Part shown: one piece after another, positions 1-64,000 of the stretch
Numbering within the stretch: the stretch's first letter is position 1
How the letters are laid out: every line of letters begins with the position of its first letter
Assembly: GCF_036588685.1 (NCBI RefSeq)
Contig: NC_086375.1
Location: 4,464,001 to 4,528,000 of the forward strand
Origin: Mytilus trossulus
Taxonomy: Eukaryota
Direction: 5' to 3'
Length of the DNA stretch: 64,000 nt
Notes under the pieces: model-generated
Told to the model about the DNA's origin: nothing
The model's input: the letters and a program-made list of their open reading frames with translations, nothing else
The model's database searches: none
Position numbers and translations under genes: made by a program

Positions 1-109
1 TAAACCTATTTTAAACCAAAATGTACACACATATGTTCATAATAAAGTTCACATATTGAATATAAATTTTATTCATATTTCAAAGAAAATGATTTTTTTT
101 TCATTGCAG

Positions 110-3100
110 AATTTAAATGATAGATTTAGTGGTCACTTAGACAGACCTGAGATAGGAACTTTTCCTGATCAGATATTTTCCTGTCCTGTAAGGTGCTTGT
201 CTTGCCAGTAAGTATTTTAGAAAGAGAAAGATTAATAAAGGCCATGGGCATGTAACTTACTTTGTTAAGAGATGTTATTTCTAATGCAATGCGCACAAAG
301 ACTTGTCAGCTTGGATTGTTATAAGTCCAAATTTCAGAAGAAAAACAGATTCATTGCTTTTAAAATATCATTTATTTTTGTGAATTTTTTATTTTTAAGG
401 TTTTGAAAAAAAAAAATTATAATCCAGAAAAACCTTGTAGTTTGTTGATCATTTCTTGGTGTTGAAGTATGGACACTGAAAGCTGTAAATCCATTTGCCA
501 ATTACCGATTTGATTTTATTACTACACACTTTTTAAACAAATTACTTCCCTTTGTCAACCATAGACTGGATCCATACTGGACAAAATTGGCTTTTGCCAA
601 TGCAAAGCATGATGAATTGAAAGTGATATATCGGAGGTTTAACTAATTTCTCATGAAAAATAATTTCTGATGTCAAAAGTATTTAGTTAAACAACAAATT
701 GATGTTATTAAAAGATTTGAAAACCTTATAACTTACTCACATTTCGCACAGGTAGATTTGCTCTTTCTGCTAGCTCTCCATTGTAAATAAAAATTAATGT
801 CCCTCATAAGGGAGACAACTTTTTTAGGGATCTATAATTATAGGGTCAATAACGGGAATTGACAAATAGCCTATTGAGGATAGCAAAATTAAAACTAGAT
901 ATACTTTTTCAGAGAGAGCTGTATTAAATGTATGAACCATTGTGCTGAGAGTGATGGCCATGAAACAGAAAAGAGATGTACATACCAACACCAGTATCAG
1001 AACAAAGTCTTTTTATGCAAGGTAAAGACATACTTTCATTTTGTACATTGAAAGTTAAACAAATTACTTTTTATTAAATGCTTATTTATGTATTACTGAA
1101 AAATTATTACACCAGGGTTTTCGATATCACAAACTAGTCAAAACATTTACTAAATTTTATCATCGGTATAAAGACATCATTCGTAAATATAGCTCAACAT
1201 GCAGACTTTTTATACGTTCAGGTATTTCGCATCCAATTTTTTATGGAAATATTCTTTATAAAGCACAAAGGTGTCAGTATTCACCTCATAAACTTACAAA
1301 ACCTTTGAATAGACTTATTAAGAAGGGATATAATTACGATACTGTTGTCAAGTCATTAAAGATTGCATATTTTGGCGTTAATATTGAGTCACTGATAAGG
1401 TCTTTGCGTCGGAACTAAACACATTTATTCTAAAAACAGTTGTTGGCATGACACGGGTTATGTTCTTCTCATATATGTTATGATGGTATGATACTAAACC
1501 CCTTACGGGAAGGATTGTGCCTGATGTTCATATGATGACATCAATCATAATCTTTCAGTCAGTTTAATTGAAGTCTGGAGCTGGCATGTCAGTTAACTGC
1601 TAGTAGTCTGTTGTTATTTATGTATTATTGTCATTTTGTTTATTTTCTTTGGTTACATCTTCTGACATCAGACTCGGACTTCTCTTGAACTGAATTTTAA
1701 TGTGCATATTGTTATGCTTTTACTTTTCTACACTGGTTAGAGGTATAGGGGGAGGGTTGAGATCTCACAAACATGTTTAACCCCGCCGCATTTTTGCGCC
1801 TGTCCCAAGTCAGGAGCCTCTGGCCTTTGTTAGTCTTGTATTATTTAAATTTTAGTTTCTTGTGTACAATTTGGAAATTAGTATGGCGTTCATTATCACT
1901 GAACTAGTATATATTTGTTTAGGGGCCAGCTGAAGGACGCCTCCGGGTGCGGGAATTTCTCGCTACATTGAAGACCTGTTGGTGACCTTCTGCTGTTGTG
2001 TTTTTTTTATTTTGGTCGGGTTGTTGTCTCTTTGACACATTCCCCATTTCCATTCTCAATTTTATTATGCTTGACGAGCAGGAGCTGCTAATCTTTCCAG
2101 ATCAACTGAGAACTGCTCAGTATTTAGTTTTTTGTGTTGCGGCTTTTAAACAGATGTTACTTTTTTTTTCTATTTTCATTTTTTTATAATTAGAACTTCA
2201 ATTTATTATTTGCCTCTAAATTTCATGTCAAAATAATGGTTAATGTGTGATAAAGTTAAGTTTAACTGAGCATTTGCAAGAATGTATGTTAATGGCATTT
2301 ACACATCTATGGTTTATGTTGTAAAACAAGAATATCAAAACTACAGTATTGTTTTAAGACACATCCTGATCATTAACTTCTCTTTCTAAGTGCATTTACT
2401 CCACTTATACATGTTATATGTGATGTGATCAATGTCCCTAAATACTCAATTAACGGTTTATTGTTGCTTTTCTTGTTTCTGCAAAAAGAATAAGCTAACC
2501 ACATGACTTTTGACTGTTTTAGACCTGTTTATTGGCTGGTAAACATAATGTTGTAGTACCTAAGACATCAGAATCAACAGATAATGTCTGGATGGGACTG
2601 GCTAAATATGTATGGACGGGGTGAGTAAATATTGAAATACATATAACGATATTTGTAAAAAGAATAATTTCAAATGTGAATGGTTTTAAAAAAAGACTTT
2701 CTAATGTTTGACCTCAAAACCAACTTTTATAAGATAGTAAAAAAAACAAAAAAGATGGTGACAGTGTCTGCATAGTTACATTAATTCACCATTTCCGAAT
2801 CTAATGCATTCTGGGTAATATTTTCAAAAGTGTACACCAAAGCGTGGTGATTCGTTTAAAAGGTCCTTAACAATCGAAATTCAACCAATGACGTGACATT
2901 ATTTTCATTTCGGGTACGAACAATGAAATTACCCATAGTACTTTAGATTCTGAAATGGCCAATTATTATTATTATAAGGAAAATAATAGATAAAACTTTA
3001 TTAAATGACATGTGTTTTTGTTTTTAGAGAAGTTTTAGAGTGCCCCAAGTGTGGAGTTATCTACAGGAGTAGAGAACGTTGGTATGGTAACAAGAATATG

Positions 3101-6100
3101 GAGGACATTGTTTCTGTAGAAGTCAGACATGTCTGGCCTGATGTGAGTATCTTACATAAAGTGGGAAAATCTTGTAAGGTGTTTATGTTCCTGAATATTT
3201 TCAAAAAGTAAAATTTCTCTTCACATAAATTTGATATTTGTGGAAGTTTATAACTAAGGACAAAATTTGTCAGAAAAAATTAAACCTGCTAAAATAAACC
3301 GCTATACAGTTAGAAATCGTTTGTTTTAAACTAATTTTTACAATATTTAGGAAAATTAGAAATGAAAGTTGAATAGAAAACTTTGTTACTAATTTTTCTA
3401 CATTGTAGCTTCTATTGACCTTTTTACTTTATTTGGTGGCGAAAACAACATCTCAATGCAAAATTGTAGAAACTAAAAAGAATTAAACCATCCGTGTCAA
3501 CAATTTTTTTACAAAAACAAAACTCAGTTATATTTTTTCTTATATTCCAGGGTTACAAAAATCTACAGGGAACCAGTAATGCTGCCAGAAAAGTTATTGA
3601 TAGCATGCAATACATTGCTGATTCAGTTACCAGTGTCAGTCAGAAACCAACTAAAATGATTTCTGATTGGATGACAGACCAGATAGCTCCTGACTACTGG
3701 GTTCCTAATTCACAGATAACAGTAAGTACTGACATTTTACTATTGAGTTTGGTCAACTGTGTTGTGTTGTCAATACGATATTTTATTTAAATACAAATTA
3801 AGTTTATAAGTATATTTTATTATTTTTCTGTGAACCCCTGCATCCGCACACGATCCACCTTAGCTGTCCTGCGTTGTAGTTACAACCGTCAGCCTCATGT
3901 CTACCGACCAGTTCCATTCTACCACCAACCTCACTGAAGAAACCGCCCATACCTCGAAGAAAAGAAAAACCTGCGACGAAGATATGGAGGATAATACAAC
4001 CGCACCCGCTCCTACTACGATAACCATCCAAGAGAAAAACTTAGCCCACTTTAGAACCTTACGGAAATTGAACATTAAATTCATCCGCAGGTAGAACCAC
4101 CTACAATACCTCGAACACATCTACCAAGATTTACAATTCCCAGAATTGCGGCGATCATACACTTCACCTTTTACTAATTCAATGGAAGCAGTACCTCCCT
4201 CGGAGGGAAGCCAGTTGAATTGGTACGGGATGGCCAATGGGGTGTTGTCCAATTTGGAAATGAACTGACATTTTATGAGCCACTTCCATCATTTCTACAA
4301 TATTACCAATAGAAACTTAACTTTTATTCTTGCTACATTATAAACACTATTTTACATTTTCACTTTCACTTTTATTCTTTCACGTCATGATTAATACAAC
4401 GGCATTATATACACTTTATGAACATGTAAACTCTGTTATATTGTCCTGATGACGCCGCATTAGCGGCGAAACATGTCGACTCAATAAAACTATCACCTTG
4501 CGGTAACCTAGATGTTGTTGTCTCTACATATTATATTTCCATGAGGTTTTAAGACAACCGCAGCATACTTCGGTATCCATCTTGGTTACTCTACCAGCTT
4601 TTCCGTTAGAAGGTGTTGGTTCACTCGTCACATATTATAAGTATATTGGTAAAAAGTGTCATGTCTTTTCTTTTTGAGATTAACCCAAGAATCTTAATAG
4701 AACTGTGATAGACCAGACATCCTCTGATTTTATATGAAAACCTCCTTTATGCAAGTAGAGTAATTTTTCATTCATATAGAACAAATCAAACTTTCATTAA
4801 ATATAATTTTTAGACTGATTACGAGTGTGTGATTACGGATTGTTAATGACAAAAGATATTCTTTTATTTTTCAGAATTGTAAAAAATGTCAGAAGGAACT
4901 TGATAATGAACAGAAGCATCACTGCCGTGCATGTGGTGAAGGATTTTGTGATGACTGCTCATCAAAGAAACGACTAATACCAGAGAGAGGCTGGAATTTC
5001 CTTGTTCGTGTATGTGATGATTGTTACAGTTTAGAAAACTCAACAGGTGAGTAATAATCCTCCCTTTTAAATTAACAGAATGTTATCAGTTTTGCATTAT
5101 TTTCATTATTTTTTATGGAACACCGTTTTTTTTCTGGATTTTGTGGGTGAACTAGTTTTTATGTTTAAAGATGTACAACTTATATAAAGGATCGTATGCA
5201 AACCTTTTTAAGAACACAATTTTTCGATATCCATGAAAAACTGGTATCAACTCAATGTTATGAATCTATGTTAATATAACATCAACTGAAAACAGATATT
5301 AAATTTTTAACAAATTAGAATGTGATTTGGTGTTTGAATAATTGTGATTTTAAATGCAGTAAGAAATGAAATTAATTTTAATGACATCATTTTCCAGAAA
5401 TCCCTGGTGGAAGGGAGCCACAAGTTACTGCCAGAAAAGTTGGTGAGGTGCTGTCATCTGCTATCAGTGTTGTTGGTTCTACTGTAATCTATCCAGTAGG
5501 TAAGTTGGTGAGGTGCTGTCGTCTGCTATCAGTGTTGTTGGTTCTACTGTAATCTATCCAGTGGGTAAGTTGATGAGGTGCTGTCATCTGCCATCAGTGT
5601 TATTGATTCTACTGTAACCTATCCAGTGGGTAAGTTGGTGAGATGCTGTCATCTGCTATCAGTGTTTTTGGTTTGACTGTAACCTATCCAGTGGGTAAGT
5701 TGGTGAGGTGCTGTCGTCTGCCATCAGTGTTATTGATTCTACTGTAACCTATCCAGTTGGTAAGGTGCTGTCGTCTGCTATCAGTGTTGTTGGTTCTACT
5801 GTAACCTATCCAGTGGGTAAGTTGATAAGGTGCTGTCGTCTGCTATCAGTGTTGTTGGTTCGACTGTAACCTATCCAGTTGGTAAATTGATGAGGGGATG
5901 TCATCTGCCATCATTAGTGTTGTTGTTCTACTGTAACCAATCCATTGGATAAGATCACTGTTATCAGGTCTGGAGAAAAATCTATGATAGGGTTTCCTTA
6001 CATTTGATTCTGGTATAACCTTCAAGTGTTCTTAAGACTATATTTAGACAGCCAAAAATGTACAGTTTCTGAGTGTATTCATTTAGAAACTTTAGCAATT

Positions 6101-6576
6101 GTTGGATAAAATGTTAAAATTCAAGTTTTCATTTTTGAGACACCTATCTTCGTCTTGTCTCAAATTTGTGTACAATAATAAAAACATCACAATTGTATAT
6201 CTTAAAAAAACAACCTATCACCAAAACCAATATTTTCTTGTCTACAATATGAATTCAAAGCTGTAGTTTAACAGCTATCTGTTTTCCCTCTATTCTTTTA
6301 TTCACATATTGTAAAATGATGAAGAGTATGTTTTTCATTGCAGGTATGTTAAAGGATTCAGCTAGACCAACCTACTGGACTCCAGATGAACATATTACTA
6401 AATGCTGTGTTTGTGAAACACCATTTGGACCTAAATTGAAAATACACCATTGTCGAGCTTGTGGAGAGGGTGTGTGCCATGATTGCTCACCAGACAAACG
6501 TCCTGTTCCTCTCAGAGGATGGGATTATCCTGTCAGAGTGTGTCAGAAATGCTTTCAGAAGAAAGATAAAGTGTAA
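110..6576 (+). CDS. ZFYVE1: Zinc finger FYVE domain-containing protein 1 (DFCP1), 3' part; 5' exons lie upstream of the window
   Basis: Phase-consistent GT-AG exons 110-207, 913-1021, 2523-2620, 3028-3142, 3551-3721, 4875-5046, 5398-5499 and 6344-6576 (TAA). The translation includes FPDQIFSCPVRCLSC, VVPKTSESTDNVWMGLAKYVWTG, CPKCGVIYRSRERWYGN and WMTDQIAPDYWVPNSQI, plus two C-terminal FYVE fingers (KHHCRACGEGFCDDCS; IHHCRACGEGVCHDCS...VRVCQKC). This is the DFCP1 architecture. Confidence 0.95.
1084..2066 (+). mobile_element. 5'-truncated retroelement (Penelope-like RT C-terminus plus 3' UTR) in a ZFYVE1 intron
   Basis: Stop-free frame 1086-1418 without an ATG (LCITEKLLHQGFRYHKLVKTFTKFYHRYKDIIRKY...LIKKGYNY...RRN*), resembling the PLE RT thumb motif KLLxQG[FY]xxxKL. 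Candidate TSD ATGCTT at 1078-1083 and 2067-2072. Its 3' end is repeated elsewhere in the window. Confidence 0.7.
2783..2964. mobile_element. MITE; a related copy in opposite orientation lies at about 29040-29227
   Basis: Imperfect TIRs AATTCACCATTTCCGAATCTAA / TTAGATTCTGAAATGGCCAATT. Internal sequence (GGGTAATATTTTCAAAAGTGTACACC) recurs reverse-complemented near 29170-29200. Confidence 0.55.
3817..4634 (+). mobile_element. Internally deleted Penelope-like / retrozyme-like insertion in a ZFYVE1 intron
   Basis: GC-richer island flanked by a 13-bp direct repeat TTATAAGTATATT (3804-3816, 4635-4647). It contains a short ORF (3897-4094), a decayed RREAS*IG motif resembling the GIY-YIG C-terminal RExxWI, a hammerhead core and AATAAA. 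Confidence 0.75.
4438..4486 (+). ncRNA. Minimal type I hammerhead ribozyme
   Basis: Stem I TATTGTC / GAC(TC)AATA; core CTGATGA 4446-4452; one extra C; stem II GCCGC-ATTA-GCGGC; GAAA 4468-4471; palindromic ACATGT in place of stem III; predicted cleavage after GUC at 4477. Confidence 0.85.
5437..5953 (+). repeat. 65-bp minisatellite (about 8 copies) made of the exon 3' end plus the 5' splice site of ZFYVE1
   Basis: Unit AAGTTGGTGAGGTGCTGTCATCTGCTATCAGTGTTGTTGGTTCTACTGTAATCTATCCAGTAGGT starts at 5437, 5502, 5567, 5632, 5697, 5762 (shortened), 5819 and 5884. Confidence 0.95.
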
Positions 6577-9500
6577 CCATGTGATAACTTGATGGCCATC
6601 TGACAACTTTTTGGCCATGTGACATCTTAACATTCATGTGACATCTTCACAGCCAGATGACTTCATCATTCCTTATGGAATGTGTGTCTTTAGTGAGACC
6701 ATCTTTGTAAATAGGCCAGTTTCGGGAAATGATTATGTTATTGAAAGGCATTTAATGTTGTACAGGCTATTATATATATTAGATTTTCTGTACTATATTT
6801 AAGTAAATTCTATTAAATTGAAAGCCTTAAGTACATATGATTCATTTTTATAAGTCAGGTGAAGGTTATCACAGATTAAATTGAATTATTCAGTTCATTG
6901 TTTCAAGAATTGGGTTTTGGTGAAAATTACTGTGCTTCTAGATTCAATCAAATATAGAAAGTAGTTTTAAAGAATTAGATATGTTTGAATTGCTAAAACC
7001 AGTTTCCAGGCTTCCATTGCAATATGTTGGTTAAAAGTAATTGTTTGTTAGATATTTTTGTATGATTGCTGTCTGATTAAAATACAGAATCTGTGTCGAA
7101 AGGTTGATTATGTAATCTGATGATAACTCGCCATTCTCTAGTTTAGCTGAATAACGCGCGTAGCAGGATATTTAACAATGTGCACCACCTTTTTTTTGTT
7201 ATTTCTAATAGACAGAAAAAATATTGCAGTCATTTCTTATAATTTAATTCTAAATTCCATTTTAAACTGTAGAAAAAGATTTTTAAAAAAGTTGATGACA
7301 TTACAGTCACATGACTAAATTATGTCTATGGGCTGATAACAAAATAACATCAGCCAATCACAAGATGCAATACATCCAAAATTAAATTATTACAGAAATG
7401 TTTTTTTAAGTGATTCTTTTCATATGGATGTAAACAATAATATTATGTTATATTATGTTTTAACTTTTATGCAAATACTTATACTTTTTAGTTTTAATTC
7501 AATTAAATACTATCAAAATAATTTTAAGAGAAGATAACTCAGATAATTTAATATTAATATGGATTGTTTAAAGTGTGAGTGTAAATACTTTGATAGATAG
7601 TGAAAGAATAAATATCCGGTTAGCCCTTTTTCGCATTTTCGAAGAGAATTTAATACAGATTGTCTTCTTGTATTTTATTGTAATATTTTTATATTCTTCC
7701 TAGTCACACAAATTTTAATCTTAATGAACAAAGCAAAACATGTGTGCACAGCTTGTATTTTGAGTATAAGGTCATTGACATATGCGCTTTATTATTTTTT
7801 TTCAGAAATGGAATATTTATATACAAGATAATACAAAATGTGTACAAAAATATTCTATAATAATTGATTTATTGTAGAAAATAAATACTTGTTTATGGCA
7901 GGTAGCCAGAATAAACTTGGCAGGTTGTCAAAAACAAAAATCTGCTATTTATATTATGTTAATGTCACATCTGGTAAAGGCAGTTCATTTTTAGGGCAGT
8001 TTAAGCATAATTTATTGTGAAATGCCAAATTTGGGTTTATGCACTTGTTTGAATTTATATTCATATAAGGGATGTCTTGAAAATGGTTATAGGATGTTTT
8101 TTATACTGCAACTAGTTGTGTTTATTTCCTAAATATAGTAACACAGCTATATTTTGAATAATGTCAATTTTATCATGGAACACGGTCTCCACAGTCGGGT
8201 TCATTAAGGGATGAAAATAAGTTTGATATTTGTTTAACTATTTAAAAAGCTATCAATTTAATAATTTAAGTTGCAATATAAAAACAATAGAGGGTCCTTC
8301 CCCAGTTTCTCAGCCTCATACAAAACAGTTTATATTTTTCTGACATTGACCTAATATTATATATATAATGTTAATGTGTAAATGTACAGGTATTTTTTTT
8401 TAAGTTTAATCAAAACTTTAGATATGTAGGTACAATCGTGTAATATATGCTTAGAATATGCCATTTTAATCAGAACAAATGGTGATAAGTTGTTTTGTTG
8501 ATTTTTCCTTTCAAGTAAAGTGCAAGAAATTGTTAATAATTTTACTTGGTTGTAGTCTTGCATTTGGTTTACAGAATAGAGAATACTAGACAAAGAGAAC
8601 AGAAAAATTGGGAAAATAAGGCCGAAATAATATAAAGAAACGAGAAAATTTGGTGCTTAAATGTTAATTCAATAGAATAAAGAAAAAAATAAGTAAACAG
8701 AAAAGGGGCCTGAAAAATAAAACACTATAGAAATAAGGGAAACATCGTACAAACCCACATGCATTTGTGACAACTTTCTAGTAAAGAAAAACTTATTCTG
8801 TAGCTTTTCAATAGTATAAGTTTAAGATGTGAAACCAGTAATTTGCATAACAGGGATAGATATACCTAGGTTTGTATCAACCATTAAGCTTCAAGTTCTG
8901 ATTAACACAATTCTTTTACATAAATGGGTAAAAGACATCCTCGAAACTGCATATAACAGATACGTTACAGATTTGAAAATAGTTATCTCCCTTATCAAAG
9001 TTTGTTCCCTGTATTTCGTTCTCATAAAAGCAATACAAAATAAATCAACAGATTCACAATTAATGTTTTTATTAACTTGAAATGAGCAAGGGAGATATAA
9101 TTTCAAAAATTACTGATTGCTGGAAGGAATTCAAGTTAAAAGAGGTGTATATAAACATAATGAAACAGGTACTTGAAAGCTTGGTCTAAGTTCAATTACT
9201 ATTATATTTATAATTTTCTTGTGGTTATCAGGTTTCTTAAGGAAATCTTGAAATAGAGTGCAATATATGTATATGTATAGGATTTTTTAAGGAATTATTA
9301 TTATATACCTGAATTTTAAAAGCTTTTTCAATTATATGTCTGTGTGGGGATTAAGTGTTGAAAAGATGTTTTTGTAAGACCCCAACCATATAATTTAAAA
9401 CCAAAATGTTACTGCATTATTGTGTGAAAAGTTGTTTTTTAACCATACTACCCCTATGTTATTAACATTTGAAGCCTTCCAACCCCACACAAAACATTTT

Positions 9501-10559
9501 GGAATAGTCCTTAGGTTGAACCTGATGGGATCTGTTTTCATTTAAGATTGAAAAAGTACAGGATTTGGTTAAACATTTTTAGTGTAATTGGAGAATCTTT
9601 ATATTACAAGACATTGCTGTATGCTAAATTTAAGATTATAGTCCGAGTTGAAACAAGACTAGAAGCAATAAGGGCACTTTTTCACCTCATTTTGTTTTCA
9701 CCCAGCTTCAGTTATTTTAGGTATGATCTCTTAATTTCTTAATCACAAATATTTAGCTATATTTATCAAATTCGACCATTTATCAGCAAAAATGAAATAG
9801 TTCCATTCTCAAAATGAAATGTCTCAGTAAAATTACATACTTAAAAGACAGTTAAATACTTTTAAAACTTTTAACAAAAAATACATCTTGTAATATTTTA
9901 CATTTTTCTGCCAACTATTTAAAAGACTCATGAAGCCGGAAACCTTAAGGATAACTCAATCAGTATAAAACCTAATAACAATATTTTTATGTGATACTAG
10001 CTTTTTGTTTTTTTTTATTGTTGATTTATTTACATGAACTTTGAACTTTGTTGATTTTTAAATTAAAAATATAAATTGATTTTGCTGTTATTTTATATTT
10101 TAAATCCTTTATCTGGTGTTGTCTGCTCTATGTTCGGGTTGTTGTCTCTTTGAAACATTCCCCATTTCAATTCTAAATTTAATTCCAATCAATTCGCCTT
10201 TTATGATGAGAATGGGAGATGTGCTCTGTGCAATCTTGAAGTTGAATTACATAAAACTTCCTTTTACCCATAGATATCAGAAGATATGGTATGAGTGCCA
10301 ATGAGACAACTCTCCATCCAAGTCACAATTTGTAAAAATAAACCATTATACCCGGTAGGTCAAAGTATGGTATTCAACAATTATAATGTATATACCGGTA
10401 AAACATGAGTTAATTTTCTTAAGTCATCTGAACTTGGTATGATGGTATCCATAAGTCATGGAGATAGTCTGTGTTTTGTTAGTGAATACATTGAAGAACA
10501 TATGGAATGTTACTCTTTTATACAGATTGTGTTTAGTAAACTACTAATTGGATATTTTT

Positions 10560-10993
10560 ATTACCGGTATGCCCCACCTATGATAGAAGAGGAGCATTAT
10601 GTTTTCTGGTCTGTGCGTCCGTCCGTTCGTCTGTCTCCTGCTTCAGGTTTAGTTTTTGATGAAGCTGATGTTCAATCAACTTGAAACTTAGTACACATGT
10701 TACTTGTGATATGATCTTTCTAATTTTAAGCCAAATTAGACTTTTGATCCCAATTTCACAGTCCACTGAACACAGAAAATGAAAGTGCGAGTTTCAGGTT
10801 AAAGTTTTTTGGTCGAGGTAGTTTTTGATGAAGTTGAGGTCCAATCAACTTGACACTTAGAACACATGTTACCTTTGGTATGATCTTTTTAATTTTAATG
10901 GCAAATTAGATTTTTTATCCAATTTCAGTCCATTAAACATGGAAAATGAAAGGGTGAATGAGATATCCATGTACTTTGGACACATTCTTGTTT
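10560..10993 (-). mobile_element. Pearl/Helentron-like non-autonomous element; family members at 58799-59100 (+) and partially at about 52443-52540
   Basis: Reverse complement begins AACAAGAATGTGTCC, as at 58799 and 52443. It has an internal duplicated segment, (GACR)n-type microsatellite and a terminal GC hairpin, typical of bivalve HINE/pearl elements. Confidence 0.6.
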
Positions 10994-13171
10994 TACATGG
11001 TTAAGAAGGTCAACATGCAATTATATACTTTGCAATGTTATTATTGCCAAGTATCCAACATTTAGGAGTAAGAGTTAAGATTGATCAGCTAGGTATCAGA
11101 ATCATTTATGTGGAGGGTACCATACTTCCTGCATACTGAAATGTGCACGTTTACATTGCAACGCAGTGTGTCTAGTATAAAGCAGGGATCAAATTCATTT
11201 CACTTTTAACATGTTTTTGTCATGATTAAGCATTTAGTTTGCCACTGGACATTAAAGCAGGCATCTATCTTCGTCTCAATCTTCATGGAAAAAACAGGAT
11301 TATGCATTTAGTAGGTATCTGAGTCTGTTTGTCTCGCTGTGTTGAAGACTAATTGGCCGCCTTTACCTGTAATCTGATCATTGGTTGGGATCTTGTCTCT
11401 TTGACACATTCCCCATTTCAGTTCTCAATTTTATCAGATAAGCATAAGTATTCTAAGGATTTCTTTTTCAAAAGGGGTACCACAAATTAACCTCTCAAAA
11501 GCAAAATAAAAGTTCAATGGCAGATATGCAGAAATCAAGCATCAGTGAAATCATGGATTTTTTTCCTCAATACACATCAGTTAATATAAATCAACAATGT
11601 TTAAAAATATTTATTGTTTCTTTATAGATATGCTTAGATATATGCTTAACAAATTTCTAATATTCATTCATTCATAACATATAATAAGCTCTCTAATACA
11701 TGAAACAGAATTAAAAGCCTAATTTGTCAGGGGCATATTCCTCACATTTTTATACACACCTGTGACTCATTTCACTAAAAATCTTACAATTAAAATTGAT
11801 TGCAAGTTTTACTGAAATTGTATGACTTACGAGTAATCTTAAGAACTGCTGGTTTTCATTTATTTGAGTTAGAGTGTTTCTGATGTAGTAAATCTAGAGA
11901 TGCCTTCAGATTTACAAAATGTTATTTTCATTCGTAACAATAGACACATCATAAACTATTAAAGCTTAAGTCAAATCACTACAGAATGAAAATGAGTTCG
12001 AGGGGTGACAGAGACATACAAAATATTTGAGGTGGACAGACAGAAGTCTGAAATTATATGGAATGTGAATTCAATGCCTTATGTAAATAAGTCGTACTGA
12101 CATATACTCCTTTACATAGAAAATTTAACTCTGACCTGATCACTGGAACAAATAAAAGAGGAAAGTGTCAGGTGATCAACAGCCTTAACAAAATTTGATA
12201 AATTAGGGATACAGTGCAAATGTATAAATTTACAATTATCAACAGTGGTAATACATTAATGCATAAAATGGGATGGTTACTGTGGACCCAGGTCTTGATT
12301 AATTAAACTTGACTAAGTAAGTCAAGAGAAAATATACTTGTATGCTTATATTTGAGATAAATAAATGAAAATATGTTTGAAGACCTGTTGGTGACCTTCT
12401 GCTGTTGTTTTTTCTATGGTCGGGTTGTTGTCTTTTTGATACATTCCCCATTTCAATTCTCAATTTTATTATGCATATATGACAATACATTAAATTATAT
12501 ATGGATTCTTGTAATCATGTATTCAATGGGACTTTCTTTCTCTCTCACTTCCATTATTCAAATCTATTATCATTTAGACTTTCTTTCTCTCACTTTCACT
12601 ATAACTGTCAGACATTTACTCAATGGGACTTTCTTTTTCTCTCTTACTTTCATTAAATATATAAACATCCATCAAAACAAAAGTAAACACATGCAAACAA
12701 ACAAATCACAGATATCCATTACAGAATTACACATTCTGAATATACACAAACTCACATACAAAAACTGAAGTTAAAAAACATAAACAAAAAAGTATGCATC
12801 ATAGAAGTGAAAATTCTGAAATTATTGCAATGTTTTTATTAATGCAAAAACTGTGACATTATCAGGTTATCATTAAAAAACTTCAATAAATATTTGCAAT
12901 CAAATTATTTATTTAGATATTACTTTCTGCCAGTGGTCAAGGATTTGCAATAATAAATGCAAGCATTAATTTCTGAACTTACAGTTATCAAATCATTTTA
13001 AAGAATATCACATGATATTAAAATTTCCCAGTTAAATACATTTTTAGTACAATGTGGACCTGTTCATATTTTATCTGATTTCATATCCAGACTTTTTATA
13101 CAATCTCAGTCTACTGGATGTTTACTGGGAGGTTCATCATAAACATCAGTCTAGTTGTTATGGTTCTGTGA

Positions 13172-16100
13172 TCATGAATGTTTAGTAAAGAATTTCCAAT
13201 AAATAACTCCACCTAGTCCACACACTTCTAACAGGATTATCACAATTAAAATCATCTTGTTGGTCATCACTCTGAAAGAAGCCAAGATATTGTTTATTTG
13301 TATGGTATATCATCTTTTTCTTACACTTTCAACATTTTATCAGCATTTAAAACAGACAATCTATAAACCTCAAGATGTATGTAATTTGTTTTTGAAATAA
13401 AGTATAATTGGTAGGGTTTCTGTTGTTTAAGCTTTATTTTTTAGTAAAATATTGTCTCTTTATTTTACTTTTTTTTACTGACAATGGCGCAAACTTCCTT
13501 TCTTCAGCTTTTTATTACCCTTAGTTTCTTATAATTTTTTTTTAAACATATTTAACCAATTTGTTGTTAATGAGGAATAAAATTCATCACACAATTCGGA
13601 CGTAGGAGGCATATTGTAACATCCAATATTATGTATATCTCTGAGTGTAGATATATCCAGAATTTTATTATGATGTTGTTTACAAAAAGAAAGAAGATCG
13701 TCATATTAGAATTTTCATCAACTTATGGTTTAAGATTTCACTATTAGTATATTTCCCCTTTTTGTGCTTAGACATAAACAGAAACACTCAAACAGATAGG
13801 CCTTGCAATCAAGTCTCTTCCACCAATAAGATAAAATATAATAAAAGAATGCAAACCATTGGCAAATTTATAGAAAGTTTTATGAATTTAGAAGATTTAA
13901 ATTGTCTCCCTTTGATGTTTTGATGTTGCAGAAGATAAATACCAGTAATTATTAAAGAAAACTGCCCTATAAACTACAGAAAATGTGTAAATATCTTACC
14001 TTGTTGCCATGGTTTTAAGGATTTTTCTACTTTTAGATAAATTTGAATCTGTATCATACAGCTGAAAAAGAAAAGGTAAATTTGAAAGCACAAAAGTGTT
14101 TAAAAAAACATGAACTTGGGTTTTGGCTTGATCAATTAATTTGATGTGGCTGGTAGGACTGAACCTCCAAAGTCAAACCACAACCAACACACTTTGAGTG
14201 ATTTTGCATTAATGGACATTAAACCGTAAATGAACCACAACTCAGGTCTAAAATTAAAACCTGCCTTCCCATCCTCCTGTCCTCCCACTTTTGTTTAATT
14301 GAATAGCCCTATTGACTAACTCATATTGGTAATATCAGGTTGTTTTTGTAGTCGATTTCATGTGTATAGGATCCACAAATCCAAATGTTCAATAGACATA
14401 TATGCTGATTTTGGCAAACTATAGATTTAAATATCCTTAAAAATACAAATTTGTTATCAATCCACAAAAATTGGCACCCACATTATATATTTTTATATTC
14501 ACATACCCTATCTCTTGTTCTTCCTAAGGTTTCCCTCTGTCTTCCTAATTCATCAATTATTTCTACCCCTATTTCATCAGTTTCAGCTGCTATCTGATGT
14601 GTCCTTGCAATGCTATCTGTGGCACGATTCAAAGACTGAGTTCCCTGATAAAGTTTGTTTCTCGAAGAAGCTGCCATTTGCTATTACAAGAAAAATGTAA
14701 CTTTACTTATGAAATTGATATTTTCAAACATTAAGAGTTAAGACAGTAGCACTTTCAACCTACAAAGCTCTGATCCTTATTCTCTTTTCAAACTTTGAAC
14801 ATTTCTTGTCACCAACATTTCTTGAATATATAACAAATGGTAAATTTGATGTTGTCGGTCACCATTATATTTTTCAAATAATGATTCCATTATACCGGGT
14901 GAAATTAATTTTAGCTCATTTGCAAAAGCTATTTTAATATCATTCTTTTTGGCCTTTGTAGCTCCAGGGAACATACCAACACCACAATTTGCTCAGAGTC
15001 CTTTTGAGCTAGTGATGATATCAATGGACATGTTTCCTTAAGAAAATACTGTCTTGAAAATGTTCCAAGATCAAAATCACTGTAAACTTCCTTATATTGT
15101 TGTTGTGTTATTTTGAATTCAGTTTTGGATTTTATAAATTTTGGTGCTCCAGTGGATCAATTGTTTATTTTCAGTGTAGAGATTGTAGATATTTGTTTGA
15201 TTGTTATTACTCTTTTGGCCATGGTGTTGACTGTATTTCTTAAACATGTGACTTTCTTAGTACCTTACTAAAATTGCACCAAATATTCATTAGTTAGCCT
15301 GTCTTAAGAACTTATTAAGATTTTTTTTTACATTTACCTCATCTCTATCAAAACCAAAATTATCAGATCCTCTTCCTGTAGCTCCTTTACTTTTCTTCTG
15401 CAAAGAAATAATTTCACTGTTAAAAATTCAATTCAGGTTTGTTTATTTTTCAATGTGAGTGATTTCTAGTACGGTAATACATATATGTCTTTATTTTCTT
15501 GTTATCATAACTAGTCAGCAAAATGCCTCTTTACATACTTATTTAATTTTTTTTGCTTTCTAATTGTTGGAAGGGTAAAAATAATTCCTGAGGCCTTCAT
15601 TTTAAATTCTGTCATTTTCTTCTATGAAATGAAATCTATCTTGCAAGTTTATATGCAGTCAATTATTGTTGATTAATAAGCGTTAGGACAATAGAAAAAT
15701 GTTATGAAATTTTCTATGAGACGCTCACAAGTGCTGAGTTTGAATTTTCAAGGATTGTTTGTATGTGATATAAGATACCTAAGGGATTGGAAAGGTAAAT
15801 AAGTTGACAATGGTACATGTACACAAAAATGTATGATATTCAAGGAGTTGGGGGACAGGATTTGTTTTCTTTACAGAATATTCTTTTTCACCTTTTGCAT
15901 AGTTAAGCTGCATGAAAATTCACTTTTCTTAACATATTCCTTTTAAAGTGGTACCCAACACCTTCACTAAAATTAATTTGGCTCGTTTAACTTTCATAAA
16001 ATTTTGACAAAGTATTTACTTTGACACTTTGACAAAAATATAAAAAATTCAAAAATTTGAACCATCAGTTTTATCAGGAAAATTACACTGGTTATATAGC

Positions 16101-18223
16101 AGTTTGACACACACTTATTTTGGTCATTGAGAAGCTTAATATTCCCTTAACATCACAACGTAATTAAAACGTTAAGCTGATTTTACAGAGTTATCTCCCT
16201 GTAGTGTACCTCCTTAATTCTGTTTTGTTCAGTTATTTTTTCAATTCTTACTAGGTCAAAATGTTCATTTAAAAATATGTTAATTATAGGTTAAACTAGT
16301 GACAATTTTGTGTCAAATGGTGGTCCTTCAACTTCAAATTCTCAAGAGTGCCCCCCCCCCCCCCCCCCACCCCAGTTCCCACCCAGCTTATATCAAATCC
16401 TGACTTGGCTTGTTATTAAGTCATTCTGTATTCATTCCAACTTACCAGATTTTTGGTTATATTATCTAAGTCATGTCTGTAGTTACGTATTCTTGATATT
16501 TGTTGAGATCTATAAGAAATAGGTGCCATCTTTGCTTCACTTTCCATTTCCTGTAGCTGAAATATAATAAAAAATATTGATTAAAATTTTGTTCCCTCTT
16601 TTATTCTTATGACTTAATCCACACCCGTCTAAAATTATGGAATATCTGATTCTTGGATTTAAAATAGTAATTTTAGAAAAAAATACATCAGTTTATAAAA
16701 AAAACTATCAATCATGTTAGTTTTAAGTTTTTGTTTGTTTTTTGTTTCTTGGCAACAATCTAAAGAAATAGTTTCTGCTGTATACATAAATTTTGCACAA
16801 TTAATTCTTGTATTATGGATTCATTTATTTTTGTCCACATTTGTGTTTTTCATTCATAGATATTTTGTTGAGAGAAAAAAATATTTGTAGACTGTAATCA
16901 ACATATTACGAGTTGAACCTTGACCTCTTGCTTTCTATACATTCGCTGTAAACAGAAAATTATTGAAAAGATCTTTTTAACTACATTTTTAGTCTACACT
17001 TACAATGCAGTTTGCTTCTTCAATATTTCTTTCTGCATGGCGAATGGCTGTCTTTTTCTCCTCTGTCAAAAAAATAACAACATAATTAAGAAAAAGAAAA
17101 ATAATTGTCAAAATTATATTTTTTGGTTTAATACAAAATATATATATGTTAACTTATTATGTACAGATAGACTGTTCCAAAACATAATATTTCCCAGACT
17201 CAAATACCAAATAAATTTTTATAATGATGATAGAAGACCTTATGTTGATGCAAATATTTTTTTGCTTCTTTTATTCTTTCTACAAGTAAGATATTGTTAA
17301 TAAATTTAACAGTTACTTTATCATATTTACTGTAAATAGCCTTATGGAACAAGATTGTTATACACGTTATCGATATTTTTTTTCGCCATTACTGAACATC
17401 ACACAGCTTGTAAAAATTTGACATCAAAATACAAAATATCTGTTGCCATAATAGAAAAGTGATTGTTGTAAGACTTCAATGGCTTCAATAGTTCAAGCTG
17501 GACTGTGTCCAATACACCTTATCACTAATCCCGGCTGACCCTGCCGCTTGAACTTTTGACGCATACAACAATCACATTTGCATTATGGCGTCAGATATTT
17601 TGTTTTATGACGTCAGAATTTTACGGGAACCTGTGCAATATCCAGTAATGGCGGACAAATAGTGATAAGGTGTATAGATTCTTGGGTCAGCTGAGAATAG
17701 CAATAAGGTGAATTGTCCCCATCCCATATGTAGTCCTGCATAGTTTCTTCAACATTAGATTCATATTTATTTTTTCCTAGAACAATAAGATTCTGGAATT
17801 CCTTACTACACTATAAAGTAGCCAAGACTTTTAAATTTGGTGCAAAATCATATACATAGCTAGATCAAAATCATCTATAACTTTGAATATTAAATTAGTT
17901 AAGATTTTAAATCCACCCTAGTCTGTAGATAGATATAGGAAGATGTGGTGGTAGTCTAGTCTGTGCCTTTTTGCAATCTTTAACACATTGGAGTTAAGAA
18001 GTTTTATGTAGACTTTTGTCTGAAAACCCAACTTGACTCAGTCTCAGACTTTCAACATAAATTTCTGAATAAACATTAGGAAATTCAAATTGTAAAACAT
18101 TAAAAGTTGTATATATTTACAACCTCCCTCAAAATTTGGGATTTTCCCTTCGACTCTGTCTCTTATACTGTCCAAAACACTTGACAAATCATCCTCAAGT
18201 GACTCAAACTTTTCAGAAGACAT
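13172..18223 (-). CDS. VTI1B: Vesicle transport through interaction with t-SNAREs 1B (Qb-SNARE), complete, 221 aa
   Basis: Exons 18223-18124, 17062-17004, 16556-16446, 15397-15338, 14680-14507, 14061-14000 and 13271-13172 total 666 nt. Protein: MSSEKFESLEDD...EMESEAKMAPISYR...SNARE motif QGTQSLNRATDSIARTHQIAAETDEIGVEIIDELGRQRETL...SRKILKTM...TM segment MILIVIILLEVCGLGGVIYWKFF. Confidence 0.93.
15947..16213. mobile_element. TTAA-flanked MITE (Kolobok-like), copy 1
   Basis: TTAA on both sides, purine-purine start, and about 265 bp highly similar to 25626-25889. Confidence 0.7.
17359..17676. mobile_element. Foldback MITE in VTI1B intron 1
   Basis: About 110-bp imperfect inverted arms (TATACACGTTATCG...GTGATTGTTGTA vs TACAACAATCAC...GATAAGGTGTATA), TA termini, and an extra internal TIR copy at 17513. 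Confidence 0.65.
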
Positions 18224-18435
18224 TTTGACATGACAGTCATGTGATCATTCTAAATACTGTATAAAGTTCGGGATGGAAAATATAAACAAGTGTGGACACA
18301 GATCAATGTGTTTGACAGTGTTTTCTGACAATATGTGTTCTTTATTTTCACCATAGGATTCTTTATTAAACTATTTATACTTATATGTATGGTATCTTAA
18401 ATATGCACCATACATATTCTATTTATAAGGTTCCA

Positions 18436-19090
18436 TAATGAATTTAATCATACGTTTTTTGATTGAGTTAAGTCTGCTAATTGATATTTTATCGTATGTT
18501 TTTATATGTTGTGATGTTATGCTATTGTTTCAGAAAAAGGGAGAAGGTTTGGGCCCATTAAAACGTTTAATCCCGCTGCAAATGTTTGCACCTGTCCTTG
18601 TCGACGTATATTTGTTCCACCTAACAGAAGTTCCAATGGAAACTTTGTTATAAACCTTGTCATAATATCTATTCCTGTTGGAACAAATGTTCTATACCAT
18701 TTATTCCGTTGGGAACATTTATTGTAATATTTATTCCTTTGGAAATAATATTCCAGAACATTTTTTCCTTTTGGAACTTATATTATGAAGGAAATTCTAT
18801 TCCGTGACATTCTAAGTCAGGAATCTGATGTACAGTAGTTGTCGTTTGTTTATGTAATATATACGTGTTTCTCGTTTCTCGTTTTGTTTATATAGATTAG
18901 ACCGTTGGTTTTCCCGATTGAATGGTTTTACACTAGTAATTTTGGGGCCCTTTATAGCTTGTTGTTCGGTGTGAGCCAAGGCTCCGTGTTGAAGGCCGTA
19001 CTTTAACCTATAATGGTTTAATTTTTAAATTGTTATTTGGATGGAGAGTTGTCTCATTGGCACTCACACCACATCTTCCTATATCTATTA
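18436..19090 (+). mobile_element. SINE-like / truncated retroelement family; other copies at about 19265-19412, 24968-25268, 34739-34931(-), 10270-10380(-), 30580-30670 and 57655-57740
   Basis: Shared 3' end TGGAGAGTTGTCTCATTGGCACTCACACCACATCTTC; copies are variably 5'-truncated. Confidence 0.65.
18599..18809. mobile_element. 211-bp MITE inserted into the preceding element
   Basis: Interrupts CCTGTCCT|AAGTCAGG, which is intact at 24975-24990. Termini TGTC...GACA, TCCT/TTCT imperfect TSD, and internal TTCC-N-GGAA subrepeats. Confidence 0.65.
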
Positions 19091-19423
19091 TGTTCCTTAA
19101 CAGTCCACAAAAACTGTAAATTAGTAAAAGGATCTTTTTCAGTATCATTAGACTTTAAAGGCACAATTGTTTCTCAGAAGAGATATTTAATGGTTTTGAG
19201 AAATGACAATGCCTGACATGATGAGTTGGGGCTAGATGAGGAAAAGAAGTAAACATTGTCTTATCGGGGACTTATATAGCTGACTATGTGGTATGGGCTT
19301 TGCTTCAGTATTGTTGAAGGCCGTACGGTGACCTATAGTTGTTAATGTCTGTGTTATTTTGGTCTTTTGTGGATAGTTGTCTCATTGGCATTCATACCAC
19401 ATCTTCTTTTTTTTATATATATA

Positions 19424-20185
19424 CTAGAGCACACCCGTGATATCGCGGATCCGTGACTGAATTAAAGTATATAACTATTCGCAAGCCTTATTTTAGTATT
19501 AGTATTGTCATCTGATAAAGTCATGCCGATTTTAAGATGCTCAGATTTCTCTGCTTTCAAATCTTTCTGTTTAAAACCGTCGAACTGGAACTTATCAATT
19601 ATTGGTAATATTAATTATTTGGAAACGTGACAAAAGTTCCTGGAATGGGGTCTTTTTTAATCAACAGATTTGTCCTATATTAGTTATAAATAAAGTTGAA
19701 TTCTTTGATTCGCTGTTCAAACGTCATACTCGCTGACAAATTAAAAACTGTACCTAAACGCCTTATTTTTAGTCCAGATTTTTAGTATTTGTATTGCTAA
19801 TCTCTTAGAAAGTCTTACTGATTAAAATACTACAATAGGTAACAATTTGACAATTTAGTATTTTCAACCCTGTGATTATGACCCGTGTATATAGCATATT
19901 AATTCTGAATACACCGTTTGGTGGTGCGCCTGTCAGATGTGGAACGTACAGATTAGGTAATAGGTAACAGGTGAATGTACTATTGGTATCGGTATCGGAA
20001 TCGACCCGGAACTTCTTAATTATTGGCAATATTAATTACGTGGAAAACAAAAGGACCTGGAGTGGTGTAATTTTTAATCTACACCTTTGTACTATATCAG
20101 TTGTATATAAAGTTGAATTCTTTGATTCGTCGATTTTACGTGATGACGGCTGACAAATTGGACCTCGTCTTTTTAGTATTATAGA
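19424..20185 (-). mobile_element. Non-autonomous Helitron (762 bp)
   Basis: On the minus strand: A|TCTATAATAC...CCGCGATATCACGG hairpin...CTAG|T, i.e. 5'-TC, 3'-CTAG, subterminal hairpin and AT insertion site. A second copy lies at 34038-36617. Confidence 0.85.
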
Positions 20186-20332
20186 TATATATATATATTC
20201 AGTTCTTCCTTTAAAAATATCTTCAAGTTGAAAATATAAAAAAGAAAACATAAGAAAGCCTGGTTAAAGTAAATAAATCATTTATTAATTTAAAACGAAT
20301 CCGCTTGTATTTTCGGTACGCTCATGAATAAG

Positions 20333-20412
20333 TCTTCTTCTTCTTCTTCTTCTTCTTCTTGTTCTTCTTCTTCTTCTTCTTCTTCTGATTCTTCTTCTTC
20401 TTCTTCTGATTC

Positions 20413-20479
<67 letters not shown>

Positions 20480-20480
20480 A
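20333..20480. repeat. Compound (TTC)n/(GAT)n microsatellite, probable 3' tail of the adjacent LINE
   Basis: Directly visible; lies downstream of the minus-strand LINE ORF end. Confidence 0.85.
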
Positions 20481-20729
20481 TCTTCTGATGATATACAGTT
20501 ACAGCTTCATTATTATTGAAAATTACAAACAGTATATGATTAAAAAATATGAACAAAATTTTATCTTTAACTTAGTAGAATACTTGGTGATATTTACATG
20601 AAAGAAAACAACAAGTGATTAAAAAATATGTACATTGTTATTTATAGAATTAAATTATGTTGTGGAGAACAGTTGGTGTCAACTGATCTCTGTAAATTTC
20701 AATGGTTTGACTTGCTACCACAACTTGTT

Positions 20730-21625
20730 CTATTGAATGATTGTTTCCGGAAAGAATGACCGTTTGTAGCTGTCTTTAGAGGTGGACATTTGCCGAAATG
20801 TATGGGTATGTAATTTTCTTGTTCTAGTATCTGATGGTATGAGGACTAGTGATGGGATTGCAATGAGTCCATGGAAGACCTTGTAGAAAATGATAAGTCT
20901 GGTTTTGAGGCGGCGCTCACTGAGTGAGGGCCATTGTAGTTCGTTTAACATGGATGTAACACTACTGGTGTTGTGGTAATTGTTACATACATATCGGGCC
21001 GCACGCCTCTGTACCATTTCTAGCTTATTTTTATAATCTGCTGTGTGTGGATCCCATAGACTACAGGCATATTCAAGTTTTGGTCTCACTATTGATTGGT
21101 AAGCACGGGATTTGATACTTTTAAGTTTCGCCTAAGAAAGCCAAGAAATTTATTTGCATTTGTTGTAGTGAATGTTCCATTTTAAGTTAGACTGTAGGGT
21201 TACGCCAAGATATTTAGCAGATGTTACTAGTTCTAAAGTATGGTTATGAAGGATGTAATCGTGTTTAAATGTGTTTTTTTTTTGTGTGATGGTTAAGATA
21301 GTGCATTTTCCAGGATGGAAGGCCATGAGCCAATCAGCCTCCCATTTCGCTGCTGCGTTAAGATCTTTTTGTAAATTTGTGCAGTCTTGTTGACATGTAA
21401 TTTCTCGGTATATAATACTGTCATCAGCGAAGAGTCGTAGTTTGCTGTGTTCCAGGTATTCTTGAAAATCATTAATGTATATTAAAAAGAGTATAGGCCC
21501 AATGACAGTTCCTTGGGGGACACCTGATGTTACTGGTGCTGTAATTGATGTTATTCCATCTATTACCACTGTTTGCGTACGGTCTGATAAAAAAGCCTGA
21601 ATCCATTTTAGAGTGTTACCTTTAC
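20730..21625 (-). mobile_element. 5'-truncated, frameshifted CR1-group LINE reverse transcriptase fragment
   Basis: ORFs 21150-21569 (SGVPQGTVIGPILFLIYIND, LFADD, KYLGVTL) and 20730-21089 (RPKLEYACSLWDPH, LEMVQRRAARYV, SFFPETI). Confidence 0.9.
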
Positions 21626-21744
21626 AGTATTAGCTGGTCAAAAAATACAAAACGGTTGAATGAAGATTTAATAAAAATGTACAGATATGAGCAGGATCTT
21701 GATGTGTTCCTCCTTTTTTTTATTCTTTAATTTTCAGCCAAAAA

Positions 21745-21784
21745 ACTCAACTCAACTCAACTCAACTCAACTCAACTCAACTCA
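21745..21784. repeat. (CTCAA)n pentanucleotide microsatellite
   Basis: About 8 perfect units are visible. Confidence 0.9.
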
Positions 21785-22741
21785 TCTACAGAAGGATTGG
21801 GTCCATTTCTTTGTATTATTCTTTTTTGTCATTTCTCTAGGTTTTTTATAGGTAAAAAAAAACTGGTTGAAATTTTTGGAATGAAACAAATTACATAACA
21901 AAACAAAACAAAGGAGTATACAGATGTCAGGCGAGCGGAATGGGTCGGGGGCATTTCTGTATTCTTCCAATTTGTTGGTGCCATTTTCCTGTTTAGTTCT
22001 ATACTTTGTATTTTAGTCTACTGCATATTCTCTATTCCTTATTTCCCTTTTCTTTTTTCTATTGTATCTCATTATTTCTTATAGAACTGAACGAATCTGA
22101 ATAACAGCAATTGCTAATTAATTCAAAATCGACGCACCGTGAACTACTCATGTTGATTGTGTTTCGAATTGCTTAATAATCCAGTCACTTGACCATGACC
22201 TAGGGACAGGGACTCAAAATAGTCGTCAAACTGATATGTACTGATAGCAATGAAATTTCATACAAACTTTTGATTCATCACATAGAGTTCGGAGACAATT
22301 TGATCAATGCAGGTAAAGCAACTTCTAAGTCCAGCCTTCTGAGATTTGTCTTTCATCGAGAAAACTATAAGAATAGATCTATAAACATGTTAAATACCAA
22401 ACATTACCAGCATAACGATTTTTGCCTAATTAATGAATTTTAAAAGATATATAGAAACTTTACATAAAACTATCAATGTGACAATATGATAGGCGAGATA
22501 TATATATATAAATATATATGAAATATATTTATATTTATATTGATGATTACATATTCTTAAAATACTTATTAAATTGAATAAAATAAATACAGGGGAATAT
22601 CTATTAAGAAAATCATGACCTTGTAAAAGGTTGTTCAATTGACCGCTACTGCATATGAAATATTTACATGCAGATCATGAGGTGACATGTAACAATTAGT
22701 TAAACACTGGACATACGTGTATTGCATACCATGTGGAGACA

Positions 22742-23044
22742 TGTAGCAATAACAATTAGTTAAAACACTGAACATACGTGTATTCTTTGACCATCAATTT
22801 CCAGGTTGGTCAAAACATGTCAATTAGAGACAACTTAATAGATATTCATCCCTGCATCTTTTGATTTAAACTATAATGGTCAAATTAATAGAAACTTTGA
22901 CACTGTTTATATTCTGTATATATACTTGTGTATTTTACTGTATAGAGGAGACCGTCCGTTATGGACACTGGTCCAGACGGGCTTGAATAAACTACTATTC
23001 CAAATAACCATGTGTTGTGTTACATCAACAAGACAAGATCTACA
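22742..23044 (+). mobile_element. Possible solo LTR
   Basis: TGTAG...CTACA termini, internal AATAAA near 22987, flanks GACA/AACA (imperfect 4-bp TSD). Confidence 0.3.
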
Positions 23045-25625
23045 AACAAGTCAAATACTACTGAAATCGTAGACCTTTTTATAGGAGTGACCATGATTAA
23101 ATGACGATTTTTCTTACTCCTTTTGTAAATTTGGCAATTAAATAAAAAAAACATCAAACCTTGACTTCTTCAATCTTGCACCCTTCAAATCTTTGAAAAA
23201 ATAAAGGTTAGCAATCTGTCTTTGTGCTTAGACTAAGGAATATCGTTCGATTGTTGTTTGCTTTACGTCCAGTGGCAAATATTTCATGATTTTCCTGCAT
23301 AAAACAAATAAATAGATGCATCAGTTAGGTCATGCAATTGAGCTCCTGCAATAGAGAGGGTAAGGAAATTTGAGATGTCACTGAAAAATGAAGATGTATT
23401 GGATAGGGACAGAAATTTAGCCAAAGGGTAGAGAAGTCAATGATTAAAATCACAATCTTTTAAATATATAATGGAAAATATAAACACCTTTTTTTCCTTC
23501 TTTCTCTGGATTTGTATGGGTGTAAAACATATTAGGCAGTTGTGCCATACTTCTGACAACACAAACCCTTGAAAGTTAGAAGGCTTGAATATTTTTTTAA
23601 CATTGATATTTTTGACATTTTTTTTAACAGAATCTCATTCTGTAAATGCTGTTATTTTCTACCAGTAATAATTAAAGTTTTCATGTTCTGAAGTTATGGT
23701 TGACATAAGGATGAGAAACGGCAACCCCTTTAAACTAGACCAATGACACAGGAATATAAATTGTGTCCATTTTTGGAAACATAGCATAACAGAACAACAA
23801 TATGCATCCATAGAATACCATGCCTTTTTTTTTAATATCTCTATCTCATCTCTATATTTAGTGATTCTGAAAATGTGGGTAAATATCATAATTTTGCAAA
23901 TATTCTATACAAAGTCACATCACAATAAACATGTGTACTGAATTTATGTGACCACAACTTCAAGACAGACCAGAAAGAATAATATTATGTCCCTCTTCTT
24001 TCATAGATGAGGCCAAAAAAATAAAGATTAGTTATTGCAGGCTTGAGTTTTGAGCAAAGATGTTACAACTGTCTTAATCTAGGCTTTACAAATATAAAGA
24101 AAATGTTTGTCTGCATCCAGAAATGATGTATTATTGGTTAGTGTTATGATACTAACCACCCTAATAAAGTTTGAGTGATCCTTCCCCTTTAAGAATTCCT
24201 ATAATTTTTGGAATTTTGATACCAAATGTGTAAAATATGATTAAGAAAATCATATAATGACCTGAGCTTTCTCATTGGCATTAAAATCTTTATTGCCAGC
24301 CCTTCATTTTAATTGATTAATTGTTTTTGTTAGTGTTTAATGCCACTATCAACATATTTGGCTATTTTGTGGTAGTCAGATTTCATTGCAGGAAGCCAGA
24401 GTGCAAGAATTGAATGAAATGTACCGGACACCAGGTAGGGTTGCAACCCACAACCTCAAGTGTTGAAAGGCCAGTGATAAAATTGTTGGTGTACTTAAAC
24501 CACTAATGAACAGTCGCCACTCATTCACTTTGACATATAAATGTGCAGCCATATCTTTTTGAAAATGGGATGTTAACACTGATGCCTCACACATTACTGT
24601 GTCACCCTATTCTCACACTTCTCATCATTCAAGTCAATAAAATTAAATAGATCTACCAAATGAATTCATTGATATTTTGATCTTTTTCCTATATATACAG
24701 GACATATTTAAACTGGAAAGTATCAGCAAATCACCATCTGTCAATCACTTAGTGCACATCTGGTAAATTGTTTTGAGTAAAAGACAAGTGTATGCATATC
24801 ATGTTTATCAATCATGGACTTTTGACAAGGTCATTTTGTTATATATGGACCTGTTCAGATTATATTGACCCTGGTTGAAGTACTAGTGTCAATATAATAT
24901 AACTTCATAGTATTCTTGTATTCTTATCACTTGCATTTAACATCAAATTTTAGAAATCTCCTAATAAACTTGCACCTGTCCTAAGTCAGGAACCTGATGT
25001 TCAGTGGCTGTTGTTTTTTTATGTGGTTCATAAGTGTTTCCTGTTTCTTATTTTTTGTATAGATAATGATTATACTGTGGCTTTTCAGGTTTGAATGGTT
25101 TTACACTAGTCATTTTAGGGGCCCTTTACAGCTTTACTGCTTTCTGTTTTGTTTAGACAAGGCTCTGTGTTGAAGACCATAGTTGACCTAGAATGTTTGT
25201 TTTTTTAATTGTGACTTGGATGGAGAGTAGTTTCATTGGCACTCATACCACATCTTCTTATATCTATTTATGCAATGAAATATCAAAACTAATTTTAAAC
25301 TTCGTTTTTATTCTTATATATTATATACAATGTATATGCATATATACATCTTTTTTGTGTTTTTTTTCCCTCTCCATTACAATTACATATATCAAAACCT
25401 AAAAGGCTTATATAATATGCAATATTAATATCATTTACTAGTTAAGCTTAAGACACCCAATTCATTGCAAAACTATCACATACCTTTTCTAATGTCATTC
25501 TAGTATCAATACAGGGGGAGATAATTCAAATTAACATTTCTGCAAAATGCTTGTTAATAAACAATCAAATTTATGAAGTGCTATTTTAATATTTCTGCAA
25601 ATGTTGCACCTTCTCATGTAATTAA

Positions 25626-25889
25626 GGTAGTACCTAACACTTTAACTGAAATTAATTTTGGCTCTTTTAATTTTCTTAAAATTTTGACAGAGTATTTACT
25701 TTGACCCTTTGACAAAAATATAAAAATTTGAACCAACCATTTTATCAGAAAAATTACACTGGTTATATAGCAGTTTGAAAAACACTTATTTTGATCATTG
25801 AGAAGCTTAATATTCCCTTATGAACACAACGTCATTAAAACGTTCTGCTGATTTTACAGAGTTATCTCCCTGTAGTGTTAGGTACCATC
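25626..25889. mobile_element. TTAA-flanked MITE (Kolobok-like), copy 2
   Basis: TTAA TSD at 25622-25625 and 25890-25893; TIRs GGTAGTACCTAACAC / GTGTTAGGTACCATC. Confidence 0.75.
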
Positions 25890-26185
25890 TTAAACATATA
25901 AATACATATTTCTAGGTTGATTTTTTAATTTTTGTAAAAGTAGCCAATGTAATTAACTATATAAAAGAGAGTTATATTTTTTTTTTAGGGAGGTCATGAT
26001 ATAAAAGACAGGAAGCATCTAAATTAATTACATATAAATTATGCTTAAAAAATATTGATGGTTTTTGAGATTCAACCTTATCTCTTGCTTTTGTTTTAGG
26101 TGAAATTTTTAAAGATTCTGAACTAAAGTTTATCAAATTTGTATACATGAATTGGGAATAGATGTCAGATGTACAGCAATTAGAC

Positions 26186-26350
26186 CAGGCCCCTAGTCAG
26201 GAATTTCAAAGGGGGGTATTTGGATGCACAAACTTGTCTTTAACAGTCACAATTTGAACAGAAGTTGACTTTAACAGTGCAGCTGCTTATTTGTTTTCAA
26301 GGGGTGGGTGGGGTGGGGGGGTTCGTCTGAACCCCCTGGTTACGGGTATG
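26186..26350. mobile_element. Short GC-rich MITE
   Basis: Imperfect TIR CAGGCCCCTAGTCAGG / CCTGGTTACGGGTATG flanked by a TAGAC direct repeat. Confidence 0.45.
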
Positions 26351-27637
26351 TAGACAGCAAATAAAAAGAACACAATACATGGTCAAATTCATTGCTGACC
26401 TGCTCTTATCAAAGCTAAATTTATACAACATAAAAGCTACAATAATATACATGTATTTAAATCAGTTCTTATATAAAGAAATTAACAGTCTTAACTGCTG
26501 TAACTTTCTATACATGTAAGACAAAAAATAAGACAAAACAAATACAGATAACCAAGCATTGCACTCTACATTTGACAAACCCAATAATCAGGAAATGCAA
26601 GTAGGAGGGTCTGAAAGGGGTTTATAGTGAAGAGAATAAGCAGCCAATACTATGTAGAGAAAAATGGACATAAAGAATAAGGAAAAATTGACCAAGAATA
26701 CTAAAGAGAGCGAGAAAAATAGGCCAAGAACACTAAAAAGAGAGAAAAAAAGGGTAAAAAACACTAAAAAAAAGGAGAAATGGGGTGCTTTTAAATATAA
26801 AGAATAAGAGAAATGTGACCTAAAAAAAAGAAGAACCTTATCAATTTTGTATCCTTTTTTTATTTCTAAAATATTAAATAGACATGATTTTAGCAAATGG
26901 TGAAAAGCAGCAGAAATTACTGTGCTAGAAAGTCAAATCACTATATGAATAATAATTGAGGTTATTAATGACCTTGACTGGCTATTAAAGCTCTCATGTG
27001 GTGGCTTAACACTACAGAGAGTTTGCTGAAGACAAGTTTGATTTCAAAAATAAAAATTTTTAGGGTTTGAAATTAAATGGCATGGCTATATGAAGAGCAA
27101 AGTGAGGTTTTGAAATTTTAATTTTAATGTAAAATTCTATGTATGTCATGGGAATACCAAATTTTAACAGTTTGACTTTGAATTAATGTTATTAAGATAA
27201 AACGATAGATACGTAATTGCATTGCCGTACCAATATATTCCAATGTTTTAACCTTTTTCCCTTGCTTTTGAAAGAGGATATTTTTGCCCCCTAAGAAATC
27301 AATGGAATCCTGATTTGACTCTGTGATCACTTATTCAGAAAACCTTTAAAACAAGAAAAAAAGAGAATACAATAGAAGGACATGACACACAAAATCGTTT
27401 CATGCTCGGCAAAAAATCCACACAAAAAACAAAGTGCCAAAGTCACAGTGCTTTTATTGCCGTTCTTTATCTCAAAGTCACAGTGAGGCCTTCAACATGA
27501 ATAAAGTCTAGATTCTAATTATAAACAGAAAGAAGTAAGGTAATAAATGTAAAAAAATCACATAAAATGCATCACAGCACATTTTGAAATTTAAATACAT
27601 GCATTAATCTGGTAAAATAATTGTCAATAGTACATTA

Positions 27638-30600
27638 TTATTCCGACAGCTTCAACCTTGTCCGTGGTTTACTAACTGTGTGTAATCTAGGAGAAAATCT
27701 CAGTTTTTTCGATGAAACTGTCTGTTTTTCTATTTTCTTTGATGGTGTAGTCTGTAAAGTGTTCATTTTTGATGAATTATTTCTTTTTATTTTCATCACA
27801 GCTCGTAAATTCTCTGCTTTTGTTACTTCTCTTCCAGAGGTCTGAAAGAAAAAAAGTTTATTATTTTAATCTATTTATTCTAGAACAGTGAGAATATGCA
27901 TATATCCTAATAATTCAAAAAAAAGGCAAGCACTTGGTGTGTTTCAAACGTCTTATCCTAATGCTAGCCATTCAGGTTAGAGGTTTTGGTTTACTTGCTT
28001 GCTTTGTATAAATGTTTGCTCTAATAATATTGTAATTAAGATTGACATATGCTATCAATGTATAGATAAGGCTTCAGCTTGCATACATTTTATTTACAGA
28101 TGTTATTGGAAGTTAAGCAAGTTTACAAGTTGGAGCCCTGTCTATCTATTGACTGAAGATGTCAAGCTTGAGCAAACATTTATACAACACAAGCAAACCA
28201 ACCAAACCCTTTAACTTGCTAGCATAAGGAGAACAGCCTTATTTCGTGAACACACAAGCCCTGACCCCTAGCAAATGAGAGTACATTTGGTAGGATAAGA
28301 ATTATTGTCTAGGAGAGGACAACATTTTTTCAATGATTTTTATAGCGTGCTGTTAGTTTTTCTTTGGCATGGGCAAATGTCTTAATCAACAGCACATGGA
28401 TACAATAAACCATGTTGATCTTTATATACATGTAGTTGAAATTGATTAATTATTTCAGACTTAATACCCCTGTGATAATATGTCATACAAATTCAGGATG
28501 AGAACTTATCAACAATTGATACAATAGGCTATGATGGGTAAATGTACATGATGTAACATAGACTATATTAGTCTTGGAGGTGTTTCTTTTAAATTTGGTT
28601 CATTTGTATTTTCCAGAGTTTAGCCTGGCGCCCATTTCTCTGATCTACATGTAGTAAACTTTATTGTTATGCGAGAAGCCTGTCTCCAGGTGCAGGATTT
28701 TTTCTTGGGGTTGAATACCCATTGGTGACCGTAAGACTATTTTCTACTCTTTGGTTGGGTTGTCTTTTTGGCACATTCCGCTTTCCTTAGGTGAATAAAT
28801 TGACTTCAAATAAGGAAATGTAAATATTAATGCATGTCTGAAATGATGCAAATGTCTAGTCATATAACATTCAATAATGGATATTTTTCTGGTGACATTT
28901 TACGGCTAGTGACATGGAGAATTTCAATTGCAAGAAGACATTGTTAATTTTAGAATACAATTTCTTGTTTCTGTGTAAAAATAATATAAATTGTTGGGTT
29001 CTTCAAGCATGTACAAATGCATTCTTTTGCTGTCTAGTTTGAATTTGCCTTGTAAGAATCTAAAGGACTATGGGTAATCTTATTGTTTGTACACTAATAT
29101 AATAAAGTCAAGTCATTGGTCGAATTTTCATGGTTGAGTACGTTATAAACCAATCATAATTAGGTATGGTGTACACTTTTGAAAGTATTACCCATAATGC
29201 AGTCCTAGATTCTGGAAAGACGAATTATTTGAGTAAAATCTGTACATACCTTTAGTATTGATGACAATGTAGATTCTGTGTCTTTCAAACGATCTAAAAC
29301 TTCCTGTGACGACAACACATTATCTGGTAGGGGTAAAGGCTCTGTTTTAGGGTTACATATTACCTTCAACTGGCCCTAAAAAAAAGAGTCAAATTTACTT
29401 CAATAACAGTAAACACATTAAATGTAATCACATGTCCCTGCCAATGCATATATTTTATTAGTTCTATAGCAAGAATTGAAAGATTACCCAGGACTTGATA
29501 TGAAATGTCCCTCAACAAAAAGATGCAGTCAAATAATAACAAGAGTGCACACGCTGAAATGTCTCGCCTTCTGTACTAATCATTGATATTATGTTGAAAG
29601 TCCTAAGTATAATGCTTTATTACAACTGTCACATTAACTTAACATTAATTAAGATAACTAAACAAAGACCAATGAACCTTGAAAATGAGGTCAAGGTCAG
29701 ATGAACCATGCCAGGCAGACATGTACAGCTAACAGTGCTTCTATACAATATATATAGTTGACCTATTACTTATTGTTGAAGAAAAATAGACCAAAACACA
29801 AAAACTTAACTCTGTGCAATGAACCGTGAAAATGAGGTCATTGTCAAATAAAACCTGCGCAACTGACATAAAGATCATAAAATATTTCCATACACCAAAT
29901 ATAGTTGACCTATGGCATATAGTATTAGATAAAAATACCAAAACTCAAAACTAACTATAAGTTATAACCACCGAACCATGAAAATGAGGTCAAGGTCAAA
30001 TGACAACTGCCAGTTGGACATGTATACCTTACAGTCCTTCCATACACCGAATATACCAGCCCTATTGTATCTGAGATATGGACTTGACCACCAAAACTTA
30101 ACCTTGTTCACTAATCCATGAAATGAGGTCAAGGTCAAGTGAAAACTGTCTGACAGACATGAGGACCTTGCAAGGTACGCACATATCAGATATAGTTATC
30201 CTATTACTTATAATAAGAGAGAATTCAACATTACAATAAATCTGAACTTTTTTTTCAAGTGGTCACTGAATCATGAAAATGAGGTCAAGGACATTGGACA
30301 TGTGACTGACGGAAACTTCGTAACATGAGGCATCTATATACAAAGTATGAAGCATCCAGGTCTTCCACTTTCTAAAATATAAAGCTTTTAAGAAGTTAGC
30401 TAACGCCGCCGCCACCGTTGCCGCCGGATCACTATCCCTATGTCGAGCTTTCTGCAACAAAAGTTGCAGGCTCGACAAAAATGGACAAATGAAATGCAAT
30501 ATACCCTTGTTTACCATTTATGTGTGGTCAAGACTGAAATGTATTGAAAATCTACATACATTTTTTACATTTGTCATTTTAGGACCTTTTATAGCTGACT

Positions 30601-33600
30601 ATGCAGTATGAGCTTTGCTCATTGTTGAAGGCCTTATGGTGGCCTTATGGTGACCTACAGTTGTTAATTTCTCATCACTTGGCGTCAGTCTTCGTTGTCC
30701 TGCGGTTACTTTTACAAAAATCTTCTCTGAAACTACTGGGTCAAATTTAACCATACTTGGCCAGAATCATCATTGGGGTTTCTAGTTTTAAAAATGTGTC
30801 CAGTGATACGGCCAACCAACCAAGATGGACGCCATGGCTAAAGATAGAACATAGGGGTGAAATGCAGTTTTTGGCTTATAACTCAACAAGAGGCTGTCAC
30901 AACGACAGCAAACCGGATTTATTAGCATTTATTTGTGTCCTGGCAATATCACAAGAACCATTACTGATGATTGGTGAAAGTGAAAATCGTCAATATCAAA
31001 TTTGACCTCTATTTTGTCATCAGTATCAACATATTAAAATTTGAAAAGCTTAGATTGAATGGTTTGTGAGTAAATGCAACAACGTGAATGGAAACACCAT
31101 TTTAAGATCTTTTAAGAACCATAACTCCTGAACGGTAAAAGTCAAAATCGTCATTATTGAACTTGACCTCTATTTTGTCATCAGTAACAACATATTAAAA
31201 TTTGAAAAGCTTTGGTTGAATGGTTCATGAGAAAATGCACGGACACGAATGGAAACACCATTTTTCAATCTTTCAAGAACCATAACTCCTAAACGGTAAA
31301 AGTCAAAATCGTCATTATTGAACTTGACCTCCATTTTGTCACCAGTAACAACATATTAAAATTTGAAAAGCTTAGATTGAATGGTTTGTGAGTAAATGCA
31401 ACAACGTGAATGGAAACACCATTTTAAGATCTTTTAAGAACCATAACTCCTGAACGGTAAAAGTCAAAATCGTCATTATTGAACTTGACCTCTATTTTGT
31501 CATCAGTAACAACATATTAAAATTTGAAAAGCTTTGGTTGAATGGTTCATGAGAAAATGCACGGACACGAATGGAAACACCATTTTTCAATCTTTCAAGA
31601 ACCATAACTCCTGAACAGTAAAAGTCAAAATCGTCATTATTGAACTTGACCTCCATTTTGTTACCAGTAACAACATATTAAAATTTGGGAAGCTTTCATA
31701 GAACTGTAAATGCGTAAATGCACGGACACGACTGGAAACGCCATTTTTCAATCTTTCAAGAACCATAACTCCTGAATGGTAAAAGTCAAAATCGTCATTA
31801 TTGAACTTGACCTTCATTTAGTTGTCAGTAACAACATATGAAAATTTTAAAAGCTTTGGTTGAACAGTTCATGAGTTAATGCACGGACAACATTTGATTG
31901 CCGCCCGCCCGCAAGCATCCCCAATTTAATAACCGACATTTTTGTCACAAAAATCTGGTTAAAAACCAAAGCATTAAGAGCAGTCTGAAATGGGGTAAAA
32001 GTGTTCATCAGGTCAAGATCTATCTGCCCTGAAATTTTCAGATGAATCGGACATTACTTTGTTGCCCCTGAATTGGTAATTTTAAGGAAATTTTGCCGTT
32101 TTTGGTTATTAGCTTGAATATTATTATAGATAAAGATAAACTGTAAACAGAAATAATGTTCAGCAAAGTAAGATCTACAAATAAGTCAACATGACCAAAA
32201 TGGTCAGTTTACCACTTTAGGAGTTTTTGCCCTTTATAGTCAATATTTAACCATTTTAAAAAAAATCTTAGTAATCTTCTCCTCTGAAACTACTTGGCCA
32301 AATTAAACCAAACTTGGCCATAATCATCATTGGGGTATCTGGTTAAAAAAAATGTGTCCGGTAACTAGGCCAATAAACCAAGATGGCTACCATGGCTAAA
32401 AATAGAACATGGGGGTAAAATGCAGTTTTTGGCTTATAACTCAAAAACCAAAGCATTTAGAGCAGTCTTCATGCTGAGTGGCAGTCCAGGCTTGTAAAAT
32501 TGCTTGTTATTATCTTAAATATTATTATAGATAGAGATAAACTGTAAACAGCAATAATGTACACCAAAGTAAGAACTAAAAATAAGTCAACATGATCAAA
32601 ATAGTCAATTGACCCCCTAAGGAGTTATTGCCCTTCATAGTCAATTTTTAACAATTTTTATAAAACTTTTCATTAACATTTTCCAAAGAAACTACTGTTA
32701 TAGAAAGAGATAATTTAAAGCAGCAAGAATGTTAGTAAAGTAAGATCTACAAACACCTCATCACCAACACACAATTTTGTCAAGAATCCATCTGTGTCCA
32801 TTGTTTAATATTCACATAGACCAAGGTGAGTGACACAGGCTCTTTAGAGCCTCTAGTTTATACATACAAATGTACTTACTAGTTTACATAACTGTTTAGC
32901 AGTAAGACGCGACAAACAGGACCTGTATCTTGATGGACAATGTTTCCTTTTTGCAGCTACTTCTGTGACTGTCTGATGGAGCTGATTGGTCAGTTCTCCA
33001 TTGATGTATTCTTTCTTCTCTACATCTACAGGTTCAAACTCTGTAATAATTAAATACGCCACATATTAGGTATTCTCTCTTTATCTACAGGTTCAAATTC
33101 TGTGGTAATTAAATATGCAATATATTTGGTATTCTGTAGTGGTTAATTTTTCTACTTACCTTGATTTAAGCTTAAAAGTCTAATGAAAGGAACCACTTCT
33201 TGTGTTCATCCAAGTTCAATAAGGGAGCTATATATATATATAAGCTACCATTTGATTTTTATGGATGAAAAATTGTGTCCTGCAATTTTTTGGGTTGCAT
33301 AATGCAATCTGTCATACCTTTTTATTTTTCATTCCAATTTGGGCCTATCTTTTTTAGTTTTATAAATTTGTTATTTCTGACATTTTTTTTACATAAATGG
33401 TCTTCCTACCTTTTTTTTAACTCAAAACTTATGAACCACTGTACAGTAATTACCATGTCTCATACATGTATACTGTGACTTTCGTGGTAGGCAAGACAAA
33501 AAGAGATCGTTCAAAATTAACTCTTCAGAAATAAAAAAAACAACCTGTAGAGCAAACAGTTTTTTATTTGACCTAAATATAATTCATAATAATACATAGT

Positions 33601-36600
33601 TTGGAACTAGGTCTCTAGATGAAGGAAACAGAATCTACTGATTCTTCAATTAAGCACATTATTTTCAAAAAGTTGTCTGAATGAAAATCAATGCATTGTA
33701 CAGAATTCTTACATTACAGAATTCTTACCTGTGGTATCATTACCATTACTCTCACTCCATGACTGTCCATCTATGGACACACATTCATGCAAAGCACCCT
33801 CATAAACCTGAAAGTAACAAGAACATATGAACACCTTTAAATTAAGTTTTTTCCATTTTTTTTATTGTCCCTCATTTGCGCAGACATCTCTTTCTTTCTT
33901 TTAGTCCATTGGTCATGAGACTTTGAGTACAATATATGTATCATGGATATCATGTATATATTTATCTAGTAAAATATAGGAAGGAAAAGTTTAAATTATA
34001 CAATAGCTTTTTAATTTTATATAGTTCTTAATATACATCTATAATACTAAAATTACGAGGTCCAATTTGTCAGCCGTCATCACGTAAAAACGACGAATCA
34101 AAGAATTCAACTTTATATATAACTTACTTAGTACAAAGGTGTAGATTAAAAATTACACCACTCCAGGCCCTTTTGTTTTCCACGTAATTAATATTGCCAA
34201 TAATTAAGAAGTTCCGGGTCGAGTCCTATACCAATACCAATAGTATAATCACCTGTTACTTATTACCTTATCTGTACGTTCCGCATCTGACAGGGACACC
34301 ACCAAACAGTGTTTGCAGGATTAATATGCTATATACACGGGTCATAATCACAGGGTTGACACTACTAAATTGTCAAATTGTTACCTATTGTAGTATTTTA
34401 ATCAGTAAGGCCAACCTTAAAAATATGTTTGTTTGCAGTTTTCTGACTGTACCTTCAGACTGAAGGGTCGGTAGGTAGGAAAAATATTTTATTTTATCAG
34501 CCAAAATACAGTTTAAACAAGCAGTTACACTAAACCAAGTTTCTTGTGAAGAAAAAAAAACAATTTTAAAACAACAAACACTGGACATGCTGAAAACCAA
34601 CATCAAATGAACAAGCATTTTCAGATAAGAAACTTTTTAACCAAAACTGAAACTTTAACATAGTGTCATTATCCAATTTATGACATAAAATATGGTATAA
34701 TTATTAAATTCTGGAACACTTATAAACAAGGAATGTCATAGATGTAGGAAGATGTGGTGTGAGTGCCAATGAGACAACTCTCCATCCAAATAACAATTTA
34801 AAAATTAAACCATTATAGGTTAAAGTACGGCCTTCAACACGGAGCCTTGGCTCACACCGAACAACAAGCTATAAAGGGCCCCAAAATTACTAGTGTAAAA
34901 CCATTCAAACGGGAAAACCAACGGTCTAATGACTAGAACTGTTTTAAAGAAATATTCAGACATGTATGCTACTCGACTAGAATGTTTTCATGAGAAGAGT
35001 ATTTTCATCAGAAAAATGTATATATTATAGATTTATAAGACAAGTATTAAAGAGTGTATTTTTAATAATAACAAAAATAACCATTGAATCTTCCTCAATT
35101 GAAAAAAAGGCAACTTGAAAAAAAGTATTAAGACATCCGACTGTTTTCATATTTCTAACAATATTTAATTATATGTGTCAGATAAGGTTGTATTTTTGCC
35201 AGGCTTTAATGAAAACCAAAGAAATCTAAAGTTTGGGGTAAAATCCATAGCACCCCATTAAAAGTAAATGGTCTGTACTGAAATGTAATTAATGCATAAA
35301 AAAAATTGGCAGCATAGCTCTTAAGGACATGTTTTAATAGAATCCACACAGGCCACACAGTTTGGGTATATGTAATATTGTAAGAAAGAGAATAATTGCA
35401 ATGAATGGGGCAGCCCCCCCTTATCATAAAGAAGCATACTCGTTGCAATCGAAGATAGATTTAATATAGAGAGAGTATATTTATTTTTCAAGCTAACCAT
35501 TCATTTTCTCTACATCTTTGTGTAGTTAAGGTTGCTTCTTATTGATTTGACATGATCTATATCCATTAACATTTCAAATGAGCCCTTCCTCCGTACAGGC
35601 TTGTTTACAGATATCCATGAAGATTTAAGTCACGGAGGAGTGGTTTCATCTTTGTCGTCTTCACAACGATTTGAATAAAAATATGCCATACTTCAATCTG
35701 GCGATTCTGCTGTCGAATTATTTAACCTTTGAAATTGGTTCCATAAAGTCAGGCTCCACAGATTCTGAACCCGATTTGTGTGAGACAGAATGGTTATTGT
35801 GTCAGTTATGAATATCCGCTGCATCATCGTCAATGATATCATCACACATCATTACATGTACCTGAATCTGTATAAACAGTTTACTAATAAACTTTTTTGT
35901 TTGTTATTTGTCTTGAAATTGACACGAGACTTCAGCGTAAAGTACTCCTCCGTGACTTCATGGATACCTGTAAACAATTTCCATGTGCTTTATCATTAAA
36001 TGGTCACATGAACGCTTGACGGGAAGCTAAGAAAAACCGAACTTGAAATGCGTAATTGACCCAGATTTTAAATCATTTCCGGAAAGGACCCAAAGTTCCG
36101 GATCGCTTCAATTGTGGTACCGTATAAAAAAAATTCTTCAAATTTAAAGCAATAAAATGTTCAGAGTCGGAAGGATTTTCAAGGGTCGGTCGGTAAACTG
36201 CAAACAAACAATATTTTAATTTAAGCCTAAGACATTCTAAGATAACAATACGTTTACTAAAAATCTGGACTAAAAATAAGGCGTTTAGGTACAGTTTTCA
36301 ATTTGTTAGCGGGCATGAGTGACGTAAAACAGCGAATCAAAGAATTCAACTTAATTTATAACTACATTTAATATAGGACAATGCTGTTGATTAAAAAATA
36401 CTCCATTCCAGGACTTTTTGTTTTCCAAATAGTATTTATCATGAACAATAAATGATAAGTTCCAGTTCGACGGGTTCAAACAGAAAGCAGAGAAAACTGT
36501 GTATCTTATAATCGGCATGATTTTATCAGATGACAATACTAATTCTAAAGTAAGGCCTGCGCATAGTTATATATTTTAATTCAGTCACAGACCTGCAATG

Positions 36601-39035
36601 TCATGGGTGTGTTCTAGTGTACATGTATATGAAAAAAAAACATAATCTGATGATAGCATTTCTTTGTTTACAACTAATTAAATCTCTAAAATCTGGACCA
36701 AAATCATAACATTACTGTATTTCTGTTTCTTTTTTTTAACAGATTTTGAAGTTGATATATGTTTGAATTTAAAATATCATTCATGAATACAGACTTCATT
36801 CCCATACACATATTATTAAATATGTATAATTGACCAATCACTTTTGTTTATGGAACATGACTAAAGTGATGCTTGGTCGAACATAGTCCAAAAATTTTGT
36901 CTTGGAAGGCTAATTTCATTTTTTGCTTAACACCATCTTGCGACAATTTATGGCGTCAAAGAAAAAAATTATCATAGCCTTCCAAATTGTCATAATTATC
37001 TGGACTAGGCCGAGCAGTGCCCAGCGTCAAAGAAAAAAAATTATAATAGCCTTTCAAAGACTTTATGATTATTTGGACAAACAGTCTTTAGTCTTTAGAA
37101 GTGTCAACTTGACACTATAATCTCTCTGTAATTTGAATCACACTGGTAAATTTACGTCACTTTTGTATAAAACTCATTGGTACATTTGTATTTATAATGT
37201 GGCACTGCAGAAAAAAATTTGTAAGGGTTCCGCGGAACCCAGTGTCTCGCCTACTTTTGCTGTAAATTCCAGGCTCAACAAAATCGAGGGAAAAAATCAA
37301 TAAAAATATTCTGCTTGATACTATCTTTTGATTGTAAGAAGAATCTGTCCAAGTTTGGTAAAAATCCAGGATAGTTTATGAATCTAATAAATATTTTAAA
37401 AACTTTAACTGCAGACTGGATGTAATGTTAACTGGAAGAAAAACTAAGTCCATTTATAAGTAAAATACAGATACACAGGTACAAAATATTAACAAAATTT
37501 CCTTCTTGATACTAGCTTTTGATCATAAACAAGCTTCTGTCCAACTTTGGTACAAATTAAAAATAATATACCCACAGAGTTAATGTTGCAGGCAGAAAAT
37601 CTAAGTCCATTTAAAGTAGAATACGGAAAAAATGGATTTATCGTTTTACAAATTTACTTCTGAAAACTATCTTATGATCATAAACAAGCTTCTGTCCAAG
37701 TTTGGTACAAACCAAGAATAGTTTAAGAAAGTTATTAAAATTTTAAAAACTTTAACCACAGAGTGAATGTAATGTTTTCCCACAGAAAAACTAAGTCCAT
37801 TTATAAGTAAAATACGAAAAAAACAGAATTTTATTTTTACAAAATTTACTTCTGGATACTAACTAATGATCATAAACAAGCTTCTGACCAAGTTTGGTAG
37901 AAATCCAGGATAGTTTAAGAAAGATATTAAAATTTCAAAAACTTTAACCACAGAGTGAATGTAATGTTTTCCCGCAGAAAAATTAAGTCCATTTATAAGT
38001 AAAATACGGAAAAAATGGAATTTTATTTTCACAAAATTTACTTCTGGATACTATCTTATGATCATAAACAAGCTTCTGTCCAAGTTTGGTACAAATCCAG
38101 TATGGTTTAAGAAAGTTTTTAATATTTCAAAAACTTTAACCACAGAGTGAATATTTGTGGACGCCGCCGACGACGACGCCGACGGAATGTAGGATCGCTT
38201 AGTCTCGCTTTTTCGACTAAAGTCGAAGGCTCGACAAAAATATGTAACTAATTAAATAATTAAATAATTAATTACCCAAAAAAATTAAATTAAAATTGAA
38301 TAAATAATTAACCCTTATAAAACCTTAACTATCTATTTTGTGAACCTTCCAGTATCTTTAATAAAGACCCCTAACAAATGTTGAATATCTTCTATGTGAT
38401 GTTTGTAAATATCATTTTCTGTTGTTGCTAACAATACTTCAGATTCAAGTGTTAGTTTTGCTGTTATGAAGTAGAGTGCTGAGCGGAGTTTTTCTCTAGC
38501 CTCCTCATAATTTTCACAATCCAGTAGGTAATGGTCAACTGTTTCTACTTGTCCACAGCTGCATTTGTCGATGAGTGCTGGGCATATTGTTGATTTGTAA
38601 AAGTTTAAATTGCAATATCCTGTGCCCATGATATGCCAATAGCCAAAATATTTCTCGTTTCAATATTTTTGTAGTTTTCATTTGGGAAAAATTGTTATTT
38701 TCTTTCACAGGTATCACCTGCATTATAACAAAGTGCAGGAATAAATTTTTTCCATTAGTTTAGCACCGAATAAACAACAGGTTACATAGATTATCCTTTA
38801 GTTTAAATCTTTAAAATGCCACAAAAACAAAACAAAATTCTGACTTGAAAATTATTCGAATATTTGTATGGATTGTTACCTCTTTAAAACATTTTTCCCA
38901 ATGACATTTTTGGTTTTCATTAATTTCATAAGAACTTGTTGTCGCTTCAGTAGCTGAAATTATAATCTCTTCAATCAGAACATCTGTACACTTTCTACTT
39001 TTAACTTCGATTTTCGAAGTGCGGAAATCCGCCAT
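27638..39035 (-). CDS. NSL1: Kinetochore-associated protein NSL1 homolog (Mis14, MIS12 complex), complete, 241 aa
   Basis: Exons 39035-38880, 33807-33729, 33040-32880, 29375-29250 and 27841-27638 total 726 nt with consistent phases and GT-AG. YEGALHECVSIDGQSWSE and QLHQTVTEVAAKRKHCP resemble (from memory) vertebrate NSL1 FESAVQENISINGQAWQE and QFDEIIVDIATKRKQYP. AATAAA on the minus strand at about 27453. Confidence 0.8.
29538..30481 (+). mobile_element. Helentron/pearl-like non-autonomous element with degenerate internal repeats
   Basis: Starts AACAAGAG; repeated GAAAATGAGGTCAAGG units; (GCC)n tract; terminal hairpin CTGCAAC-AAAA-GTTGCAG followed by an A-run. Confidence 0.65.
30676..32858 (-). 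mobile_element. Helentron/pearl-like element with internal duplication, interrupted by a nested element
   Basis: The segment CTGAAACTACT...GGCTTATAACTC occurs at about 30727 and 32285. Terminal hairpin AGGCTCTTTAGAGCCT. Confidence 0.55.
30887..31962 (+). mobile_element. Nested element carrying a 161-bp tandem array (about 6 units)
   Basis: Interrupts GGCTTATAACTCAAAAACCAAAGC (intact at 32431). GTCAAAATCGTCATTATTGAACTTGACC recurs at 31141, 31302, 31463, 31624 and 31785. Confidence 0.8.
34038..36617 (+). mobile_element. Second Helitron copy, split by a 1.8-kb insertion
   Basis: 34038-34408 and 36228-36617 match the two halves of the reverse complement of 19424-20185; A|TC start and CTAG|T end. 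Confidence 0.85.
34409..36227. mobile_element. PIF/Harbinger-like non-autonomous DNA transposon
   Basis: TAA TSD at 34406-34408 and 36228-36230. TIRs GGCCAACCTTAAAAATATGTTTGTTTGCAGTTT / AAACTGCAAACAAACAATATTTTAATTTAAGCC. Confidence 0.75.
37220..38240 (+). mobile_element. Helentron/pearl-like element with roughly 190-bp internal tandem repeats
   Basis: 5' hairpin GGGTTCCGCGGAACCC; GATCATAAACAAGCTTCTG recurs at about 37521, 37677, 37868 and 38060; (GAC/GCC)n tract; terminal hairpin TTCGACT-AA-AGTCGAA; same GGCTCGACAAAAA end as the 29538-30481 element. Confidence 0.7.
38333..38650 (-). mobile_element. 3' fragment of a non-LTR retrotransposon ORF2 (CCHC zinc knuckle) in NSL1 intron 1
   Basis: TGYCNLNFY...CSCGQVETVDHYLLDC...FIKDTGRF* is a typical LINE C-terminus. 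Confidence 0.75.
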
Positions 39036-39183
39036 TTTTAAATATGCCGCAATTTCATTGCGCATGCGTATTTCCGATTACAACAAATCAGGAAACAGAC
39101 ACGTATTGCTTTCGTTTTACAAACGTGCCAGTTGTTGACCTTGCACTGTTTATGTTCGAAGTCCAAAAAGAGAAAATGGCAGC
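39029..39183. promoter_or_regulatory. Compact bidirectional promoter NSL1/PHYH
   Basis: 140 bp lie between the divergent ATGs. NRF1-like TGCGCATGCGTA at 39059-39070, ETS-like CAGGAA at about 39089, and YY1-type AAAATGGC overlapping both start codons. Locally CpG-rich. Confidence 0.7.
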
Positions 39184-40159
39184 CCGACTGAAAACGCTTT
39201 TTGGTCACATTCAGGAACATAAGACACCAACTGATGTCTCAACAGTCTTAACACATGCTAGTACATACACTGGAACTTATAAGTATACTCTGAATTCACC
39301 AAGGTTGACAGAAAAACAGAGACAGTTCTATGAAGATAATGGGTATTTGGTCATTAAAAAACTTGTTCCTGAGTACAGCTTGCAGAAGTACAGAGAAAGA
39401 TTTGAACAGATATGTAAAAAGGAAGTTGTAGTACCTGGTTTGACCATTATGAGGGACGTTGCCATTTCGAAAGATGAGTTTGTACCAGGACAAAAAGCTG
39501 TAACCAAAATCCAGAACTTTCAGTTAGATGAAGAACTATTTGAGTATTGTAAATTTCCAGAGGTATTGGACTATGTGGAAGCTATTGTTGGAAGCAATAT
39601 CAAGGCAATCCATACTATGCTGATTAACAAACCGCCAGATCCAGGTAGGAAAACCTCCAGACATCCGATGCACCAGGATCTCCATTACTTCCCAATGAAA
39701 CCACCGGAGAAGATCGTCTGTTCCTGGACTGCAATGCAAAAAGTTAATCGTGAAAACGGTTGCTTAGTTGTACTTCCTGGTACCCACAAAGGTACATTAC
39801 TTCAACATGATTATCCTGAATGGGAGGGTGGTGTTAATAAGATGTACCATGGTGTGAGAGATTATGATCCCAGCATGCCGCGTTCACATCTTGATATGGA
39901 GGCTGGTGACACAGTTTTCTTCCATCCTCTTTTGATACATGGATCAGGAATGAACAGGACAAAAGACTTTAGAAAGTCCATTTCATGCCACTATGCCAGC
40001 AGTGATATCGAATTTGCAGAACAAGATTCCCAGAGTACAATATCTGAGGAAATACTTGATTTGATAGTTAAACAGTACAAGGTTCCCAGGGACAGCGTTA
40101 AATATGAGGACATATGGAAAATCAAAAGCCGTACTGTTAAAGGACATTCCGATTGGTAA
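39176..40159 (+). CDS. PHYH: Phytanoyl-CoA dioxygenase, peroxisomal; intronless, 327 aa
   Basis: N-terminal PTS2-like RLKTLFGHI; FYEDNGYLVIK; MLINKPPDPG...SRHPMHQDLHYFP (HxD); GDTVFFHPLLIHGSG (distal His); RKSISCHYAS. AATAAA at 40339. Confidence 0.95.
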   Translation: MAARLKTLFGHIQEHKTPTDVSTVLTHASTYTGTYKYTLNSPRLTEKQRQFYEDNGYLVIKKLVPEYSLQKYRERFEQICKKEVVVPGLTIMRDVAISKDEFVPGQKAVTKIQNFQLDEELFEYCKFPEVLDYVEAIVGSNIKAIHTMLINKPPDPGRKTSRHPMHQDLHYFPMKPPEKIVCSWTAMQKVNRENGCLVVLPGTHKGTLLQHDYPEWEGGVNKMYHGVRDYDPSMPRSHLDMEAGDTVFFHPLLIHGSGMNRTKDFRKSISCHYASSDIEFAEQDSQSTISEEILDLIVKQYKVPRDSVKYEDIWKIKSRTVKGHSDW

Positions 40160-41420
40160 TGTAAAATTTACATTTTCAAAAGTGTTAGTCTAAATTATTC
40201 AAGTGATACATGAACAAGATGGAGGTGTGACTTTAATTTTAGTTAACATATTAATTATTTGGACATCATATATCTATGATTTAGTTCTGAAATGCATGTA
40301 CATGCATATTCAAAATGACATTTGATTTTCTGAAATGAAATAAATGACTTGACTTATATGCTTAATTGCTAGGTTGACTTTGATTCAAATATGTAGAGAT
40401 TTTGTACATAATTATTTAAATTTATTAATTTTTCGTTGTAAATTTTAATTTATATTTGATCATTTGTATTACTATTATTTCTTACGTGATTATCATGATT
40501 ATTTTGCAAATGTTTTAAGTCTAAATAATAAATATTGAAATTTATTTATTCTGCATATTCTATGGTTAAATGAAGAAAAGTATAGTTTTTGGTATTGATT
40601 GTTGAGCTTATAATATAAGTGTTTTCAAAACTTTTTTGTTTGAACTCAAATAAAATACATGTTCTGTAGCTAACATATTATGGATTTTAATTTTCACTTA
40701 GAAATTTGTTATTTGCAAACATAGAATTTTTCTGTGGTGGCAATCACCACTTTGATATTTTTTTATAAGTATTATAAAGAAGATTTAAAGGTACGAAAAA
40801 ATGTATATTTTCAAGATGAAACCAATTTACCCCTCTTTTTAAAAACGTACAATACTATAGGTTTTATCAGATTAGACAGAAGTACTGATTTTAGTATTTA
40901 AATTAAATATTTTATTTTAAAAAAACCCATCAGATATGTGATCCAATTACAGACTGTATATTAAACAAATAAACTGACTAAACAAACAAATCTTATCAGG
41001 ATACAATGTTTACTTATGATGTATAAATGACAAATAACTCATGATTTTAACAAATAAATTTATCAGTTATCATGTACATGTAGTACATTGTATTATCAAA
41101 GTAGAAATATTGTATTTTTTTCTATAAATGCATATGTACAGGTACATTGTACTAAATATTAACAGGTACATTTTTCCTATAAAGTATGAATATAAAATGT
41201 GCAGTATCATAGGTAATTAAGGACAACCAGACTAAATTTTTATCTTTAAATTAAGCAGTAATGCTTAAATTCAACCTAAATATTTAGAAATTTGACACAT
41301 TGTATATTTGATTTACTATAGCCATTGACAAATGATTGAACAAATATATGTTCAAAAAGATTGTGATTTTTACATAATTTATTAAAGATTATTAATTTTG
41401 TTTGATTTCTATTATTTTCA

Positions 41421-41770
41421 TTCACCAATTTTGACAATGTTTGTATAAGGTGTCAAGCTGCTGTTGGAGACCTAGTATGGAAACTGATGATATAAATGAA
41501 TCATAAGTAAAGAGCAGAAGTAGAATTTTTGTGACATTGTCCCCTACACCATTCTGAGCATCTATTGTCTGTACATGTATCTGTCTGTTCTTCCTTGTAA
41601 GTCCTCTCAATTCATGCAAGATATTTATGAAATTTATATCAAAGGTTTATAATTTTGTCAGCAATGTCTTGGACAAATTCTGAAAATCAGTTCCAAGCAA
41701 CTATTTTTACAGGAGATTCTGACCAGATTTTTCAATGGTCACTAACTTTAACAATCAAATGAAAGACAGA
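41421..41770 (-). pseudogene. Highly decayed non-LTR RT fragment
   Basis: ILLLLFTYDS...GLQQQLDTLYKHCQNW resembles the LLFADD...GLQxxLxxLxxYCxxW segment of LINE RTs. Confidence 0.5.
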
Positions 41771-42117
41771 AAATAATTTGCATAGCATGGTCAATACAGG
41801 ACTACTACCACAGGAATCAACAGCGGTTTGTTAAATGAAGAAAATAAAAACACCATTTACATCTTTAACATAGAGGTTCTATAAAGTCTTATCTTAACAT
41901 TTAATTGAAATCTGAAGTCAACTAATATCAACTTCTCAGGAAAAATTGACCATCCACAATTTGGCTCTTCTGTTTTTACCCTGTTTTATTTTCAATGATC
42001 TTATATATTTATATCATGGCTCTCTTTATTTTAAAAGTCCTGAATACCTGCCAAAACATTAGTATTAATCATACTTCTATAAAACAGATTTGAAACCAAA
42101 AAATAATTAAAAAGAAA

Positions 42118-44164
42118 AGACATCCACAGGTCAAAGACACCAAAACAGACATCCACCAATCAAAGACACCAAAACCATAACAGACATCCACAGGTCAAAG
42201 ACACCAAAACCAAAACAGACATCCACCAATCAAAGACACCAAAACCAAAACAGACATCCACAGGTCAAAGACACCAAAACCAAAACAGACATCCACAGGT
42301 CAAAGACACCAAAACCAAAACAGACATCCACAGGTCAAAGACACCAAAACCAAAACAGACATCCACCAATCAAAGACACCAAAACCATAACAGACATCCA
42401 CAGGTCAAAGACACCAAAACCAAAACAGACATCCACAGGTCAAAGACACCAAAACCAAAACAGACATCCACAGGTCAAAGACACCAAAACCAAATCAGAC
42501 ATCCACAGGTCAAAGACACCAAAACCAAAACAGACATCCACCGGTCAAAGACACCAAAACCAAAACAGACATCCACCAATCAAAGACACCAAAACCATAA
42601 CAGACATCCACAGGTCAAAGACACCAAAACCAAAACAGACATCCACAGGTCAAAGACACCAAAACCAAATCAGACATCCACAGGTCAAAGACACCAAAAC
42701 CAAAACAGACATCCACAGGTCAAAGACACCAAAACCAAAACAGACATCCACCAATCAAAGACACCAAAACCATAACAGACATCCACAGGTCAAAGACACC
42801 AAAACCAAAACAGACATCCACAGGTCAAAGACACCAAAACCAAAACAGACATCCACCAATCAAAGACACCAAAACCAAAACAGACATCCACAGGTCAAAG
42901 ACACCAAAACCAAAACAGACATCCACAGGTCAAAGACACCAAAACCAAATCAGACATCCACAGGTCAAAGACACCAAAACCAAAACAGACATCCACAGGT
43001 CAAAGACACCAAAACCAAAACAGACATCCACCAATCAAAGACACCAAAACCATAACAGACATCCACAGGTCAAAGACACCAAAACCAAAACAGACATCCA
43101 CAGGTCAAAGACACCAAAACCAAAACAGACATCCACAGGTCAAAGACACCAAAACCAAAACAGACATCCACCAATCAAAGACACCAAAACCATAACAGAC
43201 ATCCACAGGTCAAAGACACCAAAACCAAAACAGACATCCACAGGTCAAAGACACCAAAACCAAATCAGACATCCACAGGTCAAAGACACCAAAACCAAAA
43301 CAGACATCCACCGGTCAAAGACACCAAAACCAAAACAGACATCCACCAATCAAAGACACCAAAACCAAAACAGACATCCACCGGTCAAAGACACCAAAAC
43401 CAAAACAGACATCCACAGGTCAAAGACACCAAAACCAAAACAGACATCCACCGGTCAAAGACACCAAAACCAAAACAGACATCCACAGGTCAAAGACACC
43501 AAAACCATTACAGACATCCACCGGTCAAAGACACCAAAACCAAAACAGACATCCACAGGTCAAAGACACCAAAACCAAAACAGACATCCACAGTTCAAAG
43601 ACACCAAAACCAAAACAGACATCCACAGGTTAAAGACACTAAAACCAAAACAGACATCCACCGGTCAAAGAAACCAAAATCAAAACAGACATCCATAGAC
43701 AGACATTCACAGGCCAAAGACACAAAATTCAGAACAGACAGCCACAGGCCAAAGACACAAAAATCAAAACAGACATCCACAGGTCAAAGATACCAAAATC
43801 AGAACAGACATCCACAGGCCAAAACACCAAAATCAGAACAGACATGCACAGGACAAAGACACCAAAATCTGAACAGACATTCACAGGCCAAATAACCCAA
43901 ATCAAAACAGATATTTACAGGTCAAAGACAACAAATTCAGAACAGACATCCACAGGCCAAAAACACCAAAATCAGAACAGACATGCACAGACCAAAGACA
44001 CCAAAATCTGAACAGAGATCCATAGGCCAAATTACCAAAATCAGAACAGACATGCACTGGTCAAAGACACTAAAATCAGAATGTGTATTCATAAGTCAAA
44101 GACACAATAGACATTCCAAGGTCAAAGACACCAAAGTCAGAATAGACATCCACAGGCCAAAGAC
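42118..44164 (+). repeat. 35-bp satellite, arm 1 (about 58 units)
   Basis: Unit CAGACATCCACAGGTCAAAGACACCAAAACCAAAA; near-perfect to about 43690, then degenerate. Confidence 0.97.
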
Positions 44165-47100
44165 TGTTTTAATATTAGTGTCTTTGACATGTGGATGTGT
44201 TCTAATTTTGGCATCTTTGACATATTGATATCTGTTTTTATTTTGGTGTCTTTGACAGGTGAATGTCTGTTCTTATTTTGGTTTCTTTGACAGGTGGATG
44301 TCTGTTCTTGTTTTTATGTCTTTGAAAGATGGATGTCTGTTCTTATTTTGGTTTCTTTGACAGGTGGATGTCTGTTCTTATTTTGGTTTCTTTGACAGGT
44401 GGATGTCTGTTCTTATTTTGATGTCTTTGACAGGTAGATATCTGTTCTTATTTTGATGTCTTTGACAGTTAGATATCTGTTCTTTTTTTGGTGTCTTTGA
44501 CAGGTGGATATCTGTTCTTATTTTGTTGTCTTTAACAGAAGGTTGTCTGTTCTTATTTGGGTATTTGACAGGTAGATGTCTTCTTATTTTGGTTTCTTTG
44601 ACAGATGGATATCTGTTCTTATTTTGATGTCTTTGACAGGTGGATATCTGTTCTTATTTTGATGTCTTTGACAGGTGGATGTCTGTTCTTATTTTGTTTT
44701 CTGTGACAGGTGGATATCTGTTCTTATTTTGGTGTCTTTGACAGGTGGATGTCTGTTCTTATTTTGTTGTCCATGACAGGTGGATGTCTGTTCTTGTTTT
44801 GTTGTCTTTGACAGTTGGATATCTGTTCTTATTTTGATGTCTTTGACAAGTGGATGTCTGTTCTTATTTTGATGTCTTGGATAGGTGAATATCTGTTCTT
44901 ATTTTGATGTCTTTGACAGGTGGATGTCTGTTCTTATTTTGTTTTCTTTGACAGGAGGATGTCTGTTTCATTTTGATATCTTTGACAGGTGGATGTCTGT
45001 TCTTATTTTGATGTCTTTGACAGGTAGATGTCTGTTCTTATTTTGATGTCTTTGACAGGTAGATGTCTGTTTTTATTTTGATGTCTTTGACAAGTGGATG
45101 TCTGTTTTTATTTTGATGTCTTTGACAGGTGGATGTCTGTTCTTATTTTGATGTCTTTGACAGGTGGATATCTCTTCTTGTTTTGCTGATCTTGACAGGT
45201 AGATGTCTGTTCTTATTTTGATGTCTTTGACAGGTGGATGTCTGTTCTTATTTAGATGTCTTTGAAAGGAGGATGTCTGTTCTTGTTTTGCTGACTTTGA
45301 CAGGTGGATATCTGTTTTTATTTTGGTGTTTTTGGCAGGTGGATATCTGTTCTCATTTTGGTGTCTTTGACAGGTAGATTTCGTTCTTGTCTTGGTATTT
45401 TTGACAGATGAATACCTGTTCTTATTTTAGTGTCTTTGACCAGTGGAAGTCTGTTCTTATTTTGATGTCATTGACAGGTGGATGTCTGTTTTTACTTTGT
45501 TGCCTTTACAGGTGGATATTTGTTCTTATTTTTCGTTGACAGGTGGATATCTGTTCTTGTTTTGATGTCTTTGAAAGGTGGATGTCTGTTTTCATTTTGA
45601 TATCTTTGACAGGTGGATGTCTGTTCTTATTTTGATGTCTTTGACAGGTGGATGTCTGTTCCTGTTTTTGTGTCTTTGACAGGTGGATGTCTGTGTTTAT
45701 TTTGGTGTCTTTGACAGGTGGATGTCTGTTCTTATTTTGGTGTCTTTGACATGTGGATGTCTGTTCTTATGTTGGTGTATTTGACAGGTGGATATCTGTT
45801 CTTGTTTGTGTGTCTTTGACAGGAGGATGTCTGTTCTTATTTTGGTGTATTTGACAGATGGATATCTGTTCTTATTTTGGTGTATTTGACAGGTGGATGT
45901 CTGTTCTTATTTTGGTGTATTTTAAAGGTGGATGTCTGTTCCTTTTTTTTGGTGTCTTTAACAGGTGGATGTCTGTTCTTATTTTGGTGTATTTGACAGA
46001 TGGATATCTAATCTTTTTTTGGTTTATTTAACATGTGGATGTCTGTTCTTATTTGTGTGTCTTTGACAGGTGGATGTCTGTTCTTTTTTTGTGTGTCTTT
46101 GACATGTGGATGTCTGTTCTTTTTTTGTGTGTCTTTGACAGGTGGGTGTCTGTTCTCATTTTGGTGTCTTCAACAGGTGGATGTCTGTTCTTATTTTGGT
46201 GTCTTTGACAGGTGGATATCTGTTCTTATTTTGGTGTCTTTGACAGGTGGATATCTGTTCTCATTTTGATGTCTTTGACAGGTAGATATCTGTTCTTATT
46301 TTGATGTCTTTGACAAGTGGATATCTGTTTTTATTTTGATGTCTTTGACAGGTGGATGTCTGTTCTTATTTTGATGTCTTTGACAGGTGGATGTCTGTTC
46401 TTATTTTGATGTCTTTGACAGGCAGATGTCTGTTCTTATTTTGATGTCTTTGACAGGCAGATATCTGTTCTTATTTTGGTATTTTTGGCAGGTGGATATC
46501 TGTTCTCATTTTGGTGTCTTTGACAGGTAGATTTCGTTCTTGTCTTGGTATTTTTGACAGATGAATACCTGTTCTTATTTTAGTGTCTTTGACCAGTGGA
46601 AGTCTGTTCTTATTTTGATGTCATTGACAGGTGGATGTCTGTTTTTACTTTGTTGCCTTTACAGGTGGATATTTGTTCTTATTTTTCGTTGACAGGTGGA
46701 TATCTGTTCTTGTTTTGATGTCTTTGAAAGGTGGATGTCTGTTTTCATTTTGATATCTTTGACAGGTGGATGTCTGTTCTTATTTTGATGTCTTTGACAG
46801 GTGGATGTCTGTTCCTGTTTTTGTGTCTTTGACAGGTGGATGTCTGTGTTTATTTTGGTGTCTTTGACAGGTGGATGTCTGTTCTTATTTTGGTGTCTTT
46901 GACATGTGGATGTCTGTTCTTATGTTGGTGTATTTGACAGGTGGATATCTGTTCTTGTTTGTGTGTCTTTGACAGGAGGATGTCTGTTCTTATTTTGGTG
47001 TATTTGACAGATGGATATCTGTTCTTATTTTGGTGTATTTGACAGGTGGATGTCTGTTCTTATTTTGGTGTATTTTAAAGGTGGATGTCTGTTCCTTTTT

Positions 47101-50100
47101 TTTGGTGTCTTTAACAGGTGGATATTTGTTCTTATTTTTCGTTGACAGGTGGATATCTGTTCTTGTTTTGATGTCTTTGAAAGGTGGATGTCTGTTTTCA
47201 TTTTGATATCTTTGACAGGTGGATGTCTGTTCTTATTTTGATGTCTTTGACAGGTGGATGTCTGTTCCTGTTTTTGTGTCTTTGACAGGTGGATGTCTGT
47301 GTTTATTTTGGTGTCTTTGACAGGTGGATGTCTGTTCTTATTTTGGTGTCTTTGACATGTGGATGTCTGTTCTTATGTTGGTGTATTTGACAGGTGGATA
47401 TCTGTTCTTGTTTGTGTGTCTTTGACAGGAGGATGTCTGTTCTTATTTTGGTGTATTTGACAGATGGATATCTGTTCTTATTTTGGTGTATTTGACAGGT
47501 GGATGTCTGTTCTTATTTTGGTGTATTTTAAAGGTGGATGTCTGTTCCTTTTTTTTGGTGTCTTTAACAGGTGGATGTCTGTTCTTATTTTGGTGTATTT
47601 GACAGATGGATATCTAATCTTTTTTTGGTTTATTTAACATGTGGATGTCTGTTCTTATTTGTGTGTCTTTGACAGGTGGATGTCTGTTCTTTTTTTGTGT
47701 GTCTTTGACATGTGGATGTCTGTTCTTATTTTGATGTCTTTGACAAGTGGAAATCTGTTCTTATTTTGATGTCTTTGACAGGTGAATGTCTGTTCTTATT
47801 TTTGTGTCTTTAACATATTGATGTCTGTTCTTATTTTGGTGTCTTTGACAGGTGGATATCTGTTCTCATTTTGGTGTCTTTGACAGGTAGATATCTGTTC
47901 TTATTTTGATGTCTTTGACAAGTGGATATCTGTTTTTATTTTGATGTCTTTGACAGGTGGATGTCTGTTCTTATTTTGATGTCTTTGACAGGTGGATGTC
48001 TGTTCTTATTTTGATGTCTTTGACAGGCAGATGTCTGTTCTTATTTTGATGTCTTTGACAGGCAGATATCTGTTCTTATTTTTGTGTCTTCAACATATTG
48101 ATGTCTGTTCTTATTTTTGTGTCTTCACAGGTGGATGTCTGTTCTTATTTTGTTGTCTTTGACATATTGATATCTGTTCTTATTTTAATGCCCTTGACAG
48201 AAGGATATCTGTTCATATTTTGGTGTATTTTACAGGTGCATGTCTGTTTATATTTTGATGTCTTTGACAGGTGGATATCTGTTCTTATTTTGATGTCTTT
48301 GACAGGTGGATATCTGTTCTTATTTTGATGTCTTTGACCGGTGGATGTCTGTTCTTGTTTTTGTGTCTATGACAGGTGGATATCTGTTCTTATTTTGATG
48401 TCTTTAACAGGTGAATGTCTGTTCTTATTTTTGTGTCTTTAACATATTGATGTCTGTTCTTATTTTGGTGTCTTTGACAAGTGGATGTCTGTTCTTATTT
48501 TGATGTCTTTGAAAGGAGGATGTCTGTTGTTATTTTAATGTCTTTGACCGGTGAATATCTATTCTTATTTTGATGTCTTGGACAGGTGGATATCTGTTCT
48601 TATTTTGTTGTGTTTGACAGTTGGATATCTGTTCTTATTTTGATGTCTTGGACAGGTGGAAATCTGTTCTTATTTTGTTGTGTTTGACAGGCGATATCTG
48701 TTCTTATTTTAATGTCTTGGACAGGTAGATATCTGTTCTTATTTTGTTGTCTTTGACAGGTGGATATCTGTTCTTGTTTTTATGCGTTGACAGGTGGATA
48801 TCTGTTCTTATTTTGATGTCTTTGTTAGGTGAATATCTGTTCTTATTTTTGTGTCTTTGACAGGTGGATATCTGTTCTTATTTTGATGTCTTTGACAGGT
48901 GAATGTCTGTTCTTATTTTTGTGTCTTTAACATATTGATGTCTGTTTTTATTTTGGTGTCTTTCACAAGTGGATATCTGTTCTTATTTTGATGTCTTTGA
49001 AAGGAGGATGTCTGTTCTTATTTTGGTGTCTTTGACAGGTGGATATCTGCTCTTATTTTTATGTCTTTGATAGGTGGATATCTATTCTCATTTTGATGTC
49101 TTGGACAGGTGGATATCTGTTCTTATTTTGTTGTCTTTGACAGATGGATATCTGTTCTTATTTTGATGTCTTGGACAGGTGGATGTCTGTTCTTATTTTG
49201 TTGTGTTTGACAGGTGATATCTGTTCTTATTTTGATGTCTTTGACAGGTGGATATCTGTTCTTATTTTGATGTCTTTGACAGGTGAATGTCTGTTCTTAT
49301 TTTAATGTCTTTGACAGGTGATATCTGTTCTTATTTTGATGTCTTTGACAGTTGGATATCTGTTCTTATTTTGATGTCTTGGACAGGTGGATATCTGTTC
49401 TTATGTTGTTGTCTTTGACAGGTGGATATCTGTTCTTGTTTTTATGCGTTGACAGGTGGATATCTGTTCTTATTTTGATGTCTTTGTTAGGTGAATATCT
49501 GTTCTTATTTTTGTGTCTTTGACAGGTGGATATCTGTTCTTGTTTTGATGTCTTTGACAGGTGGATGTCTGTTCTTGTTTTGATGTCTTGGACTGGTTGA
49601 TATCTGTTCTTGTTTTGATGTCTTTGTTAGGTGAATATCTGTTTTTATTTTTGTGTCTTTGACAAGTGGATGTCTGTTCTTATTTTGTTGTCTTTGACAG
49701 GTGGATGTCTGTACTTATTTTGGTGTCTTTGACAGGTGGATGTCTGTTCTTATTTTGGTGTCTTTGACAGGTGGATGTCTGTTCTTATTTTGGTGTCTTT
49801 GACAGGTGGATGTCTGTTCTTATTTTGGTGTCTTTGACAGGTGGATGTCTGTTCTTATATTGTTGTCTTTGACAGGTGGATATCTGCTCTTATTTTGGTG
49901 TCTTTGACAGGTGGATGTCTGTTCTTATTTTGGTGTCTTTGACAGGTGGATGTCTGTTCTTATTTTGGTGTCTTTGACAGGTGGATATCTGTTCTTATTT
50001 TGTTGTCTTTGACAGGTGGATATCTGTACTTATTTTGTTGTCTTTGATAGGTGGATGTCTGTTCTTATTTTGTTGTCTTTGATAGGTGGATGTCTATTCT

Positions 50101-51100
50101 TATTTTGGTGTCTTTGACAGGTGGATATCTGTTCTTATTTTGGTGTCTTTGACAGGTGGATATCTGTTCTTATTTTGGTGTCTTTGACAGGTGGATGTCT
50201 GTTCTTATTTTGTTGTCTTTGACAGGTGGATGTCTGTTCTTATTTTGATGTTTTTGACCGGTGTATGTCTGTTCTTATTTTGGTGTCTTTGGCAGGTGGA
50301 TGTCTGTTCTTATCTTGATGTCTTTGAAAGGTGGATGTCTGTACTTATTTTGTTGTCCTTGACCTGTTGATGTCTGTTCTTATTTTGGTGTCTTTGACAG
50401 GTGGATATCTATTCTTATTTTGTTGTCTTTGACAGGTGGATGTCTGTACTTATTTTGTTGTCGTTGACCTGTTGATGTCTGTTCTTATTTTGTTGTCTTT
50501 GGCAGGTTGAATTCCTTCTGTTGTTGGTGTCTTTGACAGGTGGATGTCTGTTCATATCTTGATGTCTTTGACAGGTGGATGTCTGTACTTATTTTGTTGT
50601 CATTGACCTGTTGATGTCTGTTTTTATTTTGGTGTCTTTGACAGGTGGATATCTATTCTTATTTTGTTGTCTTTGACAGGTGGATGTCTGTTCTTATTTT
50701 GTTGTCTTTGACAGGTGGATGTCTGTTCTTATTTTGGTGTCTTTGACAGGTGGATGTCTGTTCTTATTTTGGTGTCTTTGACAGGTGGACATCTGTTCTT
50801 ATTTTGGTGTCTTTGACAGGTGGATGACTGTTCTTATTTTGATGTCTTTGACAGGTGGATATCTGTTCTTATTTTGATGTTTTTGACCGGTGGATGTCTG
50901 GTCTTATTTTGGTGTCTTTGAAACATCCACATGCCTATGACACTAAAATCAAAACAGACATCTTGTTCTGACTTTTGTGTCTTTGACCTGAGAAAGTCTG
51001 TTTTGATTTTAGTTCTTGTTTTGTTGTTTGTTTGGCCTGTGGGTATCCCTGACCTGTGGATATTGTTCTTACTTTGGGGTCTTTGACCAGTTGATGTCCA
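44165..51100 (-). repeat. 35-bp satellite, arm 2 (about 200 units, inverted relative to arm 1)
   Basis: Plus-strand unit TCTGTTCTTATTTTGGTGTCTTTGACAGGTGGATG; its reverse complement is a variant of the arm 1 unit. Confidence 0.97.
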
Positions 51101-51734
51101 ATTTTTGAGTATTTTTTTAAACTAGCAATTTTGTCATAGTTGCTACATTGACCATTGATCTTTACACAAGCATTTGATGTTTTGTTCAAACCAACAAAAT
51201 CCATGTCAATTGTTACCCAATTTAAATATAATAAATACATAGAAGGTTCCCTGTAAACAAATCATAAACTTTATTTGTCTCCACCGTTGAATGCAGCAAC
51301 AGCCTATATATAACTCACATCTATGACTTTGTTGCGACGAGACAAAAAAAAATCAAATATGTAGCTTGTAGCATAGATTTATTAATGATACTGTCTTGGA
51401 CAATTATGACAAAACATTTATGATATGATAATAGCAATGAGCTCAGCCCACGTTATGTTACAATGTTACATAAGCAAATAGTAAACTAATATTTTGTACA
51501 TAAATTTTATAATAATTACATTGAAGAAAAATATCCATACACAACAAAGTTATATATCCTTTAACAATTCAGGTATATTTGTGAATAAAAAAAAAATAGG
51601 AATCAAAATAATTAATGTGTTGTTCAGTCCCTCATTACTAGTTTGTCAACATTGGAATTCTTGGATAATTAACACATCAAAATTAAGGTGAAAAAAAGAT
51701 ACTCAGTGTGCTTCTCGTACATCTAATAAAAATT

Positions 51735-52321
51735 AAAGAACCTTAATGAGCACGCTCACATACCCCACGTCCCCACATTGTCATTGGAGAAATTAAATAA
51801 GTGTAAGAAAAAAAAATTGTATAAGAAAAATTAATTTCCTGCCAATATGCACATCTACATAGTATGTCCTTATTATCTACAAAATTTCATGAAATTCTGT
51901 TGTGTGGATTCAGAGGAGTTGAGATGACAAACTATTGCAGAAGTACATTGAAGCAAATAAGTTCAAAGGGGCGTAACTCCTAGAAAAAAAAAATGAATCG
52001 CAATTTTCCATTGATATGCACAACTACATAGTATGTCCTTATTATCTAAAAAGGTTTCGTGAAATTCTGTTGTGTGGTTTGAGAAGAGTTGCGATGACAA
52101 ACTGTTGCAGTAGTACATTGAAGCAAATTAGTTCAATGGGGCGTAACTCCTAGAAAAAAAATTGAATCGCAATTTCCCGTCGATATGCACAACTACATAG
52201 TATGTCCTTATTATCTGAAAAGGTTTCGTGAAATTCTGTTGTGTGGTTTGAAAGGAGTTGCGATGACAAGAAACAGGACTGACGGACAGACTGACGGACA
52301 GACTGATGGACTGACGGACTA

Positions 52322-52365
<44 letters not shown>

Positions 52366-52380
52366 TGTGGGGTATAATAA
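51735..52380 (+). mobile_element. Pearl-like element with roughly 170-bp internal repeats
   Basis: CTACATAGTATGTCCTTATTATCT occurs three times; (GACG/GACA/GACT)n microsatellite; terminal hairpin CCCTCCGCAAC-TC-GTTGTGTGGGG. Confidence 0.7.
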
Positions 52381-54594
52381 ATTTCTATGCGTTTTTCATG
52401 AAAATAAATGACCTTGAGGTAAATAGATGTGAAACATTACCAAACAAGAATGTGTCCATGGTACACGGATGCCCCATCAGCACTGTCATTTTTCTATGTT
52501 CAATCTTCCATGAAATTGGGGTCAAAACTCTAATTCTGCATAAATGCATAAATATATCTTTGGACGAGAAACAAAAAAAAAAATATTTCATAAATGATTT
52601 TAACTATGATTTACATACATAAAAAAAATCTTAGGTATTTAAAGAAACAAAGTCATCTCAATACATGAATTAACCAATGAACAGTGACAAACAAAAATTA
52701 AAGAATTCATTGTTCAAAATAATGACGATGAAACAAATATGTCATCAATAAATTTCTTTTAATGGTACACAATTCCACACTTCATTTATATAAACAACCA
52801 ATCAAAACACTTCATTTATTCAAACAACCAATCAAAACATTTCATTTAATCAAACAACCAATCATAGCACACTCTAGATATGATCTTATTTCACATTTAT
52901 TATAATGATAGCACTATATACCAAAAACATTTAAAGCTTTCACACATATAGCCTGCTATAAATATGAAATGGAAGACTTTCATGAGCTATAATTATATAA
53001 GATACAATAAATTAAATATCTTTTTACACCTCTACAAAATTCTTGATGTCTTAATGAATAACTATTTGGAATTAATCTTCATTAACAATAGCCTTTCTAA
53101 AAATAAATTGTTAAATTATGTTCTATGAAAACAAAACTATTTGTTCAAATCTCTGGTAAAATTGTATATATAATGATATAAGAATCAGATAAGTTTGATA
53201 TAAAAAATAGTTTTACCATTTTCTTTTCATGCCGTTTTAATTTTTTTTGCGCAAAAATCTTGTTTTGAATATCAGCATGACTGGAAATTGCATATTACAA
53301 AATGTATGCATAGCTTGATTGAAAAGCATGCAAAATACTTCCCCTAGCGAAACAATTTAGTGCTTTCTATAGGATTTTTATTAATTGCCCAATCTTATAG
53401 TACAAAAATGCTCTTTTTTATCACAGATTCTATTTCTTCCCTGCAATGTGAGATAACACTGTTAAAAATCATTTAAATGACATCTAATATCAACTTTACA
53501 AAACTTTAATGCCAAGTGTTAGACAGAAGTAATAGAGATCTGCAACTCTGTAGGAAAAGATGGTCAATTTCAGAGTTAGCGATAATACAAATAATGAATA
53601 ACTAAAAGGGGGAGGTAATGGCAAAAAGACTCTCAAAAACCAAAAGACATTCAAAAACAGACACCACCACTGTCCAATGATATGTGATAACAGGACAAGA
53701 CAAGTCTGAACTTCACAGCAAACCAAAGACTGATCAAAAGACAAACCCCATCAGAAAACAAAGAAGGCCATCAAGAAACAAAACATTTTTACTTGTTTTT
53801 TTCTGAATACTGTGAATTCACTCATTTTCGTGGGTATCAATTTTCGTGGATTATGGAAAACGTACATATTTGAGGATACTTAATTTCGTAAAATTTGCCA
53901 AAGATTACATACAAGTCTACAGGAAATTTCTCACGAAATCAGAGAAAATTGGTATCCAACAAATACTAATAATAACACATTACTTTAACAAGTTACATAC
54001 ATTGTATCATTGTGACAGAAAACAACAACTTCATTCTTAATAACAGCACCTAAATCATATGTACATAAATCCTAAGTATGACAGTCTGTTTTTTACAATA
54101 GTTAATACCAATCTATAAATACTTATGTACATTTATATATATAGTTTTTTTAATTTATATTTACACATTTATATAAAAATATTTTTACATATCACAGATA
54201 TTGATTTTGTTCTGATTACATTTAGAACTACATGTAATAAATTTAATTATAAGGGTTTAAGAAAAAAACAAAGAATGCTACACAGACATTGCACAACTTT
54301 TGATCTGAACCCACTTTGCTAAAATGAAAACAGGAAAATAATGCAAGAAACTAGTTCAAAGAAGACATGAATATAAATGGTGTTCTATTAATGCCTGACA
54401 AATAAGCAACAGTAAACTGACACTGCATGCCCAGTAAAAACTTTATTGCCCAACATGTGTTTTAAAGTAAATGACCATTTTCAACAAAAAATTGCTTAAT
54501 TACAAAATTATCATTGTTTGCATTGTAAAATTATTGAACTTGCATCAGATAATGGATTAACTTTAGTTATATTGCAAGACATGCATTGCATTTG

Positions 54595-54966
54595 AAATTC
54601 TCAGATCCAGACATCCTAGCATTTACATTTGTCAGGAGGTGATGAAATCCGGATTCCTCTAGATTTTTCATCTATTTGAAGGGGATAACTGATTATTTAT
54701 ATTGCCAATTATTTTTTAACCAGAGGTTATAGTATGTTAAAAAATCAAAATGGAGATAGTATATAGTGTCTTTAACAGTATTAAAAGAGTAAAATTACTA
54801 TATTCAACTGGTTATGATATATATCAATTAAATTAATTTGCAATAAGTCTATGGAAAATCTAGAGGAATCTTATCCGCATCACCTATCAACATTGTTTAC
54901 ATAACAAAAATGCTAATCATTGATTGGTCAGTTACATGTTGTGATGTCACTGCAGATCTGAGAATT
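54595..54966. mobile_element. MITE downstream of the HEATR5 stop codon
   Basis: TIR AATTCTCAGATC / GATCTGAGAATT and internal inverted pair GATTCCTCTAGATTTT / AAAATCTAGAGGAATC. Confidence 0.55.
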
Positions 54967-54984
54967 ATCAACTACTGGGTGAAT

Positions 54985-55344
54985 GCTTGAGAAAATATTA
55001 ACCAGAATGCACTAATATCAACTAACTTAACTTCTGTTTATGAAAGCTCGAGAAAATATTACCCAGAATGCACTAATAACAACTAACCTAAACTTCTGTT
55101 TATGAAAGCTTGAGAAAATATTACCCAGAATGCACTTATAACAACTAACCTAAACTTCTGTTTATGAAAGCTTAAGAAAATATTACCCAGAATGCAATAA
55201 TATCAACTAACTTAACTTCTGTTTATGAAAGCTTGAGAAAATATTACCCAGAATGCACTAATAACAACTAACCTAAACTTCTGTTTATGAAAGCTTGAGA
55301 AAATATTACCCAGAATGCACTAATATCAACTAACCTAAACTTCT
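54985..55344. repeat. 61-62-bp minisatellite (6 copies) in the probable HEATR5 3' UTR
   Basis: Units start at 54985, 55046, 55108, 55170, 55231 and 55293. Confidence 0.92.
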
Positions 55345-55427
55345 TTCCATTCTCAATTTTATTCTGTGTAATCAAAAGATGACAATAGCTATCAATGGTA
55401 TACAAATAATGATCTACTGTGTAGTCT

Positions 55428-63815
<8,388 letters not shown>

Positions 63816-64000
63816 TCAAAATTACTATTCATACATAGGGAAAACCTTAAACTTGTAGTATAAAAATAAAATTGAGGATGGAAATTAGGAATATGTCAAA
63901 GAGACAACAACCCGATCATAGAGCAGACAACTGCCGAACACAACCAATAGGTCTTCAATAACCTGCCATGGGTTTTAATATGCCTCTATCTTTTATTATA

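What the first reader, a model, noticed from the sequence alone, without database searches (positions are those of the whole stretch)
3817..4634. Hammerhead-ribozyme-bearing Penelope-derived insert, in sense orientation inside a ZFYVE1 intron
Seen: an 818-bp island with a perfect 13-bp TSD. It contains CTGATGA-C-GCCGC(ATTA)GCGGC-GAAA-CATG-TC|GAC, with stem I closing on both sides and AATAAA 5 nt after the predicted cut. Established: minimal type I hammerheads with a palindromic stem III (here ACAUGU, implying dimeric folding) mark Penelope-like element pLTRs and retrozymes, and an extra nucleotide between A9 and G10.1 is tolerated. Inference: this is a young non-autonomous PLE derivative that keeps the ORF start and a decayed GIY-YIG end but lacks RT. 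Because it is on the host sense strand, it puts a self-cleavage site and a poly(A) signal into the ZFYVE1 pre-mRNA just upstream of the FYVE-finger exons.
Basis: partly seen in the sequence, partly recalled or inferred. Interest (0 to 1): 0.8.

Follow-up and report, generated by a model that had tools for sequence, protein, structure and literature searches.

The report
Hammerhead-bearing Penelope-type retroelement in intron
This is a real, recently inserted and still polymorphic copy of a small parasitic retroelement that carries a minimal hammerhead ribozyme motif; the kind is already known from mussels and other animals, and nothing suggests that it cuts the host gene's RNA.

Summary
Observation confirmed. 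Window 3817-4634 is an 818-bp insert between two perfect copies of TTATAAGTATATT. It lies in sense orientation in the 1153-nt intron that splits the first of two C-terminal FYVE fingers.

The genome holds at least 85 BLAST pieces of the same family (92-98% identical). Other copies show the Penelope-like (PLE) footprint: 5'-truncated partial tandems, inverted truncated arms, an optional 97-bp tail, and 6-13 bp target duplications.

The motif at 4446-4480 has every feature published for PLE minimal hammerheads: the catalytic boxes, a G10.1-C11.1 pair, an extra base after A9, and a palindromic ACAUGU. It recurs 78-214 times in the genome against 0 for the reversed pattern, with compensatory helix II variants. 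Rfam's Hammerhead_1 model does not detect it.

Not supported:
- The "ORF start plus decayed GIY-YIG end" reading. The family has its own orphan frame of about 125 codons, broken here by a TAG. It shows no similarity to any RT or endonuclease.
- Any effect on the host pre-mRNA. This is one solo minimal motif, a type with no detectable activity as a monomer in vitro, and no RNA reads cover it.

DNA contigs show both filled and insert-free alleles. No autonomous partner was found. The scan has noted hammerhead retrozymes and PLEs elsewhere in this genome. Verdict: new family of a known kind.

The parts
3804..3816 (+). Left copy of the target-site duplication TTATAAGTATATT
   Evidence: the 13-mer occurs exactly twice in the window, here and at 4635.
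3817..4634 (+). Solo single-unit copy (818 bp) of a non-autonomous Penelope-type hammerhead element family
   Evidence: at least 85 BLAST pieces in the genome, 92-98% identical; other copies form partial tandems and inverted arms flanked by duplications.
3897..4091 (+). N-terminal 65 codons of the family's small frame (MSTDQ...KFIRR)
   Evidence: No Pfam hit.
4092..4094 (+). In-frame TAG that breaks the frame in this copy; several other copies read through here
4095..4268 (+). C-terminal 57 codons plus the stop of the family frame (…NWYGMANGVLSNLEMN*)
   Evidence: No similarity to GIY-YIG.
4113..4318 (+). 206-bp module shared at 95-98% identity with a second, otherwise diverged element family ('family 2')
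   Evidence: The RNA reads of run X24 that lie here carry family-2 flanks.
4435..4445 (+). 5' strand of hammerhead helix I (GUUAUAUUGUC). T4437 is specific to this copy and adds a pair.
4446..4477 (+). Minimal type I hammerhead core: CUGAUGA, extra C4453, helix II GCCGC/GCGGC with loop AUUA, GAAA, palindromic ACAUGU, C17. The predicted cut is between 4477 and 4478.
   Evidence: The features match PMC4209133. No Rfam hit.
4478..4490 (+). 3' strand of helix I (GAC, UC bulge, AAUAAAAC). It contains AATAAA at 4483-4488, a hexamer kept in most related families.
4524..4537 (+). Internal CTACATATTATAT(T): the alternative fixed 3' terminus used by many other copies (element position about 719-721)
4538..4634 (+). 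97-bp 'tail' that is present only in copies or arms ending at element position 818. It also ends in ACATA(TTAT).
   Evidence: For the tail concept see PMC8557442.
4635..4647 (+). Right copy of the target-site duplication. Its first 4 nt (TTAT) are ambiguous with the element's own continuation.
3551..3721 (+). Host exon ending ...DYWVPNSQIT (start of the first FYVE finger). The GT donor is at 3722.
   Evidence: open 57-codon frame.
4875..5046 (+). Host exon NCKKCQKE...HHCRACG...RVC (rest of the first FYVE finger)
   Evidence: Pfam FYVE, E = 5.3e-15; matches to solved FYVE domains.

Best explanation
Window 3817-4634 is a solo, one-unit copy of a low-copy, non-autonomous retroelement family. The family is copied by the reverse transcriptase and GIY-YIG endonuclease of a Penelope-like element supplied in trans, which makes it a large, retrozyme-like PLE dependant.

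Shown: it is an insertion with a 9-13 bp target duplication. It has many 92-98% identical relatives. Those relatives carry the PLE-specific insertion footprint, and the family carries a conserved minimal type I hammerhead motif about 160 nt from its 3' end. Insert-free alleles exist.

Inferred: multimeric or circular family transcripts are the template for target-primed reverse transcription. Priming occurs at one of two ACATATTAT sites, which gives the termini at element positions about 721 and 818. The hammerhead works, if at all, as a dimer between two motifs of a multimeric transcript, to process that transcript.

In this intronic copy the single motif, the broken frame of about 125 codons and the AATAAA hexamer are most likely inert passengers that are spliced out with the intron.
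For: - Insert and duplication.
- Family size and identity.
- Architecture of other copies: [x-818][4-721] partial tandems, inverted 5'-truncated arms, one end at position 721 and the other at 818, and 6-13 bp duplications around whole composites. This matches the PLE description in PMC8557442.
- The tandem junction (4638 back to 3820) is present in DNA contigs of three organism labels.
- Hammerhead: 78 and 214 genomic matches against 0 for the reversed controls. There are at least six helix II variants. Pair 28-36 of the alignment reads AU 10, GC 8, UA 2, GU 2, and 95.7% of cells are paired against 19-51% when the partner columns are slid. The base after A9 is C, U, A or G.
- All four emergent features listed for PLE minimal hammerheads in PMC4209133 are present.
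- No RT or endonuclease: longest related frames are 180 aa or less, and there are no Pfam hits.
- Polymorphism: run X1 holds a 326-nt contig with the exact right junction and another contig that bridges 3750 to 4862 with only 261 nt between. Run X7 bridges 3792 to 4782 with 164 nt between. An empty site would give 280 and 158 nt.
- The genome holds many PLEs with long open frames. One is a canonical PLE whose hammerhead Rfam recognises at 28.1 bits.
Against: - No autonomous PLE that shares the 3' end, hammerhead sequence or protein with this family was found. The PLE link therefore rests on architecture and motif type.
- Rfam Hammerhead_1 gives no match even at E<=10 on 76 nt.
- The unit (818-1133 bp) is 2-5 times larger than published animal retrozymes.
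- The window copy itself shows none of the tandem or inverted features.
- The letters of the insert-free alleles could not be read, so a single intact TTATAAGTATATT there is inferred from lengths only.
- No RNA evidence for cleavage, circles or expression of this family.
Confidence: 0.8

Rival explanations
1. One reading: because the copy is in sense orientation, its hammerhead cleaves the ZFYVE1-like pre-mRNA at 4477/4478 and/or its AATAAA causes premature polyadenylation. Transcripts from the filled allele would then lose both FYVE fingers.
For: The orientation and position are right. The core is intact and identical to the family majority, and T4437 even adds a helix I pair. AATAAA is the only such hexamer in this intron. 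A 2026 preprint reports that retrozymes are depleted from introns, which hints at a cost (abstract only).
Against: Only one motif lies in the window, and the nearest listed family copy is about 770 kb away, so no dimer can form in cis. A single PLE minimal hammerhead showed no detectable cleavage in vitro, and dimers only low activity (PMC4209133). The lowest-energy fold (-17 kcal/mol) sequesters core bases, against -9 for the hammerhead helices I and II. AATAAA occurs 96 times on this strand in 64 kb. No RNA reads, ends or joints were seen at the site, but host-gene coverage in that run was near zero, so this last point is weak.
Confidence: 0.05
2. The element is an internal-deletion derivative of an autonomous PLE that retains the start of the RT-EN ORF and a decayed GIY-YIG C-terminus.
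For: N- and C-terminal parts lie in one frame. Non-autonomous retroelements often keep the ends of their parent. A longer 1133-bp variant exists.
Against: No Pfam hit at E<=10. Six-frame genome searches with both halves find only short frames of 180 aa or less and no RT-bearing locus. BLASTP against the endonuclease C-termini of two canonical PLEs gives no alignment at E<=100. The only database relative is a fragment of family 2. The extra segments of the 1133-bp variant are family-2-like, not RT.
Confidence: 0.07
3. The hammerhead-like string is a fortuitous or non-catalytic conserved sequence, for example a binding or packaging hairpin next to a poly(A) signal, and the element is moved by a non-PLE machinery.
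For: No Rfam match. Helix I is weak and AU-rich. Helix III cannot form within one molecule. The AAUAAA is conserved, and one copy has AUUAAA instead, which suggests that the 3' strand of helix I may be kept for another reason.
Against: All 11 core positions plus G10.1-C11.1 are invariant or nearly so across families that are otherwise only about 77% alike or unalignable. Helix II covaries. The extra base and the palindrome are the published signature of PLE hammerheads. The insertion architecture is PLE-specific.
Confidence: 0.05

Closest known systems
Minimal hammerhead ribozymes (min-HHRs) in the pseudo-LTRs of Penelope-like elements (Cervera & De la Pena 2014, PMC4209133)
   Same: Type I topology. 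CUGANGA/GAAA/UH core. An unpaired base between A9 and G10.1. A conserved G10.1-C11.1 pair. Short helix I. No real helix III, only a palindrome (ACAUGU) that implies dimeric folding. Consensus families with compensatory changes. Location in the part of the element that is repeated in partial tandems.
   Different: Helix II here is 4-6 bp rather than 7-8. The motif sits in a family without an RT. AAUAAA is built into the 3' strand of helix I. Activity is untested.
Animal non-LTR retrozymes (Cervera & De la Pena 2020, PMC7229834; Li, Clavereau & Pollet 2026 preprint, 10.64898/2026.07.22.740005)
   Same: Non-autonomous and AT-rich. One type I hammerhead per unit. Head-to-tail multimers. Target duplications longer than 4 bp. 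Proposed dependence on PLEs. Already described in mussels.
   Different: The unit is 818-1133 bp against 170-400 bp. Copy number is low (tens to about a hundred, against thousands). The hammerhead is the minimal rather than the canonical type. The unit carries a frame of about 125 codons. Insertions are usually 2 units or fewer, with inverted arms, rather than long arrays. No circRNA evidence was obtained.
Autonomous Penelope-like elements (Penelope/Poseidon, Neptune and Naiad clades; Craig et al. 2021, PMC8557442)
   Same: Insertion footprint: 5' truncation, partial tandems that form pseudo-LTRs, an adjacent inverted 5'-truncated copy, a tail at one end, and variable target duplications.
   Different: No RT or GIY-YIG domain. 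The tail is 97 bp rather than 30-40 bp. No sequence similarity was detected to the PLEs sampled from this genome.

Membership tests
Hammerhead ribozyme, minimal type I variant of PLEs | Catalytic boxes C3-U4-G5-A6-N7-G8-A9, G12-A13-A14, A15.1-U16.1 and cleavage-site H17 | tested here: met
   CUGAUGA at 4446-4452, GAAA at 4468-4471, U4476, C4477. Invariant in 23 aligned variants. The invariance is partly imposed by the search patterns.
Hammerhead ribozyme, minimal type I variant of PLEs | Helix II closed by G10.1-C11.1 and supported by compensatory changes | tested here: met
   G-C in 18 of 23 variants and G-U in 5. The fourth pair reads AU, GC, UA or GU. Further variants are GCCUGC/GCAGGC, GCCGAU/AUCGGC and GCCUAU/AUAGGU.
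Hammerhead ribozyme, minimal type I variant of PLEs | [quoted passage not shown] | tested here: met
   C4453 in the window; C, U, A or G in relatives. Named as a signature in PMC4209133.
Hammerhead ribozyme, minimal type I variant of PLEs | Palindromic positions 15.x-16.x, so that helix III forms only in a dimer | tested here: met
   ACAUGU at 4471-4476. No variation was available to test it, because my pattern required it.
Hammerhead ribozyme, minimal type I variant of PLEs | Helix I closes around the cleavage site | tested here: met
   GUC/GAC, a UC bulge, then UAUU/AAUA. The helix is weak and AU-rich. The bulge length differs between families (2-3 nt), so covariation could not be counted.
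Hammerhead ribozyme (Rfam RF00163 Hammerhead_1) | Match to the curated covariance model | tested here: not met
   No match at the gathering score on 64 kb, nor at E<=10 on 1051 nt or on 76 nt. Positive control: a canonical PLE hammerhead of the same genome scores 28.1 bits, E = 2.8e-5, still below the gathering score of 34.
Hammerhead ribozyme | Site-specific self-cleavage | not testable with these tools
   The RNA run X24 has no reads over 4431-4479 and no piled-up ends.
Autonomous Penelope-like element | ORF encoding an RT and a GIY-YIG endonuclease | tested here: not met
   The longest frame is 65 + 57 codons. No Pfam hit. No similarity to PLE endonucleases.
Non-autonomous PLE-mobilised element | PLE insertion footprint: partial tandems, inverted 5'-truncated arm, tail at one end, and target duplication around the whole composite | tested here: met
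   Seen in at least 12 family loci. The window copy itself is a simple solo unit with a duplication.
Non-autonomous PLE-mobilised element | 3' end or hammerhead shared with an autonomous PLE of the same genome | tested here: inconclusive
   Five PLE loci were sampled (L060-L064) and regions upstream of three hammerhead variants were inspected (L059, L078, L079). None matched. Only 150 of 615 GIY-YIG candidates were scored.
Animal non-LTR retrozyme | [quoted passage not shown] | tested here: not met
   The unit is 818-1133 bp with a minimal hammerhead. There are no reads on the motif in 1.8 billion letters of one RNA run. The circRNA part was not really testable.
ZFYVE1 (DFCP1) host gene | Two tandem C-terminal FYVE fingers | tested here: met
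   FYVE at E = 5.3e-15 for exon 4875-5045. A second HHCRACG finger lies in a + strand reading frame running from about 6325 to a stop at about 6600 (motif at 6445). Exons were searched one at a time. Orthology of the N-terminal parts was not tested.

The most novel reading that the evidence does not exclude
The family is more than a passive hammerhead carrier. The 206-bp module at 4113-4318 is kept at 95-98% identity between families whose other parts are about 77% alike or unalignable, and it overlaps the end of a frame of about 125 codons with pooled pN/pS near 0.47. The module may be either a cis-acting RNA signal recognised by the mobilising PLE reverse transcriptase or part of a small element-encoded protein. 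The second case would make this a protein-coding retrozyme-like element, which has not been described.
Probability: 0.12. Interest if true: 0.5.

Novelty: new member of a known kind. Interest (0 to 1): 0.25.

Why it matters
The result adds a well-delimited example to the known link between Penelope-like elements and hammerhead-bearing non-autonomous repeats. This family has a large unit (818-1133 bp) and low copy number. Its insertions show two alternative fixed 3' termini, both at an ACATATTAT motif, with the hammerhead upstream of both. That footprint bears on how PLE reverse transcription starts, and it shows that the template RNA must run past the ribozyme site.

The copy is also a ready-made natural experiment. 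It is a presence/absence polymorphism of a sense-strand minimal hammerhead plus AATAAA inside a conserved gene, so heterozygous animals could show directly whether such motifs do anything to a host transcript.

Otherwise the finding is ordinary for this genome, which the scan has already found to be full of such elements.

Tried and rejected
- Rfam: three searches gave no hammerhead hit for the window motif. I do not treat this as refutation, because the model penalises the extra base, the 3-bp palindrome and the bulged helix I. A canonical PLE hammerhead from the same genome served as a working control.
- Autonomous partner. I tried six-frame genome searches with both ORF halves and with the 157-nt 3' region. 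I ran a Pfam GIY-YIG search of the genome. I inspected two Naiads (L060, L062) and three canonical PLEs (L061, L063, L064). I also inspected 3.5 kb upstream of three other hammerhead variants. No partner was found.
- Protein identity: Pfam found nothing. The word-indexed protein search found one fragment of the sister family. The ESM Atlas was unavailable.
- Coding test: pooled pairwise pN/pS is 0.47 over 51 codons and 15 versions. The pairs are not independent and the number of events is small, so this is inconclusive. About 3 of 10 full-length copies keep the frame open, which is no more than neutral decay predicts.
- Haplotig with the empty site in the assembly: none.
- Dimer energy: the intended dimeric hammerhead structure could not be scored, because its pairs cross in the concatenated form. 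Only the unconstrained dimer lowest-energy fold was obtained (-38.5 against 2 x -17 kcal/mol).
- RNA evidence: the reads of run X24 on the element belong to family 2, as their loose ends match L032. None lie on the hammerhead.
- Earlier scan notes: a look-up by sequence was blank.
Full report
WHAT IS THERE. TTATAAGTATATT occurs at 3804-3816 and at 4635-4647 and nowhere else on either strand of the window. The 818 bp between the two copies (3817-4634) differ in composition from the surrounding AT-rich intron. The window contains no N. The motif reads CUGAUGA (4446-4452), an extra C (4453), GCCGC-AUUA-GCGGC (4454-4467), GAAA (4468-4471) and CAUGUC (4472-4477), followed by GAC (4478-4480) and AATAAA at 4483-4488. 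A scan of both strands of the 64-kb window for a hammerhead core followed by a helix II of 4 bp or more and GAAA finds this site only.

HOST CONTEXT. The exon at 3551-3721 ends ...DYWVPNSQIT and is followed by a GT donor. The exon at 4875-5046 begins NCKKCQKE...HHCRACG...RVC and matches Pfam FYVE at E = 5.3e-15, as well as solved FYVE domains. A second HHCRACG finger lies in a + strand reading frame that runs from about 6325 to a stop codon at about 6600, with the motif itself at 6445. The gene therefore has two tandem C-terminal FYVE fingers, as ZFYVE1/DFCP1 does, and the element lies in sense orientation in the 1153-nt intron that splits the first finger. Without the insert that intron would be about 322 nt. 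I searched the exons one at a time and built no joined model. Orthology to ZFYVE1 beyond this architecture was not tested.

IT IS A MEMBER OF A REPEAT FAMILY WITH A PENELOPE-TYPE FOOTPRINT. A BLAST search of the window's own 1.3-Gb genome gave 85 matching pieces at 92-98% identity. The 3' 157 nt alone gave 41 pieces, mostly at 97-99%. I mapped the pieces locus by locus and saw four things.
- Many copies are 5'-truncated at variable points.
- There are two alternative fixed 3' ends, at element positions about 719-721 (window 4535-4537) and 816-818 (window 4634).
- There are head-to-tail partial tandems of the form [x-818][4-721].
- There are composites in which an inverted, 5'-truncated arm ending at 818 abuts a forward arm ending at 721 (L002, L005, L008, L011, L012, L030).

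Duplications of 6-13 bp flank the whole composites, for example GTATGTAAGAA, AATCATTATAA, AGTTTAACATTG and TAAATAAATGTTT. Partial tandems that form pseudo-LTRs, an adjacent inverted truncated copy and a 'tail' at one end are exactly what Craig et al. 2021 describe as characteristic of PLE insertions and not of LINE-type insertions (PMC8557442). Here the tail is the 97 bp at 4538-4634.

Both termini end in ACATATTAT. In tandems the junction reads ...CACATA-TTAT-TTATTTTT, so the first four bases of the window's right-hand duplication are ambiguous with the element. The window copy is the simplest form: one complete unit ending at 818. A 1133-bp variant of the unit carries two extra segments related to a second family.

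THE HAMMERHEAD MOTIF. The pattern CTGANGA-N(10-24)-GAAACATGTCGAC occurs 78 times in the genome, against 0 for the reversed control. CTGANGA-N-GCC-N(5-14)-GGCGAAAC occurs 214 times against 0. The core boxes are constant across these hits. Helix II varies in a compensatory way: GCCGC/GCGGC (this family), GCCA/UGGC (family 2), GCCGAU/AUCGGC, GCCUAU/AUAGGU and GCCUGC/GCAGGC. The base after A9 is C, U, A or G.

On an alignment of 23 distinct variants, 95.7% of cells form standard pairs, against 19-51% when the 3' partners are slid by 1-3 columns. The fourth helix II pair reads AU 10, GC 8, UA 2 and GU 2. Helices I (inner 3 bp) and III do not vary. For helix III my own search pattern imposed this.

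[quoted passage not shown] All four are present here.

Against membership, Rfam's Hammerhead_1 model gives no match at the gathering score, nor at E<=10 on 1 kb or on 76 nt. The same model scores 28.1 bits on the hammerhead that lies 1.1 kb downstream of a canonical GIY-YIG ORF in this genome (L064). The extra base, the 3-bp palindrome and the bulged helix I are all penalised by that model. I file the motif as a PLE-type minimal hammerhead by its published descriptor features, not by the covariance model.

WHAT THE ELEMENT ENCODES. The N-terminal 65 codons (3897-4091) and the C-terminal 57 codons (4095-4265) lie in one frame, separated by a TAG at 4092-4094. A few other copies read through and give a frame of about 125 codons. 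That product has no Pfam match at E<=10. Its only relative among 5.8 billion proteins is a fragment of family 2. Six-frame searches of the genome find relatives only in frames of 180 aa or less. It has no BLASTP similarity to the endonuclease C-termini of two canonical PLEs of this genome.

Pooled pairwise pN/pS over the last 51 codons is about 0.47, which is suggestive at most. The 206 bp at 4113-4318 are 95-98% identical between this family and family 2, although the hammerhead regions of the two families are only about 77% alike and their 5' parts are unrelated. This points to recent exchange between families or to strong constraint on that module.

AUTONOMOUS PARTNER. The genome has hundreds of GIY-YIG matches, many in open frames of 900-1056 aa. 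Those sampled were Naiads with an N-terminal endonuclease (L060, L062), or canonical PLEs with no similar hammerhead or 3' end (L061, L063, L064). The 3.5 kb upstream of three other hammerhead variants held no RT. The partner remains unidentified, so the PLE link rests on architecture and motif type.

READS. In DNA run X1 a 326-nt contig covers 4609-4934 without a mismatch, which is the filled right junction, at depth 17. Another contig, at depth 21, joins 3750 to 4862 with only 261 letters between. In run X7, under a different organism label, a 2029-nt contig joins 3792 to 4782 with 164 letters between. A precise empty site would give 280 and 158 letters. Small indels are frequent in this intron in the same table, and neither gap can hold an 818-bp insert. 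The insertion is therefore polymorphic or lineage-specific. The letters of the short alleles were not shown, so the single target site is inferred.

The tandem junction (4638 back to 3820) appears in contigs of all three organism labels, so the family is shared among them. The assembly itself has no second haplotype of the locus.

The one RNA run laid (X24, random-primed, 1.8 billion letters read) placed 46 reads. Almost all lie on 4113-4318, and their loose ends match family 2 (L032). None lie on 4431-4479, and no piled-up ends were seen. The host exons had nearly no coverage, so this run says nothing about effects on the host transcript.

HOW IT MOST LIKELY WORKS.
- Shown: this is a retro-type insertion with a target duplication, from a family with the PLE footprint and a conserved minimal hammerhead.
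- Inferred: more-than-unit-length or circular family RNA is reverse-transcribed at a nick made by a PLE endonuclease, starting at one of two ACATATTAT sites. Both sites lie downstream of the ribozyme site (element position 661/662), so the template must be uncleaved at its last hammerhead or religated. Second-strand events would create the inverted arm.
- Inferred: the hammerhead can reach an active fold only by pairing its ACAUGU with a second motif. In the host intron there is just one motif. The predicted fold of the monomer (-17 kcal/mol) pairs the extra C with G12 and sequesters core bases, against -9 kcal/mol for hammerhead helices I and II. A single minimal hammerhead from a PLE gave no detectable cleavage in vitro.
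- AATAAA occurs 96 times on this strand of the window.

I therefore judge the copy an inert intronic passenger (about 0.8).

COMPARISON AND NOVELTY. Minimal hammerheads in PLE pseudo-LTRs (2014), hammerhead retrozymes in mussels (2020) and the derivation of animal retrozymes from PLEs (2026 preprint) are all published. Notes from this scan report hammerhead retrozymes and PLEs on other pieces of the same genome. I treated those notes as leads only. What is particular here is the family, not the kind: a unit of 818-1133 bp, tens rather than thousands of copies, an orphan frame of about 125 codons, AAUAAA embedded in helix I, two alternative ACATATTAT termini, and a segregating sense-strand intronic copy. 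The class is 'new member of a known kind' and the interest is low to moderate.

Noticed in passing
L031 7496-8012 (minus strand); L032 7012-7856; about 20 further loci: A sister family ('family 2') shares the 206-bp module (window 4113-4318) at 95-98% identity. It has an unrelated 5' part, a frame of 136-169 codons, and a hammerhead with N7 = A and helix II GCCA/UGGC. RNA reads of run X24 with family-2 flanks show that it is transcribed.
   Followed up: partly
G000 C3:2093564, 2094443, 2095322; C4:31073366-31075838; C7:6020013-6020923: Another hammerhead family (CUGAUGA-A-GCCUGC..GCAGGC-GAAAC) lies in head-to-tail arrays with a period of about 880 bp, often with an inverted arm. It looks like a further large retrozyme-like family.
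   Followed up: no
G000 C10:30946589 and 30950866; C45:94529 and 98805; C9:66826679 and 66830955; L060, L062: Naiad-type PLEs (N-terminal GIY-YIG followed by RT) have uninterrupted 1056-aa frames and occur as tandem pairs about 4276 bp apart. This suggests recent activity.
   Followed up: partly
L064 217-260 (minus strand): A canonical PLE (C-terminal GIY-YIG) carries a standard minimal hammerhead (CUGAUGAG...GAAACGCGCGUC) 1.1 kb downstream of its stop codon. Rfam Hammerhead_1 scores it at 28.1 bits, below the gathering score of 34.
   Followed up: partly
L033 6291-7985 (G000 C12:16361290-16362984): A 1133-bp variant of the unit has extra segments of about 160 and 194 bp at element positions 274/297 and 468/501. 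The segments resemble family 2, which implies mosaic evolution by template switching or recombination between families.
   Followed up: partly
window 4483-4488 and the aligned columns of alignment A1: AAUAAA 3-6 nt after the predicted cleavage site is kept in nearly all families. One copy has AUUAAA, which breaks a helix I pair but is still a poly(A) hexamer. The copies carry no poly(A) tails.
   Followed up: no
window 3996 (table 4); L002 and L003 frames: A 6- or 12-nt in-frame length polymorphism lies in the Ala/Pro/Thr-rich part of the family frame (…TTAPAPTT… against …TTATAPAPTT… and …TTAPATAPAPTT…).
   Followed up: no
window 4823-4871 (table 3): The intron flank of the insert-free allele in run X7 differs at about 12 of 50 positions from the window haplotype. 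Haplotype or species divergence in this intron is very high.
   Followed up: no
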